Shown piece by piece: positions 1-64,000 of a stretch of DNA of 64,000 nt. Position 1 is the stretch's first letter; each line of letters begins with the position of its first letter. The notes beneath the pieces were generated by a model. It worked only from the letters and a program-made list of their open reading frames with translations. It did no database searches and had not been told where the DNA came from. Both the position numbers and the translations under genes were made by a program. This stretch comes from Paraburkholderia sp. (lineage in GTDB: Bacteria > Pseudomonadota > Gammaproteobacteria > Burkholderiales > Burkholderiaceae), in NCBI RefSeq assembly GCF_026225065.1, contig NZ_JAMFSB010000023.1:32556-96555 (forward strand), read 5' to 3'.

Positions 1-265
1 TGCCGCTCACATTGAGCATCACCGTGCCCCGCTCCACCTTTTGCCCGTCTTTCACGCGCACCGACACTTCGAGCGTCGGGTCATAGCGTTTGAAGATGCG
101 CGCCGCCACGTCGATGCCGGCCACGATCAGTGTCTCGCGCGCATTCATAAAGAAGGCGCCGGTCTCGTCCGCTTCGATCATCAGTTGCGCGGTGAGGTCG
201 CAATAGCCGATATCTTCGGTTAGCCAAAGATCGATCAGGCGATCCGTCTGGAATACGTCATACAT
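1..265 (-). CDS. nadC: NadC-like quinolinate phosphoribosyltransferase (nicotinate-nucleotide diphosphorylase), 5' part; runs off the left edge
   Basis: Absent from the ORF track; translated by hand from ATG 265: MYDVFQTDRLIDLWLTEDIGYCDLTAQLMIEADETGAFFMNARETLIVAGIDVAARIFKRYDPTLEVSVRVKDGQKVERGTVMLNVSG. EDxGxxDLT, ARE...AG and DG motifs match the QPRTase N-domain. An AAGGAAG RBS lies upstream. Confidence 0.8.
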   Translation of the reverse strand, partial: MYDVFQTDRLIDLWLTEDIGYCDLTAQLMIEADETGAFFMNARETLIVAGIDVAARIFKRYDPTLEVSVRVKDGQKVERGTVMLNVSG

Positions 266-323
266 TTTTGTCTTCCTTTCCAGGTGAAATGGAATGAGTT
301 GTTCACAACCCGTGAAGCGCCGT

Positions 324-1055
324 TCATCGGTGCTTCATGCGTCGGTCGGCCATCATCAGGAGGCCGTTGCACGCGAGGGCAAACACGGTAAGAAACAGGG
401 CAACTGCCATAATCGTGCGGATGTCCCCAAGGTTCATCGCGCTGGTCAACATATAACCTAGCCCGCGTTGCGAGGCAAACATCTCGCCGATCAGCACGCC
501 AAGTAAAGTCAACGAAAAGCCGAGCCGCAGGCCGGCAACGACCTCCGGAAAGATCGCCGGCAGCACGACATGCACAATCGTACGGAAAAACGACAGACGC
601 ATGGTCTTCGATGCACGCAGATAGACCGGCCGCATCTGGCGGATCGCATTCATCGTGAACATCAGGATCGGGATCAGACCATGCATCACGCCAAAGGCCA
701 CTTTCGCCGATAGACCGAGGCCGAATACGAGCAACACCAGCGGATACAACGTCACTTTCGGCAGCGAGTAGAGGTTCAGCAGAATCGGCTCCGCGACGCG
801 GCCCGATATGCGGCTGATACCGAACAGTACACCAAGCGCCACACCGCCGATGAGCGCGATCACGAGTGCATAGACAAGCGCTCGTGCGGTCTCTGCGACG
901 TTGCCCCAGAACACCTCGGTGCCGAGCATCTGGGCCAGCGCCTCGAGCGTGCTCCATGGCGAACTCAGCGAATGCTTACCGACCGCCCAGTGCAGGCATT
1001 GCCAGCATACGACGATGACCAGCGCAACCAGCAGCGGATCGAGGAATCTTTTCAT
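324..1055 (-). CDS. ABC transporter permease, NitT/TauT/SsuC family
   Basis: MKRFLDPLLVAL...; hydrophobic, with LPKVTLYPL and IGEMFASQRGLGY motifs. The start is trimmed from the ORF-track call to ATG 1055 (GGAG RBS). Confidence 0.9.
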   Translation of the reverse strand: MKRFLDPLLVALVIVVCWQCLHWAVGKHSLSSPWSTLEALAQMLGTEVFWGNVAETARALVYALVIALIGGVALGVLFGISRISGRVAEPILLNLYSLPKVTLYPLVLLVFGLGLSAKVAFGVMHGLIPILMFTMNAIRQMRPVYLRASKTMRLSFFRTIVHVVLPAIFPEVVAGLRLGFSLTLLGVLIGEMFASQRGLGYMLTSAMNLGDIRTIMAVALFLTVFALACNGLLMMADRRMKHR

Positions 1056-1081
1056 GGTGGCGTCTCCCGGTATCCGCAACG

Positions 1082-1831
1082 CTAGCGTTGCCGGCGCGAC
1101 TGAAACCGTTGATCGATCCGGTTCAGCACGGCGTTGACCAGCGTCACCAGCACGAGCACGAACAGCATCAGCGAATACATGTCGTCGTTCTGGAAGTTGT
1201 TGTACGCGTAGCCGATTGCATAGCCGATGCCCGAACCGGACAGGATGAATTCGGATGCGATCACGCCAATGAATGCATAGGCCACCGCAAGCTTCACCCC
1301 GGTGAACAGATACGGCAGCGTGGCAGGCAGCTTGATATGAAGCGCGCAGCGCCATGGCGAGAGGCGCATGACCTCAGCGCTTTTATGCAAGACGCGCGGA
1401 ATACGATCGAGCCCGTTTAGCGTCGCGGTAATCATCGTCACCACTGAAAGCATCACGGCAATGGCGATGATCGGCAGCGAGCCGATGCCGAGCACGACGA
1501 TAAAGATGGGATAGAAGATGAAGGTGGGTATCGCGTAGTAGCTCGATAGCAGCGGTTCGATCGAGCGGCGCAGCGACGGCAGCGCGTGAATGCCGAGGCC
1601 CAGGACAAAACCGAGCAGCACGGAGACGATCGATGCGGCGACGATCTCGATCAGACTCGTCACGATGTCGTGATCGAATTTGCCGCCGCGCAGCAATTCG
1701 ATGCCATGTGTGAACATCGCGGACGGTGCAATCAGCACGCTCGACGCAATGATACCGCTACGGCACAGCAGCTCGATCAGTACGACGAAGCCAACCACTA
1801 CGACAATACGGATCAGACTTTCGGCCTTCAC
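1082..1831 (-). CDS. ABC transporter permease, NitT/TauT/SsuC family
   Basis: YAIPTFIFYP and SEFILSGSGIGY motifs. GTG start at 1831 follows GGGAG. Confidence 0.9.
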   Translation of the reverse strand: MKAESLIRIVVVVGFVVLIELLCRSGIIASSVLIAPSAMFTHGIELLRGGKFDHDIVTSLIEIVAASIVSVLLGFVLGLGIHALPSLRRSIEPLLSSYYAIPTFIFYPIFIVVLGIGSLPIIAIAVMLSVVTMITATLNGLDRIPRVLHKSAEVMRLSPWRCALHIKLPATLPYLFTGVKLAVAYAFIGVIASEFILSGSGIGYAIGYAYNNFQNDDMYSLMLFVLVLVTLVNAVLNRIDQRFQSRRQR

Positions 1832-1879
1832 TTCGAACTCCCAGATTCGCATGAAAACAATGCGAAGAACCCCGCGCAC

Positions 1880-2737
1880 CTACTGCACGCCCATCACCTT
1901 CAACGATTCGACACGCAGCTTTTCCCACAGGCGGGCATTAATCTCGCCAAAGCGCGGCGTAGAAACGACACGGCTATCGCGCGAACGCTCCCAGCCGGTC
2001 TCGACGATATCGATGAAGAGCCCCGGCCGCGCCGACATCACACCGACGCGGTCGGACAGCATCGCCGCTTCGTCGAGTGCGTGAGTGATCAGGAGCACCG
2101 TGGCAGACGTTTCGCGCCACAGGAGCAACAACTCGTCGCCCATCAGCAGTCGCGTTTGCTGATCGAGCGCGCCGAACGGCTCATCGAGCAGAATCAGGCG
2201 AGGCTGCAACACCAGCGTTCGGGCAATGCATACGCGCTGCCGCATGCCGCCCGACAGCTGCGATGGATACGCCCTGGCGAAATCCTTCAGGCCCATGAAC
2301 CCCATCGCATAGTCGACCCGCCGCTGGATCTCGGCGCCATCCACGCCCGCCATGCGCAGTCCGAACGAAATGTTGTCGCGCAGATTCAGCCACGGAAAAG
2401 ACGCGTCTTCCTGGAACACGACGCCTACCCCGTCGGGCACGCCCGTTACCGGCTGCCCTTCGAACATTACCGTGCCGGAACTCGGCCTGGAGAGTCCCGC
2501 AAGCGCATCGAGCAAGGTGGACTTGCCGCATCCGGACGGCCCGACCACCGAAAAAAACTCTCCCTTGGTCAGCGTGAGATCGATCGGACCGAGCGCGTGG
2601 AACAGTTCCTTCGAATCGCTGCGCGTGAAATAGCGGGTCACGCCCGTGAGCTCGACATGCGCCTCGGGCGATGCCGGCGCCTGTTGCGCTGGCGATTCGA
2701 CAACCTGCAGCGTTGGATGAGCGTTGCGTGCCTTCAT
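1880..2737 (-). CDS. ABC transporter ATP-binding protein (TauB/SsuB-like)
   Basis: Walker A GPSGCGKST, signature LSGGMRQR, LLDEPFGALD, ITH. ATG 2737 overlaps the stop of the binding-protein gene. Confidence 0.95.
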   Translation of the reverse strand: MKARNAHPTLQVVESPAQQAPASPEAHVELTGVTRYFTRSDSKELFHALGPIDLTLTKGEFFSVVGPSGCGKSTLLDALAGLSRPSSGTVMFEGQPVTGVPDGVGVVFQEDASFPWLNLRDNISFGLRMAGVDGAEIQRRVDYAMGFMGLKDFARAYPSQLSGGMRQRVCIARTLVLQPRLILLDEPFGALDQQTRLLMGDELLLLWRETSATVLLITHALDEAAMLSDRVGVMSARPGLFIDIVETGWERSRDSRVVSTPRFGEINARLWEKLRVESLKVMGVQ

Positions 2738-3738
2738 AGCGTACTCTTCGCTTTCAGATCGGCGGGCAGAAAGCTCATATCGACAAGCTTCGACCAGTCG
2801 ACATCGCCGTTCAACTCGCCGACGAGCTTCAGGCCATCCGTCATACGGTCGAGTTCGCCGCGATTGAATTCGCCATCGCTCCACATGCGCGACTTGACCA
2901 TATTGTCCACCGCTTCGCGTGCGACGTCTGGCGTGAGTTTGAAGCTTGTCTCCAGCAGCTTCGCGGCGCCGGCCGGATCGGCGTACAACGTATCCACACC
3001 CGCACGCCGCCCGGCAATGATCGCGCGCAACTCATCCGGATGGGCCTTGGCAAACTCGCGGGTGGTAATGCCGACCGAGGTGGTCATGGGCTGCAGAATG
3101 TCGCCCGCCCGGTACACGGTGCGGTAATTGGCCTTGCGCACAATCGAAAGCGGTTCGATCAGCACTGCACCGGAGACGGCCCCCTGCTCAAGCATCGTCA
3201 GGCCGTTAACGTAGCCACCCGAGGCGACCCGGGTCACCTTGCCTGCGTCGACGCCCTTTTGCTTGAGCACCATCAGCAACAGCATTTCGGACACGCCTCT
3301 GGGAGACGTAATCGCGACCTTCTTGCCGGCGAGATCCGCGACGGTTTGCACATTGGTGTTGGGCATCGCGACCATCGACGCTTCCGCGACACTGCGCGTG
3401 CCGACATTCACGATGACGAGGTCCATCCCCTGGCGCTGCGCGGCAAGCGCAGCCGCGACTGCGACTTCGCCGTACGGCGTCTTGCTGGCGAGGATATTGC
3501 GCACGGTCGTGCCGCCGCCGCTCGAAGTGAGAATGCCGGTGATGTCGACGCCGGCCTTCTTGAAGAGGCCTTTGTCCATCGCGACAGCATAAGGAAGGCC
3601 GTAGAGGCTGCTGCCCCACTGTGTGACGGAGATCTCATCCGCCTGCGTGACGCTGACGGACCCGCAGAACACACCGGCCACCGATAGCAGGAACGACGCG
3701 CCGAGCGCTACGCCGATCCGCCTGACGAACCACTTCAT
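2734..3738 (-). CDS. ABC transporter substrate-binding protein (NMT1/TauA-like)
   Basis: Signal peptide (...TQA-DEISVTQW); VAMDKGLFKKAGVD and DLAGKKVAIT motifs; first gene of the operon. Confidence 0.9.
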   Translation of the reverse strand: MKWFVRRIGVALGASFLLSVAGVFCGSVSVTQADEISVTQWGSSLYGLPYAVAMDKGLFKKAGVDITGILTSSGGGTTVRNILASKTPYGEVAVAAALAAQRQGMDLVIVNVGTRSVAEASMVAMPNTNVQTVADLAGKKVAITSPRGVSEMLLLMVLKQKGVDAGKVTRVASGGYVNGLTMLEQGAVSGAVLIEPLSIVRKANYRTVYRAGDILQPMTTSVGITTREFAKAHPDELRAIIAGRRAGVDTLYADPAGAAKLLETSFKLTPDVAREAVDNMVKSRMWSDGEFNRGELDRMTDGLKLVGELNGDVDWSKLVDMSFLPADLKAKSTL

Positions 3739-3845
3739 ATAGAGCACTCCCGATCATGAAATCAGATGCTATAGAAGCTGGGTACCGCCAGATCGCTCGA
3801 CCTATAAGTGTCAAATGAGCGTACACGCGGTAATTCCAAGCTTAG

Positions 3846-3862
3846 TTGCAACCTCTATGCCA
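3846..3862 (-). promoter_or_regulatory. sigma-54 (-24/-12) promoter of the ABC-nadC operon
   Basis: The minus strand reads TGGCATAGAGGTTGCAA, matching TGGCAY-N5-TTGCW, about 110 bp upstream of the binding-protein start. Confidence 0.8.
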
Positions 3863-4100
3863 CTGTTAGCGGTGTTTACCCGATCCGGCTTTATGGCCAG
3901 AACAAATGCGTCAACCCCTTTAAATTCAATGATCTGCATTTCGCACGATCATGCTTGAGGCGCTAAAAGCGAACGTCACCGTAGAAACAGGCCGCACCAC
4001 CAAACAACATGTACACACTATAAATGCGCACTTTTTCAGATTCGGCCCGCGCTTGGTGCACAGCTATGCGCAAGCGCACCCGTGATAGCAAACGTCTGCG

Positions 4101-4583
4101 TTATTCCAGCTCAGGGCCGCAAAGCTTGCGCAGCAGATACAGCACCGCAACCCGCTCGACAGCGTTGAGATCGCTCATCGTGAGTTCGCTGATGCGCGCA
4201 GCGGTCGGCGTGGTCAGCTCGAGCAACTGGCGCCCGCGCTCCGTGAGTTCTACCACGCTCTTGCGGCGATCGTCCTGATTGGCTTGCAACTCCACAAGCC
4301 CGCGTGCCTGCAGACGTTCGATGATGCCGCGCACGGTCGCCCCATCGATGGCCGTCGCCTTGCCGAGATCACTCATCGACGAAGGTCCTAGCCGCCGGTT
4401 CGCGCTGAGCACCGCGAACTGCACCGCCGTCAGTTGCGGATCGTCGATGGTCTGCGCGAAGATCGCCAGATGGCGCTGGTAGGCCCGGCGCAGCAGATGA
4501 CCGATCTGCTCGGAGAACTCATACGTGGATATATCGACCTGCGTGGGTGGCGTCGGCTCGGAGGGGGGCTTGGGCGGCGCCAT
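4101..4583 (-). CDS. MarR-family regulator, NicR/BpsR-like
   Basis: YEFSEQIGHLLRRAYQRHLAIF...ATAIDGATVRGIIERL...DRRKSVVELT...ERVAVLYLLRK resembles the nicotinate-pathway repressor NicR of Pseudomonas putida (recalled, not searched). Confidence 0.85.
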   Translation of the reverse strand: MAPPKPPSEPTPPTQVDISTYEFSEQIGHLLRRAYQRHLAIFAQTIDDPQLTAVQFAVLSANRRLGPSSMSDLGKATAIDGATVRGIIERLQARGLVELQANQDDRRKSVVELTERGRQLLELTTPTAARISELTMSDLNAVERVAVLYLLRKLCGPELE

Positions 4584-4811
4584 GATCGATGGATCTCTTG
4601 AAAGTGTTGTCGTGAATCGAAGCGGGGTCGGACAACGCCATTCTACAAAGATTTCGCGTAAGCACGTTGCGGAGCTGTCCGGCAAAAGCGCGCTTACGGC
4701 TACGGCATCACGCCCGGCGCCTATGCGACGCTAAAGCCCTGCGCCCCAGCTTTAGCGCTGCCGCCCGGAGCGAGTACCGTTGCCCCGTGCGAAGGCCGCG
4801 CCCTCGTTCGC

Positions 4812-5969
4812 TCAAGCGTGTAGTACGAGCTTCTGCACCCGCCAGTTCAACAACTCTGCGACGAACAGCGTGTTCTCCGATGGGCAAGCCATCTGGTGAA
4901 TCCAGCCAAACTGCTTCAGTTGCTTGCCGGATTTGCCGAGCACGCCCAGCACCTTGCCGTCGAGCGTGAGCTTGTAAATGCGCCCAGGGAAGGCGTCGGA
5001 ACAGTACAGCACCTGGTTAGGGCCCGGAGAAATGGCGATCGTCCAGGGCGAGCCAGGGGCGAATGTGCCCGCGGCGATGGCCGCTTCATCGGGCGCATAG
5101 CCGATAGCGGGCCTTGCATTTGGGGGCACCGGCACGTCGATGGTGAACTGGCGCTGGAAGTTGCCCTCGCCGTCGAACACCTGGATGCGTCGGTTGCTGC
5201 GATCGGCCACATAGACACTGCCGTTCGCATCTAACGCGATGCTGTGCGGCGTATGAAACTGGCCTGGGCCCGTGCCGCGCTCGCCCCACGACTTGAGCCA
5301 GTTGCCGTCTTTGTCGACCTTGGCGACGCGCGAGTTGATATAGCCGTCGCTGATATAAGTGTTGCCGGCGGCGTCCCACGCCACGTCTGTCACCTGCCGG
5401 AAGCGGCCGGGCTCCGCCGGCAGCGGCGGGTTCGGATGCTTGAGCGGACCGGTGTCTTCGTCGGCCGCTTCCTGTTTGCGACCGAACACCATCGCGACGC
5501 GTCCTTCCGGGGTGAACTTGATCACCATGTCCGAACCTTTGTCCGTCACCCAGATATTGTCGTGAACATCGACCTTGACGGAGTGCGCAAACGACCACGC
5601 ATACAGGTTGCGGCCAATCTCGCGGATAAAGCGGCCGTTCGGTGCGAACTCAAGCAACTGGGCCGCCGCCGCTGCATAGGCTGGCCCGCTGCTATTGCCG
5701 CGCGAAAGTACGAAGATGTGGCCTTTCGAATTGAGCGCCACGCCCGAGCACTCGCCGAAGTACATATCGATCGGCAACTTCACCGGGTCGGGAACCGAGT
5801 CGTAAGCAATGGTCGGAACCGTGGCTTCCGTTTCCGCGTAACCAAAGCGAGGCATCAGGGCAAGCGCTGCGGCGCCCTCGCCTGCCAGCGCCAGGAAGCG
5901 GCGCCGCGTGACGGAGCGTTGCTGCAGATCCCCACAACATGGACAGGATTCCGAATGACGGTGGTTCAT
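4812..5969 (-). CDS. Tat-exported peptidyl-alpha-hydroxyglycine alpha-amidating lyase (PAL)-like NHL-repeat protein
   Basis: TRRRFL Tat motif; NHL repeats; SDGYINSRV, PHSIA and ADRSNRRIQ motifs. AGGAGG RBS precedes ATG 5969. Confidence 0.85.
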   Translation of the reverse strand: MNHRHSESCPCCGDLQQRSVTRRRFLALAGEGAAALALMPRFGYAETEATVPTIAYDSVPDPVKLPIDMYFGECSGVALNSKGHIFVLSRGNSSGPAYAAAAAQLLEFAPNGRFIREIGRNLYAWSFAHSVKVDVHDNIWVTDKGSDMVIKFTPEGRVAMVFGRKQEAADEDTGPLKHPNPPLPAEPGRFRQVTDVAWDAAGNTYISDGYINSRVAKVDKDGNWLKSWGERGTGPGQFHTPHSIALDANGSVYVADRSNRRIQVFDGEGNFQRQFTIDVPVPPNARPAIGYAPDEAAIAAGTFAPGSPWTIAISPGPNQVLYCSDAFPGRIYKLTLDGKVLGVLGKSGKQLKQFGWIHQMACPSENTLFVAELLNWRVQKLVLHA

Positions 5970-6273
5970 TAAATTCACCTCCTTGTTATCGGTTGATCGT
6001 GCCGGACGCCGATTGTCTCCAACTTGCCGTGCGGGTGCATGACGCGCCCTTTGGCAATTTTCTTTCTACGTCACGTAGTCATAACCGCATCGAACCTGTT
6101 CAGCGGGTTATTCAGCAGGTAAGCGTGACGGATGTTGCAGACCTTACGGTTGCAAGCCGGCATAACTGACATGGCGACATGACCGCTTATGCGCATGCCG
6201 CTGACACTATAGTCCATGTCGTGAATGGATGCGTTTGAGGGCGGCGCATATCCGCGAGAGCACGTCAGACGCA

Positions 6274-6570
6274 CTACCGGATACGTGGATAGTATCTCTC
6301 GTTATCGACGATGATCTCATCGGCATAGGTATCCTTCCGGACCGCGACAATCAGGCAATCCAGCCATGGAGGCGCCATGTGGTGAGTGGACGACCAAGGG
6401 CGTTTGCCATAGAAAACCCTTACGACATACCGGTCCGTTTCATCCGCACAAATCACAGCGCTAAAGATCGGCTCTTCGGGAACATGCTTTTTGCAAGCCC
6501 GGAGCGCCGCCTCCCTGGCCATGTTTTTGGCGCGCAAGTGCGGAAAAAACCAGTACAAAAGCGTGGACAT
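6274..6570 (-). CDS. hypothetical protein (98 aa)
   Basis: ATG ORF directly downstream of and co-oriented with the GNAT gene; protein-like composition; no recognised motif. Confidence 0.55.
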   Translation of the reverse strand: MSTLLYWFFPHLRAKNMAREAALRACKKHVPEEPIFSAVICADETDRYVVRVFYGKRPWSSTHHMAPPWLDCLIVAVRKDTYADEIIVDNERYYPRIR

Positions 6571-6603
6571 GGTCAGCTATTCAAGGTGGTCGGCTCTAAA
6601 ACT

Positions 6604-7062
6604 CTACAACGCAAGCTTATAGCCCACGTGGCTCGCCACGAAACCGAGTTTTTCGTAGAAACGATGCGCATCCGCACGGCTCTTGTCGGTCGTGAGCTGA
6701 ACAAGATTGCAACCGCGCGCACGACACGCGGCAATCGCCCATTCGAACACTTTCTGCCCCAGCCCGGCGTCGCGGCGATGGGCGGCTATGCGAACCGCCT
6801 CGATTTGGCCGCGCCATGCGCCCAGACGGGCAATCCCCGGAATGAACGACAGTTGCAGCGTGCCGATGACCTCTTCGCCATCCACGACGACCACCAGTTG
6901 CTGATTGGCATCGGCCGCTAACGCACGAAAGGCCGCGACGTATCGCTCGTCAAGCGGCAACTCAGTGTTTTCCCGCTGACTCCCGAGTTTGTCGTCGGCC
7001 AGCAATGCAACAATGGCTGGCACATCGGAGAGAAGAGCCGAGCGAAAGACGATATGTTCCAT
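6604..7062 (-). CDS. GNAT family N-acetyltransferase
   Basis: IEAVRIAAHRRDAGLG acetyl-CoA motif; VQLTTDKSRADAHRFYEKLGF. Confidence 0.93.
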   Translation of the reverse strand: MEHIVFRSALLSDVPAIVALLADDKLGSQRENTELPLDERYVAAFRALAADANQQLVVVVDGEEVIGTLQLSFIPGIARLGAWRGQIEAVRIAAHRRDAGLGQKVFEWAIAACRARGCNLVQLTTDKSRADAHRFYEKLGFVASHVGYKLAL

Positions 7063-7108
7063 GTTAGAGCCCTGGGTGATCTGGAGTTAAGACTGCCTCC
7101 ACCGCAGG

Positions 7109-8284
7109 TCAGCCCGAGTGGCGCTGCACCTTCCATTTCGCCACGCCGCCGCTGCCTGCCCAAGGCCGCATTCTAGCAAGGCTCTCCTGGTAGACCACCT
7201 CGGTTCGGTCGGCGAAATCCTGCAGCGAAAATTGCGCCACACTTCTCGCGCGCGCCGCCATGCCCGCAAGCGTCACCTCAAGCCGGTTGTCGAGCAGGCG
7301 TCTCAACAGTTGCGCAATCCGTTCGTGCTCGTGAGGCGCGACGACCCACCCACTCACCCCTGCTTCGACATTTTCCGGCAGGCCGCCCGAGTCCGACACG
7401 ATCACGGGCTTGCCCATCGCCATCATCTCCCGGCATGCGAACGACAAGGTTTCGCGCCGCGACAGCACAAAACCCACATCGAATGCTGCCACCAGGGGAC
7501 GCACATCGCACAGTAAGCCCGTATAGATCATATGGCCCGCCATGCCTAATGCGTCGACCTTCGCGCGTTGTAGCGCATTGGGCGTCCGCCCCCCAATGAC
7601 CACGCGAATCCGTTCGCGCTGCTCCGCAGGCAGTAAGGCGACAGCCGTGACCATATTCAGCCAGCCCTTGTTGTCATCCGTACCTGCGATACTGCCGAGC
7701 ACCATTGCCCCGTCCGGGATCGCCGTGCCCCATCGTCTGCGAAGCCGCTCGACTACGCCGCTTGGGACCGGTGCAAAGCGGCGCAGATCGATACCGTGGC
7801 GCACGACCGACACCGCCTTCGTGTCGTACACGGTCTTCGCGAGGTGCCGGCGTGTGTAATCGGATACGCAGATCACCGAATCCGTGCCGAGCTTACCTTT
7901 GAGCCAGGTGCTCAAGCCGCTAACAGGCAGATCGTTGTGCTTGGTGAAGACGATGCACGGCCGGGTCCGTTTCAATCCCAGCGTCGCCAGCATGGCGATC
8001 CGGTGATCCGCTGAGCCGTTGACGTGAACAATATCGAAGCGGTTTCTTCCGATCAGTTGCCGCAAGCGCCAGCCTGATCCAACCATGGCGCCAAGGCGGT
8101 TGCGAAACTCGAGCGCAACCACCTCCACGCCGGGGATTTCTTTCGCGCTTAAATAGAGGCGACTCGAACCCGGCGCTGCGACGATCACTTTATGGCGCTC
8201 ACTAAGCGCCGCTGCCAGGGTGAGGATGTAGGTGGTGTGTCCACCGCCATCGCCCGCGTGAAAATTGGTGTAGAGGATTTTCAT
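7109..8284 (-). CDS. Glycosyltransferase family 4 (GT-B)
   Basis: MKILYTNFHAGDGGGHTTY N-terminus; ETLSFACREMMAMGKPVIVSDSGGLPE (E-X7-E motif). ATGA overlap with the upstream deacetylase. Confidence 0.9.
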   Translation of the reverse strand: MKILYTNFHAGDGGGHTTYILTLAAALSERHKVIVAAPGSSRLYLSAKEIPGVEVVALEFRNRLGAMVGSGWRLRQLIGRNRFDIVHVNGSADHRIAMLATLGLKRTRPCIVFTKHNDLPVSGLSTWLKGKLGTDSVICVSDYTRRHLAKTVYDTKAVSVVRHGIDLRRFAPVPSGVVERLRRRWGTAIPDGAMVLGSIAGTDDNKGWLNMVTAVALLPAEQRERIRVVIGGRTPNALQRAKVDALGMAGHMIYTGLLCDVRPLVAAFDVGFVLSRRETLSFACREMMAMGKPVIVSDSGGLPENVEAGVSGWVVAPHEHERIAQLLRRLLDNRLEVTLAGMAARARSVAQFSLQDFADRTEVVYQESLARMRPWAGSGGVAKWKVQRHSG

Positions 8285-9141
8285 GACCACGCCTCGCCCC
8301 GCAAGTGCCTCGCCCGTTTGAACCAGTAATACGCCCGTCCCCACAGTGGATCCTGGTAGCGCCGTAGCTTTTGTGCGAGCCACGTAGCATCTTTGCCGTT
8401 GTCGACCATGCGCTGAATCCGCGCGGTGTCGCCACCCGCTACGTTGCGTCGCAGATTCTGGGTCGTATAGAGGTATTCGAATCCAGCTGCTCTAGCCGCG
8501 TCGGTATAGTCGGCGTCGAAATAGCCTTCGGGCCAGCACAGGTGTCGCGATGCCGCGCCGAGACGCTGTGCCAGGATTGACTTCGATTGTTCGATGTCTT
8601 CCCGGATTTGCTGATACTTTCCGATACCGTCATCGCATAGCCGGTCCCAGCGCAGATGGCTGTGTGTGTGGCTATGGAATTCGAACGTGCCCGCTGCGCG
8701 CATCACTTCCACCTCGCTCCAGCGCACGGTCACCTCGTCTGCGCGGCCGTTGTAAAGAAGGTGCTCGCATGCCTGATGCGTGTGAGCCGGTTCCGCACGT
8801 AGCGCGTCGATGGCGCGAAGCGCACCGTCGTGCACACGGCCCGTCACGAGAAACATGACCGCGTTGAGTCCGTAACGCAAAAGAATCGGATGGGCGTGGA
8901 CATAGTTGTCCAGATAGCCGTCATCGAACGTCAGCAAGACCGATCTACAAGGCATCGGCGCACCGCGTAGAAAGCGCGCAAATTCATCGGCGGTCAGCGT
9001 GACATAGCCATTGATCGCCAACCACTTTATCTGCGACTCGAAGTTCTCCGGCGAAATGGTGAGCGGACCGCCGGACGATGAAACGTGGTGATACATCACT
9101 ACCGGTACCGAATTCGCAAACGATTCAGTGGTTTGCATCAT
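8281..9141 (-). CDS. Polysaccharide deacetylase (CE4; WabN/IcaB-like)
   Basis: PVVMYHHV, LTFDDGYLDN, HSHTHSH and LCWPEG motifs; no signal peptide. Confidence 0.9.
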   Translation of the reverse strand: MMQTTESFANSVPVVMYHHVSSSGGPLTISPENFESQIKWLAINGYVTLTADEFARFLRGAPMPCRSVLLTFDDGYLDNYVHAHPILLRYGLNAVMFLVTGRVHDGALRAIDALRAEPAHTHQACEHLLYNGRADEVTVRWSEVEVMRAAGTFEFHSHTHSHLRWDRLCDDGIGKYQQIREDIEQSKSILAQRLGAASRHLCWPEGYFDADYTDAARAAGFEYLYTTQNLRRNVAGGDTARIQRMVDNGKDATWLAQKLRRYQDPLWGRAYYWFKRARHLRGEAWS

Positions 9142-9348
9142 TTGCTCTGCACGTCGAAAGGTTTCTACATGGAAATTTGAATTAATATTAGATTGAACAA
9201 ACTCCGCAATCTATCGGTCGTTTGTGGAGATTTGTGTCGCATTGTCGAGAGCGGCCATCATTCTCGACAAAGGATTGATTCACGCGATGCGGGAAATCGC
9301 GTGATGGCGCTGTCCGCGCCTGTGGGGTTTTCTGATCAGGGATGTGTC

Positions 9349-9375
9349 GACACCAGCGTGTCAGACGCTGGTGTC
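9349..9375. terminator. Hairpin, probable terminator
   Basis: GACACCAGCGT-gtcag-ACGCTGGTGTC forms a perfect 11-bp stem just downstream of ORF 9410-9628. Confidence 0.5.
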
Positions 9376-9409
9376 TTTACCGCGGCGAGAGCTCGGGCGC
9401 TCTGCCTTA

Positions 9410-9628
9410 TCAACGCCGGAGTGCGAGCCGGCGCAACTGCGAGACCACCTCGGCTGCGCTTCCAGTTACAACCTTGTTGCGGAAGGCCCGCGTCACGACG
9501 ATGCTTTCCATCGCGTCGTAATACCAGACGCCGACTTTGCGCCCGCCGAGCTCCACGATACCGCCAACGCTATCCAGCGGCCCTTCCTCTATTGAAACAA
9601 CCAGCCTTACCGATGGCCCCTGGCGCAT
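9410..9628 (-). CDS. small hypothetical protein (72 aa)
   Basis: ATG preceded by GAGGA; follows the LprI-like gene and is followed by a hairpin. Confidence 0.5.
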   Translation of the reverse strand: MRQGPSVRLVVSIEEGPLDSVGGIVELGGRKVGVWYYDAMESIVVTRAFRNKVVTGSAAEVVSQLRRLALRR

Positions 9629-9672
9629 ACGTAGTTATCCTCAATTCGCCTTGCGCCGTGTTCCGAAGAAAC

Positions 9673-10182
9673 TTATTTCGTTGCGGGACTCGCGACCGGG
9701 GCGGCAGCCACGATCGACTCATCCTTCAATTGCCGGACGGCATCCACAGCGGAAGGAGCCAGCTTCTGGTCGACCAGTGCCGCTTCAAAAGCATCGTGCT
9801 GAGCCTGTTTGCCTTGCTCGTAGTCTGCATCCAGTTCGCCGATGCGGCGCTGATACCAGTTCAGCACGCATGCCTGGTCAGTACAGTTGTGCTGGCGCCA
9901 GAGCCATTGCTGGATCCGCGCGGTCTCCACAGAACGCGGATCGGGACTCGCATCGCGCGCGCGTTGATAGCTCACCGCGAGGCGGTCATCGAGGCTGGAT
10001 AGCTGCGGGTCGTTGCAGACAATCTTCTCGGACGCCGAAGACTTGCTGCTACAGTGAAAGCTCGCGGCCGACGCGTTGCCGACCAGCGTCGCGCAGACAG
10101 CCAGCACGCAGAGCGACAATGTCGGCGAGGAATCTGCAAGGAGTCGGGTAACAAATGGAAAAGCAGTTTTCGATGTAGACAT
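9673..10182 (-). CDS. Secreted LprI/DUF1311-like (lysozyme inhibitor family) protein
   Basis: Signal peptide, then ASFHC...EKIVCNDPQLSSLD...QQWLWRQHNC...C...YQRRI. Confidence 0.75.
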   Translation of the reverse strand: MSTSKTAFPFVTRLLADSSPTLSLCVLAVCATLVGNASAASFHCSSKSSASEKIVCNDPQLSSLDDRLAVSYQRARDASPDPRSVETARIQQWLWRQHNCTDQACVLNWYQRRIGELDADYEQGKQAQHDAFEAALVDQKLAPSAVDAVRQLKDESIVAAAPVASPATK

Positions 10183-10426
10183 GACTAACCCTGTACGAGG
10201 AAGGTGTCGGATTGGGGCGCGCGGCATGCGTTCCCTGGCGCAAGCTGGCATACACAGAACGATGCAGGTCGCGTGAAGGCAGAATAGTCGGCTTGGGATC
10301 TATCTAGGCGCGAAGAAAAGGCCGTAGGGCGAGAGTGCTTACGAAAGGTTTCCGCAGGAAATAACCGTTACCAGCCCCCTGCGCGCGGCGGACTGCGGGA
10401 CGGTGCTGCGTGCTGCGTCATAAACG

Positions 10427-10472
10427 AAAACACCCCCGCGCCAATCCCATTGCAAGGGACCGGCGCGGGGGC
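10427..10472 (-). terminator. Intrinsic terminator of the TonB-dependent receptor gene
   Basis: CCCCCGCGCC...GGCGCGGGGG stem followed by TGTTTT on the minus strand, 25 bp past the stop. Confidence 0.75.
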
Positions 10473-10496
10473 TTCAACAACTGTGCTACTCAGGCA

Positions 10497-13118
10497 TCAG
10501 AACTTGTACGTCGCGCCAACCTGGCCGTACAGGCCAACATACGTGTACAGCGACGTGTCATAGTAACCACGGCTCTCGTACTGCCACACCGGGTCATACG
10601 GTGGCTTGTGATTGAAAATGTTGTCGATGCCGGCGTACAGCGTCCAGTGCTTGAAGCCACTATAGCTCGTGTAGAGATTGAACTGGCTATACGATCCGAC
10701 AGCAGGCGACCCGGCAACAATCGTTTGTGCGTACGGACCGGTGAACTGCCAGCTCAGCGTGGTGGTCCACTTGTGGAATGCCCAGCTCAACTGCGTGTTG
10801 CCTCTCCAACGCGGGAACGATGCACCGAACACCGTATCGATTGCGCCGTTGTTACCGGCGTAGTCGTCCGCGACGCCGTCGTTAGGCATGACGAAATGCC
10901 ACACGTACGCCCAGTCGCCGGACAGCGTGAAGGTACCGATACTCGTTGGCAATGCTTGCTTGAACGTGCCTTCGAAGCCATCCGTATGAAGGTAGGCAAG
11001 GTTCTCGAAGCTCACGTTGTAGACCGTAGCGTTCGGGTCCGCGGCAACCAGCGCCGCGATACTCTCCTGACCGATCACATTGGTCACGTCGATCTTGTAC
11101 CAGTCGAAGCCAATGTCGGTATTGCGAGCCGGCGACAACTCGAAGCCGATGTTGTAATTCTTCGTGCGTTCGGGCTGCAGGTTCGGATTGCCAACCGAAT
11201 TTTCGTAGACGTCCTTGCCGTCGACGGTCTGGTAGCCGAGACTCGCCTTTTCCGACGTTTCGACCAGCGTCGGTGCGCGGAAGCCGCGATCGTACGACGT
11301 ATACATCGTCAGAGCGGAAACCGGCTGGTAACGCAGTGCAAAGCGTGGCGAGAAAGCACCACCGAAGTCGTTGTAATGGTCATAACGCCCCGACTGGCTG
11401 AAGGTCAGGCCACGCAGCAGCGGAATGTCGATCTGGTAGTAAGCTGCCGCGACGTTGCGTTCCCCGTCCACCGCCTGCGTCAGCGGGCTCAGGAATTCCG
11501 TGGAACCCGCACCGATATACTCGCTCTGGTGCTGGAACTGCACGCCGAAGCCGACACCCACATCTCCAGCCGGCAGCGAGAACAGGTTCGCAGTGGAGAT
11601 CGTCGCATCGAGCGTATCGAGCTTGGAAATAGCCTGATCGTACGAGGTGCCGAACAGGCCCGGCAACGAATTGAGTGTCGACGAGCTAAACGTGCTTTGC
11701 GTCACGCTGCTGAGATAGCTCGACAACACCGAGGCATTGACCTGATTGCCGTACGCGTTGGAAACTTCGCTTTGCGAGTGTCCATAAGACGTCGTCCAGT
11801 CCCAGTCACCGAACTTATCCGTGCTCAGCGAGCCTTTCAACCCGGTCGAGAGGCGATAGAAGTTGGAGACCGTCGTCACCGATTGCTCGGTCGGGAAGAC
11901 ATAGGTTAACCCCGTTCCGCCCACTGTAGCGGGAAACGGCGAGACAACTCCATTTACCTCATAGAGTGACGTACCCAGGTTATCTCCGTCACTGAATCCG
12001 GCGAGACCCAGATCCGTTTTGGTCGTGTTGTAGCTCTCCCACACGTCGGCATACGCCTGCGTGGTGTCGTTGATCTTGAAGTCGGCATGTACCTTGACAC
12101 TGCTGCGCTGGGTTTCGGGCTCGATGGACTCGGCGCTTGCACCATTGCGCGAACACACCGTGCCGGACCCTTGGGTTGCGAGGTTGTTTGCCGCCGACGT
12201 CACGGTGCCGCCCGATGCCGCGCAATCGCCCAGCGCCTGGGTGCCGGTAGCCGTATTCCAGAAGGAGGCGGGCTGCGAGAAGAAGCCGCCGTTCTTGCTG
12301 GAGTAATCCTGGTCGCTGGTGATGTCCCGCTCAGCCATGGTGATGCCGCTCGAGCGGTAGTAGCTCGCCGCAGCTGTCACGTTGAAACCATCCGAGGTCA
12401 GATTGCCGAAACCGCCGAGCACGCTAAAGTTCGTGGTCCCTGCACCGCCATGCTGCGCGCCGCCAATGCTGCCGTCGAGCTGCAGTCCCTGGAAATCCTT
12501 CTTCGTGATGATGTTGACCACGCCGGCGATTGCGTCCGAGCCGTATTGCGAAACCGCGCCGGTCTTGACGATCTCAATGCGGTCGACCATGTTCGTCGGC
12601 AACGTGTTCAGATCGAAGAAAGTATCGGTGCCGTTCACTGCAAACGCAAAGGGCGCAACCCGTTGACCGTCGACCAGCACCAGCGTGTATTTTTCGCTCA
12701 TGCCGCGCAGCGCGATCCCTGCGCCGCCTGGAGCAAAGCTCGCGGACGTGCCTTCGCTCCAGCTGCTTGCCGAGTTGGCGGTTGTCGTACGCAGGTAGTC
12801 GGCGACCGTCGTGGAACCGCTGTCCTCGATGTCTTTCTGTGAAATCGTCTGGACCTGATTGAAGCCCGTCTTGTCCGAACTGCGGATCAGCGAACCGGTA
12901 ACCTCGAATTTTTGCAGCTGCTTCACAGTGCCGGACGTGGCTGCTGGCGAAGATGCCGAGGTCGCAGTTGCCGGTTTCGCCGCCGTTGCGGATGCCGCAT
13001 CTGCGGTGGCGGCCGTCGGTTGGCTCTGCGCGTATGCCGGTACACCAAATGCAGCTGTTAGCGCCACTTCAGCCCAAACGATTCGTTGGATGGCGAGCGT
13101 CAAACCCCGTAGTTTCAT
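10497..13118 (-). CDS. TonB-dependent outer-membrane receptor
   Basis: Signal peptide; TonB box-like EVTGS; plug motifs (LRGM...LVLVDG, DRIEIVK...YGSDAIAGVVNIITKK); C-terminal YKF. Confidence 0.95.
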   Translation of the reverse strand: MKLRGLTLAIQRIVWAEVALTAAFGVPAYAQSQPTAATADAASATAAKPATATSASSPAATSGTVKQLQKFEVTGSLIRSSDKTGFNQVQTISQKDIEDSGSTTVADYLRTTTANSASSWSEGTSASFAPGGAGIALRGMSEKYTLVLVDGQRVAPFAFAVNGTDTFFDLNTLPTNMVDRIEIVKTGAVSQYGSDAIAGVVNIITKKDFQGLQLDGSIGGAQHGGAGTTNFSVLGGFGNLTSDGFNVTAAASYYRSSGITMAERDITSDQDYSSKNGGFFSQPASFWNTATGTQALGDCAASGGTVTSAANNLATQGSGTVCSRNGASAESIEPETQRSSVKVHADFKINDTTQAYADVWESYNTTKTDLGLAGFSDGDNLGTSLYEVNGVVSPFPATVGGTGLTYVFPTEQSVTTVSNFYRLSTGLKGSLSTDKFGDWDWTTSYGHSQSEVSNAYGNQVNASVLSSYLSSVTQSTFSSSTLNSLPGLFGTSYDQAISKLDTLDATISTANLFSLPAGDVGVGFGVQFQHQSEYIGAGSTEFLSPLTQAVDGERNVAAAYYQIDIPLLRGLTFSQSGRYDHYNDFGGAFSPRFALRYQPVSALTMYTSYDRGFRAPTLVETSEKASLGYQTVDGKDVYENSVGNPNLQPERTKNYNIGFELSPARNTDIGFDWYKIDVTNVIGQESIAALVAADPNATVYNVSFENLAYLHTDGFEGTFKQALPTSIGTFTLSGDWAYVWHFVMPNDGVADDYAGNNGAIDTVFGASFPRWRGNTQLSWAFHKWTTTLSWQFTGPYAQTIVAGSPAVGSYSQFNLYTSYSGFKHWTLYAGIDNIFNHKPPYDPVWQYESRGYYDTSLYTYVGLYGQVGATYKF

Positions 13119-13987
13119 TACCCTTCTCTCTTGTCAGTAGGGACCCAAATTCATAGTGAGAAGTCTTTTGGACCCCTCACCCCGATCTGCAAACACGAAG
13201 GCCTCGTTCGACCTCCGTCCGTTCTGAAGCGAACCCGTCAATTCAAATCCATACGAATCGCAGTACTAATCGTATGAACTTTCAGATCGTCTTACCCTAC
13301 GACCGGCCAGCACGGCCGACGCGTCAAGTGCAACAGACATCGCCAGGCACACGCGTGCAGCGTCCTTCGCCTGACCGAATAGCGAATTACATTGCATTGA
13401 TGAGTGGTATCGGTCCGGATTCCGCCAAAGCGGTCCCAGACCAGCCGAACTCAGGCAAGACGAACGAAGAGCGAGTCATCCAGACCGGTTACAAGCCGCA
13501 ACCAGTCTGTCTTTTGAAAATGATTCGGTATACGAACCAAACTCAATCACGTTCTGTCCAAGCTGGCTTCGTCACGCGGCAGACGAAAGTTAGCAAGACA
13601 TTAACGCTGCATCAAACTTTTTTTGACAAACGTGGCATCTCACGCACAGTATTTTCCTTTCGCCACCTTACTCAGTAAGCCCGGCAACCCGCGCCCCAGG
13701 CGATGAGGCGAACGAACTATCTGCCAACAGGAAAATTCGCTTACCTAACGTTACTTGTCCACACCACCGCATATTCGACAGCATACGATGCGCTCACACT
13801 GCTTCTTACTCGTCGCAGTGGTCGTAAATACCTGTTTAGGTCCGCCTTATTGACCGTGGGGCGGACCCTTTTTCGCTTGGCGCTTTTGCGCTTTTTCTCC
13901 CTGCTCCCTTTCTCGCCCATATCGTCTACGGGTTGGCGCGGGGCCCTCTCCCCTGCGCGAACAATCTCCCGCTCAACGCCTCGGCGC

Positions 13988-14005
13988 GTGTCATGGTGCT
14001 GTCAC
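13988..14005 (+). promoter_or_regulatory. Pho box (PhoB site) upstream of phnM
   Basis: GTGTCAT-GGTG-CTGTCAC: two 7-mers at an 11-bp period matching CTGTCAT-N4-CTGTCAY. Confidence 0.7.
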
Positions 14006-14201
14006 GCACATCGGTTCCAATGAAAGCCTTACCATGCATTTCAGCGCGCGAGCAGCAATGCAGAGTGAAGGCACGCCTTGTCGAGGCGATCGAGCGTCAT
14101 CCAAGACGTCTAGACGATTAGATGTATTTGGACCTCGTCGTTTCCCCGGGCGACCTTGCCCACAGCACGCCATCGCGCGATATCCGGCACCGAAACGGAG
14201 C

Positions 14202-15341
14202 ATGTCCATGCTGATCAGGAACGCTCGTGTCGTCACACGAGACGAAGAATTTCTCGGAACCGTGCACATCGAAGACGGTTTCATCTGCGATGTGGAGCGC
14301 GGTAGCACGTCCGCGCCGAATGCCGAGGACTGGGCCGGCGACTATCTGCTGCCCGGTCTGATCGAACTGCACACCGACAACCTCGAGAAGCATCTCGCGC
14401 CCCGGCCGGGCGTGCGCTGGAATATCGACGCCGCATTCGTGATCCACGATGCCCAGGTGGCCGCAGCCGGTATCACGACGGTTTTCGACTCGCTGAGAAT
14501 CGGAGCGCGTTCGGACGTCGACATGCACAATCGGGATCTGCAGACGCGCTGCACGCAAGCGCTCGCGCGTCTGTCCGATTGCCAGTTGTTGCGTGCCGAC
14601 CATTTCCTTCATCTGCGCTGCGAAATCGCCGCCCCCGATGTCGTAGAGGTGTTCGACTCGCTCTATACCCATCCCCTGCTGCGGCTCGCTTCAGTGATGG
14701 ATCACACCCCCGGCCAGCGGCAATGGCAGGACCGCGACCAGTGGCGTCGCTTTCAGGAGCGCCACGGCAAACTCACCGACGAACGCTTTGCCTCCGTAAT
14801 TGCCGAACTTTCAGAGGGCCAGGAGCGCTACGCAGATCAACACCGCAGCCAGATCGTCGCCCGTTGCACGGCGCTCGGCATACCGGTGGCGAGCCACGAT
14901 GACACGGTGGTCGAGCACGTTCAGCAGGCCGCTGCCGAAGGCATCGTCCTCGCGGAATTTCCCACCACCCACGATGCCGCCCGGGCCGCGCATCAATACG
15001 GTATCTCGACGATCATGGGCGCTCCGAACATCGTGCGCGGCGGTTCGCATTCCGGCAACGTGTCCGCGCTTGAACTCGCGAAATCCGGTCTGCTGGATAT
15101 CCTTTCGTCAGACTACGTGCCTTCGAGCCTGCTGAGCGCGGCGTTCGAACTGGTCGACAAGGCGGGCTGGACGCTGCCGCGCGCCATGCAGACTGTGTCA
15201 AGCGAACCTGCCCGCGTGGTGGGCCTGCACGATCGCGGCTCGATTGCACCAGGCCTGCGCGCGGATTTCGTGCGGGTGCGGATGCACGACCAGCTTCCCA
15301 TCCCCCGTGCCACATGGCGCGCGGGCGAACGGATCGTCTAG
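14202..15341 (+). CDS. phnM: alpha-D-ribose 1-methylphosphonate 5-triphosphate diphosphatase
   Basis: LLPGLIELHTDNLEKHLAPRPG, MDHTPGQRQ, ASHDD, AEFP, MGAPNIVRGGSHSGN and LSSDY motifs. Confidence 0.95.
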   Translation: MSMLIRNARVVTRDEEFLGTVHIEDGFICDVERGSTSAPNAEDWAGDYLLPGLIELHTDNLEKHLAPRPGVRWNIDAAFVIHDAQVAAAGITTVFDSLRIGARSDVDMHNRDLQTRCTQALARLSDCQLLRADHFLHLRCEIAAPDVVEVFDSLYTHPLLRLASVMDHTPGQRQWQDRDQWRRFQERHGKLTDERFASVIAELSEGQERYADQHRSQIVARCTALGIPVASHDDTVVEHVQQAAAEGIVLAEFPTTHDAARAAHQYGISTIMGAPNIVRGGSHSGNVSALELAKSGLLDILSSDYVPSSLLSAAFELVDKAGWTLPRAMQTVSSEPARVVGLHDRGSIAPGLRADFVRVRMHDQLPIPRATWRAGERIV

Positions 15342-15549
15342 GCGCGTAGTCCGCCGCGTGCTGGCGCCGTCAAATTCATCTAGACGTCTCTATCCGTACA
15401 CCGATGTGTCATATGAGATTTCTAGAATGGTCCAGATTGAAATTTTCGGACCGCGTTTGCGGCGCTCCTGCCCCAAAAGGCAGGAGACCGGTGCGGATCC
15501 TGCAGATCGTCGAATGTTCGTTGCGGTTCAAAACTAACTTGAGGAATTT

Positions 15550-16449
15550 ATGAAGTTGTCCAAAGTTTTTGCCGCTTCGGCACTGGCTGTCAGTTTCATT
15601 TCCGGCGCTGCACATGCGGCCGGCGCGTGTCCGAACGACGGCGTGGTCCGGTTCGGCGTCGAACCGTACGAATCGGCGCAGCGCATGCTGCCCGTATATA
15701 ACGACCTCGCGAAGATGATCGGCGACAAGCTCGGCTGCAAAGTTGAGATGTACGTCGCAACCAGCTACAACGCCGAGATCGAGGCAATGCGCAACAACAA
15801 GCTCGAGTTCGGTCAATTCGGCCCGCTTGGCTATGTGCTCGCCCATCAGGTCGCGCACGCTGAAGCGGTCGCGACGTTCGCTGGCGAAGGCGACAAACCG
15901 GCCACCTACTACGCTTCTATCGTCACGTGGCCGGGCTCGGGTGTGAAGACGCTTGCCGATACCAACGGTCATTCGTTTGCTTACGCCGATCCTGCCTCGA
16001 CCTCCGGGCATCTGTTCCCTGCGTATGGTCTCAGCAAAAACGGTGTCGATCCGGACAAGGGCGTCAAGGCCATCTACGCGGGTAGCCACACCGCATCGTT
16101 CGAAGCGCTGCGCAACCACAAGGTGGACGCCGGCGAACTGAACAGCGAAGAGATCGCGAGCGCCAAACTGCATAACGAGTACGATCCCGCTGGCTACGTC
16201 ACGCTCTGGAAATCCGAGCCCATTCCGCTCGATCCTCTGGCAGTGCGTGGCGACCTGCCCGCTGATTTCAAGGCACGTCTGGCAGGCGTGCTGAGTTCGC
16301 TCGATTTCCGCGAGTTGCCGGAAGCGGATCAGAAATTCCTCGCAGCGAACGAGAATGCCCAGTTGAAGACGGTCCCGCAAACGGATGCGGCCTACAACCA
16401 GATTCGCGACCTGGTTTCCACGCTTCATATCGACCTGGCAAAACTGTGA
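15550..16449 (+). CDS. phnD: Phosphonate/phosphite ABC transporter substrate-binding protein
   Basis: Signal peptide; SYNAEIEAM, FGPLGYV, ADPASTSGHLFP and GSH motifs. Confidence 0.9.
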   Translation: MKLSKVFAASALAVSFISGAAHAAGACPNDGVVRFGVEPYESAQRMLPVYNDLAKMIGDKLGCKVEMYVATSYNAEIEAMRNNKLEFGQFGPLGYVLAHQVAHAEAVATFAGEGDKPATYYASIVTWPGSGVKTLADTNGHSFAYADPASTSGHLFPAYGLSKNGVDPDKGVKAIYAGSHTASFEALRNHKVDAGELNSEEIASAKLHNEYDPAGYVTLWKSEPIPLDPLAVRGDLPADFKARLAGVLSSLDFRELPEADQKFLAANENAQLKTVPQTDAAYNQIRDLVSTLHIDLAKL

Positions 16450-17306
16450 ATACCCTCTCCAGCACCTCCGGCGCATTGCCGCTGGACCCGACCGGCGACC
16501 GTGGGGCCGCAGCCTCCAGCGTGCCGGCGATGGCACCGCGCGCCAAGCTCGTTCCCGGCGTGAAGCTCGCGGTGCGCGACCTGTCGATGCGCTATGCAAA
16601 TGGTCACACCGCATTGCGCGATTTCAACCTCGCGGTGAAGGCCGGTGAAATGGTCGTGGTGCTGGGCAGTAACGGCAGCGGCAAATCGACGTTCATGAAG
16701 TGCGTGGTCGGCTTGAACCGGCCGACGGGCGGCGCGGTTGAACTGGCTGGACGCGATCTGGCCACGCTTTCGGGCAAGGCGCTCCGGCAGGCCCGCCTGC
16801 CGCTCGCACTGATCTCGCAGAACGCCAATCTCGTGAAGCGCCGCAGTGTGCTGGCGAATGTCTGCTGCGGCACGCTGGGTCGCCACAAGACGCTCAGCAC
16901 CGCGCTGGGACGCGTGCCACGCGAGGAAATCGAACCGGCCCGCGCGTATCTCGACGAAGTCGGCCTGCTGCATCTGGCTGGGCAACGCGCCGGTACGCTT
17001 TCCGGTGGACAGGCGCAGCGTGTGGCTGTGGCCCGTGCGCTGGCGCAACGCCCGCATGTCCTGCTCGCCGACGAACCTGTCGCCAGCCTCGACCCCGAAG
17101 CCGCAGACGAAGTCATGCGCCTGCTGCGCCGCCTCGCTACGGAAGACGGTCTCGCGGTAGTCTGCGTACTCCATCAGCCCGAACTGGCCACCCGCTATGC
17201 CGACCGGCTGGTCGGTTTGCGCAGCGGGCAACTCGAGTTCGACCGCCCCGCTTCGGCAGTTTCCAGCCAGCAGATTGCAAGTCTCTATCTGGCCGAGGCG
17301 GCATGA
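16446..17306 (+). CDS. phnC: Phosphonate ABC transporter ATP-binding protein
   Basis: GSNGSGKST, LSGGQAQRVAVARALAQ, LADEPVASLDP and LHQ motifs. Confidence 0.93.
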   Translation: MNTLSSTSGALPLDPTGDRGAAASSVPAMAPRAKLVPGVKLAVRDLSMRYANGHTALRDFNLAVKAGEMVVVLGSNGSGKSTFMKCVVGLNRPTGGAVELAGRDLATLSGKALRQARLPLALISQNANLVKRRSVLANVCCGTLGRHKTLSTALGRVPREEIEPARAYLDEVGLLHLAGQRAGTLSGGQAQRVAVARALAQRPHVLLADEPVASLDPEAADEVMRLLRRLATEDGLAVVCVLHQPELATRYADRLVGLRSGQLEFDRPASAVSSQQIASLYLAEAA

Positions 17307-18103
17307 ACAAGGTGCTCGACATGCGCACGCCGGTTGCGTCATCCGGAGTGCGAACTTTCTGGTCGGTTGCTGCCATCGTCGTCATTCTCGCGCTGTTCGT
17401 CCAGGCGTGGATCGTCGTGCAGGCCCGTCCGCAGGATCTGGTGACCGGCGCTCACGGCATGGCCGATATCATTTCGCGCGCCATGCCGCCGGCCTTCGAC
17501 CAGTTCGTGCCGAATCTGTGGCCAGTGCTCGAAACGATTGACCTCGCTATTTTCGGCACCGTATTCGGCGTGCTGCTCGCGTTCCCGCTGGCAATCCTCG
17601 CCGCCGCCAATGTCACGCCGGCGAAGCCGCTGTACTACGCTGCGCGTGCGGTGATTGCCGTGACGCGGGCCGTGCCGGATCTGGTGTGGGCGCTGCTGTT
17701 CGTGACCGCAGTCGGATTAGGGCCGTTTCCGGGCGCCCTGGCGCTCGCGGTGCATTCGATCGGCATGCTGGGGCGGCTCTTTGCCGAGGTGATCGAAGAC
17801 ATGGACATGGGCCCGGTCGAAGCGCTCACCCTGACCGGCGCCGGCCGCCTGCAGATCCTGAGCCATGCTGTGGTGCCGGGCGTATTGCCGTCGCTACTCG
17901 GCATCGGCCTGTTCCGCTTCGACGAAAACCTGCGCTCGTCGCTTGTGCTCGGCTTCGTCGGCGCAGGTGGCATCGGCTTCCAGCTGTTGACCGCCATGAA
18001 CCTGTTCCAGTACCAGACGGTGTCGTTCCTGTTGATCGCTACGTTTGTGCTGGTAGCGTGCGCTGAACGAGCATCAGCTTATGTTCGCGGTCTGGTCGCC
18101 TAG
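17303..18103 (+). CDS. phnE: Phosphonate ABC transporter permease
   Basis: RAVPDLVWALLF...GLGPFPG...GMLGRLFAE...FDENLRSSLVLGFVGAGGIG. Confidence 0.93.
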   Translation: MNKVLDMRTPVASSGVRTFWSVAAIVVILALFVQAWIVVQARPQDLVTGAHGMADIISRAMPPAFDQFVPNLWPVLETIDLAIFGTVFGVLLAFPLAILAAANVTPAKPLYYAARAVIAVTRAVPDLVWALLFVTAVGLGPFPGALALAVHSIGMLGRLFAEVIEDMDMGPVEALTLTGAGRLQILSHAVVPGVLPSLLGIGLFRFDENLRSSLVLGFVGAGGIGFQLLTAMNLFQYQTVSFLLIATFVLVACAERASAYVRGLVA

Positions 18104-18142
18104 CCTGCGACAGCTCCCCCTTATCGAATCACGAGAACTCGC

Positions 18143-18799
18143 ATGCTGATCAATCATGGCGTCGGAACCGACCCGTGGACGCTCGGCCGTCCCTTGACGG
18201 AAGAGCCGGACATTCACCCTACGGCGCTGGTGCGCGCCAGCGACTTCGGCCGCTATACCTATCTCGGACCGCGCAGCCAGGTGGCGCAATCGGTGCTGGG
18301 TGACTACGGTTATGCAATGGGCGACAACCAGATCGCCCATGCCCATATCGGCAAGTTCGCGAATATCGCTACAGGCGTGCGCATCAATCCGCCGAACCAT
18401 CCGGCCTGGCGCGCGACGCTCCATCACTTTACGTACCGCTCACGCTCCTACGGTTTGTCGCTTGACGACGACGCCAGCATTTTTGAATGGCGCGCACAGG
18501 ACCGCGTGGAAATCGGTCATGACGTGTGGATCGGCCACGATGCCATCGTCATGCCGGGTGTGAAAATCGGCACCGGTGCGGCGATTGGCTCGGGCGCCGT
18601 CGTCACCAAAGACGTGCCGCCGTTCGCGATCGTCGTGGGCGTGCCAGCGCGCGTACTGCGCTTGCGCGTGGACGAGCAGACCGCGGAGCGCTTGCAGCAG
18701 ATCGCCTGGTGGAATTGGAGCGCGGCGCAGATCGACGGTGCGTTGGCCGATTTCCGTGAACTAAGCGCGGTTGAGTTCGCGGAAAAATACTATAAGTGA
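18143..18799 (+). CDS. Phosphonate-metabolism-associated hexapeptide-repeat acetyltransferase (DapH/DapD/GlmU-related)
   Basis: [35 protein letters not shown] and [18 protein letters not shown] motifs, typical of the family found in phn clusters. Confidence 0.88.
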
Positions 18800-18817
18800 G
18801 GGATGTCGGGTACGGTG

Positions 18818-19822
18818 TCAGCGGAAAGCGTACTCAGGATTGTGCCGATCGAAAGTGGCATCGCTCCAGTGGCGAGGGACGACGTTTTCGAAACGGATCA
18901 TCTCCAGCAGGTTGCCGTGCGCGTCCCACGCTGCTTCGCCGCTGGGCCATGGGTGCTGAAGATCGAACAGCAGCCGCACACGCGGCGCATAGTGCGCCGG
19001 CGGCCCTGAGCGGGCAACCCACGTCCACGCAAGCAAGCGCGTCCCCTGCGCATTCACGAGCTCGATACGGGTCGGCTTTTCGCCAAGGCCCTCTTCGCGA
19101 AAGCTGCGCGCGTCATGCTCGACGGTACGGGCGATGAACTGCAAACCCAGATCGCGCACGCTATGGCGCGACTGGGCGTGTGCGAACGATCCATCCACCG
19201 CCACCTTGCCTGACACGAGGCGCAGCAGGCCGCCGGCGTGGCCGTAGAGGCTGTCCGGATCCGTCGTTTCGTCGTATAAAATTTCCTGTCCCGCATGGGC
19301 GCCATCGGGCAGCCATTTTGCGTAGACCCTCCGCGGCGTGTCCTGGTAACGGATGATCATGTGATCGGGCCGCTCGGACCATCTGCCGGAAATACGCTCC
19401 TGCCGGAACATACTGTATTCGTAGCCATTGTCGAGCACCATGTCGAACTTCGCGTACTCGACGAAGGCCGCCGGCTTCATTGCGTTCATCAGGGAAAGGA
19501 TCTGATCGTCAGAGAGCGACAGCAGCGAATGATTTTCGATCCGCGCGCGCAAGGACTTCGCCTGTTCTTCGGCAGTGAGACAGCGGAACCGTTCGATGTC
19601 CGTGCTCACGGCATCCGATGTCGCGGCACGGGTGCACGCCATCGATGCGCCAGACAGGGCCACCGATACCGCACCGGCCGCTTGGGCGAAAGCGCCCGTT
19701 GAAACCATCAGGCAAGTCAATGCGAGTGCGAGCGCGCGCCGCCTGGTCCGCGCGCTTGCCTGTCGGCCTACAGCAGACAGCCGTCTCCAGCGTCGTGAAC
19801 CATTGGAACTCATGAACAGCAT
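18818..19822 (-). CDS. DUF1571-like exported protein
   Basis: Signal peptide (...GAFA-Q); RQERISG, PRRVYAKW..G.HAGQEILY and QSRHSVRDLG motifs. The start is uncertain (19822 or 19813). Confidence 0.7.
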   Translation of the reverse strand: MLFMSSNGSRRWRRLSAVGRQASARTRRRALALALTCLMVSTGAFAQAAGAVSVALSGASMACTRAATSDAVSTDIERFRCLTAEEQAKSLRARIENHSLLSLSDDQILSLMNAMKPAAFVEYAKFDMVLDNGYEYSMFRQERISGRWSERPDHMIIRYQDTPRRVYAKWLPDGAHAGQEILYDETTDPDSLYGHAGGLLRLVSGKVAVDGSFAHAQSRHSVRDLGLQFIARTVEHDARSFREEGLGEKPTRIELVNAQGTRLLAWTWVARSGPPAHYAPRVRLLFDLQHPWPSGEAAWDAHGNLLEMIRFENVVPRHWSDATFDRHNPEYAFR

Positions 19823-19958
19823 CCGGGTACCGGGTGGGCTCGACACATCAAGCGTCAACGCACTGTAAACGCAAGCTGACGCCCTTCTATTCCAGGCGGG
19901 CGGCATAAAAATTTGCTCGACCGTGGAATAAACCCATCGGCCCTCTCGTTTGCACATG

Positions 19959-19977
19959 GTTAATGCGAATCACTTTG
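19959..19977 (+). promoter_or_regulatory. Fur box candidate
   Basis: GTTAATGCGAATCACTTTG matches GATAATGATAATCATTATC at 13/19 positions; lies between the divergent DUF1571 and TonB-receptor genes. Confidence 0.6.
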
Positions 19978-20086
19978 ATTTGCGTTAACAAATTTAGCCC
20001 ACGGAATTGTGACAACGAACGTGTACCCGCGTCGTCTCCGTGGAAAACGAAAGCAACATGTAATAAAAACGAAAAGGGGATTGACG

Positions 20087-22342
20087 ATGAGTGTAAAGGG
20101 GAACCGAGAGACGATCTGCACGGCCCAGGTATGTAGGTATATCGGCAACACCGTGTTTTCTCTGGCGGCATTGGCCTTGTCGGAAGCGGCGCTGGCGCAG
20201 CAGAACGCGCAACCGGCAGCGCCCTCACAAGCCGAAACGGCGGTGACTACCCTGCCAGCCGTCAAGGTCGAAGGCAAAACGCCCGCTGACTATAGTCCAT
20301 ACGGCGGCAACGACAATGTCGACGTCCCGACCCAGGCCGCCAGCGCGAGCAAGACTGGCACGAAGCTGCAGGACCTGCCTTCGAACGTCCAGGTCATCCC
20401 GCGCGCCCTGCTGTCCGAACAGGGTGCGACGATGTTGCGGGAGAGCGTCAGCAACGCGAGCGGGATCAACGTAGGCGGACAGGACAGCAAAGGCTACTAC
20501 GACCACTTTCTGATTCGCGGCCTGAATGCGCAGATCTATGAGGACGGCTTCTCCGATGGCGATCTGCTCGGCGGCATCTCGCATTCGCTCAACGTCGTCG
20601 AAAGGATCGAGATTCTCGAGGGACCAGGCTCGGCGCTGTTCGGCAGCGGCCCTCCGGGCGGGACGATCAACATCGTTCACTACACGCCGTCGCCGGAACT
20701 TCATTACGGGGGAAGCCTGGAGGCCGGCTCGTTCGGCACGGTCTCGAACAGCGGCTACATCACCGGCCCCACCGGCATTGCTGGCCTGAACTACCGGGTG
20801 GACGCCACGTTCTCGCGCGCCGACGGCTTTCGCGATCTGTACAGCCGCGACGACGAAATCAGGCCGCAGCTGCAATGGCAACTGGGCAGCCATACGATCA
20901 ACTTCACCCTTGATCTCCGGCAGACCCACGAAACGCCGGATTCGTATGGGCTGATCTATTTCCACGGGACACCCATCAGCGATGTTTCGATCAATTCGAA
21001 GTACTCGACACCGTTTGCCTTCGCGAATGAGAACTTCGTCCGCCCGACGATTACGGACGCCTGGCGAATCAATGACTTCCTGACGATCAACAACCGCTTC
21101 TCCTATCTGCACCGCACGCTCGAAGTGCTGGGCAACGGCGACAGCACCAACACGAAGGTCGTCGGCGATGAAGTCGTGGGGCGGCAGCTTCGTCAGCAGG
21201 ATGACAATGACAACAGCTTCGACTATCAACTCGAGCCGGTCTGGCGATTCGGCACCGGAAGCGTCGCGCATACGTTGGTCACGGGCTTCGAATTCCAGCA
21301 TCAGACCATCGAAACGAACCGGAGCACGGCCGATCTGCCGAACATCCCCGATGCGTTCGCGCCGGTGCCACCGGAGACGTCTCTCGCGGGCCTGACGTTC
21401 CTGTGCGATGCCAAGCATTCCTGCGACGACGATGAGATGGCCGCGAACTACTACAGCCTGTACGCCACCGACCAGATCGATGTGACCGACAAGCTGAAGA
21501 TTCGCGCGGGTGTCCGGCAGGACTGGTGGGATACCTCGCTCACCCCGCTGATCTCGGTGCCCGGGGCTTTCAACTCCAACGGCCAGCCGATACTCGCAGG
21601 CGTCAAGGAGACCCAGGACAATGCGCCTGTCAGCTGGAACATCGGCGCGCTGTACAAGGTACTGCCATGGATGTCGCCGTATGTCGGCGTATCGAAGAGT
21701 TACCTCGCCAACTTCAATTCGGAAAACGCTCAGGATGGCATCGGCGCGCCGGAGTCAGCACTGCAATACGAGGCGGGTATCAAGTTTTCGTTTCTCGATG
21801 ACCGGATTGTGCTGAACACGGCCGCGTTCGATGTATCGCGGAACAACGTCGCAGCAGCTGTCACGCTCAACAGCGTGGAGTCGGTCGTGTTCGACAGTCA
21901 GAGGACTAAAGGCGCCGAGGCTTCGTTCGATGCCGCCGTTACGGATCATCTGCACGTCCTCGCAAACGTGACCGCACAGCACGCGGTGATCACCGACAAT
22001 CCGCAAGGCATCACGTCGGTGGGCAACCATCCGCAAGGTGCGCCGGCCTATATGGCCAACCTCTGGACAACTTACGATTTTTCGATCGGGGGAATTCCCG
22101 GCTTTCACGTTGGAGCAGGCGTGAATTACGTGGGTAAGAGCTATAGCGACATTACCAACGTCAATTCGATTCCGTCTTATGTGATTGCAAACGCGGCGTT
22201 CGGTTATGAAGCGCGTACGTGGGGCATCGACGTCAACGTCCACAACATCACGGACCGGCGCTATTTCGTGGCGGCTAACGCTGCAGGTGCCTACGTTGGT
22301 CAACCGCTGAGTGCGTTTGTGAACCTGCACGGAAACTTCTGA
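20087..22342 (+). CDS. TonB-dependent siderophore-type receptor
   Basis: SASKTGTKLQDLPSNVQVI, FLIRGL and VERIEILEGPGSALFGSGPPGGTIN motifs; terminal Phe. Confidence 0.95.
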   Translation: MSVKGNRETICTAQVCRYIGNTVFSLAALALSEAALAQQNAQPAAPSQAETAVTTLPAVKVEGKTPADYSPYGGNDNVDVPTQAASASKTGTKLQDLPSNVQVIPRALLSEQGATMLRESVSNASGINVGGQDSKGYYDHFLIRGLNAQIYEDGFSDGDLLGGISHSLNVVERIEILEGPGSALFGSGPPGGTINIVHYTPSPELHYGGSLEAGSFGTVSNSGYITGPTGIAGLNYRVDATFSRADGFRDLYSRDDEIRPQLQWQLGSHTINFTLDLRQTHETPDSYGLIYFHGTPISDVSINSKYSTPFAFANENFVRPTITDAWRINDFLTINNRFSYLHRTLEVLGNGDSTNTKVVGDEVVGRQLRQQDDNDNSFDYQLEPVWRFGTGSVAHTLVTGFEFQHQTIETNRSTADLPNIPDAFAPVPPETSLAGLTFLCDAKHSCDDDEMAANYYSLYATDQIDVTDKLKIRAGVRQDWWDTSLTPLISVPGAFNSNGQPILAGVKETQDNAPVSWNIGALYKVLPWMSPYVGVSKSYLANFNSENAQDGIGAPESALQYEAGIKFSFLDDRIVLNTAAFDVSRNNVAAAVTLNSVESVVFDSQRTKGAEASFDAAVTDHLHVLANVTAQHAVITDNPQGITSVGNHPQGAPAYMANLWTTYDFSIGGIPGFHVGAGVNYVGKSYSDITNVNSIPSYVIANAAFGYEARTWGIDVNVHNITDRRYFVAANAAGAYVGQPLSAFVNLHGNF

Positions 22343-22379
22343 TTGGGGAGACGGCGCGCGTCTGGCGCCATATTGCTCA

Positions 22380-22416
22380 AGGGGCGGCGCTCGCCATTTC
22401 GGCCAGCGCCGCCCCT
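22380..22416. terminator. GC-rich hairpin between convergent genes
   Basis: AGGGGCGGCGCT...AGCGCCGCCCCT, a 12-bp perfect stem. Confidence 0.6.
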
Positions 22417-22482
22417 CCGATGCTTCGATGCTTCGATGCGTCGGCCGTCGCGGCCACGCCAACGCATCGCTTTCTTTCAGAC

Positions 22483-23994
22483 CTACTTCGCCGTCGGCAT
22501 GGCGAACTCGGCACCCTTCTCGGTGCTCTCTGGCCAACGCTGCATGATCGACTTCTGCTTCGTGTAGAAGCGTACGCCCTCCTCGCCGTATGCATGCATG
22601 TCGCCGAACAGGCTACGCTTCCAGCCACCGAAGCCGTGCCACGCCATCGGCACAGGAATCGGCACATTGATGCCAACCATGCCGACTTCGATCCGGCGTC
22701 CGAATTCGCGCGCAACGTGACCATCACGCGTATAGCACGCCACGCCGTTACCAAATTCGTGGGCATTGATCAGGTCGACCGCCTCGGTGAAATCCTTGAC
22801 GCGAACGCAGGCAAGCACCGGACCGAAAATCTCTTCCTTGTAGATGCGCATTTCCGGCGTCACGTTATCGAACAGCGTGCCCCCGGTAAAGAAGCCGTCT
22901 TCGTGACCCGCAACCTTCAAACCGCGGCCGTCGACGACGAGCTTTGCACCTTCTTCGACCCCAAGCTTGATATAGCCTTCGATGCGCTCCAGCGCCTGGC
23001 GCGTCACGATCGGGCCCATTTCCGCATCGGGCTCCATACCGTTCTTCACCACCAGATTGCGGGCACGTTCGGCGAGACGCGGGATGATCTTGTCGGCCAC
23101 ATCGCCCACCAGCACTGCCACGGAAATCGCCATGCAACGCTCGCCAGCGGAGCCGTAACCTGCACCGACCAGCGCGTCGATGGCCTGGTCGAGATCGGCA
23201 TCGGGCATCACCACCATGTGGTTCTTCGCGCCGCCCAGCGCCTGCACACGCTTGCCGTTTTTTGCGCCGGTCTCGTAGATATAGTTGGCAATCGGCGTCG
23301 AACCGACAAAGCTCACCGCCTTTACGTCAGGATGTGCCAGCAGCGCGTCGACCACGACCTTGTCGCCCTGCACGACATTGAACACGCCATCCGGCAGCCC
23401 GGCTTTCTGCAGGAGCTCGGCCATAAACAGCGCCGCCGACGGATCGCGCTCGCTCGGCTTCAGAATGAATGTGTTGCCGGCCGCGATGGCAACGGGGAAC
23501 ATCCAGCACGGCACCATGCACGGGAAGTTGAACGGCGTGATGCCTGCCACCACGCCCAGTGCCTGACGCGTGGTCCAGTTGTCGATGCCGGTCGAGACCT
23601 GCTCGGTGTAGTCGCCCTTGAGCAGTTGCGGAATACCGCAGGCAAATTCGATCACGTCGATGCCGCGCGAGACTTCGCCCTGGGCATCGGAGAACACCTT
23701 GCCATGCTCGGCTGTGATGATGGCCGCGAGCTCGTCTTTATGCTTGTTCATCAATTCGAGGAAACGCAGCATGACCCGCGCACGGCGGATCGGCGGCGTG
23801 TCGCTCCACGCCGGAAACGCGGCTTTCGCGCTCGCAACAGCCGCTTCGACGTCTGCGGTTTCACCCAGCAACAACGTGCGGGGCCGCGCACCGGTGGCCG
23901 GGTTGAACACCGGCTGAGTGCGGGTGCCCGCACTTTTCACACGCTTGCCGTGGATGAAATGTCCTACGTCCGCACTATCGTTGAAGGCTTGCAT
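22483..23994 (-). CDS. mmsA: CoA-acylating methylmalonate/malonate-semialdehyde dehydrogenase
   Basis: [46 protein letters not shown] and GINVPIPVP motifs. Confidence 0.95.
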
Positions 23995-24073
23995 GTCGAC
24001 TCCTGGTCGTGGATTGGCGATTTACATAGTCTAGGGGCCTACGCCCCCCGCTGCAAAGGCGCTATCATTGAAC

Positions 24074-24099
24074 TCATTGTTTTCTATAGTGAACAATGA
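24074..24099. promoter_or_regulatory. LysR recognition site
   Basis: Inverted repeat TCATTGTT-N10-AACAATGA directly upstream of the LysR start, in the divergent intergenic region. Confidence 0.6.
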
Positions 24100-24103
24100 C
24101 TGT

Positions 24104-25045
24104 ATGGAAAGCGGAAAAATTGAAGGCTTGTGGACCCATCTGCACTGGCTGACCGTACTCGCGGAACAGGGCAGCTATACGGCTGCCGCCTCGCGCCTCG
24201 GGGTCAGCAAGGCCGCAATGAGCCAACGTATCTCGGAACTGGAGCGCTCGGCAGGTATTTCTCTGGTGCAGCGCACCACGCGCAGCGTGCGCCTGACCGA
24301 AGCGGGCCAGCGGCTCGTCGAGAACACGCGCAGCCAGTATGAACAGATCGCCACCAGCTTCGCCAGCGTACGGGAACTGGCCGGCGTGGCGCGCGGGGTC
24401 ATCAGGATCACCGCGCCGGTGGCCTTCGCCCGGCAGCAACTGGTGCCCAGATTGCCCGCGTTTTTGCAGGCCCACGCCGAGGTCCGGGTGCAGCTCGAGG
24501 TTTCCGACCGGCTTGCCTCGCTCGCCACGGAAGGCTTCGATCTGGCGATTCGCCATAGCGCGGAAGCGCCGGATACGCACGTGGCCTGGAAACTCTGCGG
24601 CACGCAGTCGGTGATCGCGGCCTCGCGAGGTTATCTGCGGCGGCGCGGTACCCCTGGCACGCCCGAAGAGTTGTCGTCCCACGATTGCCTGTTCTATCCG
24701 CGCGCAACCGGTCCTGCGATGTGGTCCTTCGAGCGCAAGACGGCGCGCAAGACGGCCACCGCGCCCGTCACGCTGCCGGTGAGCGGACCGTTTTCCGCCA
24801 ACAACAGCGAAGACCTGCGCGATGCGGCGCTCGAAGACCTGGGCATCGCGCTGCTACCCGATTTCACGGCACAGGCCGCCGTACGCGCCGGCAAGCTCGT
24901 TGTGCTGTTGCCCGAGTGGCGCGTCACTGGTGCATTTGCGGACCAGCTTTACGTGCTACGGCCCTACGCGTCCCATGTGCCTCGCGCCGTGAGCCTGTTC
25001 GTCAGCTATCTGCGAGAGAGCTTGGCCGGCGGCTTCCCGCTTTAG
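24104..25045 (+). CDS. LysR-family regulator (CrgA/PtxR-like), divergent from mmsA
   Basis: GSYTAAASRLGVSKAAMSQRISELE..LVQRTTRSVRLTEAG. Confidence 0.93.
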   Translation: MESGKIEGLWTHLHWLTVLAEQGSYTAAASRLGVSKAAMSQRISELERSAGISLVQRTTRSVRLTEAGQRLVENTRSQYEQIATSFASVRELAGVARGVIRITAPVAFARQQLVPRLPAFLQAHAEVRVQLEVSDRLASLATEGFDLAIRHSAEAPDTHVAWKLCGTQSVIAASRGYLRRRGTPGTPEELSSHDCLFYPRATGPAMWSFERKTARKTATAPVTLPVSGPFSANNSEDLRDAALEDLGIALLPDFTAQAAVRAGKLVVLLPEWRVTGAFADQLYVLRPYASHVPRAVSLFVSYLRESLAGGFPL

Positions 25046-25216
25046 GACGGACGGTTTAGCGCGGGACCCACCGCGCCGCATTTATTCCTCGGAGTCACAA
25101 GTGTTTGACCATGGCGGGTATTCGAACTTTGCGCCAACGCGCCTAGATTGAACACCTATCGGAGCCACCGGCCCGACCGGCGCAAGAGCCGGGTCAAATA
25201 CACACTGAGGATTATC

Positions 25217-25927
25217 ATGAGCACTTCACAAAAGGTCGTCGTCGTTACAGGTGCGTCGCAAGGCATCGGCGCAGAAGTGGTTAAAGCATTCCGTCAACTC
25301 GGCTATCGCGTGGCCGCCACGGCGCGCAGCATCAAGCCGTCGGACGATCCAGATCTTCTGACCGTCGCAGGCGACATCGCCGATCCCGAAACCGGCCGTC
25401 GCCTGATCAGCGAAGCCGTGGCGCGCTTTGGCCGCATCGATACGCTGGTCAACAACGCCGGTATCTTTATCGCCAAGCCCTTTACCAGCTACACGCCGGA
25501 AGACTATGCAGCGATCACCGGCGTGAATCTGGGCGGCTTCTTCTACATTACGCAACTGGCCATCGCCGAGATGGAAAAAAATTCAAGCGGCCATATCGTC
25601 AACCTCAGCACCACGCTCGCCGACCAGGCCATTGAAGGTGTGCCTTCGGTGCTCGCTTCGCTGACTAAGGGGGGTCTGAATGCGGCGACCCGGTCACTCG
25701 CGATCGAATACGCAAAACGCGGTATTCGCGCCAATGCTGTTGCGCCCGGCATCATCAAATCGCCGATGCACGCACCTGAAACGCATGCTGCGCTCGGCGC
25801 CCTCCATCCGGTCGGGCATATGGGCGAAATGAGCGATATCGTGAACGCCATCCTGTATCTGGATTCCGCTCCGTTCGTCACAGGCGAAATCCTGCACGTC
25901 GACGGTGGCCAGAGCGCCGGCCACTAA
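25217..25927 (+). CDS. SDR family oxidoreductase
   Basis: TGASQGIG and NNAG motifs; ASLTK at the YxxxK position (Tyr replaced); VTGEILHVDGG. Confidence 0.9.
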   Translation: MSTSQKVVVVTGASQGIGAEVVKAFRQLGYRVAATARSIKPSDDPDLLTVAGDIADPETGRRLISEAVARFGRIDTLVNNAGIFIAKPFTSYTPEDYAAITGVNLGGFFYITQLAIAEMEKNSSGHIVNLSTTLADQAIEGVPSVLASLTKGGLNAATRSLAIEYAKRGIRANAVAPGIIKSPMHAPETHAALGALHPVGHMGEMSDIVNAILYLDSAPFVTGEILHVDGGQSAGH

Positions 25928-26003
25928 GCGCAAACGGGCGCTCGCCGCCGGGTAGGTCCTGGCCGCGAGCGCCCAGCCGTCCGATACTTTCAAGGAGAAC
26001 AGC

Positions 26004-26234
26004 ATGCCAATCGTCACGATCCAGGTCACCCGCGAAGGCAGCAAGCCGGGCAACGACTCCGTCACCGCGGAAGAAAAGGCGCAACTGATCAAGGGCGCGA
26101 GCCAGCTCCTGCTCGACGTGCTGAACAAGCCGCTCGAAGCGACCTTCGTGGTCATCGAGGAGGTTGAAACCGAGAACTGGGGCTGGGGGGGACTGCCGGT
26201 CGAGGCGTATCGAAAGCAGCGCAGCCAGAAGTAG
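26004..26234 (+). CDS. 4-oxalocrotonate tautomerase family protein
   Basis: N-terminal Pro (MPIVTIQ); EEKAQLI and VVIEEVETENWGWGG. Confidence 0.92.
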   Translation: MPIVTIQVTREGSKPGNDSVTAEEKAQLIKGASQLLLDVLNKPLEATFVVIEEVETENWGWGGLPVEAYRKQRSQK

Positions 26235-26299
26235 CAGGAGCGCCCGCGTCGCACGGTACACTTGGGGAGGCAATCTCGCCGCCGACCCTCTGATGCAAC

Positions 26300-27226
26300 A
26301 TGGACCGTATCGACGCGATGAAAGTGTTTATCGCCACGCTGGACGAAGGCAGTCTGGCGGGCGCGGCGCGCCGCCTTGGCCGGTCTCCGGCGGCGGTGAG
26401 CCGGGCGATCGCCTTTCTCGAAGAACACACCGGCGCGGCCCTGCTGCACCGGACCACCAGAACGATCAAGTTAAGCGAAGCGGGCGAACGCTATGCGTCC
26501 GCCTGCCGTCGCATCCTGACTGAACTCGAAGAAGCCGATCTGCTGGTTGCGGATGAGCGCTCGGCGCCCCGCGGACTGCTGACGATAACCGCGCCGGTTG
26601 CGGCCGGCGAGGATGTGCTGCGCGGCATCGTGGACGACTTCATCGACCGCTACCCGGACGTCTCGGTACGCCTGCAACTGCTCGACCGTCCGGTGAGCCT
26701 GATCGACGAGGGTGTCGACGTGGCGTTGCGCATTGCGCATCTGCCGGACTCGACGCTGATCGCGATACCGATTGGCGAAGTCCGGCGAGTGGTGGCGGCC
26801 TCTCCACAGTACCTCGCCAAACATCCGCGCATCAATGAGCCGGCTGACCTCGCTCTCCATCAGATCATTTCGATGACGCATTTCGGGCTGGATTCGTGGA
26901 GCTTTCCACCCGCGGGCCGCTCCACTATTCCGCTCGTGGTGGCATTCACACCACGCTTTATCGTCAACACCATCCAGGCCGCGGTCGACTCGGCGGTAGC
27001 CGGTCGCGGCGTCACGCGCATGTTTTCCTACCACGTGGCGCAGGAAGTCAAAGAAGGCACGCTCAAGCTCGTCCTGCGCGATGCCGAACACGCGCCCCTC
27101 CCCATTCATCTTCTGACGCCACAGGGACGCCTCTCGGTCCCGAAAGTGCGCGCGTTTGTCGACTTCGCGACGCCGCGGCTGCGCCGTCATTTCAAGCAGA
27201 TGCAGCCGGTTACAGACGCTGATTAA
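26300..27226 (+). CDS. LysR-family regulator
   Basis: GSLAGAARRLGRSPAAVSRAIAFLE..LLHRTTR; PKVRAFVDF. Confidence 0.93.
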   Translation: MDRIDAMKVFIATLDEGSLAGAARRLGRSPAAVSRAIAFLEEHTGAALLHRTTRTIKLSEAGERYASACRRILTELEEADLLVADERSAPRGLLTITAPVAAGEDVLRGIVDDFIDRYPDVSVRLQLLDRPVSLIDEGVDVALRIAHLPDSTLIAIPIGEVRRVVAASPQYLAKHPRINEPADLALHQIISMTHFGLDSWSFPPAGRSTIPLVVAFTPRFIVNTIQAAVDSAVAGRGVTRMFSYHVAQEVKEGTLKLVLRDAEHAPLPIHLLTPQGRLSVPKVRAFVDFATPRLRRHFKQMQPVTDAD

Positions 27227-27361
27227 ACCGTGCGGCGGAAGAATGTCTTCCGTGTCGAATGGATTCTCTCCTTATATGGTTCAATCTAGACTGTTCCCAT
27301 GAGTGACAGATGGGCGCCGCATCGCTGGCGCTCGCATCCTGGCTGCCGCACTGAGGACGAC

Positions 27362-28618
27362 ATGAATCAAACTGCCCAATCGCTGTTGCATCCGGTTCAG
27401 CAACCGGCGTCGCGCGGTTATGCCGAGCGCAACGAGAATCACTGGAAACGCAATCTTGCGGTCTGCGTATTCGGTTCGTTCACCACGCTCGTCAGCCTGA
27501 GCATGCTGTTGCCGTTCCTGCCGTTATACGTGCGGCAGCTCGGCGTCGAATCGACGTCCGCCGTGATCCAATGGTCAGGCATTGCTTTCGGCGCGACGTT
27601 TCTTGGCACAGCGGTGACCGCGCCGCTGTGGGGACGCCTTGCCGATCGCTACGGCCGCAAGCCGATGCTGGTGCGCGCGGCGATCGGCATGGCCATCGTG
27701 ATGTCGCTGATCGGGGTGGTCCATTCGGTCCACGAACTGGTCGCGCTGCGTCTGATCGCCGGTCTGGTGGGCGGCTACTCGTCGGCCTCTACCGTGATGG
27801 TGGGCTCGCAGGCGCCCAAGGCGCGCGCCGGCTGGGCATTGGGGATACTGTCGACAGGAGCGCTGGCGGGCAATCTGGTGGGACCGCTGGTCGGCGGCCT
27901 GTTGCCCGAATGGATCGGGATTCGCGGCACCTTCTTCGCCGGCGGCGCGATGATCGCAGTGGCGGCGTTGCTCACGATCTTTCTGGTGAAAGAGGACTTC
28001 AATCCGGCCGACCACGTGAGCAACCGTGCTGCCAGCAAGACCGCGACGCCGGGTCGCCGGACCAACTATGTCGTAGTGGCCGCGCTCCTTGTCACCGCGA
28101 TGATGGTGCTGCTTGCGAACATGTCGATCGAGCCGATCATCACCGTGTATATCGGCGGCCTGGGTGTGCAGGCGGATCATCTGGCCCGGGTCGCGGGCCT
28201 GGTCATGGCGTGTTCCGCGTTGGGCAGCATGTTGACGGCGGCCCGGCTTGGCGCACTGGCCGATCGCATCGGCGGCTGGAATGTGATTATCGGGTGTCTG
28301 GTGCTCACCGGTCTCGTGATGATCCCGCAGGCCTTCGTCACCGAATGGTGGCAACTGGCCGGATTGCGCATGCTGATGGGCATGACGCTCGCCGGTCTGC
28401 TGCCGTCTATCGCCAAGCTGGCCAGAAACTCAGTCGACGAGAGCAAGACGGGGCAAATGCTCGGGTATCTGCAGTCAGCGCAGTTTAGTGGCCAAGTGAT
28501 CGGCCCGGTGATTGGCGGCCAGATCGGCGTGGCGCTTGGGCTGCACTCGGTGTTTTTCGTCACCGGCTCCTTGCTGGTGGCATGTGCCGGGCTCGCGCTT
28601 TGGGCGCGTAAGTCCTAG
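27362..28618 (+). CDS. MFS transporter (MdtG/DHA1-like)
   Basis: WKRNL, PFLPLYV and WGRLADRYGRKPMLVRA motifs. Confidence 0.9.
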   Translation: MNQTAQSLLHPVQQPASRGYAERNENHWKRNLAVCVFGSFTTLVSLSMLLPFLPLYVRQLGVESTSAVIQWSGIAFGATFLGTAVTAPLWGRLADRYGRKPMLVRAAIGMAIVMSLIGVVHSVHELVALRLIAGLVGGYSSASTVMVGSQAPKARAGWALGILSTGALAGNLVGPLVGGLLPEWIGIRGTFFAGGAMIAVAALLTIFLVKEDFNPADHVSNRAASKTATPGRRTNYVVVAALLVTAMMVLLANMSIEPIITVYIGGLGVQADHLARVAGLVMACSALGSMLTAARLGALADRIGGWNVIIGCLVLTGLVMIPQAFVTEWWQLAGLRMLMGMTLAGLLPSIAKLARNSVDESKTGQMLGYLQSAQFSGQVIGPVIGGQIGVALGLHSVFFVTGSLLVACAGLALWARKS

Positions 28619-28638
28619 GAGGCGGCGCTCGGGCCGAA

Positions 28639-28737
28639 TACAGGCTTACGGCTGTATTTTGTATTAACAGCCTTTAGCTTGTATTTGCAAAATACAGAGG
28701 ATAAACTGTTAGTTCGATTTACAGTCTTTAACCTGTA
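28639..28737. promoter_or_regulatory. Four tandem palindromic operators (TACAG-N8-CTGTA) of hipBA
   Basis: Sites start at 28639, 28666, 28693 and 28720, an exact 27-bp period, directly upstream of hipB. Confidence 0.8.
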
Positions 28738-28767
28738 TGAGCGTTCAGATACGGAACGGAGCCTCCC

Positions 28768-29205
28768 GTGAATTATCCCGTCAAAACCGTTGCCCAGTTG
28801 CGGCCCCTCCTGCAGGGATTCCGCAAGGCCGCCGGGCTCACCCAGGCCATGCTTGCCAGTCGCCTCGGCGTGACACAACAAACCTACGCGCAACTCGAGG
28901 CTGATCCATCGGCCGTCAGCGTTGAACGGCTGTTCAAGGTGCTGCGCGTGCTCGAAGTCGACGTGGTGCTGGCCCAAACGGCCGCCAGCGCAGCCGAACC
29001 GGCCGTCAGCGAAAAACGTACGGTTCCATCCCGGCCCACGAAGGCTAAAACGCCGGGAACACCCGCGCACGGCACGAGTCTGGCCAAACAGCGCGGCGCC
29101 GCCGGGCCCCGTAAAGCGGCCCCGAAGGCCTCGCCACTGACCCAACAAGACGCCGGACCGAAGCGCCAGGTCAGTAAAACCAGCAAGGCAAAGGAAAACT
29201 GGTAA
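28768..29205 (+). CDS. hipB: HipB-like XRE antitoxin with a long low-complexity tail
   Basis: RKAAGLTQAMLASRLGVTQQTYAQLE HTH; terminal Trp (KENW); 2 bp upstream of hipA. Confidence 0.88.
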   Translation: MNYPVKTVAQLRPLLQGFRKAAGLTQAMLASRLGVTQQTYAQLEADPSAVSVERLFKVLRVLEVDVVLAQTAASAAEPAVSEKRTVPSRPTKAKTPGTPAHGTSLAKQRGAAGPRKAAPKASPLTQQDAGPKRQVSKTSKAKENW

Positions 29206-29207
29206 CC

Positions 29208-30533
29208 ATGCCGCGCGGCACGCAAACGAACCGCTTGAACCTGTGGATGAACGGGTTACCGGTTGGCTATTGGGAGACAACCCGCAGCGGCGAGCGTCTC
29301 GCGTATCGGGACGACTGGATCGAACATCCGCAGGGTCGCCCGCTTTCGCTGTCGCTTCCGTTTACGCCGGGGAATCAGGCCTATCGAGGCGAAGTCGTCG
29401 CAGACTATTTCGACAACCTGCTCCCCGATAGCGAGCCCATTCGCCGCCGCATTGCCCGGCGTTATCAGACCGGCGGTACCGCACCGTTCCAGCTTCTCGC
29501 CACGCTCGGCCGGGACTGTGTCGGGGCTATCCAGATGCTACTGCCGGACGAAGAGCCCGTCGGGCTCCAGAGCATCAGGGGGCGCCCGCTCAACGACGCC
29601 GAGATCGCCCGCTTTCTCCGCGACACAACCTCAGCGCCGCAACTGGGTCAGCACGAACCCGCGGACGATCTGCGCCTGTCGATTGCCGGTGCGCAGGAAA
29701 AAACCGCCCTTCTGTGGCACAACGGCCAATGGCTGTTACCCAAGGACAGCACGCCGACAACGCATATTTTCAAGCTACCCCTGGGGCTCGTCGGCAACAT
29801 GCGCGCCGACATGCGGACCTCCGTGGAAAACGAGTGGCTCTGCGCGAAAATCGTCGCGGCTTATGGATTACCAGTCGCCCAATGTGAAATCGCCACGTTC
29901 GAAGAACAGAAGGTACTCATCGTCGAACGTTTCGATCGCAGGCCATCCACCGGCGCACGCTGGATTTTGCGCTTACCTCAGGAAGATATGTGTCAGGCAA
30001 CCGGCACGCCCGCGCTTCGCAAGTACCAGGCGGACGGCGGACCGGGTATCGAGGAAATCATGGAAGTGCTCGCCGGTTCCGAGCGCTCGATGCAAGACCG
30101 GCGCAACTTCTTCCTGACGCAGATCCTGTTCTGGCTGCTCGCCGCCACCGACGGACACGCCAAGAACTTCAGCATCGCGCACCTGCCGGGCAACCGTTAC
30201 GAGTCCACACCCCTTTACGACATCCTCTCGGCCCACCCGATCATCGGTCGCGGCGCGAATCACATTGCCGCACAGCGGGTGAAACTGGCGATGGCCGTGC
30301 GCAGCAAAAACGTCCACTATCTGATCAACCAGATCCAGCGCCGCCAGTGGATTGCTCAGGGGCAACGCGTCGGATTTTCGCCGGCAGAGGTCGAGGAGAT
30401 GATCGGCGAGCTCGCAGCGCAAACGCCCGGCGTGATCGACGAGGTAGCCGCCCTGCTACCCCGGGATTTCCCGTTGGACCTTGCCGAGGCGGTTTTCGAT
30501 GGCATGCGGCGGCTGGGCAAAAAACTGGGCTAG
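29208..30533 (+). CDS. hipA: HipA serine/threonine kinase toxin
   Basis: PLSLSLP, FDNLLPDS, GRDCVGA, SIAGAQEKTAL, THIFKLP, ATDGHAKNFS and PLYD motifs. Confidence 0.96.
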   Translation: MPRGTQTNRLNLWMNGLPVGYWETTRSGERLAYRDDWIEHPQGRPLSLSLPFTPGNQAYRGEVVADYFDNLLPDSEPIRRRIARRYQTGGTAPFQLLATLGRDCVGAIQMLLPDEEPVGLQSIRGRPLNDAEIARFLRDTTSAPQLGQHEPADDLRLSIAGAQEKTALLWHNGQWLLPKDSTPTTHIFKLPLGLVGNMRADMRTSVENEWLCAKIVAAYGLPVAQCEIATFEEQKVLIVERFDRRPSTGARWILRLPQEDMCQATGTPALRKYQADGGPGIEEIMEVLAGSERSMQDRRNFFLTQILFWLLAATDGHAKNFSIAHLPGNRYESTPLYDILSAHPIIGRGANHIAAQRVKLAMAVRSKNVHYLINQIQRRQWIAQGQRVGFSPAEVEEMIGELAAQTPGVIDEVAALLPRDFPLDLAEAVFDGMRRLGKKLG

Positions 30534-31729
30534 CGGTAATCTGGCGACAGCTTGCGCACCCGGCTACGATCCACCATCACCGAAGCGAACCAGAGAACCA
30601 GGCCGCATAGGGCGAGCAGGCTGCCCACCCATCCCGGCGAAGTCCATCCGTACCCCGCTGCGATAGCGAGGCCGCCAAGAAACGGTCCGAGCGCGTTAGC
30701 CGTGTTAAACGCGGAGTGATTCAACGCGGCTGCGAGACCTTGAGCGTCTTCCGCGACGTCCATCAGGCGGGTCTGCAGCACCGTGCCAAGCGCGCCGCCC
30801 AGCCCGATCAGAAACACATCCAGCGTGAGCAGCCAGACATTGCCGGCTACCAGCGGAAATACCGCGAGCGCGACCGCGCTCCACACCAGAATCCCACCGG
30901 CTGTGCGCATCAGGGCGCGGTCGGCAAGAATCGGCACCAGCAGATTGCCTAGCGTCAGCCCCACGCCGAAGATACTCAGCACGATCGGCACGACATGCGC
31001 CGAGACACCCGTGACCTCACCCAGCACGTCGGCCAGGTAGGTGTACACCGCGAACATGCCGCCAAAGCCGATCGCGCCGATGCCAAGCGTCAACCACACC
31101 TGCGTGTGCCTGAGCGCGCCGAGTTCACGCAGCGGGCTCGATTCCGGATGCGCCGGCTCGTACGGCGCCAGTCGCCATACAAAGGTCATCGTCACGACGC
31201 CCATCAGGGCCACGAGGCCAAAACTCCAGCGCCAGCCAATCGCCTGGCCTAGCCAGTTCGCCATCGGAACGCCAACGATGGTCGCGAGCGTCAGGCCGAG
31301 GAACATGCGCCCGACCGCGGTTGTGCGGCGGTTTTCCGGCACCAGCGAGGTTGCCACGAGCGCCGCGACACCGAAATAGGCGCCGTGCGGCAGCCCGCTC
31401 AGGAAGCGGAACACCAGCATCCAATGGTAGTTGGGGGCCACCGCGCTCAAGCCGTTGCCGAGCGCAAAGACTCCCATCAGCGAGATCAGCAGCGTGCGGC
31501 GCGGCAGCCGCGCTCCCAGTACGGCGAACACCGGCGCGCCAACGACCACGCCCAGTGCATAGGCGCTGATCACATGCCCTGCCGTGGGCGCGTCGATCCC
31601 TAGGCCGCGAGAGAAAAATGGCAACAGGCTCATCGTCGCGAACTCGGTCGTGCCGATCGCAAATCCCCCCATGGCGAGCGCGAAGATCACCCAACCTGGA
31701 TGCAGTTTTTTGTTGCCGGTATTGCTCAT
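30530..31729 (-). CDS. MFS transporter (AraJ/YdhP-like DHA1)
   Basis: FAIGTTEF, GHVISAYALGVVVGAP and GLPHGAYFG motifs. Confidence 0.92.
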   Translation of the reverse strand: MSNTGNKKLHPGWVIFALAMGGFAIGTTEFATMSLLPFFSRGLGIDAPTAGHVISAYALGVVVGAPVFAVLGARLPRRTLLISLMGVFALGNGLSAVAPNYHWMLVFRFLSGLPHGAYFGVAALVATSLVPENRRTTAVGRMFLGLTLATIVGVPMANWLGQAIGWRWSFGLVALMGVVTMTFVWRLAPYEPAHPESSPLRELGALRHTQVWLTLGIGAIGFGGMFAVYTYLADVLGEVTGVSAHVVPIVLSIFGVGLTLGNLLVPILADRALMRTAGGILVWSAVALAVFPLVAGNVWLLTLDVFLIGLGGALGTVLQTRLMDVAEDAQGLAAALNHSAFNTANALGPFLGGLAIAAGYGWTSPGWVGSLLALCGLVLWFASVMVDRSRVRKLSPDYR

Positions 31730-31900
31730 TACCTGTCCTTAAGCCGACCGCGCCGTATGCTGCTGCGCACAATTCGGCCTGCACTTTAGCGCATTCCGGG
31801 AAATAGCGCCGAACGCTCAAAAAGCGTTGCGAGGCGCGGCGGACGTCGGAAGGGAAGAGAACATCATTGCCATGCGGAGTCGTCCACACCCATCGCCACA

Positions 31901-32422
31901 TCAAACGCCCAGTTGATACTCGCTCTTGACGAGCCCGCTTGCGTACTGATGTGTCGCGATATGCGTGAGAGGAATGTCGCGCAGCAGGTCGCCAAACAGC
32001 GGTATTCCAGTGCCGATAAGAACGGGCACGCGCGTAACGGTCAGATGCTGTATGAGACCCGCGCGCAGAAATGCCTGAATGGTGATCCCGCCATCCACGT
32101 AAATATGCTGGACACCGCGACGCTCGAGCAGAGACACCACATCCGCTGGCGCCCCTTCGATGTGCTCGACAAGCGCACCGGTGGGCGCTTTGGCCAATGG
32201 GCGAGTACTCAGGACGAATACTGGCTTTCGCGCATAGGGCCACGCATCGAAGCCCAATACCGTTTCGTATGTGTTGCGGCCAATGACGAGCGCATCCACC
32301 GTGGCCATGAATTCATCGTAGCCGTGGGGCTCACCACCACCCGCCGGAAGAAAATCAAGCGAGCCATCGACCCTTGCGATGAAGCCATCAAGACTGGTTC
32401 CGACAAAGACGGATGCTTTCAT
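31901..32422 (-). CDS. Dihydrofolate reductase-like (RibD C-terminal) protein
   Basis: TSLDGFIA, GRNTYE, YVDGG and PVLIGTGIPLF motifs. Confidence 0.9.
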   Translation of the reverse strand: MKASVFVGTSLDGFIARVDGSLDFLPAGGGEPHGYDEFMATVDALVIGRNTYETVLGFDAWPYARKPVFVLSTRPLAKAPTGALVEHIEGAPADVVSLLERRGVQHIYVDGGITIQAFLRAGLIQHLTVTRVPVLIGTGIPLFGDLLRDIPLTHIATHQYASGLVKSEYQLGV

Positions 32423-32889
32423 GGCAAAGCCCTCGATGTGCAGTGCGTCACGGCAAAGTCTGCGCTGCCAGTTTTACGCGAAGCTTACGCAAACAACGAA
32501 CCGCGCTGTCATCAACGGTCATGCAGATTATTATTGGTCAGACAATTCTCAGGATAAAATCGCGAGCGAAATACAGGCGGGGGACGCATTGCGCCTGCAA
32601 CTCATTCAAACAATATCGACCCACATCCGCAGATGAGTGGAAGCCCGACACGTGCTCCAATCCCATCGAACCGCATAGCCAGCAAGAGGCGCAAACGTTT
32701 GGCGAGCCCCTACTGGATACCCCCGTGCGATCGCATAGATCAACTGAATAATCGCGCTCAAGTTTTCTCCACGTGTGCCGTAAGTTTGCCTATGCGGAAT
32801 GCGGCGATTGTGCAGGACAGAACCGCATCGAGCCGCGTCCGCCTTACTGGGGACTTTCGCCTGCTTTCCTCAGCCCTTGGGGTTCAACC

Positions 32890-34410
32890 TTGCGCCGCCC
32901 GTCGCCATCACTGAAAGTTCTCTTGCCGCTCGCGTGTGCGTTCGTCTGTCTGCACGCACTGGTGCTGCTCGTCTTTCGCTCCCAGGCGGCCGTTCTTACC
33001 TACCCCTTTCTGCTGCTCTGCCCGACGCTCGTCATCGCGGCCTGCGGCTGGCGCGTGGCAACTGTCGAGCGCAAATCCCGCTCGGCGTGGATCCTGCTCG
33101 GCGCCGGCATGTTCCTCTGGTTGTGCGGCATGCTGCTCAGCGCGTGGGAGGACATCTTCCAGCACATTCCGGTCAGCGTCGCCTACTTTTCGGATGTCTG
33201 CTTCTTTCTCTTCGATGTGCCGATCCTGCTGGCAATTTCATCGGTCTCGGCAGAACAGTCCATTCCGTTCTTTGTCTGGCTCGACGGATTCCAGGCACTG
33301 CTGACCGGTTACCTGACCTACGTCACCATCTTTTCCGTGACGCCCTTGTCGGGTGCCCAGCTGCAGCCCGTTTCGATCTCGGTACTGCTTTTGACCTACA
33401 AGGCCGAGAACGTAATTCTCATCGTGGCATCCACGTTGCGCCTGGTGGCACAGCCGCGCGGACACGAGCGGCGCTTCTACGAAGTCCTCTGCGCCTTCCT
33501 TTGGGTCTACGGGATCATGGCATGGGTCTATAACGATCTGGCCGTATCGACCGACACCCACAATCTGATCGACCTGATGGCCGATCTGCCGTTTCTGTTT
33601 CTGGCTGTGGTGGCCGTGATACCCACCTCGCCGCGATTTCAGCTGGTGCAGCCCGCGCAGAGAAAGAGACTTGCGCTCTTCATCGAAAACGTCAGCCCCA
33701 TTTTCTATACTGTCGCCCTTCTGGCGCTCAGCATGTCCGTGATACGCCGGCATTTCTACGAAGGCATGGTCGGGGTGTTCACTGCGCTGGTTGTCTACGG
33801 CATCCGCATGACGACTTTGCAAGGCCGTCATTTGCGGGTGCAGCACGAGTTGCACGAGGCCCGGGACCGGCTCGAAGCGATGGCGTTGACCGATGGCCTC
33901 ACCAACGCCGCCAATCGCCGCCATTTCGATCAAACGCTCATCATCGAGTGGAACCGCGCGGTCCGCAATCAGGAACCGCTTGCGTTGCTCCTCGTAGATA
34001 TCGACTACTTCAAGAGACTCAACGACCGCTATGGTCATCCGGCCGGCGACAGATGCCTCATTTCGATTGCGGCCGCGCTGCAATCGATGTTGCCGCGCGG
34101 TGGCGACCTGCTCGCGCGCTATGGCGGCGAAGAGTTCGCTGCTATCCTTCCGTCGACCGACGAAGACGGCGCACGCCTCGTGGCGAAACGGATGCAGGAA
34201 GCGGTCCGTTCGCTTAATATCCACAACGAGACGCCGACGGGGGCGCTCGTCACGGTCAGCATTGGCATTACCGTTTTCGAATCGTCATACGCCGAAGCCG
34301 CCGAGATCGTCGAGGCGGCGGACCAGGCGCTGTATCGCGCGAAAGAAAGTGGCCGCAACCGGGTCGAGGCGATGCCACAACGCGAGTACTTGCGAGAAAG
34401 GATTGGTTAG
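32890..34410 (+). CDS. Membrane-bound diguanylate cyclase (multi-TM sensor plus GGEEF domain)
   Basis: About 9-10 hydrophobic segments; TDGLT..NRR, DIDYFK.LND.YGH..GD, RGGD I-site, GGEEF, ADQALYRAK..GRN. The start is uncertain (TTG 32890 or GTG 32773). Confidence 0.92.
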   Translation: MRRPSPSLKVLLPLACAFVCLHALVLLVFRSQAAVLTYPFLLLCPTLVIAACGWRVATVERKSRSAWILLGAGMFLWLCGMLLSAWEDIFQHIPVSVAYFSDVCFFLFDVPILLAISSVSAEQSIPFFVWLDGFQALLTGYLTYVTIFSVTPLSGAQLQPVSISVLLLTYKAENVILIVASTLRLVAQPRGHERRFYEVLCAFLWVYGIMAWVYNDLAVSTDTHNLIDLMADLPFLFLAVVAVIPTSPRFQLVQPAQRKRLALFIENVSPIFYTVALLALSMSVIRRHFYEGMVGVFTALVVYGIRMTTLQGRHLRVQHELHEARDRLEAMALTDGLTNAANRRHFDQTLIIEWNRAVRNQEPLALLLVDIDYFKRLNDRYGHPAGDRCLISIAAALQSMLPRGGDLLARYGGEEFAAILPSTDEDGARLVAKRMQEAVRSLNIHNETPTGALVTVSIGITVFESSYAEAAEIVEAADQALYRAKESGRNRVEAMPQREYLRERIG

Positions 34411-34495
34411 ATGGACATAGTGTGCTTGTCATGCTGGCGCGGTACAGACCGCTGATGCCACAGCATATCGAATTCACCATGGGTACCGCTATACG

Positions 34496-35698
34496 ATGAG
34501 CGAAGCGTATTCTTATCTTCTACCCAGCGTAAACAGTGCGTTTCAGCCCATTGTGTCTCTTGCCCATCTGACGCCCCTGGGATATGAGGCGTTGCTGCGT
34601 TCATCGATTAACGGCAGGCCCTGTTCACCGATCGAAGCGTTCCGCCGCGCAGCGCTTGTCGATCGCACCGGCGAATTCGAGCGCGAGTGCGTGCGTTGTC
34701 ACACGGCTCAGTTCGCGCGCCGCGCCGACCACGAAAGCGTTCTGTTCATCAATGTACAGCCCGAAGTACTGATTCATCCGGTTCACGGACCGGGCCTCAT
34801 TGCGGACATCCTCAGTTGCGGCATCCCTTGCGCACGCCTCGCGATCGAAGTGCTCGAAACCCCGCTGCCAAGAAGTCAAACGCTCGTCGATGTGGCCAAC
34901 CAGTTACGGCAACATGGCCTGCTCATCGCACTCGACGATTTTGGCGCCGGCGAAACCAACCTGAGCCGGGTCTGGGATCTGCGGCCTGACGTGGTCAAGC
35001 TCGATCGCGAGCTGATCAGACAGGCCGCAACGAGCCATCGCAAGGCCCGCAGTCTGCGGCGGCTGGTTGGCCTCTTGCACGAAATTGGCACCCTCGTTGC
35101 CATCGAGGGTGTGGAAACGGAGACGGAAGCGTTGTTGTGCCTTGATTGCGATGCTGACTTCGCACAAGGCTACTACTTCGGCAGGCCAGCGCCGTTGCCC
35201 GAGAATGGCGAGTTGATCGTGACAGGTACCGAACACCTGCTAGAAGACTTTCACAGCGCCGAGCGGATCAAGCCGATTGCCGACCTGGTGGCATTGCAAC
35301 CCTACCGGGAGGCGTTCCGTGATGTCACGCACGCCTTCTGCATGGGGGAGAGTTTTGCCGATATCGCGCCGCGCTTCCTTGCCCTTCCGCTGTCGATTCG
35401 CATGTTCCTGCTGGATCAGCACGGTGCGCAGATAGACAGGCAGGTCGAATCGACGGATCACCCGATGCGCAAGCAATCGCGCTTCCCCATGCTCGGGAGG
35501 CGCAAGGATGCCAACTGGTCGAAACGGCCATACTTCAGAGACGCGATGAGCCATCCCGGCGAGACCGTCGTCAGCGAACCTTATGTCACCTCGGGATCGA
35601 TGAATCTTTGCTTGACACTCGCTGCGTGCGTCGAAAGCGGCGGGGTCAGGTACGTCCTTTGCGGCGACGTCCTCTTCGAGGAATTGGGAAGCCATTGA
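34496..35698 (+). CDS. EAL phosphodiesterase with YkuI_C-like C-terminal sensor
   Basis: YEALLR, FINV, IEVLE, DDFGAG, VKLDR, EGVE and QGYY motifs; C-terminal NWSKRPYF..SEPY. Confidence 0.9.
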   Translation: MSEAYSYLLPSVNSAFQPIVSLAHLTPLGYEALLRSSINGRPCSPIEAFRRAALVDRTGEFERECVRCHTAQFARRADHESVLFINVQPEVLIHPVHGPGLIADILSCGIPCARLAIEVLETPLPRSQTLVDVANQLRQHGLLIALDDFGAGETNLSRVWDLRPDVVKLDRELIRQAATSHRKARSLRRLVGLLHEIGTLVAIEGVETETEALLCLDCDADFAQGYYFGRPAPLPENGELIVTGTEHLLEDFHSAERIKPIADLVALQPYREAFRDVTHAFCMGESFADIAPRFLALPLSIRMFLLDQHGAQIDRQVESTDHPMRKQSRFPMLGRRKDANWSKRPYFRDAMSHPGETVVSEPYVTSGSMNLCLTLAACVESGGVRYVLCGDVLFEELGSH

Positions 35699-35809
35699 GG
35701 CTTTGCCGAAGCTCGCATTCGACGCCTGGACAATTCAACGGTTCGACATCGCGCTCCAGATCGCCGACAATCGCACATAATCTGGATCTATCTCTCGTCG
35801 CGTCAATCC

Positions 35810-36436
35810 ATGCTTCCAACTTCAAGTGCCGCATTGCTGGCTTTAGGCAGCGCTATCGTGCTGGTCGTGCCCGGTCCAACCAACACCTTGCTCGCCACTG
35901 CCGGCCTGCGGCGCGGTATGAGGCGCTCGGCGCATCTGACGGGCGGCGAATTTGCCGGCTACCTCGTGTCGATTTCGGCGTGGGGATTTTTTCTTTCGCA
36001 TGCGGCGACGTCGCTCACCTGGCTGCCTACGCTACTGCGTCTCGCGAGCAGCCTGTATCTTGCGTACCTGTCGGTTCGCATGTGGCAGTCGGCGAACTCG
36101 TTTTCTTCGTCGACACACGCGACAATCGGCCTGCGTACGCTGTTCGTCGCCACCTTGCTCAATCCGAAAGCCATCCTGTTTGCCGGCACCATCTTTCCGG
36201 CAGCAGTGTTCCAAAGCCCTGGCGCCTATCTTGAAGCCATGGCAATCTTTACCGCCCTGCTCGTCCCCATTGGCCTGCTGTGGATTACCTTTGGCGCGGG
36301 ACTCGGCAGCGGCCGCCTGAAGCGGGTTAATCCCGTGCACGTGCAACGTTGCGCGTCGATCATCCTGGCTGCGTTCTCTCTGTCACTTGCGTGGGCAGCG
36401 TTGCATCAGGTGGTGCGGCTTTCAGGTTCAGCGTAA
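35810..36436 (+). CDS. LysE/RhtB family translocator
   Basis: VPGPTNTLLA and TLLNPKA motifs; hydrophobic. Confidence 0.85.
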   Translation: MLPTSSAALLALGSAIVLVVPGPTNTLLATAGLRRGMRRSAHLTGGEFAGYLVSISAWGFFLSHAATSLTWLPTLLRLASSLYLAYLSVRMWQSANSFSSSTHATIGLRTLFVATLLNPKAILFAGTIFPAAVFQSPGAYLEAMAIFTALLVPIGLLWITFGAGLGSGRLKRVNPVHVQRCASIILAAFSLSLAWAALHQVVRLSGSA

Positions 36437-36547
36437 GCATCAAGCCGCTCGCCTGTTCAGTCCGTCACCCAGATCTTCCGAGCCCTTAAGACCCCAGCGA
36501 TCCTCTCGTGTATCGCACCCTGCGCAATACGCTTCTCGAGGCCTCCC

Positions 36548-38962
36548 CTACTGGTAGTCGCTGAAGCGCGAATCCGCAGGCACCGTAGATGGTAGCGCCG
36601 TATAGCCAGGCACGCTCGACTGAAACTGCTGAAGCAGGCCGTTGTCGATCCTGGAGAATCCCTTGAGCTGCAGTTGCAGCAATACCCGTGTTCCGCTGGT
36701 GGGTTCCCCTGTCGTGTCATCCTCTTCGCTGTATTTCTGTACCGCCAGACTCAGCGACCAGCACTGCGCGTCATACTGAACGCCAAGCAAACCGGCAATC
36801 AGGTGATGCGACAGCATGTCGTAATTGAAGCGGCCAACGGTGGAGAAGTTGCGAGTCAAAGGCCATTGCGCCGACAGGATCACCTGATTTTCCGGTTCAT
36901 CGTCGATTGTCGTGTTATCGCGAATGTAGCGATACCCAAAATTCACGATTTCACCGTCCGCGGGCTTCCATGTAAAACCCACGGTCGCGGCGTCGATGCG
37001 GTTGTACCGTTCGTCGTATTCCATCGACTGCTCTGCCGAGACATCACGCCCCACCTTGAACGAAGTCCCCATCGCCACGGAAGCGCCGCGCAGATCGGTT
37101 TCCGGTTCATCCTCCACTAACGTCACCTCGGGATTGGTGAAATAGTATTCCTGCGCGATGGTGAAGCGGGCCCGTTCGTCGCCCGTCGAAGGGTCGATAA
37201 ACCGCGTCGTCAAGCCGCTGGTCAGGCGATTCAGATCGGCCACACGATCGCCGCCAATAAACGTGTTGCTGGTGAAAATCTCCGCGAGACCAAAGTCCGC
37301 CTGAGCGGTATCGAAGATCGGCGCGAATGTCTGGTTGCGATACGGTGTGTAGACGTAATAGAACCGTGGTTCCAGCGTCTGGATGTAGTCCGTGCCGAAC
37401 AGATTGACGCTGCGCTCGAAGACCATTCCCGAATCAAGCGTGAGCGTGGGTACGTTATAGCTAAAGGTCTTGGGTTGACCGGTCGGCGCGGAGCTGCTGA
37501 TCGAAGACAGATCGTAAGCCGCGAAATGCCATTGCAGCTTCGGCGTAAAAAACCACCCCGGATGCACGATCGGGTAGCTGACGTACGGGTCGAACACAAA
37601 ACGGCTGCCCTCCGTGGCGCCCGCAGTGTCAATGGTAAAGCGCGTCGCGTCGGCCTCAGCGCCGAAATCGAAGCCGGCGACATTGTATTTCGCGTACTTG
37701 ACGTCGATTTCCGGTTCGCGGTTGTACGACGGACTGGCCGTAAACGACTGCCAGTGCTGATCGCGGAACAGCATCGACCACGGTCCGTCGTTATAGGTCA
37801 AGCCCGCTTCCTGCTGGAACTCCGTAGTAGCCGCGAGCGGAACTGCACTGCCTTCGGCAAGGTCGGTGGTCACGTTCGAATCCGACACACGGTTGTAGTT
37901 CACATACGCGCCAAAACCGTTGGCAAGATTCTGGTTGTGGATGAAGGTGATCGCGTAACGATTGGTTTTGGTGATCGCATCGTCCGGCAGAAACGAAGCG
38001 CTCAGGCTTCCCGAGTAGTCGGGCGAAAGATAGCGAAAGTTCTCGGACAGCATGTCGCCGCGCTTCGAGAGAAAGCGCGGTGTCAGCGTCAAATCGTAGT
38101 TCGGTGCGAGGTTGAAATAATACGGAAGCTCGATATCCTCGCCATTCGTCGAGCTCACCGAGAAGGTGGGCGGAAGCACGCCGCTGCGGCGGTCGTTGTT
38201 GAGCGGAAACGATAACCACGGGCTGGCGAAGATGGGCACGCCCTCGAAAAAAATCACGCCGTTTCGTGCTACGCCTACGTTCGTCGCATTGTCGATATCG
38301 AAGCGTGAGGCTTTGACGTACCAGGCGGGATCGTCAACGCACTGGCAGCCCGTATAAGTACCGCGGTGAATCACGGAGCGATCGTTGTCGACAATGTCGA
38401 TACGCTCCGCGCTACCGGAACCGTTCGTCAGGTTGAAGCGATATTTCGGCGCCGTCATGTAACCCTCCGACGCATCGATCCTCAGATGTGCCTCGGGGCC
38501 GACTAACACATCGCCATTCCTTACGACATGTACGTTGCCGTATGCATCGGCCACGTCCGTGTCCTCGTCGTAATAGATGGCATCGCCCTTCACGACGGTG
38601 GCGTTCAGGCGTATTTCGCCGTGGCCCTTTAGCGCAATGCCGGTGGCCGACACGCCGTAGACCATATCGCCAAGACCGAATTCGACCGCCGCCTGGCCGA
38701 CCCGCAGCAGATGCTCTTCGAGTTGCGGCGCAAAGTGCAGGCCCCAAGGGCCATCGAGCGATTGAGGTTGGGCGGCTGCCCCCCTCAACTGGGCGTGTGC
38801 TTGGGACCAGGTAAGACTGGCTACCGCCGCGGCGATGGCCGCAAGCCGCGGCGCACGCTCCACCCAGACGATCGACGCACGTCGCAGACACTTTCGCAGC
38901 AACCGCGCCGCCCTGCCGGGCCGGATACGCGGCCGGTAGATCAACTTCCTGCTATCAGACAA
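36548..38962 (-). CDS. lptD: LPS-assembly protein LptD (stand-alone copy)
   Basis: YTGC..PAW, GVPIF..P...FPL...RRSGVLPP, PYYFNLAPNYDLTLTP, QTLEPR.YY and C-terminal CW..LQLKG motifs. Confidence 0.93.
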   Translation of the reverse strand: MSDSRKLIYRPRIRPGRAARLLRKCLRRASIVWVERAPRLAAIAAAVASLTWSQAHAQLRGAAAQPQSLDGPWGLHFAPQLEEHLLRVGQAAVEFGLGDMVYGVSATGIALKGHGEIRLNATVVKGDAIYYDEDTDVADAYGNVHVVRNGDVLVGPEAHLRIDASEGYMTAPKYRFNLTNGSGSAERIDIVDNDRSVIHRGTYTGCQCVDDPAWYVKASRFDIDNATNVGVARNGVIFFEGVPIFASPWLSFPLNNDRRSGVLPPTFSVSSTNGEDIELPYYFNLAPNYDLTLTPRFLSKRGDMLSENFRYLSPDYSGSLSASFLPDDAITKTNRYAITFIHNQNLANGFGAYVNYNRVSDSNVTTDLAEGSAVPLAATTEFQQEAGLTYNDGPWSMLFRDQHWQSFTASPSYNREPEIDVKYAKYNVAGFDFGAEADATRFTIDTAGATEGSRFVFDPYVSYPIVHPGWFFTPKLQWHFAAYDLSSISSSAPTGQPKTFSYNVPTLTLDSGMVFERSVNLFGTDYIQTLEPRFYYVYTPYRNQTFAPIFDTAQADFGLAEIFTSNTFIGGDRVADLNRLTSGLTTRFIDPSTGDERARFTIAQEYYFTNPEVTLVEDEPETDLRGASVAMGTSFKVGRDVSAEQSMEYDERYNRIDAATVGFTWKPADGEIVNFGYRYIRDNTTIDDEPENQVILSAQWPLTRNFSTVGRFNYDMLSHHLIAGLLGVQYDAQCWSLSLAVQKYSEEDDTTGEPTSGTRVLLQLQLKGFSRIDNGLLQQFQSSVPGYTALPSTVPADSRFSDYQ

Positions 38963-39161
38963 TGATTCTGGCTTCGCTCAAGGGTTTATCCGTCGCATAC
39001 GCGCGGTCCCCCTCGCGGGCCTAAAAGTCCGTGGGGGCGCGACGCGCTGCGTAGATAATCACGTTAGCGTGCACCACCCTTTCACAGGTTACCGGTTCGA
39101 TACAGATCCTTATCTGCGCTACAGCGCTCGATTGAGCCGACCGTTCATCCTGCCTGTCATC

Positions 39162-40163
39162 TCAGCCGCGCCGGGTAGCCAGTTCTGCTCCCTGGCGCAA
39201 TGCTTCGAGCAGACTGCGTTCGTCTGCGATGCCTTTACCGGCAATATCGAACGCGGTGCCGTGATCGACCGAAGTACGTATCACATCGAGGCCAACCGTC
39301 ACGTTGACGCCCGCCTCGAGACCCAGCACCTTCACCGGACCATGCCCCTGGTCGTGGTACATCGCGACCACCAGATCGAAGTCGCCGCGGCCGGCGCGGT
39401 AAAACAGCGTATCCGCAGGCAGCGGTCCTTCGATGTCCCAGCCGCGCTCGCGCAGAAGCTGCACTGCGGGGACAATCTTTTCTTCTTCCTCGCCGTAGCC
39501 AAACAGGCCGTTCTCTCCGGCATGCGGATTGATGCCGCACACGGCAATGCGTGGATTGGCGATGCCCGCCTTGACGAGCGTGGCATGACCCCGCTCGATC
39601 GTGCGCTGTACAAGGCCCGGTTCGATCTTGCGAATCGCGTCGATGATGCCGATATGCGTCGTCACGTGAATCACCCGCAATTGCGGCGCGACGAGCATCA
39701 TCGACACTTCGTCGATGCCGGTGAGATGCGCAAGCATCTCCGTGTGACCAGGATACTTGTGACCGCCGGCGTGCAAGGCCTCCTTGTTCAGCGGCGCCGT
39801 GCAGATCGCGTCGATCTCACCGCTTTTGGCCAGCTCGACGGCGCGCGCAATGTATCGATAGGCCGCGTCGCCGGCGACGGCAGACAAGATGCCGAACGGC
39901 AGGCCGGCGGGAATCAGGCCGAGATCGATGCAGTTGATGATGCCAGGCTCATAGCGCGCCTCCGACGCCTTCTCGATGCGGTGCACGCTTGCCGTGCCAC
40001 CGACAATCCGGTTGGCCTCTTCGAGGCGTCCCGCATCGCCGATCACAAGCGGTCGGCACTGCCGGTAGAGCGACTCGTGCGTCAAGCTCTTGACGACGAC
40101 TTCTGGGCCCACGCCGGCTGCATCGCCCATCGTGATGCCGATGACTGGAAGGTAGTTGCTCAT
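39162..40163 (-). CDS. pdxA2: D-threonate/D-erythronate 4-phosphate dehydrogenase (PdxA2)
   Basis: ITMGDAAGVGPE, TAPLNKEAL..GHTE, NPHAGE, AMYHDQG and RTSVDHGTAFDIAG motifs. Its position beside a DUF1537 kinase and KdgT indicates PdxA2 rather than biosynthetic PdxA. Confidence 0.9.
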   Translation of the reverse strand: MSNYLPVIGITMGDAAGVGPEVVVKSLTHESLYRQCRPLVIGDAGRLEEANRIVGGTASVHRIEKASEARYEPGIINCIDLGLIPAGLPFGILSAVAGDAAYRYIARAVELAKSGEIDAICTAPLNKEALHAGGHKYPGHTEMLAHLTGIDEVSMMLVAPQLRVIHVTTHIGIIDAIRKIEPGLVQRTIERGHATLVKAGIANPRIAVCGINPHAGENGLFGYGEEEEKIVPAVQLLRERGWDIEGPLPADTLFYRAGRGDFDLVVAMYHDQGHGPVKVLGLEAGVNVTVGLDVIRTSVDHGTAFDIAGKGIADERSLLEALRQGAELATRRG

Positions 40164-40216
40164 CATGTTCCGCCTGAATTTCAGTGGGTTCGTTGGTGGG
40201 CCGCCAGGCCCATGAT

Positions 40217-41479
40217 TCATGAGTCCGTGCGCGCGACTTCCGCGAGGCCTCGAAGGTGAAGGTACGCGCCATACAGCGCATGTTCGGTGCCAAACGCGCC
40301 GGCCTTGGTGACGACCGTGAGATGCTCATGTCCATGCGGACGCGCGACCGCAACACCGGGCTCGATTTCCGACAGCAAGCGAAGGCTTTCGATACCGGCC
40401 GCGCCGAGCATGGCGCGCGCCGTCTCGCCGCCGGTGACGATCAGTCCGCCGAGATGCTCGAAGCACGGAGCGACGAGTGCCGCGAGGGCCGCGGACAACT
40501 GCGCGCCTTCGGCCGGATCAAACGCGTCGTCGCGGCCGATTCGCGCCAGCAGATCAGTGCGGCCCGCGAGGTATCCGGCAATCCGGCTCTGCCAGGCGGC
40601 CCACTGCGGATGAAGCGCGCCATCGCGCAACACCGCGGGCGGCACGATCACCTCGTCGACGCCCGCGCGTTCGCGCAACATCGCGCACTGTTGCGCGGAC
40701 ACCGCCGACAGGCTGCCGACCAGAATCAGCACGGCGCCATCATGAGCGTGCGCGGGGCGCGCCTCGGCGCCGCCAAGGGGTACAGCAGAGAACAGCTCGT
40801 CTAATGCGGCAAGCTCACGCGCAAGACCACCTGAGCCAACCCAGAAGCATGGTGCTTCCAGCGCGAGCGTTGCTTGCGCAAGCGCCCTCAGGTCCGCTTC
40901 GGTATGCGCATCGACGATGAGCGCCTTCGTGCCACTCTGCGCCACACTGGCGATCGCAGTACGCAACGACTCCTGCTCACCGCGCAGCCCATCGACGCCT
41001 AGCAATGCGGTAGTGAGGCCCGCCGACTCCAGCATCACCCATAGATCCGCCGACTGGCCGGCGTGTTCGAGTTTCCACGTCTCGGTGTCGCCGAGCGGCA
41101 CGCCGCGCACGAAAACTCTTCCATCGTCTACTGTGCGGCCGGTGGCCGGAAAAGCCGGCGCGACGATCGCGAGACCGGCGAGCGGCTGCAAGGCCGCGAC
41201 TTCGGCGGCCCAGTTGCCGCGCAAGGTCGAATCGATCTTCTTGTACAAACGTCGCCCCGGCGCGCGCTGCGCCTGCCAGGCCGCGCCGGCGCAACGCGCG
41301 GCCTCAGCCGGCGACATCCGGCGCGTGTCGGTGTCCACCGCGATCACGTCCGCGCCGTTCATCGCACGCGTGGCCGTCAGCGTGACAGCCGTGTGCCTTC
41401 CTGCGCCCGCAAAGGCGATCGCGCAGTCAGCGGCGCCTGACAGGTCATCAGCAAGGATCAGAAGACTCGTATGACTCAC
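40217..41479 (-). CDS. Four-carbon acid sugar kinase (DUF1537; DtnK/DenK-like)
   Basis: [35 protein letters not shown] and TKAGAFG motifs. Confidence 0.92.
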
Positions 41480-42480
41480 TGCCTGGCTCCTGCTTTCGCA
41501 TGGCTCGTGTCCTTGCTCTCGCTCGTGCGCTTTGCCACGCGCTTGGCGACCGCCGCGGTCAGGATCGGCGAGAGGATGGCCGTCACCACCACGCAGGCAG
41601 CAACCAGCAGCGTCGCGCTTTTTGCGGCCTCCGCGTAGACCGGATTGGCCGCGGCGATCAAGGCCGGCACCGCCGCGCCATTGCCGGCCGTATTCGCAGC
41701 CGCGACGCCCGCCACACCCGTGCCTCCCGTCAGACGGTCAGTCAGGTACAGCGGAATACCCGTTACGACCACCACGGCGACGCCCAGGCCAAGGCCCAGC
41801 AACCCGGCCTGCCAGACCTTGTGCAGATCGAGACTGGCGCCTAACGCGAGCGCAAAAAACGGGATCATGACCGGCACCGCACGCCCGAGAAATTCGCGCA
41901 TTTCGCGATCGAGATTGCCAAGCAGCATGCCCACCACGAGCGGCAGGATGCTGCCCACCAGCGTTTGCCATGGAAACGCCGCGAGTCCCGCCACGCCCAG
42001 GGTGACCATGGTGAGGAACGGCCCCGATTCGAGCGACATGATGGTGTACGCGCCAACGTCTTCAGATTTGCCATATTGGCCCATTAGCGCCATATAGAGG
42101 CCGCCGTTCGTGTCGTTCATTGCCGCGACCACGGCAAGAGTCGACATGCCGGCGAACAATCCGGACGGCACCGGCTGTTCGCCGAGGAAATGCCCCAGTA
42201 CCATACCTACCACGATCGCCGACCCCACCTTCGCCACAAATAGCGCACCGCCCTTCTTGAGCAGGTAGGGTGTCGCCTTGATGTCGATCGCGGCGCCCAT
42301 GCACACGTAGAACACTGCAAGGATAGGCAACGCACCGGTAAACAAGGCATTGGTGAACGAGCCGAAGAACTTCGGCATGCCTGGCATAAAGGTCGCGACG
42401 ACTGCGCCGAGCAGCAGCGGGACGATCATCATCCCGCCGGGGACGCGTTCAATTGCGCGCTTGATAGGTATCTGGGCCAT
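41476..42480 (-). CDS. kdgT: 2-keto-3-deoxygluconate permease family transporter
   Basis: [28 protein letters not shown] and IPFFALALG motifs. Confidence 0.92.
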
Positions 42481-42500
42481 GGGTGTCTCCTGTCCGTTTT

Positions 42501-42658
42501 TGACCGATTCAATCATTTATTTTGACTACATCGATCAGTCAGAGTGTACGGCACAGCTCCATCGTCTGCAATCCGGATGCAAATAACCCTTCAATTCAGT
42601 AATATTTTGCTGATGCGCCCGTATGATCGGGCAAAGACTAGAATGACCGAATCGATCA
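42501..42658. promoter_or_regulatory. Three TGAC-N7-ATCA operator-like sites between kdgT and the DeoR gene
   Basis: TGACCGATTCAATCA (42501), TGACTACATCGATCA (42523) and TGACCGAATCGATCA (42644). Confidence 0.65.
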
Positions 42659-42674
42659 ATTTTGTGGCTAAAAC

Positions 42675-43451
42675 ATGAAAGTTACCAACCGCCGCGAGGC
42701 GATGCTGCAGGCCGTCCTGTCCGGCATGACCGATGTCGGCGCGCTGTGCGAACACTTCGGGATGTCCGAAGCAACGGTGCGACGCGACCTGCGCGCGCTT
42801 GCGGAGGAGCGGCGCATCGTGCGGACGTACGGCGGGGCTGCCGCATCGATTGGCATGCACGAGCCGGAGGAATCGCTCGACAGCCGGCGCGAGAGTTTCC
42901 GCGAGCAAAAGGCCGCGATCGCCCAGCTCGCGGCGAGCCACGTCCACGACGGCGACACGATTTTTCTCGACGGCGGCACCACCACCGCCGAAGTGGCACG
43001 GCTGCTGGCCGGCCGCCGCAACATCCGCGTCGTGACCAATAACCTGCTGGCGGTCAACCTGCTGGCGTCAAGCGAAGTGTCTGTCACGCTGATCGGCGGC
43101 GATCTGCGTCCCACCAGCATGAGCACGCTAGGGCCGCTTGCGCAGCTCGCCTTGAGCCGCGTCTCGGTAGACAAAGCGTTTCTCGGAGCCGACGGCGTGG
43201 TCGCCGGTCGCGGCCTGTGCGAGGCGAGCGCCGAGCAGGCTTATCTGAAGGAGTGCATCATCAGGCAGGCCGCCCATGTCTTCGTGCTGGTGACGTCGAA
43301 CAAACTGGACCGCGCGAACCAACAGCACTGGACTCCGCTCGAGCGCGACTGGACGCTCGTCACCGACGCCCTGCTCGACGCACCGGCGATGGAACAGTTC
43401 GCGTTACGCGGCGAAGTGACCATCGAAACAGTGACACAGCAAAAACGGTAA
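42675..43451 (+). CDS. DeoR/GlpR family regulator
   Basis: SEATVRRDL..L...RTYGGA, IFLDGGTT, VVTNNL and DKAFLGADG motifs. Confidence 0.94.
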   Translation: MKVTNRREAMLQAVLSGMTDVGALCEHFGMSEATVRRDLRALAEERRIVRTYGGAAASIGMHEPEESLDSRRESFREQKAAIAQLAASHVHDGDTIFLDGGTTTAEVARLLAGRRNIRVVTNNLLAVNLLASSEVSVTLIGGDLRPTSMSTLGPLAQLALSRVSVDKAFLGADGVVAGRGLCEASAEQAYLKECIIRQAAHVFVLVTSNKLDRANQQHWTPLERDWTLVTDALLDAPAMEQFALRGEVTIETVTQQKR

Positions 43452-43470
43452 GCGTTTTCTTGCCGTTTTG
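43441..43470 (+). terminator. Hairpin at the DeoR stop
   Basis: AAAACGGTAAG-cgtttt-CTTGCCGTTTT inverted repeat with one G-U pair. Confidence 0.45.
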
Positions 43471-43765
43471 TGCATGACTGTTTTGCGCAAACCATCCCTT
43501 ATATAACGCCCTCTCGACCGGTACTCTGCGTCGGCTCTCCGGCGCGCAGGGGGAAAGGTGCCGGTTTGCGCCGGTCATCGTGGCATTTTTGCGCGAGAGG
43601 CCGGCGAGAGCAATTGCCGGTTAGCAGCATTCAGAAACCTGCAAAGCGTTTTTGACGTTCAGCAGAATTTCCGGGCCTTGTGTACATTCGCGCTTTGGGT
43701 TTCATTGCGCAAGCGCTTAATAAATTGCAAACCACCTCTACGTTTTTCCAAGCCCTGGAATTGTC

Positions 43766-46700
43766 ATGCTCGGCCTAGTCCGCATTGCCCTTAGGCGACC
43801 CTACACTTTCGTCGTACTCGCGATCTTCATCCTGATCATCGGCCCCTTGTCGGCCGTCAGAACGCCAACCGACATCTTCCCCGACATCAGAATTCCGGTC
43901 ATCAGCGTGGTGTGGCAATACACGGGCCTGCCGCCGGACCAGATGGTCGGCCGCATCACCTCGCCATTCGAACGCACGCTGACGACCACCGTGAACGACG
44001 TCCAGCATATCGAGGCGGAATCGGTCGCAGGCTTCGAGATCATCAAGATCTTCTTCCAGCCGGGCGTCAATATCAGTACGGCAAATGCGCAGGTGACCGC
44101 GGTTGCGCAAACCCAGTTGCGGCAGCTGCCGCCAGGCACCACGCCACCACTGATCCTGAACTACAACGCCTCGACGGTGCCGATCATCCAGCTCGCGCTG
44201 TCCGGTAAAGGACTGACCGAACAGAACCTCGGCGACCTCGGTTTGAACGCGGTGCGTCCGGTTCTCACCACCGTTGCAGGGGCCGCCATCCCCTACCCGT
44301 TCGGCGGCAAGACACGTGAGGTGCAGATCGACGTCGACCCGGCCGCCATGCAGGCGCGCGGCCTGTCTGCCCAGGACGTCGCCAATGCGCTCGCTGGCCA
44401 GAATCTGATCACGCCGGTTGGCACGGAGAAAATCGGCGACTACGAATACACGCTGCAACTGAACGATGCCCCATCGCAAATCAAGGCCCTGGGCGATTTG
44501 CCGATCAAGGCCGTCAACGGCACGACCGTCTATATCCGCGATGTGGCGAACGTGCGCGACGGCAGCCCGCCGCAGACCAACATCGTGCACGTGAACGGCA
44601 AGCGTTCGGTGCTGATGTCGGTGCTCAAGAACGGCTCGGTGTCGACGCTCGGGATCATCTCCGGCATCAAGGCGCAGGTCGCCGCCGGCAAGGCCTCGTG
44701 GCCCGACAACCTGCAGATCGATGCGATCGGCGACCAGTCGATCTTCGTGCGCGCCGCCATCAGCGGCGTGGCGCGCGAAGGCGTGATTGCCGCCGTGCTG
44801 ACGAGCCTGATGATTCTGCTGTTTCTCGGCAGCTGGCGCTCCACGATCATCATCGCGACCTCGATTCCGCTCGCCATTCTCGGTTCCATCGCCACCCTGT
44901 CCGCGCTCGGCGAGACGCTGAACATCATGACGCTCGGCGGCCTCGCGCTCGCGGTGGGGATTCTGGTCGACGATGCGACCGTCACCATCGAAAACATCAA
45001 CTGGCACCTCGAGCATGGCAAGGAGGTAGAGACCGCGATTCTCGACGGCGCCGCGCAGATCGTGACGCCGGCGTTCGTCTCGCTGCTGTGTATCTGCATT
45101 GTGTTCGTGCCGATGTTCTTCCTCGATGGTGTCGCACGCTTCCTGTTCGTGCCGATGGCCGAAGCAGTGATCTTCGCGATGATCTCGTCGTTCATCCTGT
45201 CGAGAACGCTGGTGCCCACCATGGCCAAGTACCTGCTCAAGCAGCACGTGCAAGGCGAGCATGGCCATGAGTCGAAGAGTCCGGGCCCACTCGGACGTTT
45301 CCAGCGCGGCTTCGAAGCACGCTTCGAAAAGGTGCGTTCCGGTTATCACGGCCTGCTCGAACTCGCGCTGAACCATCGGCGTCCGTTCGTCATCGGCTTC
45401 CTTGGCTTTGTGCTGGTGTCGTTCGCGCTGGTGCCGTTTCTCGGCCGCAATTTTTTCCCGTCGGTGGATGCCGGACAGATCCTGATGCACGTGCGCGCGC
45501 CGGTCGGGGTTCGGGTCGAGAAGACCGCGCAGATCTTTGCCAATGTCGAAGGGGCCGTCCGCCAGATCATTCCGCCGGCTGACCTCGGCGCCGTCGTCGA
45601 CAACATGGGCCTGCCGGTGAGCGGTATCAATACCGCGTACAACAACACCGGCACGGTCGGCTCGCAGGACGGCGACATCCAGATCGCGCTCAACGAAGGC
45701 CACGCGCCGACCGCCGAGTATGTCCGCCTCATGCGCGAGCGCCTGCCGCGCGAATTTCCCGGCGTGACGTTCTCGTTCCCGCCGGCCGACATCATCAGCC
45801 AGATTCTGAACTTCGGCTCGCCCGCGCCGATCGATCTGCAGGTCCGCGGCAACAACCTGGACGCCAACTTCGCGTACGCGGACCATCTGCTGCGCCTGGT
45901 TCGCGACGTGCCGGGCGTGGTCGATGCACACATTGCGCAGTCGCATGCCAATCCGACCTTCAATGTCGACGTGGACCGCACGCGCGCGCAACTGGTCGGC
46001 ATCAGCGAAAGCGACGTAACTAACAGCATGGTGGTGAACCTCGCCGGTTCGAGCCAGGTGGCGCCGACGTTCTGGTTGAACAATGCGAACGGGATTTCGT
46101 ATCCGATCGTGATGCAAACGCCGCAATACAGCCTCGATTCGCTCGCCGCGCTGCAAAACCTGCCGATCACCGCGCGCGGCGGCAGCACCTCGCAGATCCT
46201 TGGCGGCCTGGCGACGGTGCAGCGCACCAGCACCAACGAAGTAGTCAGCCAGTACAACATCCAGCCGATGGTCGAGATCTTTGCGACCACCCAGGACCGC
46301 GATCTCGGCGCGGTGGCCGCCGACATCCAGAAGATCGTGCACGACAACGCCAGCACCCTGCCCAAGGGCTCGACGGTCGCGCTACTCGGTCAGGTGCAGA
46401 CCATGAACAGCGCCTTCACCGGCATGCTGTTCGGCCTGCTGGGGGCGGTGGTGCTGATCTACCTGCTGATCGTCGTCAACTTCCAGTCGTGGGCCGATCC
46501 GTTCGTGATCGTGACCGCATTGCCGGCCGCACTGGCCGGCATTGTCTGGATGCTGTTTGCGACCCACACCACGCTCTCGGTGCCCGCCCTGACCGGCGCC
46601 ATCATGTGTATGGGGGTGGCAACAGCCAACTCGATTCTCGTGGTCAGTTTCTGCCGCGAACGTCTCGCCGAGCACGGCGATCCGTTCAAGGCTGCGCTTG

Positions 46701-46957
46701 AAGCAGGCTTCACGCGTTTCCGTCCGGTGCTGATGACCGCACTCTCGATGATCATCGGCATGGCGCCGATGGCACTCGCACTCGGCGAAGGCGGCGAACA
46801 AAACGCACCGCTTGGCCGCGCTGTGATCGGCGGGCTGCTGTTCGCCACCACCGCATCGCTGTTCCTCGTCCCCGTCATTTTTTGTATCGTGCACGCACGC
46901 CCTGGGCGTGCGTCCAACCCGGCACCCGCCTCGGGAGATCCTGCTCATGTCGTCTGA
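43766..46957 (+). CDS. RND efflux transporter permease subunit
   Basis: 1063 aa; LNIMTLGGLALAVGILVDDATVTIENI, RFRPVLMT and PLGRAVIGG motifs. Confidence 0.95.
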   Translation: MLGLVRIALRRPYTFVVLAIFILIIGPLSAVRTPTDIFPDIRIPVISVVWQYTGLPPDQMVGRITSPFERTLTTTVNDVQHIEAESVAGFEIIKIFFQPGVNISTANAQVTAVAQTQLRQLPPGTTPPLILNYNASTVPIIQLALSGKGLTEQNLGDLGLNAVRPVLTTVAGAAIPYPFGGKTREVQIDVDPAAMQARGLSAQDVANALAGQNLITPVGTEKIGDYEYTLQLNDAPSQIKALGDLPIKAVNGTTVYIRDVANVRDGSPPQTNIVHVNGKRSVLMSVLKNGSVSTLGIISGIKAQVAAGKASWPDNLQIDAIGDQSIFVRAAISGVAREGVIAAVLTSLMILLFLGSWRSTIIIATSIPLAILGSIATLSALGETLNIMTLGGLALAVGILVDDATVTIENINWHLEHGKEVETAILDGAAQIVTPAFVSLLCICIVFVPMFFLDGVARFLFVPMAEAVIFAMISSFILSRTLVPTMAKYLLKQHVQGEHGHESKSPGPLGRFQRGFEARFEKVRSGYHGLLELALNHRRPFVIGFLGFVLVSFALVPFLGRNFFPSVDAGQILMHVRAPVGVRVEKTAQIFANVEGAVRQIIPPADLGAVVDNMGLPVSGINTAYNNTGTVGSQDGDIQIALNEGHAPTAEYVRLMRERLPREFPGVTFSFPPADIISQILNFGSPAPIDLQVRGNNLDANFAYADHLLRLVRDVPGVVDAHIAQSHANPTFNVDVDRTRAQLVGISESDVTNSMVVNLAGSSQVAPTFWLNNANGISYPIVMQTPQYSLDSLAALQNLPITARGGSTSQILGGLATVQRTSTNEVVSQYNIQPMVEIFATTQDRDLGAVAADIQKIVHDNASTLPKGSTVALLGQVQTMNSAFTGMLFGLLGAVVLIYLLIVVNFQSWADPFVIVTALPAALAGIVWMLFATHTTLSVPALTGAIMCMGVATANSILVVSFCRERLAEHGDPFKAALEAGFTRFRPVLMTALSMIIGMAPMALALGEGGEQNAPLGRAVIGGLLFATTASLFLVPVIFCIVHARPGRASNPAPASGDPAHVV

Positions 46958-48134
46958 ATCCGCTTTCCCCGTTACTCCGCCGTCGCGTCGTCCGCTGCGC
47001 ATAGCCGGTGTGGTAGCGCTGCTAATTGCCGTCGGTATTGTCGCCGCAGGTCTCGTGCTGAGAGCGGACGACGCTCACAAGCTGAAAACCTGGACCGATG
47101 CCCAGGCCGTGCCGAGCGTGAGCGTCATCCAGCCAATCCGCGATGCCAGCGGTCCGTCGCTGCAACTGCCCTCGCGCCTCGAAGCGTTTACTCGGGCGCC
47201 GATTTTCGCGCAGGTGAGCGGCTATCTGAAGTCGTGGAATGCCGATATCGGCACACCGGTCAAAGCGGGCCAACAGCTCGCCGAAATCGAAACGCCTGAG
47301 CTCGATCAGCAGTTGCTGCAGGCGCGTGCGGATCTGCAAAGCGCGCAAGCGAATGCCGTCGTAGCCGGCACCACGGCGAAGCGCTGGGAAGCGCTGCGCG
47401 GCACGGATTCCGTTGCGCAACAGGACGTCGATCAACGCACGGCCGACTACACGGCGAAAGCAGCGATTGTCGCCGCGGCGAAGGCCAACGTCGATCGCCT
47501 AGTCGCCACCAAGGCCTTCGGACGCATCGTGGCGCCGTTCGACGGCGTGGTGACCGCGCGCGACACCGACGTCGGCGCGCTGATCAATGCGGGCAGCAGC
47601 GGCGTGGGCCAGGAGCTGTTCGAGGTTTCCGAAGTCAAGCAGTTGCGCGTGTATGTGCAGGTGCCGCAGAACTATGCACCCGCCATCCACAACGGCACCA
47701 CTGCAACGCTGACCGTTCCCGAATATCCGGACCAGCAGTTCACCGCGCGCGTGATCGCCGCGGCGGACTCAGTCAACTCGACTTCCGGCACGACGCTGGT
47801 TCAGCTGCTGGTCGACAATTCCGGCGGCAAGCTGCTGCCGGGCGGGTTCGCCAGCCTCAAATTCACTTTGCCGGTTGCTTCGGACTCGGTCCGCGTACCG
47901 GCCAGCGCAGTGGTCTTCGATAGCCGCGGTGTAGTTATCGCTACGCTCGACCAGGACAATCACGTGCACTTCAAGCCGGTGAAGATCGCCCGCGATCTGG
48001 GCGACTCCGTAGAAATCGGCTCGGGTCTCGCGGCGACCGACCGCATCATCGATACCCCGCCCGACGGCCTCAGCGACGGCGACAGCGTGCAGGTCGTGAC
48101 GGTCGCGGACAAGAAGGCGGCAGCACATGGTTAA
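46947..48134 (+). CDS. RND periplasmic adaptor (membrane fusion protein)
   Basis: N-terminal TM; AQVSGYL...DIG..VKAGQ.LAEI and IVAPFDGVVTAR motifs. Confidence 0.93.
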   Translation: MSSESAFPVTPPSRRPLRIAGVVALLIAVGIVAAGLVLRADDAHKLKTWTDAQAVPSVSVIQPIRDASGPSLQLPSRLEAFTRAPIFAQVSGYLKSWNADIGTPVKAGQQLAEIETPELDQQLLQARADLQSAQANAVVAGTTAKRWEALRGTDSVAQQDVDQRTADYTAKAAIVAAAKANVDRLVATKAFGRIVAPFDGVVTARDTDVGALINAGSSGVGQELFEVSEVKQLRVYVQVPQNYAPAIHNGTTATLTVPEYPDQQFTARVIAAADSVNSTSGTTLVQLLVDNSGGKLLPGGFASLKFTLPVASDSVRVPASAVVFDSRGVVIATLDQDNHVHFKPVKIARDLGDSVEIGSGLAATDRIIDTPPDGLSDGDSVQVVTVADKKAAAHG

Positions 48135-49635
48135 GGTTCGACGCAGCGTCCGGCTTTCAGCGCTTCCTCCGATGCGTCTTCCCGCGGTACTGGCGAGCGT
48201 CGCCGCGCTCGCCGCCTGCTCGCTCGCGCCGAAGTACGATGTTCCAGCCACCCCGGTCGCCGCGCAGTACAAGACGTATGGGCCGTGGACCAGTGCGCAG
48301 CCCGCCGACCAGATAGACCGCAACGGCTGGTGGAAGATGTACGGCGACACGCAGCTCGACGATCTGGAAACGCGCCTGCTCGCCAACAACACGGACTTGC
48401 GCGCTGCGTACGCGCACTACGCGCAGGCGCAGGCATTCGTGGCGCAAGTCGAGTCCGGGCTGTACCCGACCGTCAGCGCGAGCGCCGTACCGTTGCGCGA
48501 ACGCCAGTCCAACACCGCGCCATTGCGCGGCAACGGGCCCGCTGACTACAACTCTGTGACGCTTGGTGCGCAGGTCAACTACAACCTCGATCTCTGGGGC
48601 CGTGTGCGCGACTCCGTGCTGGCCGGCAAGGACGAGGCGCAGGCGACCAAGGCCGATCTGGCGTCGGTGAAGCTGAGCCTCGAGGTCGAACTGGCGGATA
48701 GCTTTATCCGCCTGCGTGGTCTCGACCAGCAAACCGATCTGCTGAACGCCACCGAGACGGCTTTCGCGAAGGCCCTGCAGCTCACGCAGACCTTGCACAG
48801 CCACGGCATTGTCTCGGGTCTCGATGTTTCGCGCGCGCAAACGCAGTTGTCCTCAGCACAGTCGCAGTTATCGCAGAACCTCGCCCAACGGGCGCTGATG
48901 GAGCATGCGATCGCGGTGCTGGTGGGCACCTCCGCGGCCGAATTCAGCCTGCCGCAAGAGACCACCGCCATTGCCTTGCCGGCAATCCCAACCGACCTGC
49001 CCTCCACGCTGTTGCAGCGGCGCCCCGATGTGGCCGCCGCAGAACGCCGGGTCGCCGAGGCCAACGCGAAAATTGGCGTCGCGCGTGCGGCCTACTTCCC
49101 GAACATCGGGCTGACCCTGCAGGGCGGTGTACAAAGTGCCGCCTACTCGGGGCTGGTTAGTGCACCGAATCTGTTCTGGGCCATCGGTCCGCAGCTCGTG
49201 CAATACGTCTTCGACGGCGGCTTGCGCCGTGCGCAACTGGATGCCGCCAAGGCCGCCACCGATGAGGCCGGAGACCGTTATCGCGGCGTCGTGCTGACCG
49301 CCTTCCAGCAGGTCGAGGACAACCTGGCGCTGCTGTCGTATCTGGGTACGGCGCTCGGCCAGCAACGGGACGCCGCGGCTGCCGCGCAGACCTCGGTCGA
49401 CCTCGCACTGCAACAGTACAAGCAGGGCACCGTCGGCTACCTGGACGTGGTGCAGGCACAGACGGTTCAGCTCGACGCACAGAGCAGCGTGCTCGACATC
49501 CAGACGCGCCAGCTAAGCGCCAACGTGCAACTGCTCGACGCGCTCGGCGGCGGATGGACGAGTGATGAACTCGCTCAAGTGGCTGCTACGCCGGAACTCG
49601 TCGCAACGACAGGGCAACCCGGCAAAACGCAGTAA
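48127..49635 (+). CDS. Outer-membrane efflux lipoprotein (NodT/OprM family)
   Basis: Lipobox LAAC; DLWGRVR, PSTLLQRRPDVAAAERR and ALGGGW motifs. Confidence 0.94.
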   Translation: MVKVRRSVRLSALPPMRLPAVLASVAALAACSLAPKYDVPATPVAAQYKTYGPWTSAQPADQIDRNGWWKMYGDTQLDDLETRLLANNTDLRAAYAHYAQAQAFVAQVESGLYPTVSASAVPLRERQSNTAPLRGNGPADYNSVTLGAQVNYNLDLWGRVRDSVLAGKDEAQATKADLASVKLSLEVELADSFIRLRGLDQQTDLLNATETAFAKALQLTQTLHSHGIVSGLDVSRAQTQLSSAQSQLSQNLAQRALMEHAIAVLVGTSAAEFSLPQETTAIALPAIPTDLPSTLLQRRPDVAAAERRVAEANAKIGVARAAYFPNIGLTLQGGVQSAAYSGLVSAPNLFWAIGPQLVQYVFDGGLRRAQLDAAKAATDEAGDRYRGVVLTAFQQVEDNLALLSYLGTALGQQRDAAAAAQTSVDLALQQYKQGTVGYLDVVQAQTVQLDAQSSVLDIQTRQLSANVQLLDALGGGWTSDELAQVAATPELVATTGQPGKTQ

Positions 49636-49692
49636 AAACCGCGGACCAACGGCAGCCCCTTGCTGCTTCGATGCCGCGTCGCACCGCTGTGA

Positions 49693-50574
49693 TCAGCCCC
49701 GATCCCGCTCGATAGCCTGCGCTTCGGCAGCCAGGCTGTCGATCAGCGTCGCGGTCGCCTGTCGGCTCATCGCCGCCAGCCTGACGAGAATGCCAATCTC
49801 GCGCGCGAGCGGCTTGCCCGGCAGGGGAATCACCATGATCCCGGCGGTGTGCGCCACGGGGACCAGTTCGCCCGGAATGATCGAGCACCCCAATCCTTCG
49901 CTCACCATCTTCAGGATTGCGGCTGGTTCATCCACTTCCATGCTGTCCATGGTCCACAAACCGTGACGCTTCAGAAACTGGTCCACCAGATGGCCGCCGT
50001 GCGAACGGCGGTCATAGCGGATGAAGGGCCGTTCGCGAAAGAGCTTGGCCAGGTCGTCCGGCGAGCCTTCTGGCGCCACGCCCACGTAGCGCTCCTGTAT
50101 CAACGGAAGCCACTTCAGGTCAGCGGGCAAGCCGAGCCGGGGCTTGACCATCACCGCGACATCCAGTTCGTGCGAGTCGATCCGCGTCAGCAACTGGATC
50201 GAGGTGCCGGGAATGATATTGATCTGAGCCACCGGTTGCTCGTGTCGGAAACGCAGCAAGGCCTTCGGCAGGAAGCTGTGTTGAACCGTAGCGATCGCCC
50301 CAAGGCTGACGGCCCCTCTTCCCGCACTGCGCGGGTTCTGCTTCAGGCCCTCGAACGATTCAAGAATGTGCGCTGCCTGTTCGAGCACCTCGCGGCCCTC
50401 GTTGCTAAGCGTGACCGACTTGCCCGTGCGATCGAACAGCGCATAGCCCAGCTCCTCCTCGAGGCGCCGGATCTGCGTGCTGACAGCCGATTGCGTCAGG
50501 CCAAGCCGGTTGCCGGCCGCCGAAAACGATTCGGTTTCCGCCGCAACAACGAAGGTTCGGAGGTAGCGAATCAT
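49693..50574 (-). CDS. LysR-family regulator
   Basis: SFSAAGNRLGLTQSAVSTQIRRLEEELGYALFDRTG; divergent from the SDR gene. Confidence 0.93.
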   Translation of the reverse strand: MIRYLRTFVVAAETESFSAAGNRLGLTQSAVSTQIRRLEEELGYALFDRTGKSVTLSNEGREVLEQAAHILESFEGLKQNPRSAGRGAVSLGAIATVQHSFLPKALLRFRHEQPVAQINIIPGTSIQLLTRIDSHELDVAVMVKPRLGLPADLKWLPLIQERYVGVAPEGSPDDLAKLFRERPFIRYDRRSHGGHLVDQFLKRHGLWTMDSMEVDEPAAILKMVSEGLGCSIIPGELVPVAHTAGIMVIPLPGKPLAREIGILVRLAAMSRQATATLIDSLAAEAQAIERDRG

Positions 50575-50710
50575 GTATCAAACTTTTCCATGCTCAGGTC
50601 AAAAATTCTCCGTTTCATATCGAACTTCTAGTTACCTATACTAACCCGACATCGGGCTGTCCGCTCTCAAGCCGACTGCTCCATCACTGCCTCTCTTTTG
50701 GAGTCGAATT

Positions 50711-51496
50711 TTGGATCTGGGAATTGCTGGAAAAACCGCGCTCGTGTTCGGCGCGGCAGGTGGGTTGGGTGGCGGCATTGCGCGAGCGCTTGCCGCTGAA
50801 GGCGCCCGTATCGCCGTCGCCGATATCAATGCAGACGCGTTGTCGCAAACCGTGGCGGACATCGAGGCGGCAGGCGCCACGGCACTGCCCCTGCAATGGG
50901 ACCTGTCCGACCTGAGCGTCATCGAGAGCCGGATGCAGGCCATTGACGACACGTTTGGCGGCGTCGACATTCTCGTCAACAACACCGGCGGGCCGCCGCC
51001 CACGCCGGCGGCCGGACAGCCGGTGGAGTTGTGGAGCAAAAGCTTCGAATCGATGGTGCTGTCGGTGATCGCGATCACGGACAAGGTGTTGCCCGGCATG
51101 CGCCATCGCAAATGGGGACGCGTGATCACCAGCACTTCGTCCGGCGTGGTTGCACCGATTGCCGGGCTTGGTATTTCGAACGCGCTGCGCATGTCGCTGG
51201 TGGGCTGGTCGAAGACGCTGGCACGCGAAGTGGGCCGCGACGGCATCACCACGAACATCGTGTTGCCGGGCCGTATCGCCACGCCGCGCATCACCTTCCT
51301 CGACGAGCAGAAAGCGAAGCGCGAAGGCCGCAGCGTCGACGAAGTGAGTGCCGAGAGCGTGGCATCGATCCCCGTTGGACGCTACGGCGATCCCCGCGAG
51401 TATGCCGCGGTAGTGACGTTTCTCGCGAGCGTGCAAGCCGCTTACGTCACCGGTTCGGTGATTCGCGTCGATGGTGGCCTGATCGCCAGCATCTAA
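50711..51496 (+). CDS. SDR family oxidoreductase
   Basis: MDLGIAGKTALVFGAAGGLG, NNTGGPP, SNALR, PGRIAT and RVDGG motifs. Confidence 0.92.
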   Translation: MDLGIAGKTALVFGAAGGLGGGIARALAAEGARIAVADINADALSQTVADIEAAGATALPLQWDLSDLSVIESRMQAIDDTFGGVDILVNNTGGPPPTPAAGQPVELWSKSFESMVLSVIAITDKVLPGMRHRKWGRVITSTSSGVVAPIAGLGISNALRMSLVGWSKTLAREVGRDGITTNIVLPGRIATPRITFLDEQKAKREGRSVDEVSAESVASIPVGRYGDPREYAAVVTFLASVQAAYVTGSVIRVDGGLIASI

Positions 51497-51530
51497 CCCG
51501 CCTCACGAACCTGATTAAGGACTAGTTTCC

Positions 51531-52250
51531 ATGACTACCGAAACACTCCCTCTACATCCCGACATTGCCAGCGCGCTAGCCGGCATCACCACCGCGACCC
51601 TGTCGACGGTCCTGCTGGAAAAAGGCATACGCAAGATCTGGATGCGCGGTCCCGCACCGCTGACCGGCAACCAGCAGCGCCAGGTGGGACGCGCGTTCAC
51701 GCTGCGTTTCGTGCCGGCGCGCGAAGACCTCGCGACACCCGCATCGTGGGCCTCGCCGATTTCGACGCGTGCCGCCATTGAAGCGATGCCGGCGGGGTGC
51801 ATTACCGTCGTCGACGCAATGGGCGTCACGGATGCGGGAATTTTTGGCGACATCCTGTGCGCCCGGATGCACAAGCGCGGGGTCGCGGCGCTGATCACAG
51901 ATGGCGTGGTGCGCGACGTGGTCGGCGTGATCGACACCGGCCTGCCGGTCTGGTGTCGCGGCACGGCGGCCCCTGCGTCGGTAGCCGCGCTGACCTTTGT
52001 CGGCTGGCAAGACCCGGTCGCTTGCGGCGGCGTAGCGGTATTTCCCAATGACGTCGTGGTGGCCGATACCGACGGCGCCGTTCTGATTCCCGCGGCATTG
52101 CTCGAAGAAGTCGTCGAACTCGCTGCGCGCAAGGAACGCTTTGAGGAATGGGTGCTGCAAGAAGTCAAAAGCGGCGCCACGCTACCCGGCCTCTATCCGC
52201 CCAACGTCGAAACGAAGGCGCGCTACGAAGCGGAAATCGCCGGACAGTGA
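51531..52250 (+). CDS. RraA-like / HMG-aldolase family protein
   Basis: GRAFTLRF, GIFGDIL, TDGVVRD and V.PND.VVAD.DG motifs. Confidence 0.88.
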   Translation: MTTETLPLHPDIASALAGITTATLSTVLLEKGIRKIWMRGPAPLTGNQQRQVGRAFTLRFVPAREDLATPASWASPISTRAAIEAMPAGCITVVDAMGVTDAGIFGDILCARMHKRGVAALITDGVVRDVVGVIDTGLPVWCRGTAAPASVAALTFVGWQDPVACGGVAVFPNDVVVADTDGAVLIPAALLEEVVELAARKERFEEWVLQEVKSGATLPGLYPPNVETKARYEAEIAGQ

Positions 52251-52271
52251 CACACTGAGATTCAATCAAAA

Positions 52272-52964
52272 GTGCTTTCTCATACTATCCGGCCGCATGC
52301 CCGGTCAATCCGCAAGACACGTGCAGTATCCGCTCGCGCGTTTGCTGCGATCACGCTAGTCGCAGGCCTGAATCTGCTCGGCGCCTCACGCGCCTTCGCA
52401 GCATCTCCGCCCCCTTCCGATCCCCACAGCGGCCTCGTAGCGACATGTGCCGCGTGCCACGGCGCCGCGGGAGAAGGCTCGCCCGCATCTGCGATCCCCA
52501 GGCTCGCAGGACAGAACGCCGACTACATGGCGCACGCGTTATCGATGTTCAAGGATGGCACCCGTGCAAGCCCGGTCATGCAAGCGGTCGCACACAATCT
52601 GTCCGACAGCGACATACACGACCTGGCCCAATACTTTGCCACACAGAAGCCACCACTCGCGCATGCTGCAGAGCCTCCACAAGCCGCGCAGGTGGAAGCT
52701 GGACGGCAACTCGCGCAAATGGGTAGCGGCACTGGCCTCGCCGCCTGTTTCTCTTGCCACGCAGCCGGCGGAACCGGCAATGGCGCGCGCTTTCCCAGCA
52801 TTGCGGGTCAGCCTGCGAGTTTCACAGTAGCGCGGTTGCATGAGTTTCAGGCGCGCGCGAAGAGCGGCGCCGTCAAGCCTGGGTCAATGACTGCGGTCGC
52901 GGCGCAATTGACCGATACGCAAATCGAAGCCGCAGCCGCCTATCTGTCGACGCTGCCTCGTTAA
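52272..52964 (+). CDS. Di-haem cytochrome c4-type protein
   Basis: Signal peptide; two CxxCH motifs (CAACH, CFSCH), each followed by P.(L/I)AGQ and a distal Met. Confidence 0.9.
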   Translation: MLSHTIRPHARSIRKTRAVSARAFAAITLVAGLNLLGASRAFAASPPPSDPHSGLVATCAACHGAAGEGSPASAIPRLAGQNADYMAHALSMFKDGTRASPVMQAVAHNLSDSDIHDLAQYFATQKPPLAHAAEPPQAAQVEAGRQLAQMGSGTGLAACFSCHAAGGTGNGARFPSIAGQPASFTVARLHEFQARAKSGAVKPGSMTAVAAQLTDTQIEAAAAYLSTLPR

Positions 52965-52983
52965 GTGCAGGTCAACCGTGCAA

Positions 52984-53292
52984 TCAATACGCGTGCAGCA
53001 CGTTGATAACGCGGCTCGCGAGCAGCGAGCGAGTCTTGCCTGCATATTCGGCCATGTGCGGGGCGGCTGCGTGCGCCTTCAACGCTTCGGCGCTTTCCCA
53101 TCGTTCGACGACAGCAAACGTGTCGGCGCCGAGCGGCGTCTGAAATCCGCCGAATTCCGGGACGTCGACGACCGCCTCGTAACTGATGCATCCTGCTTCC
53201 GCCAGCACCGCCGGACGGTTCGCGTTGAAGAGTGCCAGCACGGCTTCGCGCTGGCCAGGCTGGGCGGTGATCGTAGCAAAGACATGGATCAT
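52984..53292 (-). CDS. Putative quinol monooxygenase (YgiN/ABM family)
   Basis: MIHVFATI..PG.R, EAGCISY and ERWES.EALKAH..APHM motifs. Confidence 0.9.
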   Translation of the reverse strand: MIHVFATITAQPGQREAVLALFNANRPAVLAEAGCISYEAVVDVPEFGGFQTPLGADTFAVVERWESAEALKAHAAAPHMAEYAGKTRSLLASRVINVLHAY

Positions 53293-53488
53293 GTGGGTAG
53301 TCTCCTGGAGGGTTTCGGCGCCGATCGCCGCATCAAATCATAGCCGCGATTGGCGAGATTTGCCGGCACACGTGCATCGTGCAGAGTGCCTTGGTATCGA
53401 TTTACCCCGCCCGTCTTACGCGGGACTTCTTTATGTCCGACTAGTGGTAGTCTCAATCTTGAGTCCCACTACCCTGCGCCGGATCGAC

Positions 53489-54439
53489 ATGAACACACCG
53501 TGGACCACCGCCGACATTGCATCGCAGGCCGGCAAACGAATTCTCATCACTGGAGCCAACAGTGGAGTTGGCTACCACGCAGCATTGATGCTGGCACGCA
53601 AAGGCGCGCAAGTGATATTGGCATGCCGCGACAAACAGCGCGGCGAGGATGCGTTATCCCGTCTGAACGCCGACGCACCCGGAACGCACGCCGAACTGGC
53701 GCTTGTCGATCTCGCCAGCCTCGCGTCCGTGCATCAGTTCGCGCAGCAGGAACTCGCCGCGCAACGCCCGCTTCATATTCTCGTCAACAACGCGGGGGTC
53801 ATGGCGCCGCCAAAACGCCTCGAAACCGCCGACGGTTTCGAGCTGCAGTTTGGCACCAATGTGCTCGGCCACTTCGCGTTGACCGCGTTCCTGATGCCGG
53901 CGCTGGAACGTGCGGCGACCGGATCGACCGAGCGGCCGCGCGTGGTCACGATCGCTTCGATCGCGCACAAACAAGGGCAGATCGACTTCAATGACCTGCA
54001 ATCCACAAGGCAGTACTCGCCGATGCGGGCCTATCGGCAGTCCAAGCTCGCGGATCTGATGTTTGCTTTTGAACTCGACCGCCGTTTGCGCGCGGCAAAC
54101 TCGCGTGTGATGTCGGTTGCCGCTCATCCTGGCGTCGCGAAGACGAATCTGTTTCGCGGCGGCGATCGCTCCGCCATCTCGAGAGCGGCGCGAGACCTTT
54201 TGGGGGTAGTCATCGGCGCCATGTTCAACACCGATGACGCAGGCGCCCTGCCAACTCTCTATGCAGCCACTTCAGCCGATGTCCGCGACGGCGGCTACTA
54301 TGGTCCGCAAGGATGGCTGGAAGCACGCGGCAGCAGCGTCGGCGAAGCGAACGTTGCCGGCCAGGCGAGAGATACCGCCAACGCCGCGCGCTTGTGGCAG
54401 GTCTGCGAGGACCTCACCCACACTCGCTTCACCCTCTAG
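53489..54439 (+). CDS. SDR oxidoreductase (retinol dehydrogenase/WWOX-like)
   Basis: ITGANSGVG, NNAGVM, GFELQFGTNVLGHF, YRQSK and AHPG motifs. Confidence 0.92.
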   Translation: MNTPWTTADIASQAGKRILITGANSGVGYHAALMLARKGAQVILACRDKQRGEDALSRLNADAPGTHAELALVDLASLASVHQFAQQELAAQRPLHILVNNAGVMAPPKRLETADGFELQFGTNVLGHFALTAFLMPALERAATGSTERPRVVTIASIAHKQGQIDFNDLQSTRQYSPMRAYRQSKLADLMFAFELDRRLRAANSRVMSVAAHPGVAKTNLFRGGDRSAISRAARDLLGVVIGAMFNTDDAGALPTLYAATSADVRDGGYYGPQGWLEARGSSVGEANVAGQARDTANAARLWQVCEDLTHTRFTL

Positions 54440-54634
54440 TACCCCTACGCCAAGCCATGCCTTTGGCAGCGCGTCGGCAAGGGAAATAATGCAATGGTAT
54501 GGTGGTGTGTCGTTCAAGACAGCACCGCAGACGCTTGACGCCAGGCGTTTTCATCACCAACCCGATGATGCGGTTGAATTTGCACCGCAAATCCGCATCA
54601 CTTCAATCAGTGTCCGCAAGGGACAAACAATACT

Positions 54635-55882
54635 ATGTTGGTAGAAAGCAATCTGCCGGCGGGCACGCCTGCGCCAGAGAACGGTGATTCGTCGTCTTTA
54701 CGCCAATGGCTTTCCGTCGGTGCAGTAGCGCTTGGTGCATTTGCGTTTGTGACTACGGAGTTTCTGCCGGTCGGGTTATTGCCGCACGTCGCCAAGGAAA
54801 TGGACGTCCTGCCAGGCACCGCTGGCCTGATGGTCACCGTACCTGGTGTCATTGCTGCGGTGTCCGCGCCGGGACTCATGCTGGGAGCGGGACGTATGGA
54901 CCGTCGTCATGTCTTCCTGTTGCTAACGGGACTGTTGCTGGCGTCCAATCTGTTATCGGCGTTCGCACCCAATTTCGCCGTCATGCTGGTAGGTCGCGCG
55001 CTGCTGGGGGCAGCATTGGGAGGCTTCTGGACGCTGGCGATTGCCGCTGCTGGGCGGCTCGTACAGCCCAAAGACGCGGCCAGGGCAACCGCGATGATAT
55101 TGACCGGCGTGACGTGCGCTACGGTGATTGGCGTGCCTCTTGGCACGTTCATCGCCGGCTTCTCCTCCTGGCGTTTTTCCTTCATGGCCACCGGTGTGCT
55201 GGTTGCCGTCGCGTTCGTCGCACAACTGTTGCTGGTACCGTCCTTGCCCTCGGGTGCGGCGCTGCGGTTTGCAGACCTGGTCTCGCTGATACGGCGCCCT
55301 TATCCGCGTAGAAGCATGCTGATGGTGGCGCTCGTGTTCGGCGCTCACTTCTGCTCTTATACCTACATCACGCCGTTTCTGCTGCATAACGCCAGTTTCA
55401 GCATGTCGACCATTACCTGGTTGCTGCTGGGTTTCGGCATCATTGGCTTCTTCTCCAACTTCGTCGTTTCGAGCACGGTTAACCGAAGTCTGAAGGCATC
55501 TCTCGCGACCATGGTGTCACTGTTGATGTTCGCGCTTTTGTCGATGCCTTTGCTAAGGCACTCGCAACTGGCGATAACGGTTGACGTGCTCGCGTGGGGA
55601 ATTTCATTCGGCGCGCTGCCGCTTTGTTTCAGCGTGTGGATTCAGCGCGCGACCCCCGATCTGCCGGAGGCGGGCTCGGCGCTATTTGTCAGCATCATTC
55701 AGGTCGCCATTGCGGTGGGTTCTCTGGTGGGTGGGACCATCGTCGACTCGGTCGGTGTCCCGGACGATTTCCTGCTTGGCAGTGCACTCGCCCTGCTCGG
55801 TCTGGCCGCGCTTGCAAGCTTTGGGCGAAGCACCGCCGATGCTGGCAACGATTGCATCGCAAGTCAGGCGACGCCTGAATGA
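54635..55882 (+). CDS. MFS transporter (NepI/DHA1-like)
   Basis: FVTTEFLPVGLL, AGLMVTVPG and GRALLG..LGGFW motifs. Confidence 0.92.
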   Translation: MLVESNLPAGTPAPENGDSSSLRQWLSVGAVALGAFAFVTTEFLPVGLLPHVAKEMDVLPGTAGLMVTVPGVIAAVSAPGLMLGAGRMDRRHVFLLLTGLLLASNLLSAFAPNFAVMLVGRALLGAALGGFWTLAIAAAGRLVQPKDAARATAMILTGVTCATVIGVPLGTFIAGFSSWRFSFMATGVLVAVAFVAQLLLVPSLPSGAALRFADLVSLIRRPYPRRSMLMVALVFGAHFCSYTYITPFLLHNASFSMSTITWLLLGFGIIGFFSNFVVSSTVNRSLKASLATMVSLLMFALLSMPLLRHSQLAITVDVLAWGISFGALPLCFSVWIQRATPDLPEAGSALFVSIIQVAIAVGSLVGGTIVDSVGVPDDFLLGSALALLGLAALASFGRSTADAGNDCIASQATPE

Positions 55883-56071
55883 TCCCGCGTCGCTATCCGA
55901 GGTTGATCGAAATGACGCGAACCCCTTTACGCACAACTGTTTTGCGTAACGAGTAACTTTCGCAATGCTTCGTCAACCGCTACTCTGCTTTGTTTTAGCG
56001 CGGTGCATGCTTGGCAATTCGGTCGGAGCATCTATACCTATCAATGGCATTACTCGGTTCAAGGAAACAGC

Positions 56072-57385
56072 ATGGTACGGGCTAACGGGATACTCGCGTC
56101 AGACGCAGCATCTTCGGCCGTGGGTGACGATTCGATATACGAAAAGGTGACGCGGCGTATCGTACCGTTATTGTTCATGTGCTATGTGGTTGCCTATCTC
56201 GACCGCGTCAACGTCGGCTTTGCGAAGATCCAGATGCTCGCGGATCTGAAGTTTAGCGAAACGGTTTATGGGCTGGGCGCCGGAATTTTCTTTCTCGGAT
56301 ATTTCCTTTTCGAGGTGCCGAGCAACATACTGTTGCATCGCGTCGGCGCGCGACTCTGGATTGCGCGTGTGATGATCACCTGGTCGATCGTCTCGGCAGT
56401 GACCCTGTTCGTCAAAACGCCGACGATGTTCTACGCGCTGCGCTTCGTGTTGGGTCTCGCTGAAGCGGGGCTGTTCCCTGGCGTGATCCTGTATCTGACG
56501 TACTGGTACCCGGCGCGCCGGCGTGCAAACATCCTCGCGCTATTCATCACCGGAATCCCCATTGCTGGAGTGGTGGGTGCTCCCCTGTCCGGCTGGATCA
56601 TGAATTCAGTTTCCGGCGCACACAATCTGGCCGGCTGGCAGTGGCTGTTCCTGATAGAAGCGATTCCATCACTGGTGATGGGGATTGTCGTGCTTCTCTT
56701 TCTGGATAACAACGTCGAGAGCGCACGCTGGCTCAGCGCCAATGAAAAAGCGCTGCTTGCGCGCAACCTGGCAGACGACCGCCAAGGCGCACAGTCGCAC
56801 CGGATGCGCGACGGCTTCACCAACCCGCGTGTCTGGTTGATGTGCGTGCTGTATTTTTTCATCATGATGGGCTTATACGGCGTGGGGTTCTATTTGCCGA
56901 CGCTGATCAGGAACACCGGCGTCAGCAATCCACTCAGCGTAGGGCTGCTTACCGCGCTGCCCTATGCCGTTGCGGTGGTTGCCATGCTGCTTGTGAGCCG
57001 CCACTCCGATGCACACCAGGAACGGCGTTGGCATATCACGATCCCGGCATTGGCAGGCACGCTAGGCTGGATCGCAAGCGCCGTATTCATGCACGAGGCA
57101 ATGCTCGCCACAATCGCGCTTGCGGTAGCGACGGCAGCTGTGCTAGTCACCATGACACAGTTCTGGGTGCTGCCGACCGCAATGCTGACCGGTGCCGCGG
57201 CCGCTTCAGGAATCGCAGTGATCAATTCGGTGGGCAATCTTGCCGGGTTTGTCAGTCCGTACCTGATCGGTGGGATCATCGACGCGACTCATTCGACGCT
57301 GCTGGCCGTAGTGGCACTCGCAATCAGCATGTTTGTAGTAGGCGCGCTTGCCCTGACGCTGCCTAAGCGGATGGTCAACCGTTAA
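56072..57385 (+). CDS. MFS transporter, ACS family (TtuB/OphD-like carboxylate permease)
   Basis: YLDRVNVGFA, GIFFLGYFLFEVPSN, GAR.WIAR, AEAGLFPG and INSVGNLAGF motifs. Confidence 0.92.
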   Translation: MVRANGILASDAASSAVGDDSIYEKVTRRIVPLLFMCYVVAYLDRVNVGFAKIQMLADLKFSETVYGLGAGIFFLGYFLFEVPSNILLHRVGARLWIARVMITWSIVSAVTLFVKTPTMFYALRFVLGLAEAGLFPGVILYLTYWYPARRRANILALFITGIPIAGVVGAPLSGWIMNSVSGAHNLAGWQWLFLIEAIPSLVMGIVVLLFLDNNVESARWLSANEKALLARNLADDRQGAQSHRMRDGFTNPRVWLMCVLYFFIMMGLYGVGFYLPTLIRNTGVSNPLSVGLLTALPYAVAVVAMLLVSRHSDAHQERRWHITIPALAGTLGWIASAVFMHEAMLATIALAVATAAVLVTMTQFWVLPTAMLTGAAAASGIAVINSVGNLAGFVSPYLIGGIIDATHSTLLAVVALAISMFVVGALALTLPKRMVNR

Positions 57386-57393
57386 GCGCCAGA

Positions 57394-58629
57394 ATGGACA
57401 GTTCGATGAAAACGCACACCCCCGGGCAGCAATCGGTTACCGCCTTCCTGGCGGTCGTCATGGCGTTCCTGATCAACATGATGGGGACCACCTTACCGAC
57501 AGCGGTCTATCGATACTATCAACTGCAGTACGGCTTCACGGCAACCGTCATCACGGTGATCTACGCCTGCTATGCGATTGGTGTGCTCGGTGCGCTGCTA
57601 ATCGTCGGCAACTGGTCGGATCAACTTGGCCGCCGGCGCATGCTGTTGGCCGGCTTATGTGCATCGGCGGCGGCGGCGGTCACGTTCCTGCTGAGCAACG
57701 GGCTGTCCGGTCTCATGCTGGCTCGACTGCTATCGGGCGTCTCGGCGGGGATCTTTACCGGAACTGCGACCGTCGCGGTGATTGAACTGGCGCCTCCGGC
57801 GTGGCGCAAGCACGCCACCCTCGCGGCGACCGCCTCCAACATGCTGGGTTTGGGCAGCGGCCCATTGTTGAGCGGCGTACTCGTCGAGCTTCTGCCACAT
57901 CCAATGCAAACCCCTTACGTCGCGCATCTGCTGCTCGTGGTGCTTGCGATGCTCGGCGTATGGAGTGCGCCAGAAACAGCAAAGCTTCCGGAACGGGTGA
58001 AACTCAGAGTTCAAAGAATCTCGTTGCCCGCCGAGGTACGCGGCGTATTCATGCCAGCCGCGTTAGCCGGCTTTGCAGGTTTCGTCGTGGTGGGCTTCTT
58101 TGCGGCCGTCGCGCCGCAACTGATCCGGGTCGTGCTCGGCTATCACAGTGGCGTGGTGATCGGCGCGATTGTGTTTTTGCTGTTTGCATGTTCGGCGCTT
58201 GGGCAAATCGTAGAGACGCACATTGCGGCCCACTGGCGGCAGCCGCTCGGCTGTATCGGGTTGCTTGCCGGCTTGCTGGGCGTTGCACTGTGCGTCCCGG
58301 AACGCTCGCTGGCCGCGCTGCTGATGGGTACGGCGCTGGCTGGAATCGGACAAGGAATCAGCCTCCGTGCGGGACTGGGCGAACTGACGACAAAGAGCCC
58401 CCCACAACGCCGTGCCGAGGTGATATCGAGCTTTTTCGTCGTGCTTTATGTCGCAATCTCGCTTCCGGTGATCGGGCTAGGCGTCGCTGTGCAGGTCGCC
58501 GGCATTCAACGCGCCACCCTGCTCTTCGCCGGCTTGACAATCCCGCTTGTCCTGATCGCGCTGTTTCTCCTCGTGCGAGGCGAGCCTCGCGGGATTCCAA
58601 AGACCGGCACAGTGGGCGGTCAGCCGTGA
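57394..58629 (+). CDS. MFS transporter
   Basis: TLPTAVY..Y and GNWSDQLGRR motifs; 12-TM pattern. Confidence 0.9.
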   Translation: MDSSMKTHTPGQQSVTAFLAVVMAFLINMMGTTLPTAVYRYYQLQYGFTATVITVIYACYAIGVLGALLIVGNWSDQLGRRRMLLAGLCASAAAAVTFLLSNGLSGLMLARLLSGVSAGIFTGTATVAVIELAPPAWRKHATLAATASNMLGLGSGPLLSGVLVELLPHPMQTPYVAHLLLVVLAMLGVWSAPETAKLPERVKLRVQRISLPAEVRGVFMPAALAGFAGFVVVGFFAAVAPQLIRVVLGYHSGVVIGAIVFLLFACSALGQIVETHIAAHWRQPLGCIGLLAGLLGVALCVPERSLAALLMGTALAGIGQGISLRAGLGELTTKSPPQRRAEVISSFFVVLYVAISLPVIGLGVAVQVAGIQRATLLFAGLTIPLVLIALFLLVRGEPRGIPKTGTVGGQP

Positions 58630-58758
58630 AGCCGATAGCAAGGCGCCCAGCCCAACGGATGGACCGCACCATCAAGCACGTCGCCTCTCGCGCCATGTAT
58701 ATCACGTTCTTCTCGCCAAGTTCATTTCATTTCTTTAATCACATAGGATTACTGAACT

Positions 58759-58795
58759 AAATTCCACGTCTATCGAAATGATAGAAAATGGAGAT
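58759..58795 (+). promoter_or_regulatory. OxyR-like binding site upstream of katB
   Basis: AAAT-N7-CTAT-N7-ATAG-N7-AGAT against the consensus ATAG-N7-CTAT-N7-ATAG-N7-CTAT. Confidence 0.6.
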
Positions 58796-58857
58796 TGGTG
58801 ATTTCAACGCCTGAACCATAGGATAACGACGGTTTCCTCCTGACTCAGGCTTACGAC

Positions 58858-60399
58858 ATGAAATTACTGAAGACAAAGATCGCAGCGGGCATTTTCTCCA
58901 TCGTTTCGGCCATCGGTATCGCTCAACCTGGACATGCCGAAGACATGTCGCGGGACAGTGGCGCGCCTATCGGCGACAACCAGAATTCCCAGACCGCGGG
59001 TCCTGACGGACCCGTCCTTCTGCAGGACTCGAATCTCATCGAGAAACTGCAGCGCTTCGATCGCGAGCGCATTCCGGAGCGCGTCGTCCATGCACGCGGC
59101 ACCGGCCTCTTCGGCGAGTTCGTTCCCACCACCGACATCAGTTCGCTGACCACCGCGAAGGTGTTCACGCCAGGGACAAAGACCCCGGTCTTTGTTCGCT
59201 TCTCGACCGTGATGGGTTATCGCGGATCGCCCGAGCAAGCCCGCGACCCCCGCGGTTTCGCCATCAAGTTCTACACGCAGCAAGGTAACTGGGACATGGT
59301 CGGTATCAACTGGCCGGTCTTCTTCATCCGCGACGCGATCAAGTTCCCGGACTTCGTGCATGCGAACAAGCCGTCAGCTGTGACAGGTGTGCAGGATCCG
59401 AACCTGGCCTTTGACTTCTTCGCCCACACGCCGGAAGCAACGAACATGTTGACGCACCTCTACACCGATGAGGGGATGCCTGATTCATACCGCCACATGG
59501 ACGGCTTTGGCGTGCATGCGTTTAAGTTCGTCAATGCCCAAGGGGAAGTTCACTACGTGAAATTCCATTGGAAGAGCCGTCAGGGTATTGAAGGCATTCG
59601 CCCCCAGGATATTCCGCATTCAATCGGTGCGGACTGGAATCTGATGACGGACGATCTGTATAACTCAGTGAAGGCACATTCGTATCCTCAGTGGGACCTC
59701 TACATCCAGGTGCTTTCGCCGAAGGATCTGAACAAGTTCGACTTCGATCCACTTGATGACACGAAGGAATGGCCGTCGACGATCCCAGAGGAGAAGGTCG
59801 GAACCATGACGCTCAACCGCATTCCGGACAACTACTTCGAATCCACGGAAGAGTCGGCGTTCGCACCGTCGCGCCTCGTGCCAGGAATCGAGCCTTCCGA
59901 GGACAAGATGCTGCAGGGACGCCTGTTTGCCTACGCCGACACGCAAATGTATCGCCTGGGAGCGAACTACAACGATCTGCCGATTAACCGTCCGCTCGCC
60001 CCGGTGAACAACAACAACCAGGACGGCAAGATGAACTACGGCGATCGCAAGGGTGAAGTGAACTACGAGCCCTCCAGCGTCGGCGAAATCTCCCAGCAGG
60101 CCAGGTACAAGTACGTGCAGACGCCGGTCAGTGGCACGACCCAGCAAACGGCGATCCACAAGACACTCGATTTCCGTCAGGCTGGAGAGTACTACCGGAG
60201 CTTGTCCGACACCGACAAGGCGGACCTGATCACTGCATTGTCGGGCGACCTTGGCCGCGTGACCAACGACACGAACAAGTACACGATGCTGTCGTACTTC
60301 TATAAGGCCGATTCGGACTACGGTGCTCGCCTTGCGCGCGCAACGAACGCGGACGTGGCCCGCGTGCGCGATCTCGCGTCCCATCTGAGCGATAACTGA
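58858..60399 (+). CDS. katB: Exported monofunctional haem catalase (KatB/CatF type)
   Basis: Signal peptide; FDRERIPERVVHARG, VRFSTV, RDPRGFA.KFYT and proximal RLFAYADTQ motifs. Confidence 0.95.
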   Translation: MKLLKTKIAAGIFSIVSAIGIAQPGHAEDMSRDSGAPIGDNQNSQTAGPDGPVLLQDSNLIEKLQRFDRERIPERVVHARGTGLFGEFVPTTDISSLTTAKVFTPGTKTPVFVRFSTVMGYRGSPEQARDPRGFAIKFYTQQGNWDMVGINWPVFFIRDAIKFPDFVHANKPSAVTGVQDPNLAFDFFAHTPEATNMLTHLYTDEGMPDSYRHMDGFGVHAFKFVNAQGEVHYVKFHWKSRQGIEGIRPQDIPHSIGADWNLMTDDLYNSVKAHSYPQWDLYIQVLSPKDLNKFDFDPLDDTKEWPSTIPEEKVGTMTLNRIPDNYFESTEESAFAPSRLVPGIEPSEDKMLQGRLFAYADTQMYRLGANYNDLPINRPLAPVNNNNQDGKMNYGDRKGEVNYEPSSVGEISQQARYKYVQTPVSGTTQQTAIHKTLDFRQAGEYYRSLSDTDKADLITALSGDLGRVTNDTNKYTMLSYFYKADSDYGARLARATNADVARVRDLASHLSDN

Positions 60400-60462
60400 G
60401 GCGTACCGGGCCTGCGCGAGCAGGCTTCCGCTTCCTGAATATGATTCCCGATGGAGAATGCA

Positions 60463-61077
60463 ATGCGAGGTTTTTCTACCGTGCAGCGGATGGTTCGCAC
60501 CGCAGCGGTTGCAGCCATAGCCGTGCTGTTGATGGCCAGTTGTGCGCAGCACATGTATCTGTCGGGAACGTACTCGGGCGCAGCTGACGCGCCAAGGTAT
60601 ACCGACGACTGGTTTGCCGCTGCGCGTGCCGGGCGTACCGATATCGTGCAGTTGTTGGTCGACGCCCATTTTCCCCTCGAGACGAAGACGTCTGAGGGCT
60701 ACACGGCGCTCATTCTCAGCGCTTATGACAATCATCCGGACACGCTAAAGGCGCTGCTCGCTGCGGGTGCCAATGCATGCGCTGCCGATCAGCACGGCAA
60801 TACGGCTCTCATGGGCGCGCTTTTTAAAGGGGAGACGAACATTGCGAACATGCTGATCGACACGCATTGCAATATCGATCAAACCAACAACGCAGGGGAA
60901 ACGGCACTTTCGTTTGCCGCGCTGTTCGGCCGCCTCGATATGATTCCGGTGCTCGTGGCACACGGCGCGAACGTCAACCACGTCGATGCGCGCGGAGGGA
61001 CCGCGCTGCAAATGGCCCTCGCGCAACGCAACACGTCTGCAGCGGACGCACTACGCCTGGCGGGCGCGATACAATGA
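60463..61077 (+). CDS. ankB: Ankyrin-repeat catalase accessory protein (AnkB), probable lipoprotein
   Basis: LMASC lipobox; GYTALIL, GNTALMGALFKG, GETAL and GGTAL repeats; directly downstream of katB. Confidence 0.88.
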   Translation: MRGFSTVQRMVRTAAVAAIAVLLMASCAQHMYLSGTYSGAADAPRYTDDWFAAARAGRTDIVQLLVDAHFPLETKTSEGYTALILSAYDNHPDTLKALLAAGANACAADQHGNTALMGALFKGETNIANMLIDTHCNIDQTNNAGETALSFAALFGRLDMIPVLVAHGANVNHVDARGGTALQMALAQRNTSAADALRLAGAIQ

Positions 61078-61200
61078 ACGCACTTGCCGTACCGGAGCGC
61101 GTCGCGTGGCGCAGTGCCAGCGAACCGCGCCCGTTTCTTCGCGCCGCGCAGTGGCAGCGAACCGAGCCCGTTTCAGCAAATTAGATTTGCACCAGAAACA

Positions 61201-62154
61201 ATGGACTATTTTTCGGCGGTACACGCTTTCGTTCGTGCAGCGGAACTGCAGAGCTTCAGCAAAGCTGCACGTGAGATGACGGTCAAGACCTCAACCATCT
61301 CGCGGTATGTGAGCGACCTTGAAAAAGATCTTGGCATCGCCCTCTTCAATCGCTCGACACGGGGTCTCGTGCTGACAGAGGGCGGCAGGGTGTTTCGTGA
61401 GCGCGCGATCCTGGCACTCGAGGCACTCGATGACGCCAGGCAGGCCACGTCGTCCCTGAATAGCACGCCGCAGGGCCTGCTGCGCGTGACGATGCCATCC
61501 GCATTCGGGCGCCGGCACGTCGTGCCGCACCTTCCAGCATTCATGACCCGGTACCCGGACATTGACCTCGACCTCGTGCTGACCGGCGAGACCCTGAACA
61601 TGATTGATGCTGGGATTGACTTAGCCATTCGCATCGGCGTCTTGTCCGACTCATCATTAATGGCCAGACGTCTCGCACCCCATCGGCGCATCGTCTGCGG
61701 CAGTCCGAAATATTTCGATCGAAACGGTATGCCGTCTGTCCCTGCTGATCTTGAGGCTCATGAATCACTGCGCCTGTCGCTGCCGCCCGCTGACAAGTGG
61801 TTTCTCACCCGCGCGGGAAATCCCAAAGCTGCCTTGGAGCAGACACTCATCGGATTGAAAGGCCGGTTGCGTGGAAACGACTCCGAGGCTGTGCTCGACC
61901 TCGCGCTTTCGGGATGCGGTATCGCCCTCCTGCCGACCTGGCTCGCGGGCACAGCCCTACGCGAAGGGCACCTGATCCACGCCCTCCCCGAATGGGAAGC
62001 ACGCACAGGCAAGGCCGAACCAGCTATCTGGGCGGTTTATCCGCCGAAGAAGATCGTGTCGTCGAAGGTGCGTTCGTTTGTCGACTTCTATGCAGAGGTG
62101 ATCGGCGAGCCGCCGTACTGGGACGACGGACTCGCACTGGAGCTTCAGCCTTAA
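61201..62154 (+). CDS. LysR-family regulator (CrgA-like)
   Basis: SFSKAA..STISRYVSDLEKDLGIALFNRSTR; KVRSFVDF..PPYWD. Confidence 0.93.
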   Translation: MDYFSAVHAFVRAAELQSFSKAAREMTVKTSTISRYVSDLEKDLGIALFNRSTRGLVLTEGGRVFRERAILALEALDDARQATSSLNSTPQGLLRVTMPSAFGRRHVVPHLPAFMTRYPDIDLDLVLTGETLNMIDAGIDLAIRIGVLSDSSLMARRLAPHRRIVCGSPKYFDRNGMPSVPADLEAHESLRLSLPPADKWFLTRAGNPKAALEQTLIGLKGRLRGNDSEAVLDLALSGCGIALLPTWLAGTALREGHLIHALPEWEARTGKAEPAIWAVYPPKKIVSSKVRSFVDFYAEVIGEPPYWDDGLALELQP

Positions 62155-63095
62155 CGCGCGAAGCGGATGTCGAGCGTGCGCAGCCAGGTCTGCAAGCCGG
62201 CATCCTGGATCGGAATCACATAAGCGTTTTCGTTCGTTTCATTGAAATGCGCATGCCAGTATCCCGGCGGCGTGACAAACGCCATCCCCGCTTCCCAATC
62301 GACGCGTGTCGGATCCGCGATATTGCCGTTCTCGTCCAGTTCGGTACCCACCAGCGTATAGACGCCGGGGGCGCCCCCAGCGATGAAGTCGAGTGCGATC
62401 GACTGGTGGCGGTGCGGCTTCTGAATCGAGTTGGGCGGAACTATGCCGAACATGGCCCACAGCACGTGCGTGACCGTCCGCGTTTGCGGGAAGTTGACAT
62501 TGCCCATCAGCACGCTGATGCGGTTGCGGCGCCCCGCATTGGCTTCTTCTGCGACCTTGCGCAATTCCGCCTGCGCCTGGGCGGCCGGATAGAGCGTCGG
62601 CGCAAAGCGCGCCTGGACGCCGGTCGTACCCAGATAGGTGAGCAGCGGGGCGTCGTTGACGTAATAGAGCGTGGCCGTCGCGTTGGCGGACAGCACAGTG
62701 TCATCGCCACCCGGCAGCGTGAAGAAATCGCCCTTCGCAAACGGGAAGCGGGTCTCGCCCTGCGTCACGCTGCCCGTCCCGCTGATGACGTAGCAAAGCT
62801 GCGAGGTGGCGTTCGGGGCGAGCGTCAATGCGTCGCCTGCGTTGATGCGCAGGAAATTGGCGCTCAAGCCTGGACCGGTCGCAGGACTGGGGCAACCCAG
62901 TTCCGCGGAAAGGTCGAGCGGCACGACTCGAGTGGCGCCCTCTGCGTACAGCGAAGGCGGGAAATTGCGGAATGGCACGCGCGAGATCAGCTTCGCGCCA
63001 ATCGGATTGGCTGATGACGTGTACTCGAAGTATTCGGCGTCCTGGTTTGCGGCTGCGGTTTCGACAAGGTCCGGTGAGAGCGTTTTGGTTAACAT
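62151..63095 (-). CDS. Bicupin, gentisate 1,2-dioxygenase-like
   Basis: C-terminal cupin QKPHRHQSIALD...TPPGYWHAHFN..PIQDAG (three His ligands). Confidence 0.8.
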   Translation of the reverse strand: MLTKTLSPDLVETAAANQDAEYFEYTSSANPIGAKLISRVPFRNFPPSLYAEGATRVVPLDLSAELGCPSPATGPGLSANFLRINAGDALTLAPNATSQLCYVISGTGSVTQGETRFPFAKGDFFTLPGGDDTVLSANATATLYYVNDAPLLTYLGTTGVQARFAPTLYPAAQAQAELRKVAEEANAGRRNRISVLMGNVNFPQTRTVTHVLWAMFGIVPPNSIQKPHRHQSIALDFIAGGAPGVYTLVGTELDENGNIADPTRVDWEAGMAFVTPPGYWHAHFNETNENAYVIPIQDAGLQTWLRTLDIRFAR

Positions 63096-63466
63096 GGTCT
63101 GCTCCTAAAAAGTGAGGGAAGCTTCGCGCAGGTCCGATCGAAGCGATGTGACGTGCGTTCGAGAGCTGGTCTGACTATAGGTGCGGGGCGCTGACGGCAG
63201 AAGTGCCCGGCATCGATATCACCTTTGCACAAAAGGGTGTGCCCTGCGTCCGCTTCCGCGATACACCTGCGACCCGTCCGTGGTGCACGGCGGAAACGGG
63301 GAGCCGAATCGCGGGCGGCACATCCCCTTTTTAGAAACGATCTTTTGCGCATCGGGATCTTCATCCCCTTCTTAGGATCCTTTAGTGTGATTGGACATCC
63401 CTCGGATGTCGACGAATCGGTTAGCCCTGTCCGTTCCGCGACGCTCATAACGTCCGTGACAAATCA

Positions 63467-64000
63467 CTACTCAAGGAAAAGTTCTCCATGGAACCCATTG
63501 ATCTGAACCGCCGCCTGATTCTGCTGACGTCCATGGTCAGCGCATTCGCACCTGAGATGGCGCATGCCAGTCCGATCGACGCCCATGAGACATTCGTGCT
63601 GCCGCGAGAACAGATCACTTTCAAGCCGTGGACAGCCGGCCCGCCACACAGCGGCGAGATCACGCCATGGACGCAAAAGATAACTTTGGTCAGCGTGAGC
63701 GGTTTGCGGGGATCCGGGCAGGCGGGGCGGCCCTCCGCTTCCGCCGGCTGGTCGCGTGGCGGTGGGAATCGAATGGCGAATGGTGATGCGGTCATCGGCG
63801 ACCACCACCTCCTTCACGAGCAGTCTCGTGATGCGCTGGCGGTCCTGAACATCGAGGGTCGCGGCACTGCTATGCAAGCGCCCCAGGAACGCCGTTAGCG
63901 TTTCCGCCAGGCGTAGGTAAGCCGCCTGGTCGACCAACCGGGCACTGAGCCCGCGCAACTCCTCCTGAAGACTCTGCTCGCGTTGCCGCAGCGCAGGCAT
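63467..64000 (-). CDS. C-terminal part of a large serine recombinase (recombinase family protein); begins beyond the right edge
   Basis: Coiled coil (MPALRQREQSLQEEL...YLRLAETL.AFL.RL) followed by RQRITRLLVKEVVVADDRITIRHSIP, typical of LSR C-termini. After SYLLR the ORF reads on into host DNA. Confidence 0.75.
   Translation of the reverse strand: MPALRQREQSLQEELRGLSARLVDQAAYLRLAETLTAFLGRLHSSAATLDVQDRQRITRLLVKEVVVADDRITIRHSIPTATRPAGGSGGPPRLPGSPQTAHADQSYLLRPWRDLAAVWRAGCPRLESDLFSRQHECLMGVDRTGMRHLRCECADHGRQQNQAAVQINGFHGELFLE
63488..63660 (+). pseudogene. 5' part of an exported (RR-signal) protein gene, probably cupin-like, disrupted by a mobile element
   Basis: AAGGA RBS; MEPIDLNRRLILL...AHA-SPIDAHETFVLPREQITFKPWTAGPPHSGE. 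After about 63660 the frame runs into the antisense of the recombinase gene. Confidence 0.6.
63660..64000 (-). mobile_element. End of a serine-recombinase integrative/transposable element
   Basis: The LSR C-terminus abuts and interrupts a host gene. The junction is inferred near ...GGCGAGAT|CACGCCATGG (+ strand). Confidence 0.65.

Follow-up and report, generated by a model that had tools for sequence, protein, structure and literature searches.

The clostridial transposons Tn4451/Tn4453 (TnpX) and Tn5397 (TndX) carry a large serine recombinase (LSR) as their only plausible transposase, have ends that resemble their target, and move by conservative cut-and-paste via a circle with a 2-bp crossover. 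The same architecture of Resolvase, Recombinase and Zn ribbon domains is found in SPbeta SprA (in spsM), A118 (in comK), Bxb1 (in groEL1), XisF and CcrAB, and the serine integrases of phages and islands are site-specific into coding sequence, with similarity in the inner part of the att sites. The polarity of serine integrases is set by the central dinucleotide, and classical LSRs such as phiC31 and Bxb1 fail to complete recombination when the central dinucleotides are mismatched. The IS607 family combines the size of an insertion sequence with a serine recombinase, TnpA, which is small, has an N-terminal HTH and shows little target specificity. In addition, the IS1111-attC elements (at integron attC sites), the Tn402 res hunters and the group II introns that home to IS elements or terminators share a strategy in which the conserved sequence of another selfish element serves as a safe and widely distributed landing site.

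In the present work we describe an element at the end of a 64,000-nucleotide stretch of Paraburkholderia DNA (the window, meaning the whole stretch that was analysed), together with its relatives. Like Tn4451 and Tn5397, it has an LSR as its only plausible transposase and ends that resemble the target, and the same chemistry is expected of it. However, it is far smaller and without cargo; joined together, its ends give a long, perfect palindrome, and its family inserts in both orientations. The crossover in the family is not GA but variable (AT, CT, GC, GT), insertion is aimed at a single motif in the coding sequence of a different mobile element, and the recombinase ORF crosses the junction of the predicted circle. 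With the phage and island integrases it shares domain architecture and insertion into coding sequence, whereas the target of its family is multi-copy, found across phyla and part of a selfish element, and the elements are IS-sized, present in up to 12 copies per genome and without fixed polarity. It resembles IS607 in size and in the use of a serine recombinase, but its protein is an LSR with the DNA-binding domains on the C-terminal side. Finally, it follows the strategy of the attC, res and intron homers with a different class of enzyme and with a target that is the protein-coding catalytic motif of a retroelement. We consider it highly probable that this is an intact 2.25-kb LSR transposon whose palindromic attP mimics the reverse transcriptase (RT) motif of group II introns, and that the copy in the window is an off-target one.

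Anatomy of the element

Contig C348, one of 450 in the assembly, contains the window and continues for 1,908 bases past the window end. The window end and this extra DNA were treated as one locus (L001; window coordinate = L001 coordinate + 61444), and features beyond position 64,000 are given below as window-equivalent coordinates. The element is 2,248 bp in size, consisting of CACGCC...GGCGTG (2,246 bp) plus one crossover dinucleotide. Its in-window part covers positions 63661-64000 on the minus strand, and the whole element extends to window-equivalent 65906 (L001 2217-4462). The inverted-repeat search revealed perfect terminal inverted repeats (TIRs) of 29 nt, TCACGCCATGGACGCAAAAGATAACTTTG, the recombinase-proximal one at 63660-63688 (from L001 2216) being 100% complementary to the second at window-equivalent 65879-65907 (L001 4435-4463), which is formed by the last bases of the contig; C348 ends at window-equivalent 65908. 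The recombinase-proximal TIR also codes for the last element-borne residues of the recombinase, QSYLLRPWR. The central (crossover) dinucleotide at the recombinase-end junction is AT (63659-63660), the same as that of the empty target according to the empty alleles and the geometry of the family, while the dinucleotide at the far junction is AG (window-equivalent 65907-65908).

The recombinase gene, of which the 3' part lies in the window (63662-64000, minus strand), comprises 559 element-encoded codons (L001 2218-3894, window-equivalent 63662-65338) without a stop codon inside the element, and the ORF is likewise open at the element end in relatives. Its frame therefore reads through into the antisense strand of the host gene (63467-63661, minus strand), forming an ORF of 63467-64000 in the window and of L001 2023-3894 in the longer locus. 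The protein matched the Pfam families Resolvase PF00239 (6.4e-33, residues 8-155), Recombinase PF07508 (3.6e-22) and Zn_ribbon_recom PF13408 (1.4e-10) and was therefore assigned to the LSRs; its N-terminus, ...AIYARVSSDQQ, contains the R-V-S-S motif. Scores against the NCBIfam equivalogs for XisF, CcrA, CcrB and CcrC ranged from 50.8 to 107.7 bits, below their cut-offs of 375 to 900. An assignment to the IS607 family was rejected, as the match to NF033518 reached 32.9 bits against a cut-off of 110 and was limited to the catalytic domain. The nearest solved structure was that of SPbeta SprA (E 2e-11), and TnpX was detectable as a relative of the catalytic domain. A second ORF of 109 aa, putatively encoding an HTH/RHH protein, is located at window-equivalent 65470-65799 on the minus strand (L001 4026-4355). 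It showed 45% identity (E 4e-28) to its counterpart in a copy from a Mesorhizobium plasmid, an ORF that matches Pfam RHH_1 and is annotated as belonging to the CopG family.

The element is single-copy in the assembly. An overlap of exactly 127 nt connects the ends of C348 and of contig C79, also from this assembly, and the C79 end carries the rest of the gene split by the insertion. In a root-nodule metagenome, the probable source run, the depth of the element was 21-24 against 10.9 for the flank (about 2x), and a second junction linked the recombinase end of the element to an RT N-side flank (..AGTPQGSV) absent from the metagenome-assembled genome (MAG). The contig break at the element is explained by this second location, since the same element also sits in a canonical RT target in the same sample.

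The preliminary description of the window had reported that the minus strand spells HGVISPL across the inferred junction, in a frame other than that of the recombinase, and this was confirmed by direct reading of the sequence and of the ORF list. The codons CAT GGC GTG ATC TCG CCG CTG are the reverse complement of plus-strand CAGCGGCGAGATCACGCCATG (63653-63673), and the long minus-strand recombinase ORF reads ...PWRDLAAV and ...SYLLRPWRDLAAV instead. The empty alleles of relatives lose identity to the left flank at ...GGCGAGAT. The proposed division of the junction, CCATGGCGTG from the element and AT plus CTCGCCGCTG from the host, is borne out by these alleles and by the start of the TIR at 63660; the GVISPL string thus straddles element and host.

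Target preference of the family and the pseudo-site in the window

Relatives were sought by a scan of one genome per prokaryotic species. At least 505 stretches encode a relative (505 of the first 600 pattern-matched stretches listed), and the best 80 of these at least 505, with recombinases 62-92% identical, were analysed. They span Burkholderiales, other Proteobacteria, Acidobacteriota, Gemmatimonadota, Verrucomicrobiota and others, several copies in one genome are frequent, and the family is also present on actinobacterial plasmids and on rhizobial symbiosis plasmids. The window copy has the features of the family with respect to size (about 2.2-2.3 kb), gene content (an RHH gene and an LSR), TIR (...TTTTGCGT-N6-(C/A)GTG) and open-ended recombinase ORF, and its recombinase is 92% identical to that of locus L002, which is inserted in an RT gene. 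It departs from the family in its insertion site, which is not PQGG/SPLLAN, the host ORF being cupin-like and not an RT.

In about half of the loci, the flank past the recombinase-side repeat encodes G-V-(I/L)-S-P-L-L-A-N, and elsewhere it reads as the reverse complement of G-T-P-Q-G-G. Element ends were located by an ungapped inverted-repeat search and a fuzzy anchor, which gave 140 ends with enough flank to classify. The RT motif PQGG|V(I/L)SPLLAN was present at 121 of them (63 N-side and 58 C-side). Among the other 19, several correspond to internal copies of the end motif or to degenerate variants that resemble RT, such as GTGQGSVI, and a few are non-RT sites, off-target counts being judged from motif classes. 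The expectation that the usual targets of such elements would be group II intron RT genes is thus supported by the homologues, which are enriched for these genes. A count of flanks that are split RT genes had also been proposed. All ten flank ORFs submitted to Pfam matched RVT_1, and the cut falls at profile position 124-128: five upstream pieces end at position 127/128 and five downstream pieces start at position 124, with GIIM in three of the latter five and also HNH in one. In the RefSeq annotation of two complete plasmids of cultured Mesorhizobium and Bradyrhizobium elkanii, the order RT, CopG RHH, recombinase, GIIM or RT can be read directly, in both relative orientations, while the element itself is unnamed there.

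Intact and occupied copies of the same introns were found side by side. A complete Pseudomonadales MAG carries 12 copies of the element, and one of its intron families, also with 12 copies, has six intact sites (CAG GGT GGT GTG ATC TCA CCC) and six occupied ones, in both orientations. An Acidobacteriota intron is present in about 20 copies in one MAG, and among the ten that were read nine are intact and one is occupied. No empty sites were found for two more interrupted introns of the Pseudomonadales MAG or for the intron of locus L072, each half being single-copy there.

The host gene in the window is represented by a 5' fragment of 57 codons, including the AT dinucleotide (63488-63660, plus strand), as deduced from the ORF list, the overlap between C348 and C79, and intact orthologues, which read ...PPHSGEMAPLYGDVNKPG. 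The preliminary description had called it a cupin gene and unrelated to RT. Its non-RT identity held, while the name is not backed by any Pfam family match; language-model feature scores of 0.90-0.92 suggest, as a lead only, that it may belong with the cupins. It had also been predicted that the empty allele would continue HSGE-M, and such alleles were indeed found. Two genomes of the same genus, with flanks 96 and 88% identical, respectively, contain CAC AGC GGC GAG ATG GCG/GCA CC (HSGE-M-APLYGD), and contigs from three other soil or peat metagenomes pass directly from the left flank into the right flank. All five empty alleles read GGCGAG-AT-GGCGCC. It must be noted that the residue at the insertion point varies (M, S, T) among distant paralogues of the host protein, so that only close orthologues are informative in this respect. 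Since the interrupted gene does not encode an RT, the insertion in the window is off-target, and the earlier idea of a pseudo-site in an unrelated gene was correct.

Positions 1-6 denote the six bases that separate the GG codons from the SP codons. On the antisense strand the pseudo-site reads GGCGCC-AT-CTCGCCGCTG, in which 12 of 12 bases match the RT consensus at positions 4-15, and on the N-side 8 of 12 conserved positions match. A target profile was built from 115 distinct RT flanks and used to scan 12,837,202 positions of the genome; this profile is shaped mainly by the coding constraints of RT and does not show which bases the recombinase reads. The reconstructed pseudo-site ranked in the top 4 (-12..+21), in the top 8 (-5..+15) and within the top 2,202 (-17..+33). 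Given the lower rank with the widest profile, the mimicry is restricted to a core of about 34 bp. The highest score in the genome belongs to the RT (RVT_1, 140 bits; Rfam group-II D1-D4 models upstream) of the only group II intron that was detected there, and this RT is intact and unoccupied in the assembly.

With respect to the proposal that the att site mimics RT coding DNA, the joined ends, GGCGTG-NT-CACGCC, follow the target consensus GGN-GTG-ATC-TCN-CC. The preliminary description had allowed that a six-codon match could be due to chance, in which case this would be an ordinary LSR element unrelated to retroelements. Seen from the window, such a reading could draw on a single copy in a non-RT gene, on the fact that GGCGTG- and TCGCC-like strings are common in GC-rich DNA, and on several unrelated sites of the genome that score similarly to the pseudo-site over the 21-bp core. 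It is scarcely credible in view of the family, in which the 121 ends show the identical motif in the identical register, the flank ORFs tested are all RVT_1, and occupied introns coexist with intact copies of themselves. Another explanation would make the recombinase cassette an integral part, or a cargo, of certain group II introns, located in their domain IV. The cassette is nearly always inside intron RT genes, and joint movement with the intron is conceivable if RT were supplied in trans. Nevertheless, it splits the RT ORF at a motif of the catalytic core, lies in both orientations in nearly equal numbers, occupies many unrelated introns with and without GIIM or HNH, has perfect inverted repeats of its own, and occurs at non-RT sites such as the cupin-like gene, with its precise empty allele. 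Since identical introns without the cassette are present in the same genome, in both the Pseudomonadales and the Acidobacteriota MAGs, the native-component explanation can be set aside as highly improbable.

Crossover point and central dinucleotide

The geometry of insertion is fixed. In 45 of 46 loci with two flanks, the distance from the end-motif anchor was 15 nt to the GG codons and 13 nt to the S codon, and the element ends supply GTG (positions 1-3) on the C-side and C+ACGCC (position 6 onward) on the N-side. The two orientations relative to the RT gene occurred 23 and 22 times, respectively. Positions 4-5 were identical at both junctions in 25 of 45 loci (AT in 14, CT in 4, GC in 4 and GT in 3) and were the sole shared bases in seven, while position 3 differed in 21 and position 6 in 27 of the 45. 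In the remaining 20 loci positions 4-5 were not common to both junctions, and some of these have chimeric flanks arising from rearrangement between copies. Given that the shared bases lie at positions 4-5 and that the palindrome of the joined ends is centred there, the first and second bases of the I/L/V codon are the most plausible site of strand exchange. Insertion in either orientation can be attributed to the palindromic attP, whose centre is often itself a palindrome (AT or GC).

According to the mechanism that we propose, the element would excise as a circle, whose joined ends would form a near-perfect palindromic attP with two arms of about 29 nt around the central 14-bp sequence. These innermost 14 bp mimic the DNA for G-V-I-S/T-P in motif B/RT4 of the RT, PQGGV(I/L)SPLLAN, and the recombinase would exchange strands at positions 4-5. 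Insertion into an RT gene, in either orientation, splits the intron-encoded protein, and the element is therefore a parasite of retroelements.

The window copy is informative with respect to the central dinucleotide. Its target was AT, and a clean exchange should therefore have left AT at both junctions; AT was found at the recombinase end and AG at the other. AG is the reverse complement of CT, and CT/AG occupies both junctions of L002, the closest relative (92% identical). A comparable case is that of L073, from Acidobacteriota, whose known empty site is CCA-CT-G and whose junctions are CT on the N-side and TT on the C-side; its sister copy L074 has TT at the same end. In addition, 13 further loci differ at position 4 only. 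As some of the mismatched loci have chimeric flanks, the argument relies mainly on the two cases with known empty sites. These junctions suggest that the exchange tolerates a mismatch at position 4, with the T at position 5 invariant. After a mismatched exchange, replication would leave the target dinucleotide at one junction and that of the element at the other.

Two other accounts of the AT/AG junctions must be considered. If the crossover were an offset GA dinucleotide, as in TnpX and TndX, the window copy would represent a clean, mismatch-free event, and in fact both attL (GGCGA-GA-TCACGCC) and attR (GGCGT-GA-GGGCGCC) have GA in register; the detectable relationship of the catalytic domain to TnpX points in the same direction. 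This placement predicts an empty allele GAG-AGG (HSGE-R), whereas all five empty alleles have GAG-ATG; moreover, many relatives lack GA at that place (GTG-CT-G, GTC-AT-C) and position 6 differs in more than half of the loci, which makes the GA crossover very unlikely. More serious is the possibility that the odd dinucleotides of the window copy (AT/AG) and of L073 (CT/TT) arose by point mutation after insertion, identical dinucleotides being needed at integration. Such a requirement is the textbook behaviour of phiC31 and Bxb1, and it is compatible with the 25 of 45 loci in which the dinucleotides match. Against it, independent changes would be needed at exactly the same base in the two cases with known empty sites, the odd dinucleotide matches in each case the one in L002, the nearest relative, or in the sister copy, L074, and the 13 loci with a difference at position 4 only would have to be explained too. 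In this regard, breakpoints in the unitigs and in the assembly graph suggest that the AG is shared by a second copy in the source sample. We judge later mutation to be unlikely, though worth keeping in mind, and regard tolerance at position 4 as the better explanation.

The recombinase gene in the predicted circle and implications

In all 68 copies in which it was followed, the recombinase ORF has no stop codon before the element end. Joining of the ends in silico extends the frame by 31-32 codons in nearly all copies, and the frame then finishes with a conserved C-terminus of the type ...LDLR-basic, with ...VLDLRRKR as the consensus and ...VLDLRHKK in the lineage of the window copy, whose tail is of the same type as those of L002 and L003. 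Past the part that mirrors the TIR, residues F21, F23, E24, R25, R31, D37, R39 and K41 are invariant or nearly so among 32 distinct sequences, while the third positions of their codons vary freely, which is a signature of selection on the protein. In the integrated window copy the frame runs for 64 codons into the host antisense strand before a stop, and this stretch replaces the 31-residue tail. As the ORF is open at the element end and is completed only across the joined ends, the full-length gene would exist only in a circle, and this layout in turn argues for a circular form. The Logan contigs of four runs contained no circle joint, which is evidence neither for nor against it, these being contigs and not reads.

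Full-length recombinase with the conserved 31-aa tail would thus be made only from the circle. The split of the tail may provide a built-in switch between integration and excision, with the HTH/RHH protein as a putative regulator. A more specific version is possible but doubtful, and we put it forward tentatively: the integrated isoform, tail-less or fused to the flank, and the full-length isoform from the circle, possibly aided by the HTH/RHH protein, might set the direction of the reaction with no need for a classical directionality factor, and only one matched central base, the invariant T of the I/L/V codons, might be needed, the other being copied from the target. If this were true, one element could invade RT genes of any codon usage and in either orientation.

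The mode of movement, transposition driven by an LSR, is known. No description of an element family that targets the RT motif, nor of this target and gene layout, was found in the full-text literature, a search that left most subscription journals outside reach. The window contributes three new points: an off-target insertion whose empty allele is documented, the rank of its pseudo-site across the whole genome, and evidence for a mismatch in the central dinucleotide. Copies inside RT genes cannot offer this; a natural off-target event with a known empty allele narrows the sequence needed by the enzyme to the core of about 34 bp and makes the mismatch in the dinucleotide visible. These compact LSRs, which combine a defined target of 30-40 bp and a palindromic attP with insertion in either orientation and an apparently tolerant central dinucleotide, are of practical interest for genome engineering. 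They also show a route by which a serine recombinase can be directed, in different phyla, to a consensus that codes for protein.

With regard to the biology of the family, it would constitute a widespread class of DNA transposons that land in the catalytic RT motif of another selfish element. Chromosomal rearrangements arise between copies of the element, and its activity may limit or reshape populations of group II introns, half of the copies of one intron having been knocked out in a single genome.

Gene neighborhood and junctions of the window element

The interrupted cupin-like gene is immediately preceded upstream by an ORF of 314 aa (window 62151-63095, -) containing the sequence GYWHAHFNE, which looks like a putative two-domain cupin. 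A putative LysR-type regulator-like ORF lies at 61084-62154, and the stretch 58858-61077 holds an ORF of 513 aa with catalase-like motifs (including RERIPERVVHARG) and, after it, one of 208 aa whose sequence is ankyrin-repeat-like. The latter two ORFs were recognized by eye and we take them to resemble catalase-ankyrin gene pairs.

In the sequencing run of the probable source metagenome (X1), unitig breakpoints were found at both ends of the element at the window locus, with depths of 7.9, 16.8, and 23.7 at the recombinase end (L001 2187-2246) and of 20.9 vs. 16 at its other end (L001 4433-4464). The breakpoints and depths at both ends suggest that the source metagenome holds three distinct junctions of the same element, one of them with a base other than A at position 4, the first base of the central dinucleotide.

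Target occupancy within and outside RT genes

The only group II intron detectable in the MAG of the window, which matches Rfam D1-D4 models, is located in contig C244 (9412-10104) and encodes an RT of 598 aa without a GIIM match. It bears an intact PQGSVLSPMLAN site with CT at its center, which is the top predicted target of the genome but is unoccupied. Elsewhere in the family, three copies had flanks not recognizable as RT genes, namely those in MAG OY762456.1 (L096, ~1.957 Mb), Nitrococcus mobilis (L032), and a Methylocystis MAG (L063). They are possibly off-target insertions comparable to the window copy, and likeness to the motif persists at the L096 site (TTCCACAAAGGTGTTGCCGA...).

Additional end motifs and a possible chromosomal rearrangement

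Some family members carry an internal second end motif (ATTACCTTTTGCGT) ~70-80 nt inward from the promoter-side end, found at ~1368 in L008, ~220 in L050, and ~215 in L056 (minus strand). This copy may be an additional, putative recombinase binding site. At locus L024 (5600-5700), two end motifs, first a partial and then a full one, stand in tandem beside an RT N-side flank, and this arrangement suggests a second insertion, either nested or abortive.

Chimeric flanks were observed at two copies in the Pseudomonadales MAG OY762456.1 (L094 and L104, ~2.505 Mb and 1.764 Mb, respectively). In one, the N portion comes from a single-copy intron and the C portion from the 12-copy intron; the second copy has the reciprocal pairing. 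Judging from these flanks, the two copies look as if they had undergone reciprocal exchange with each other, in what would be an element-mediated rearrangement of the chromosome on a large scale.
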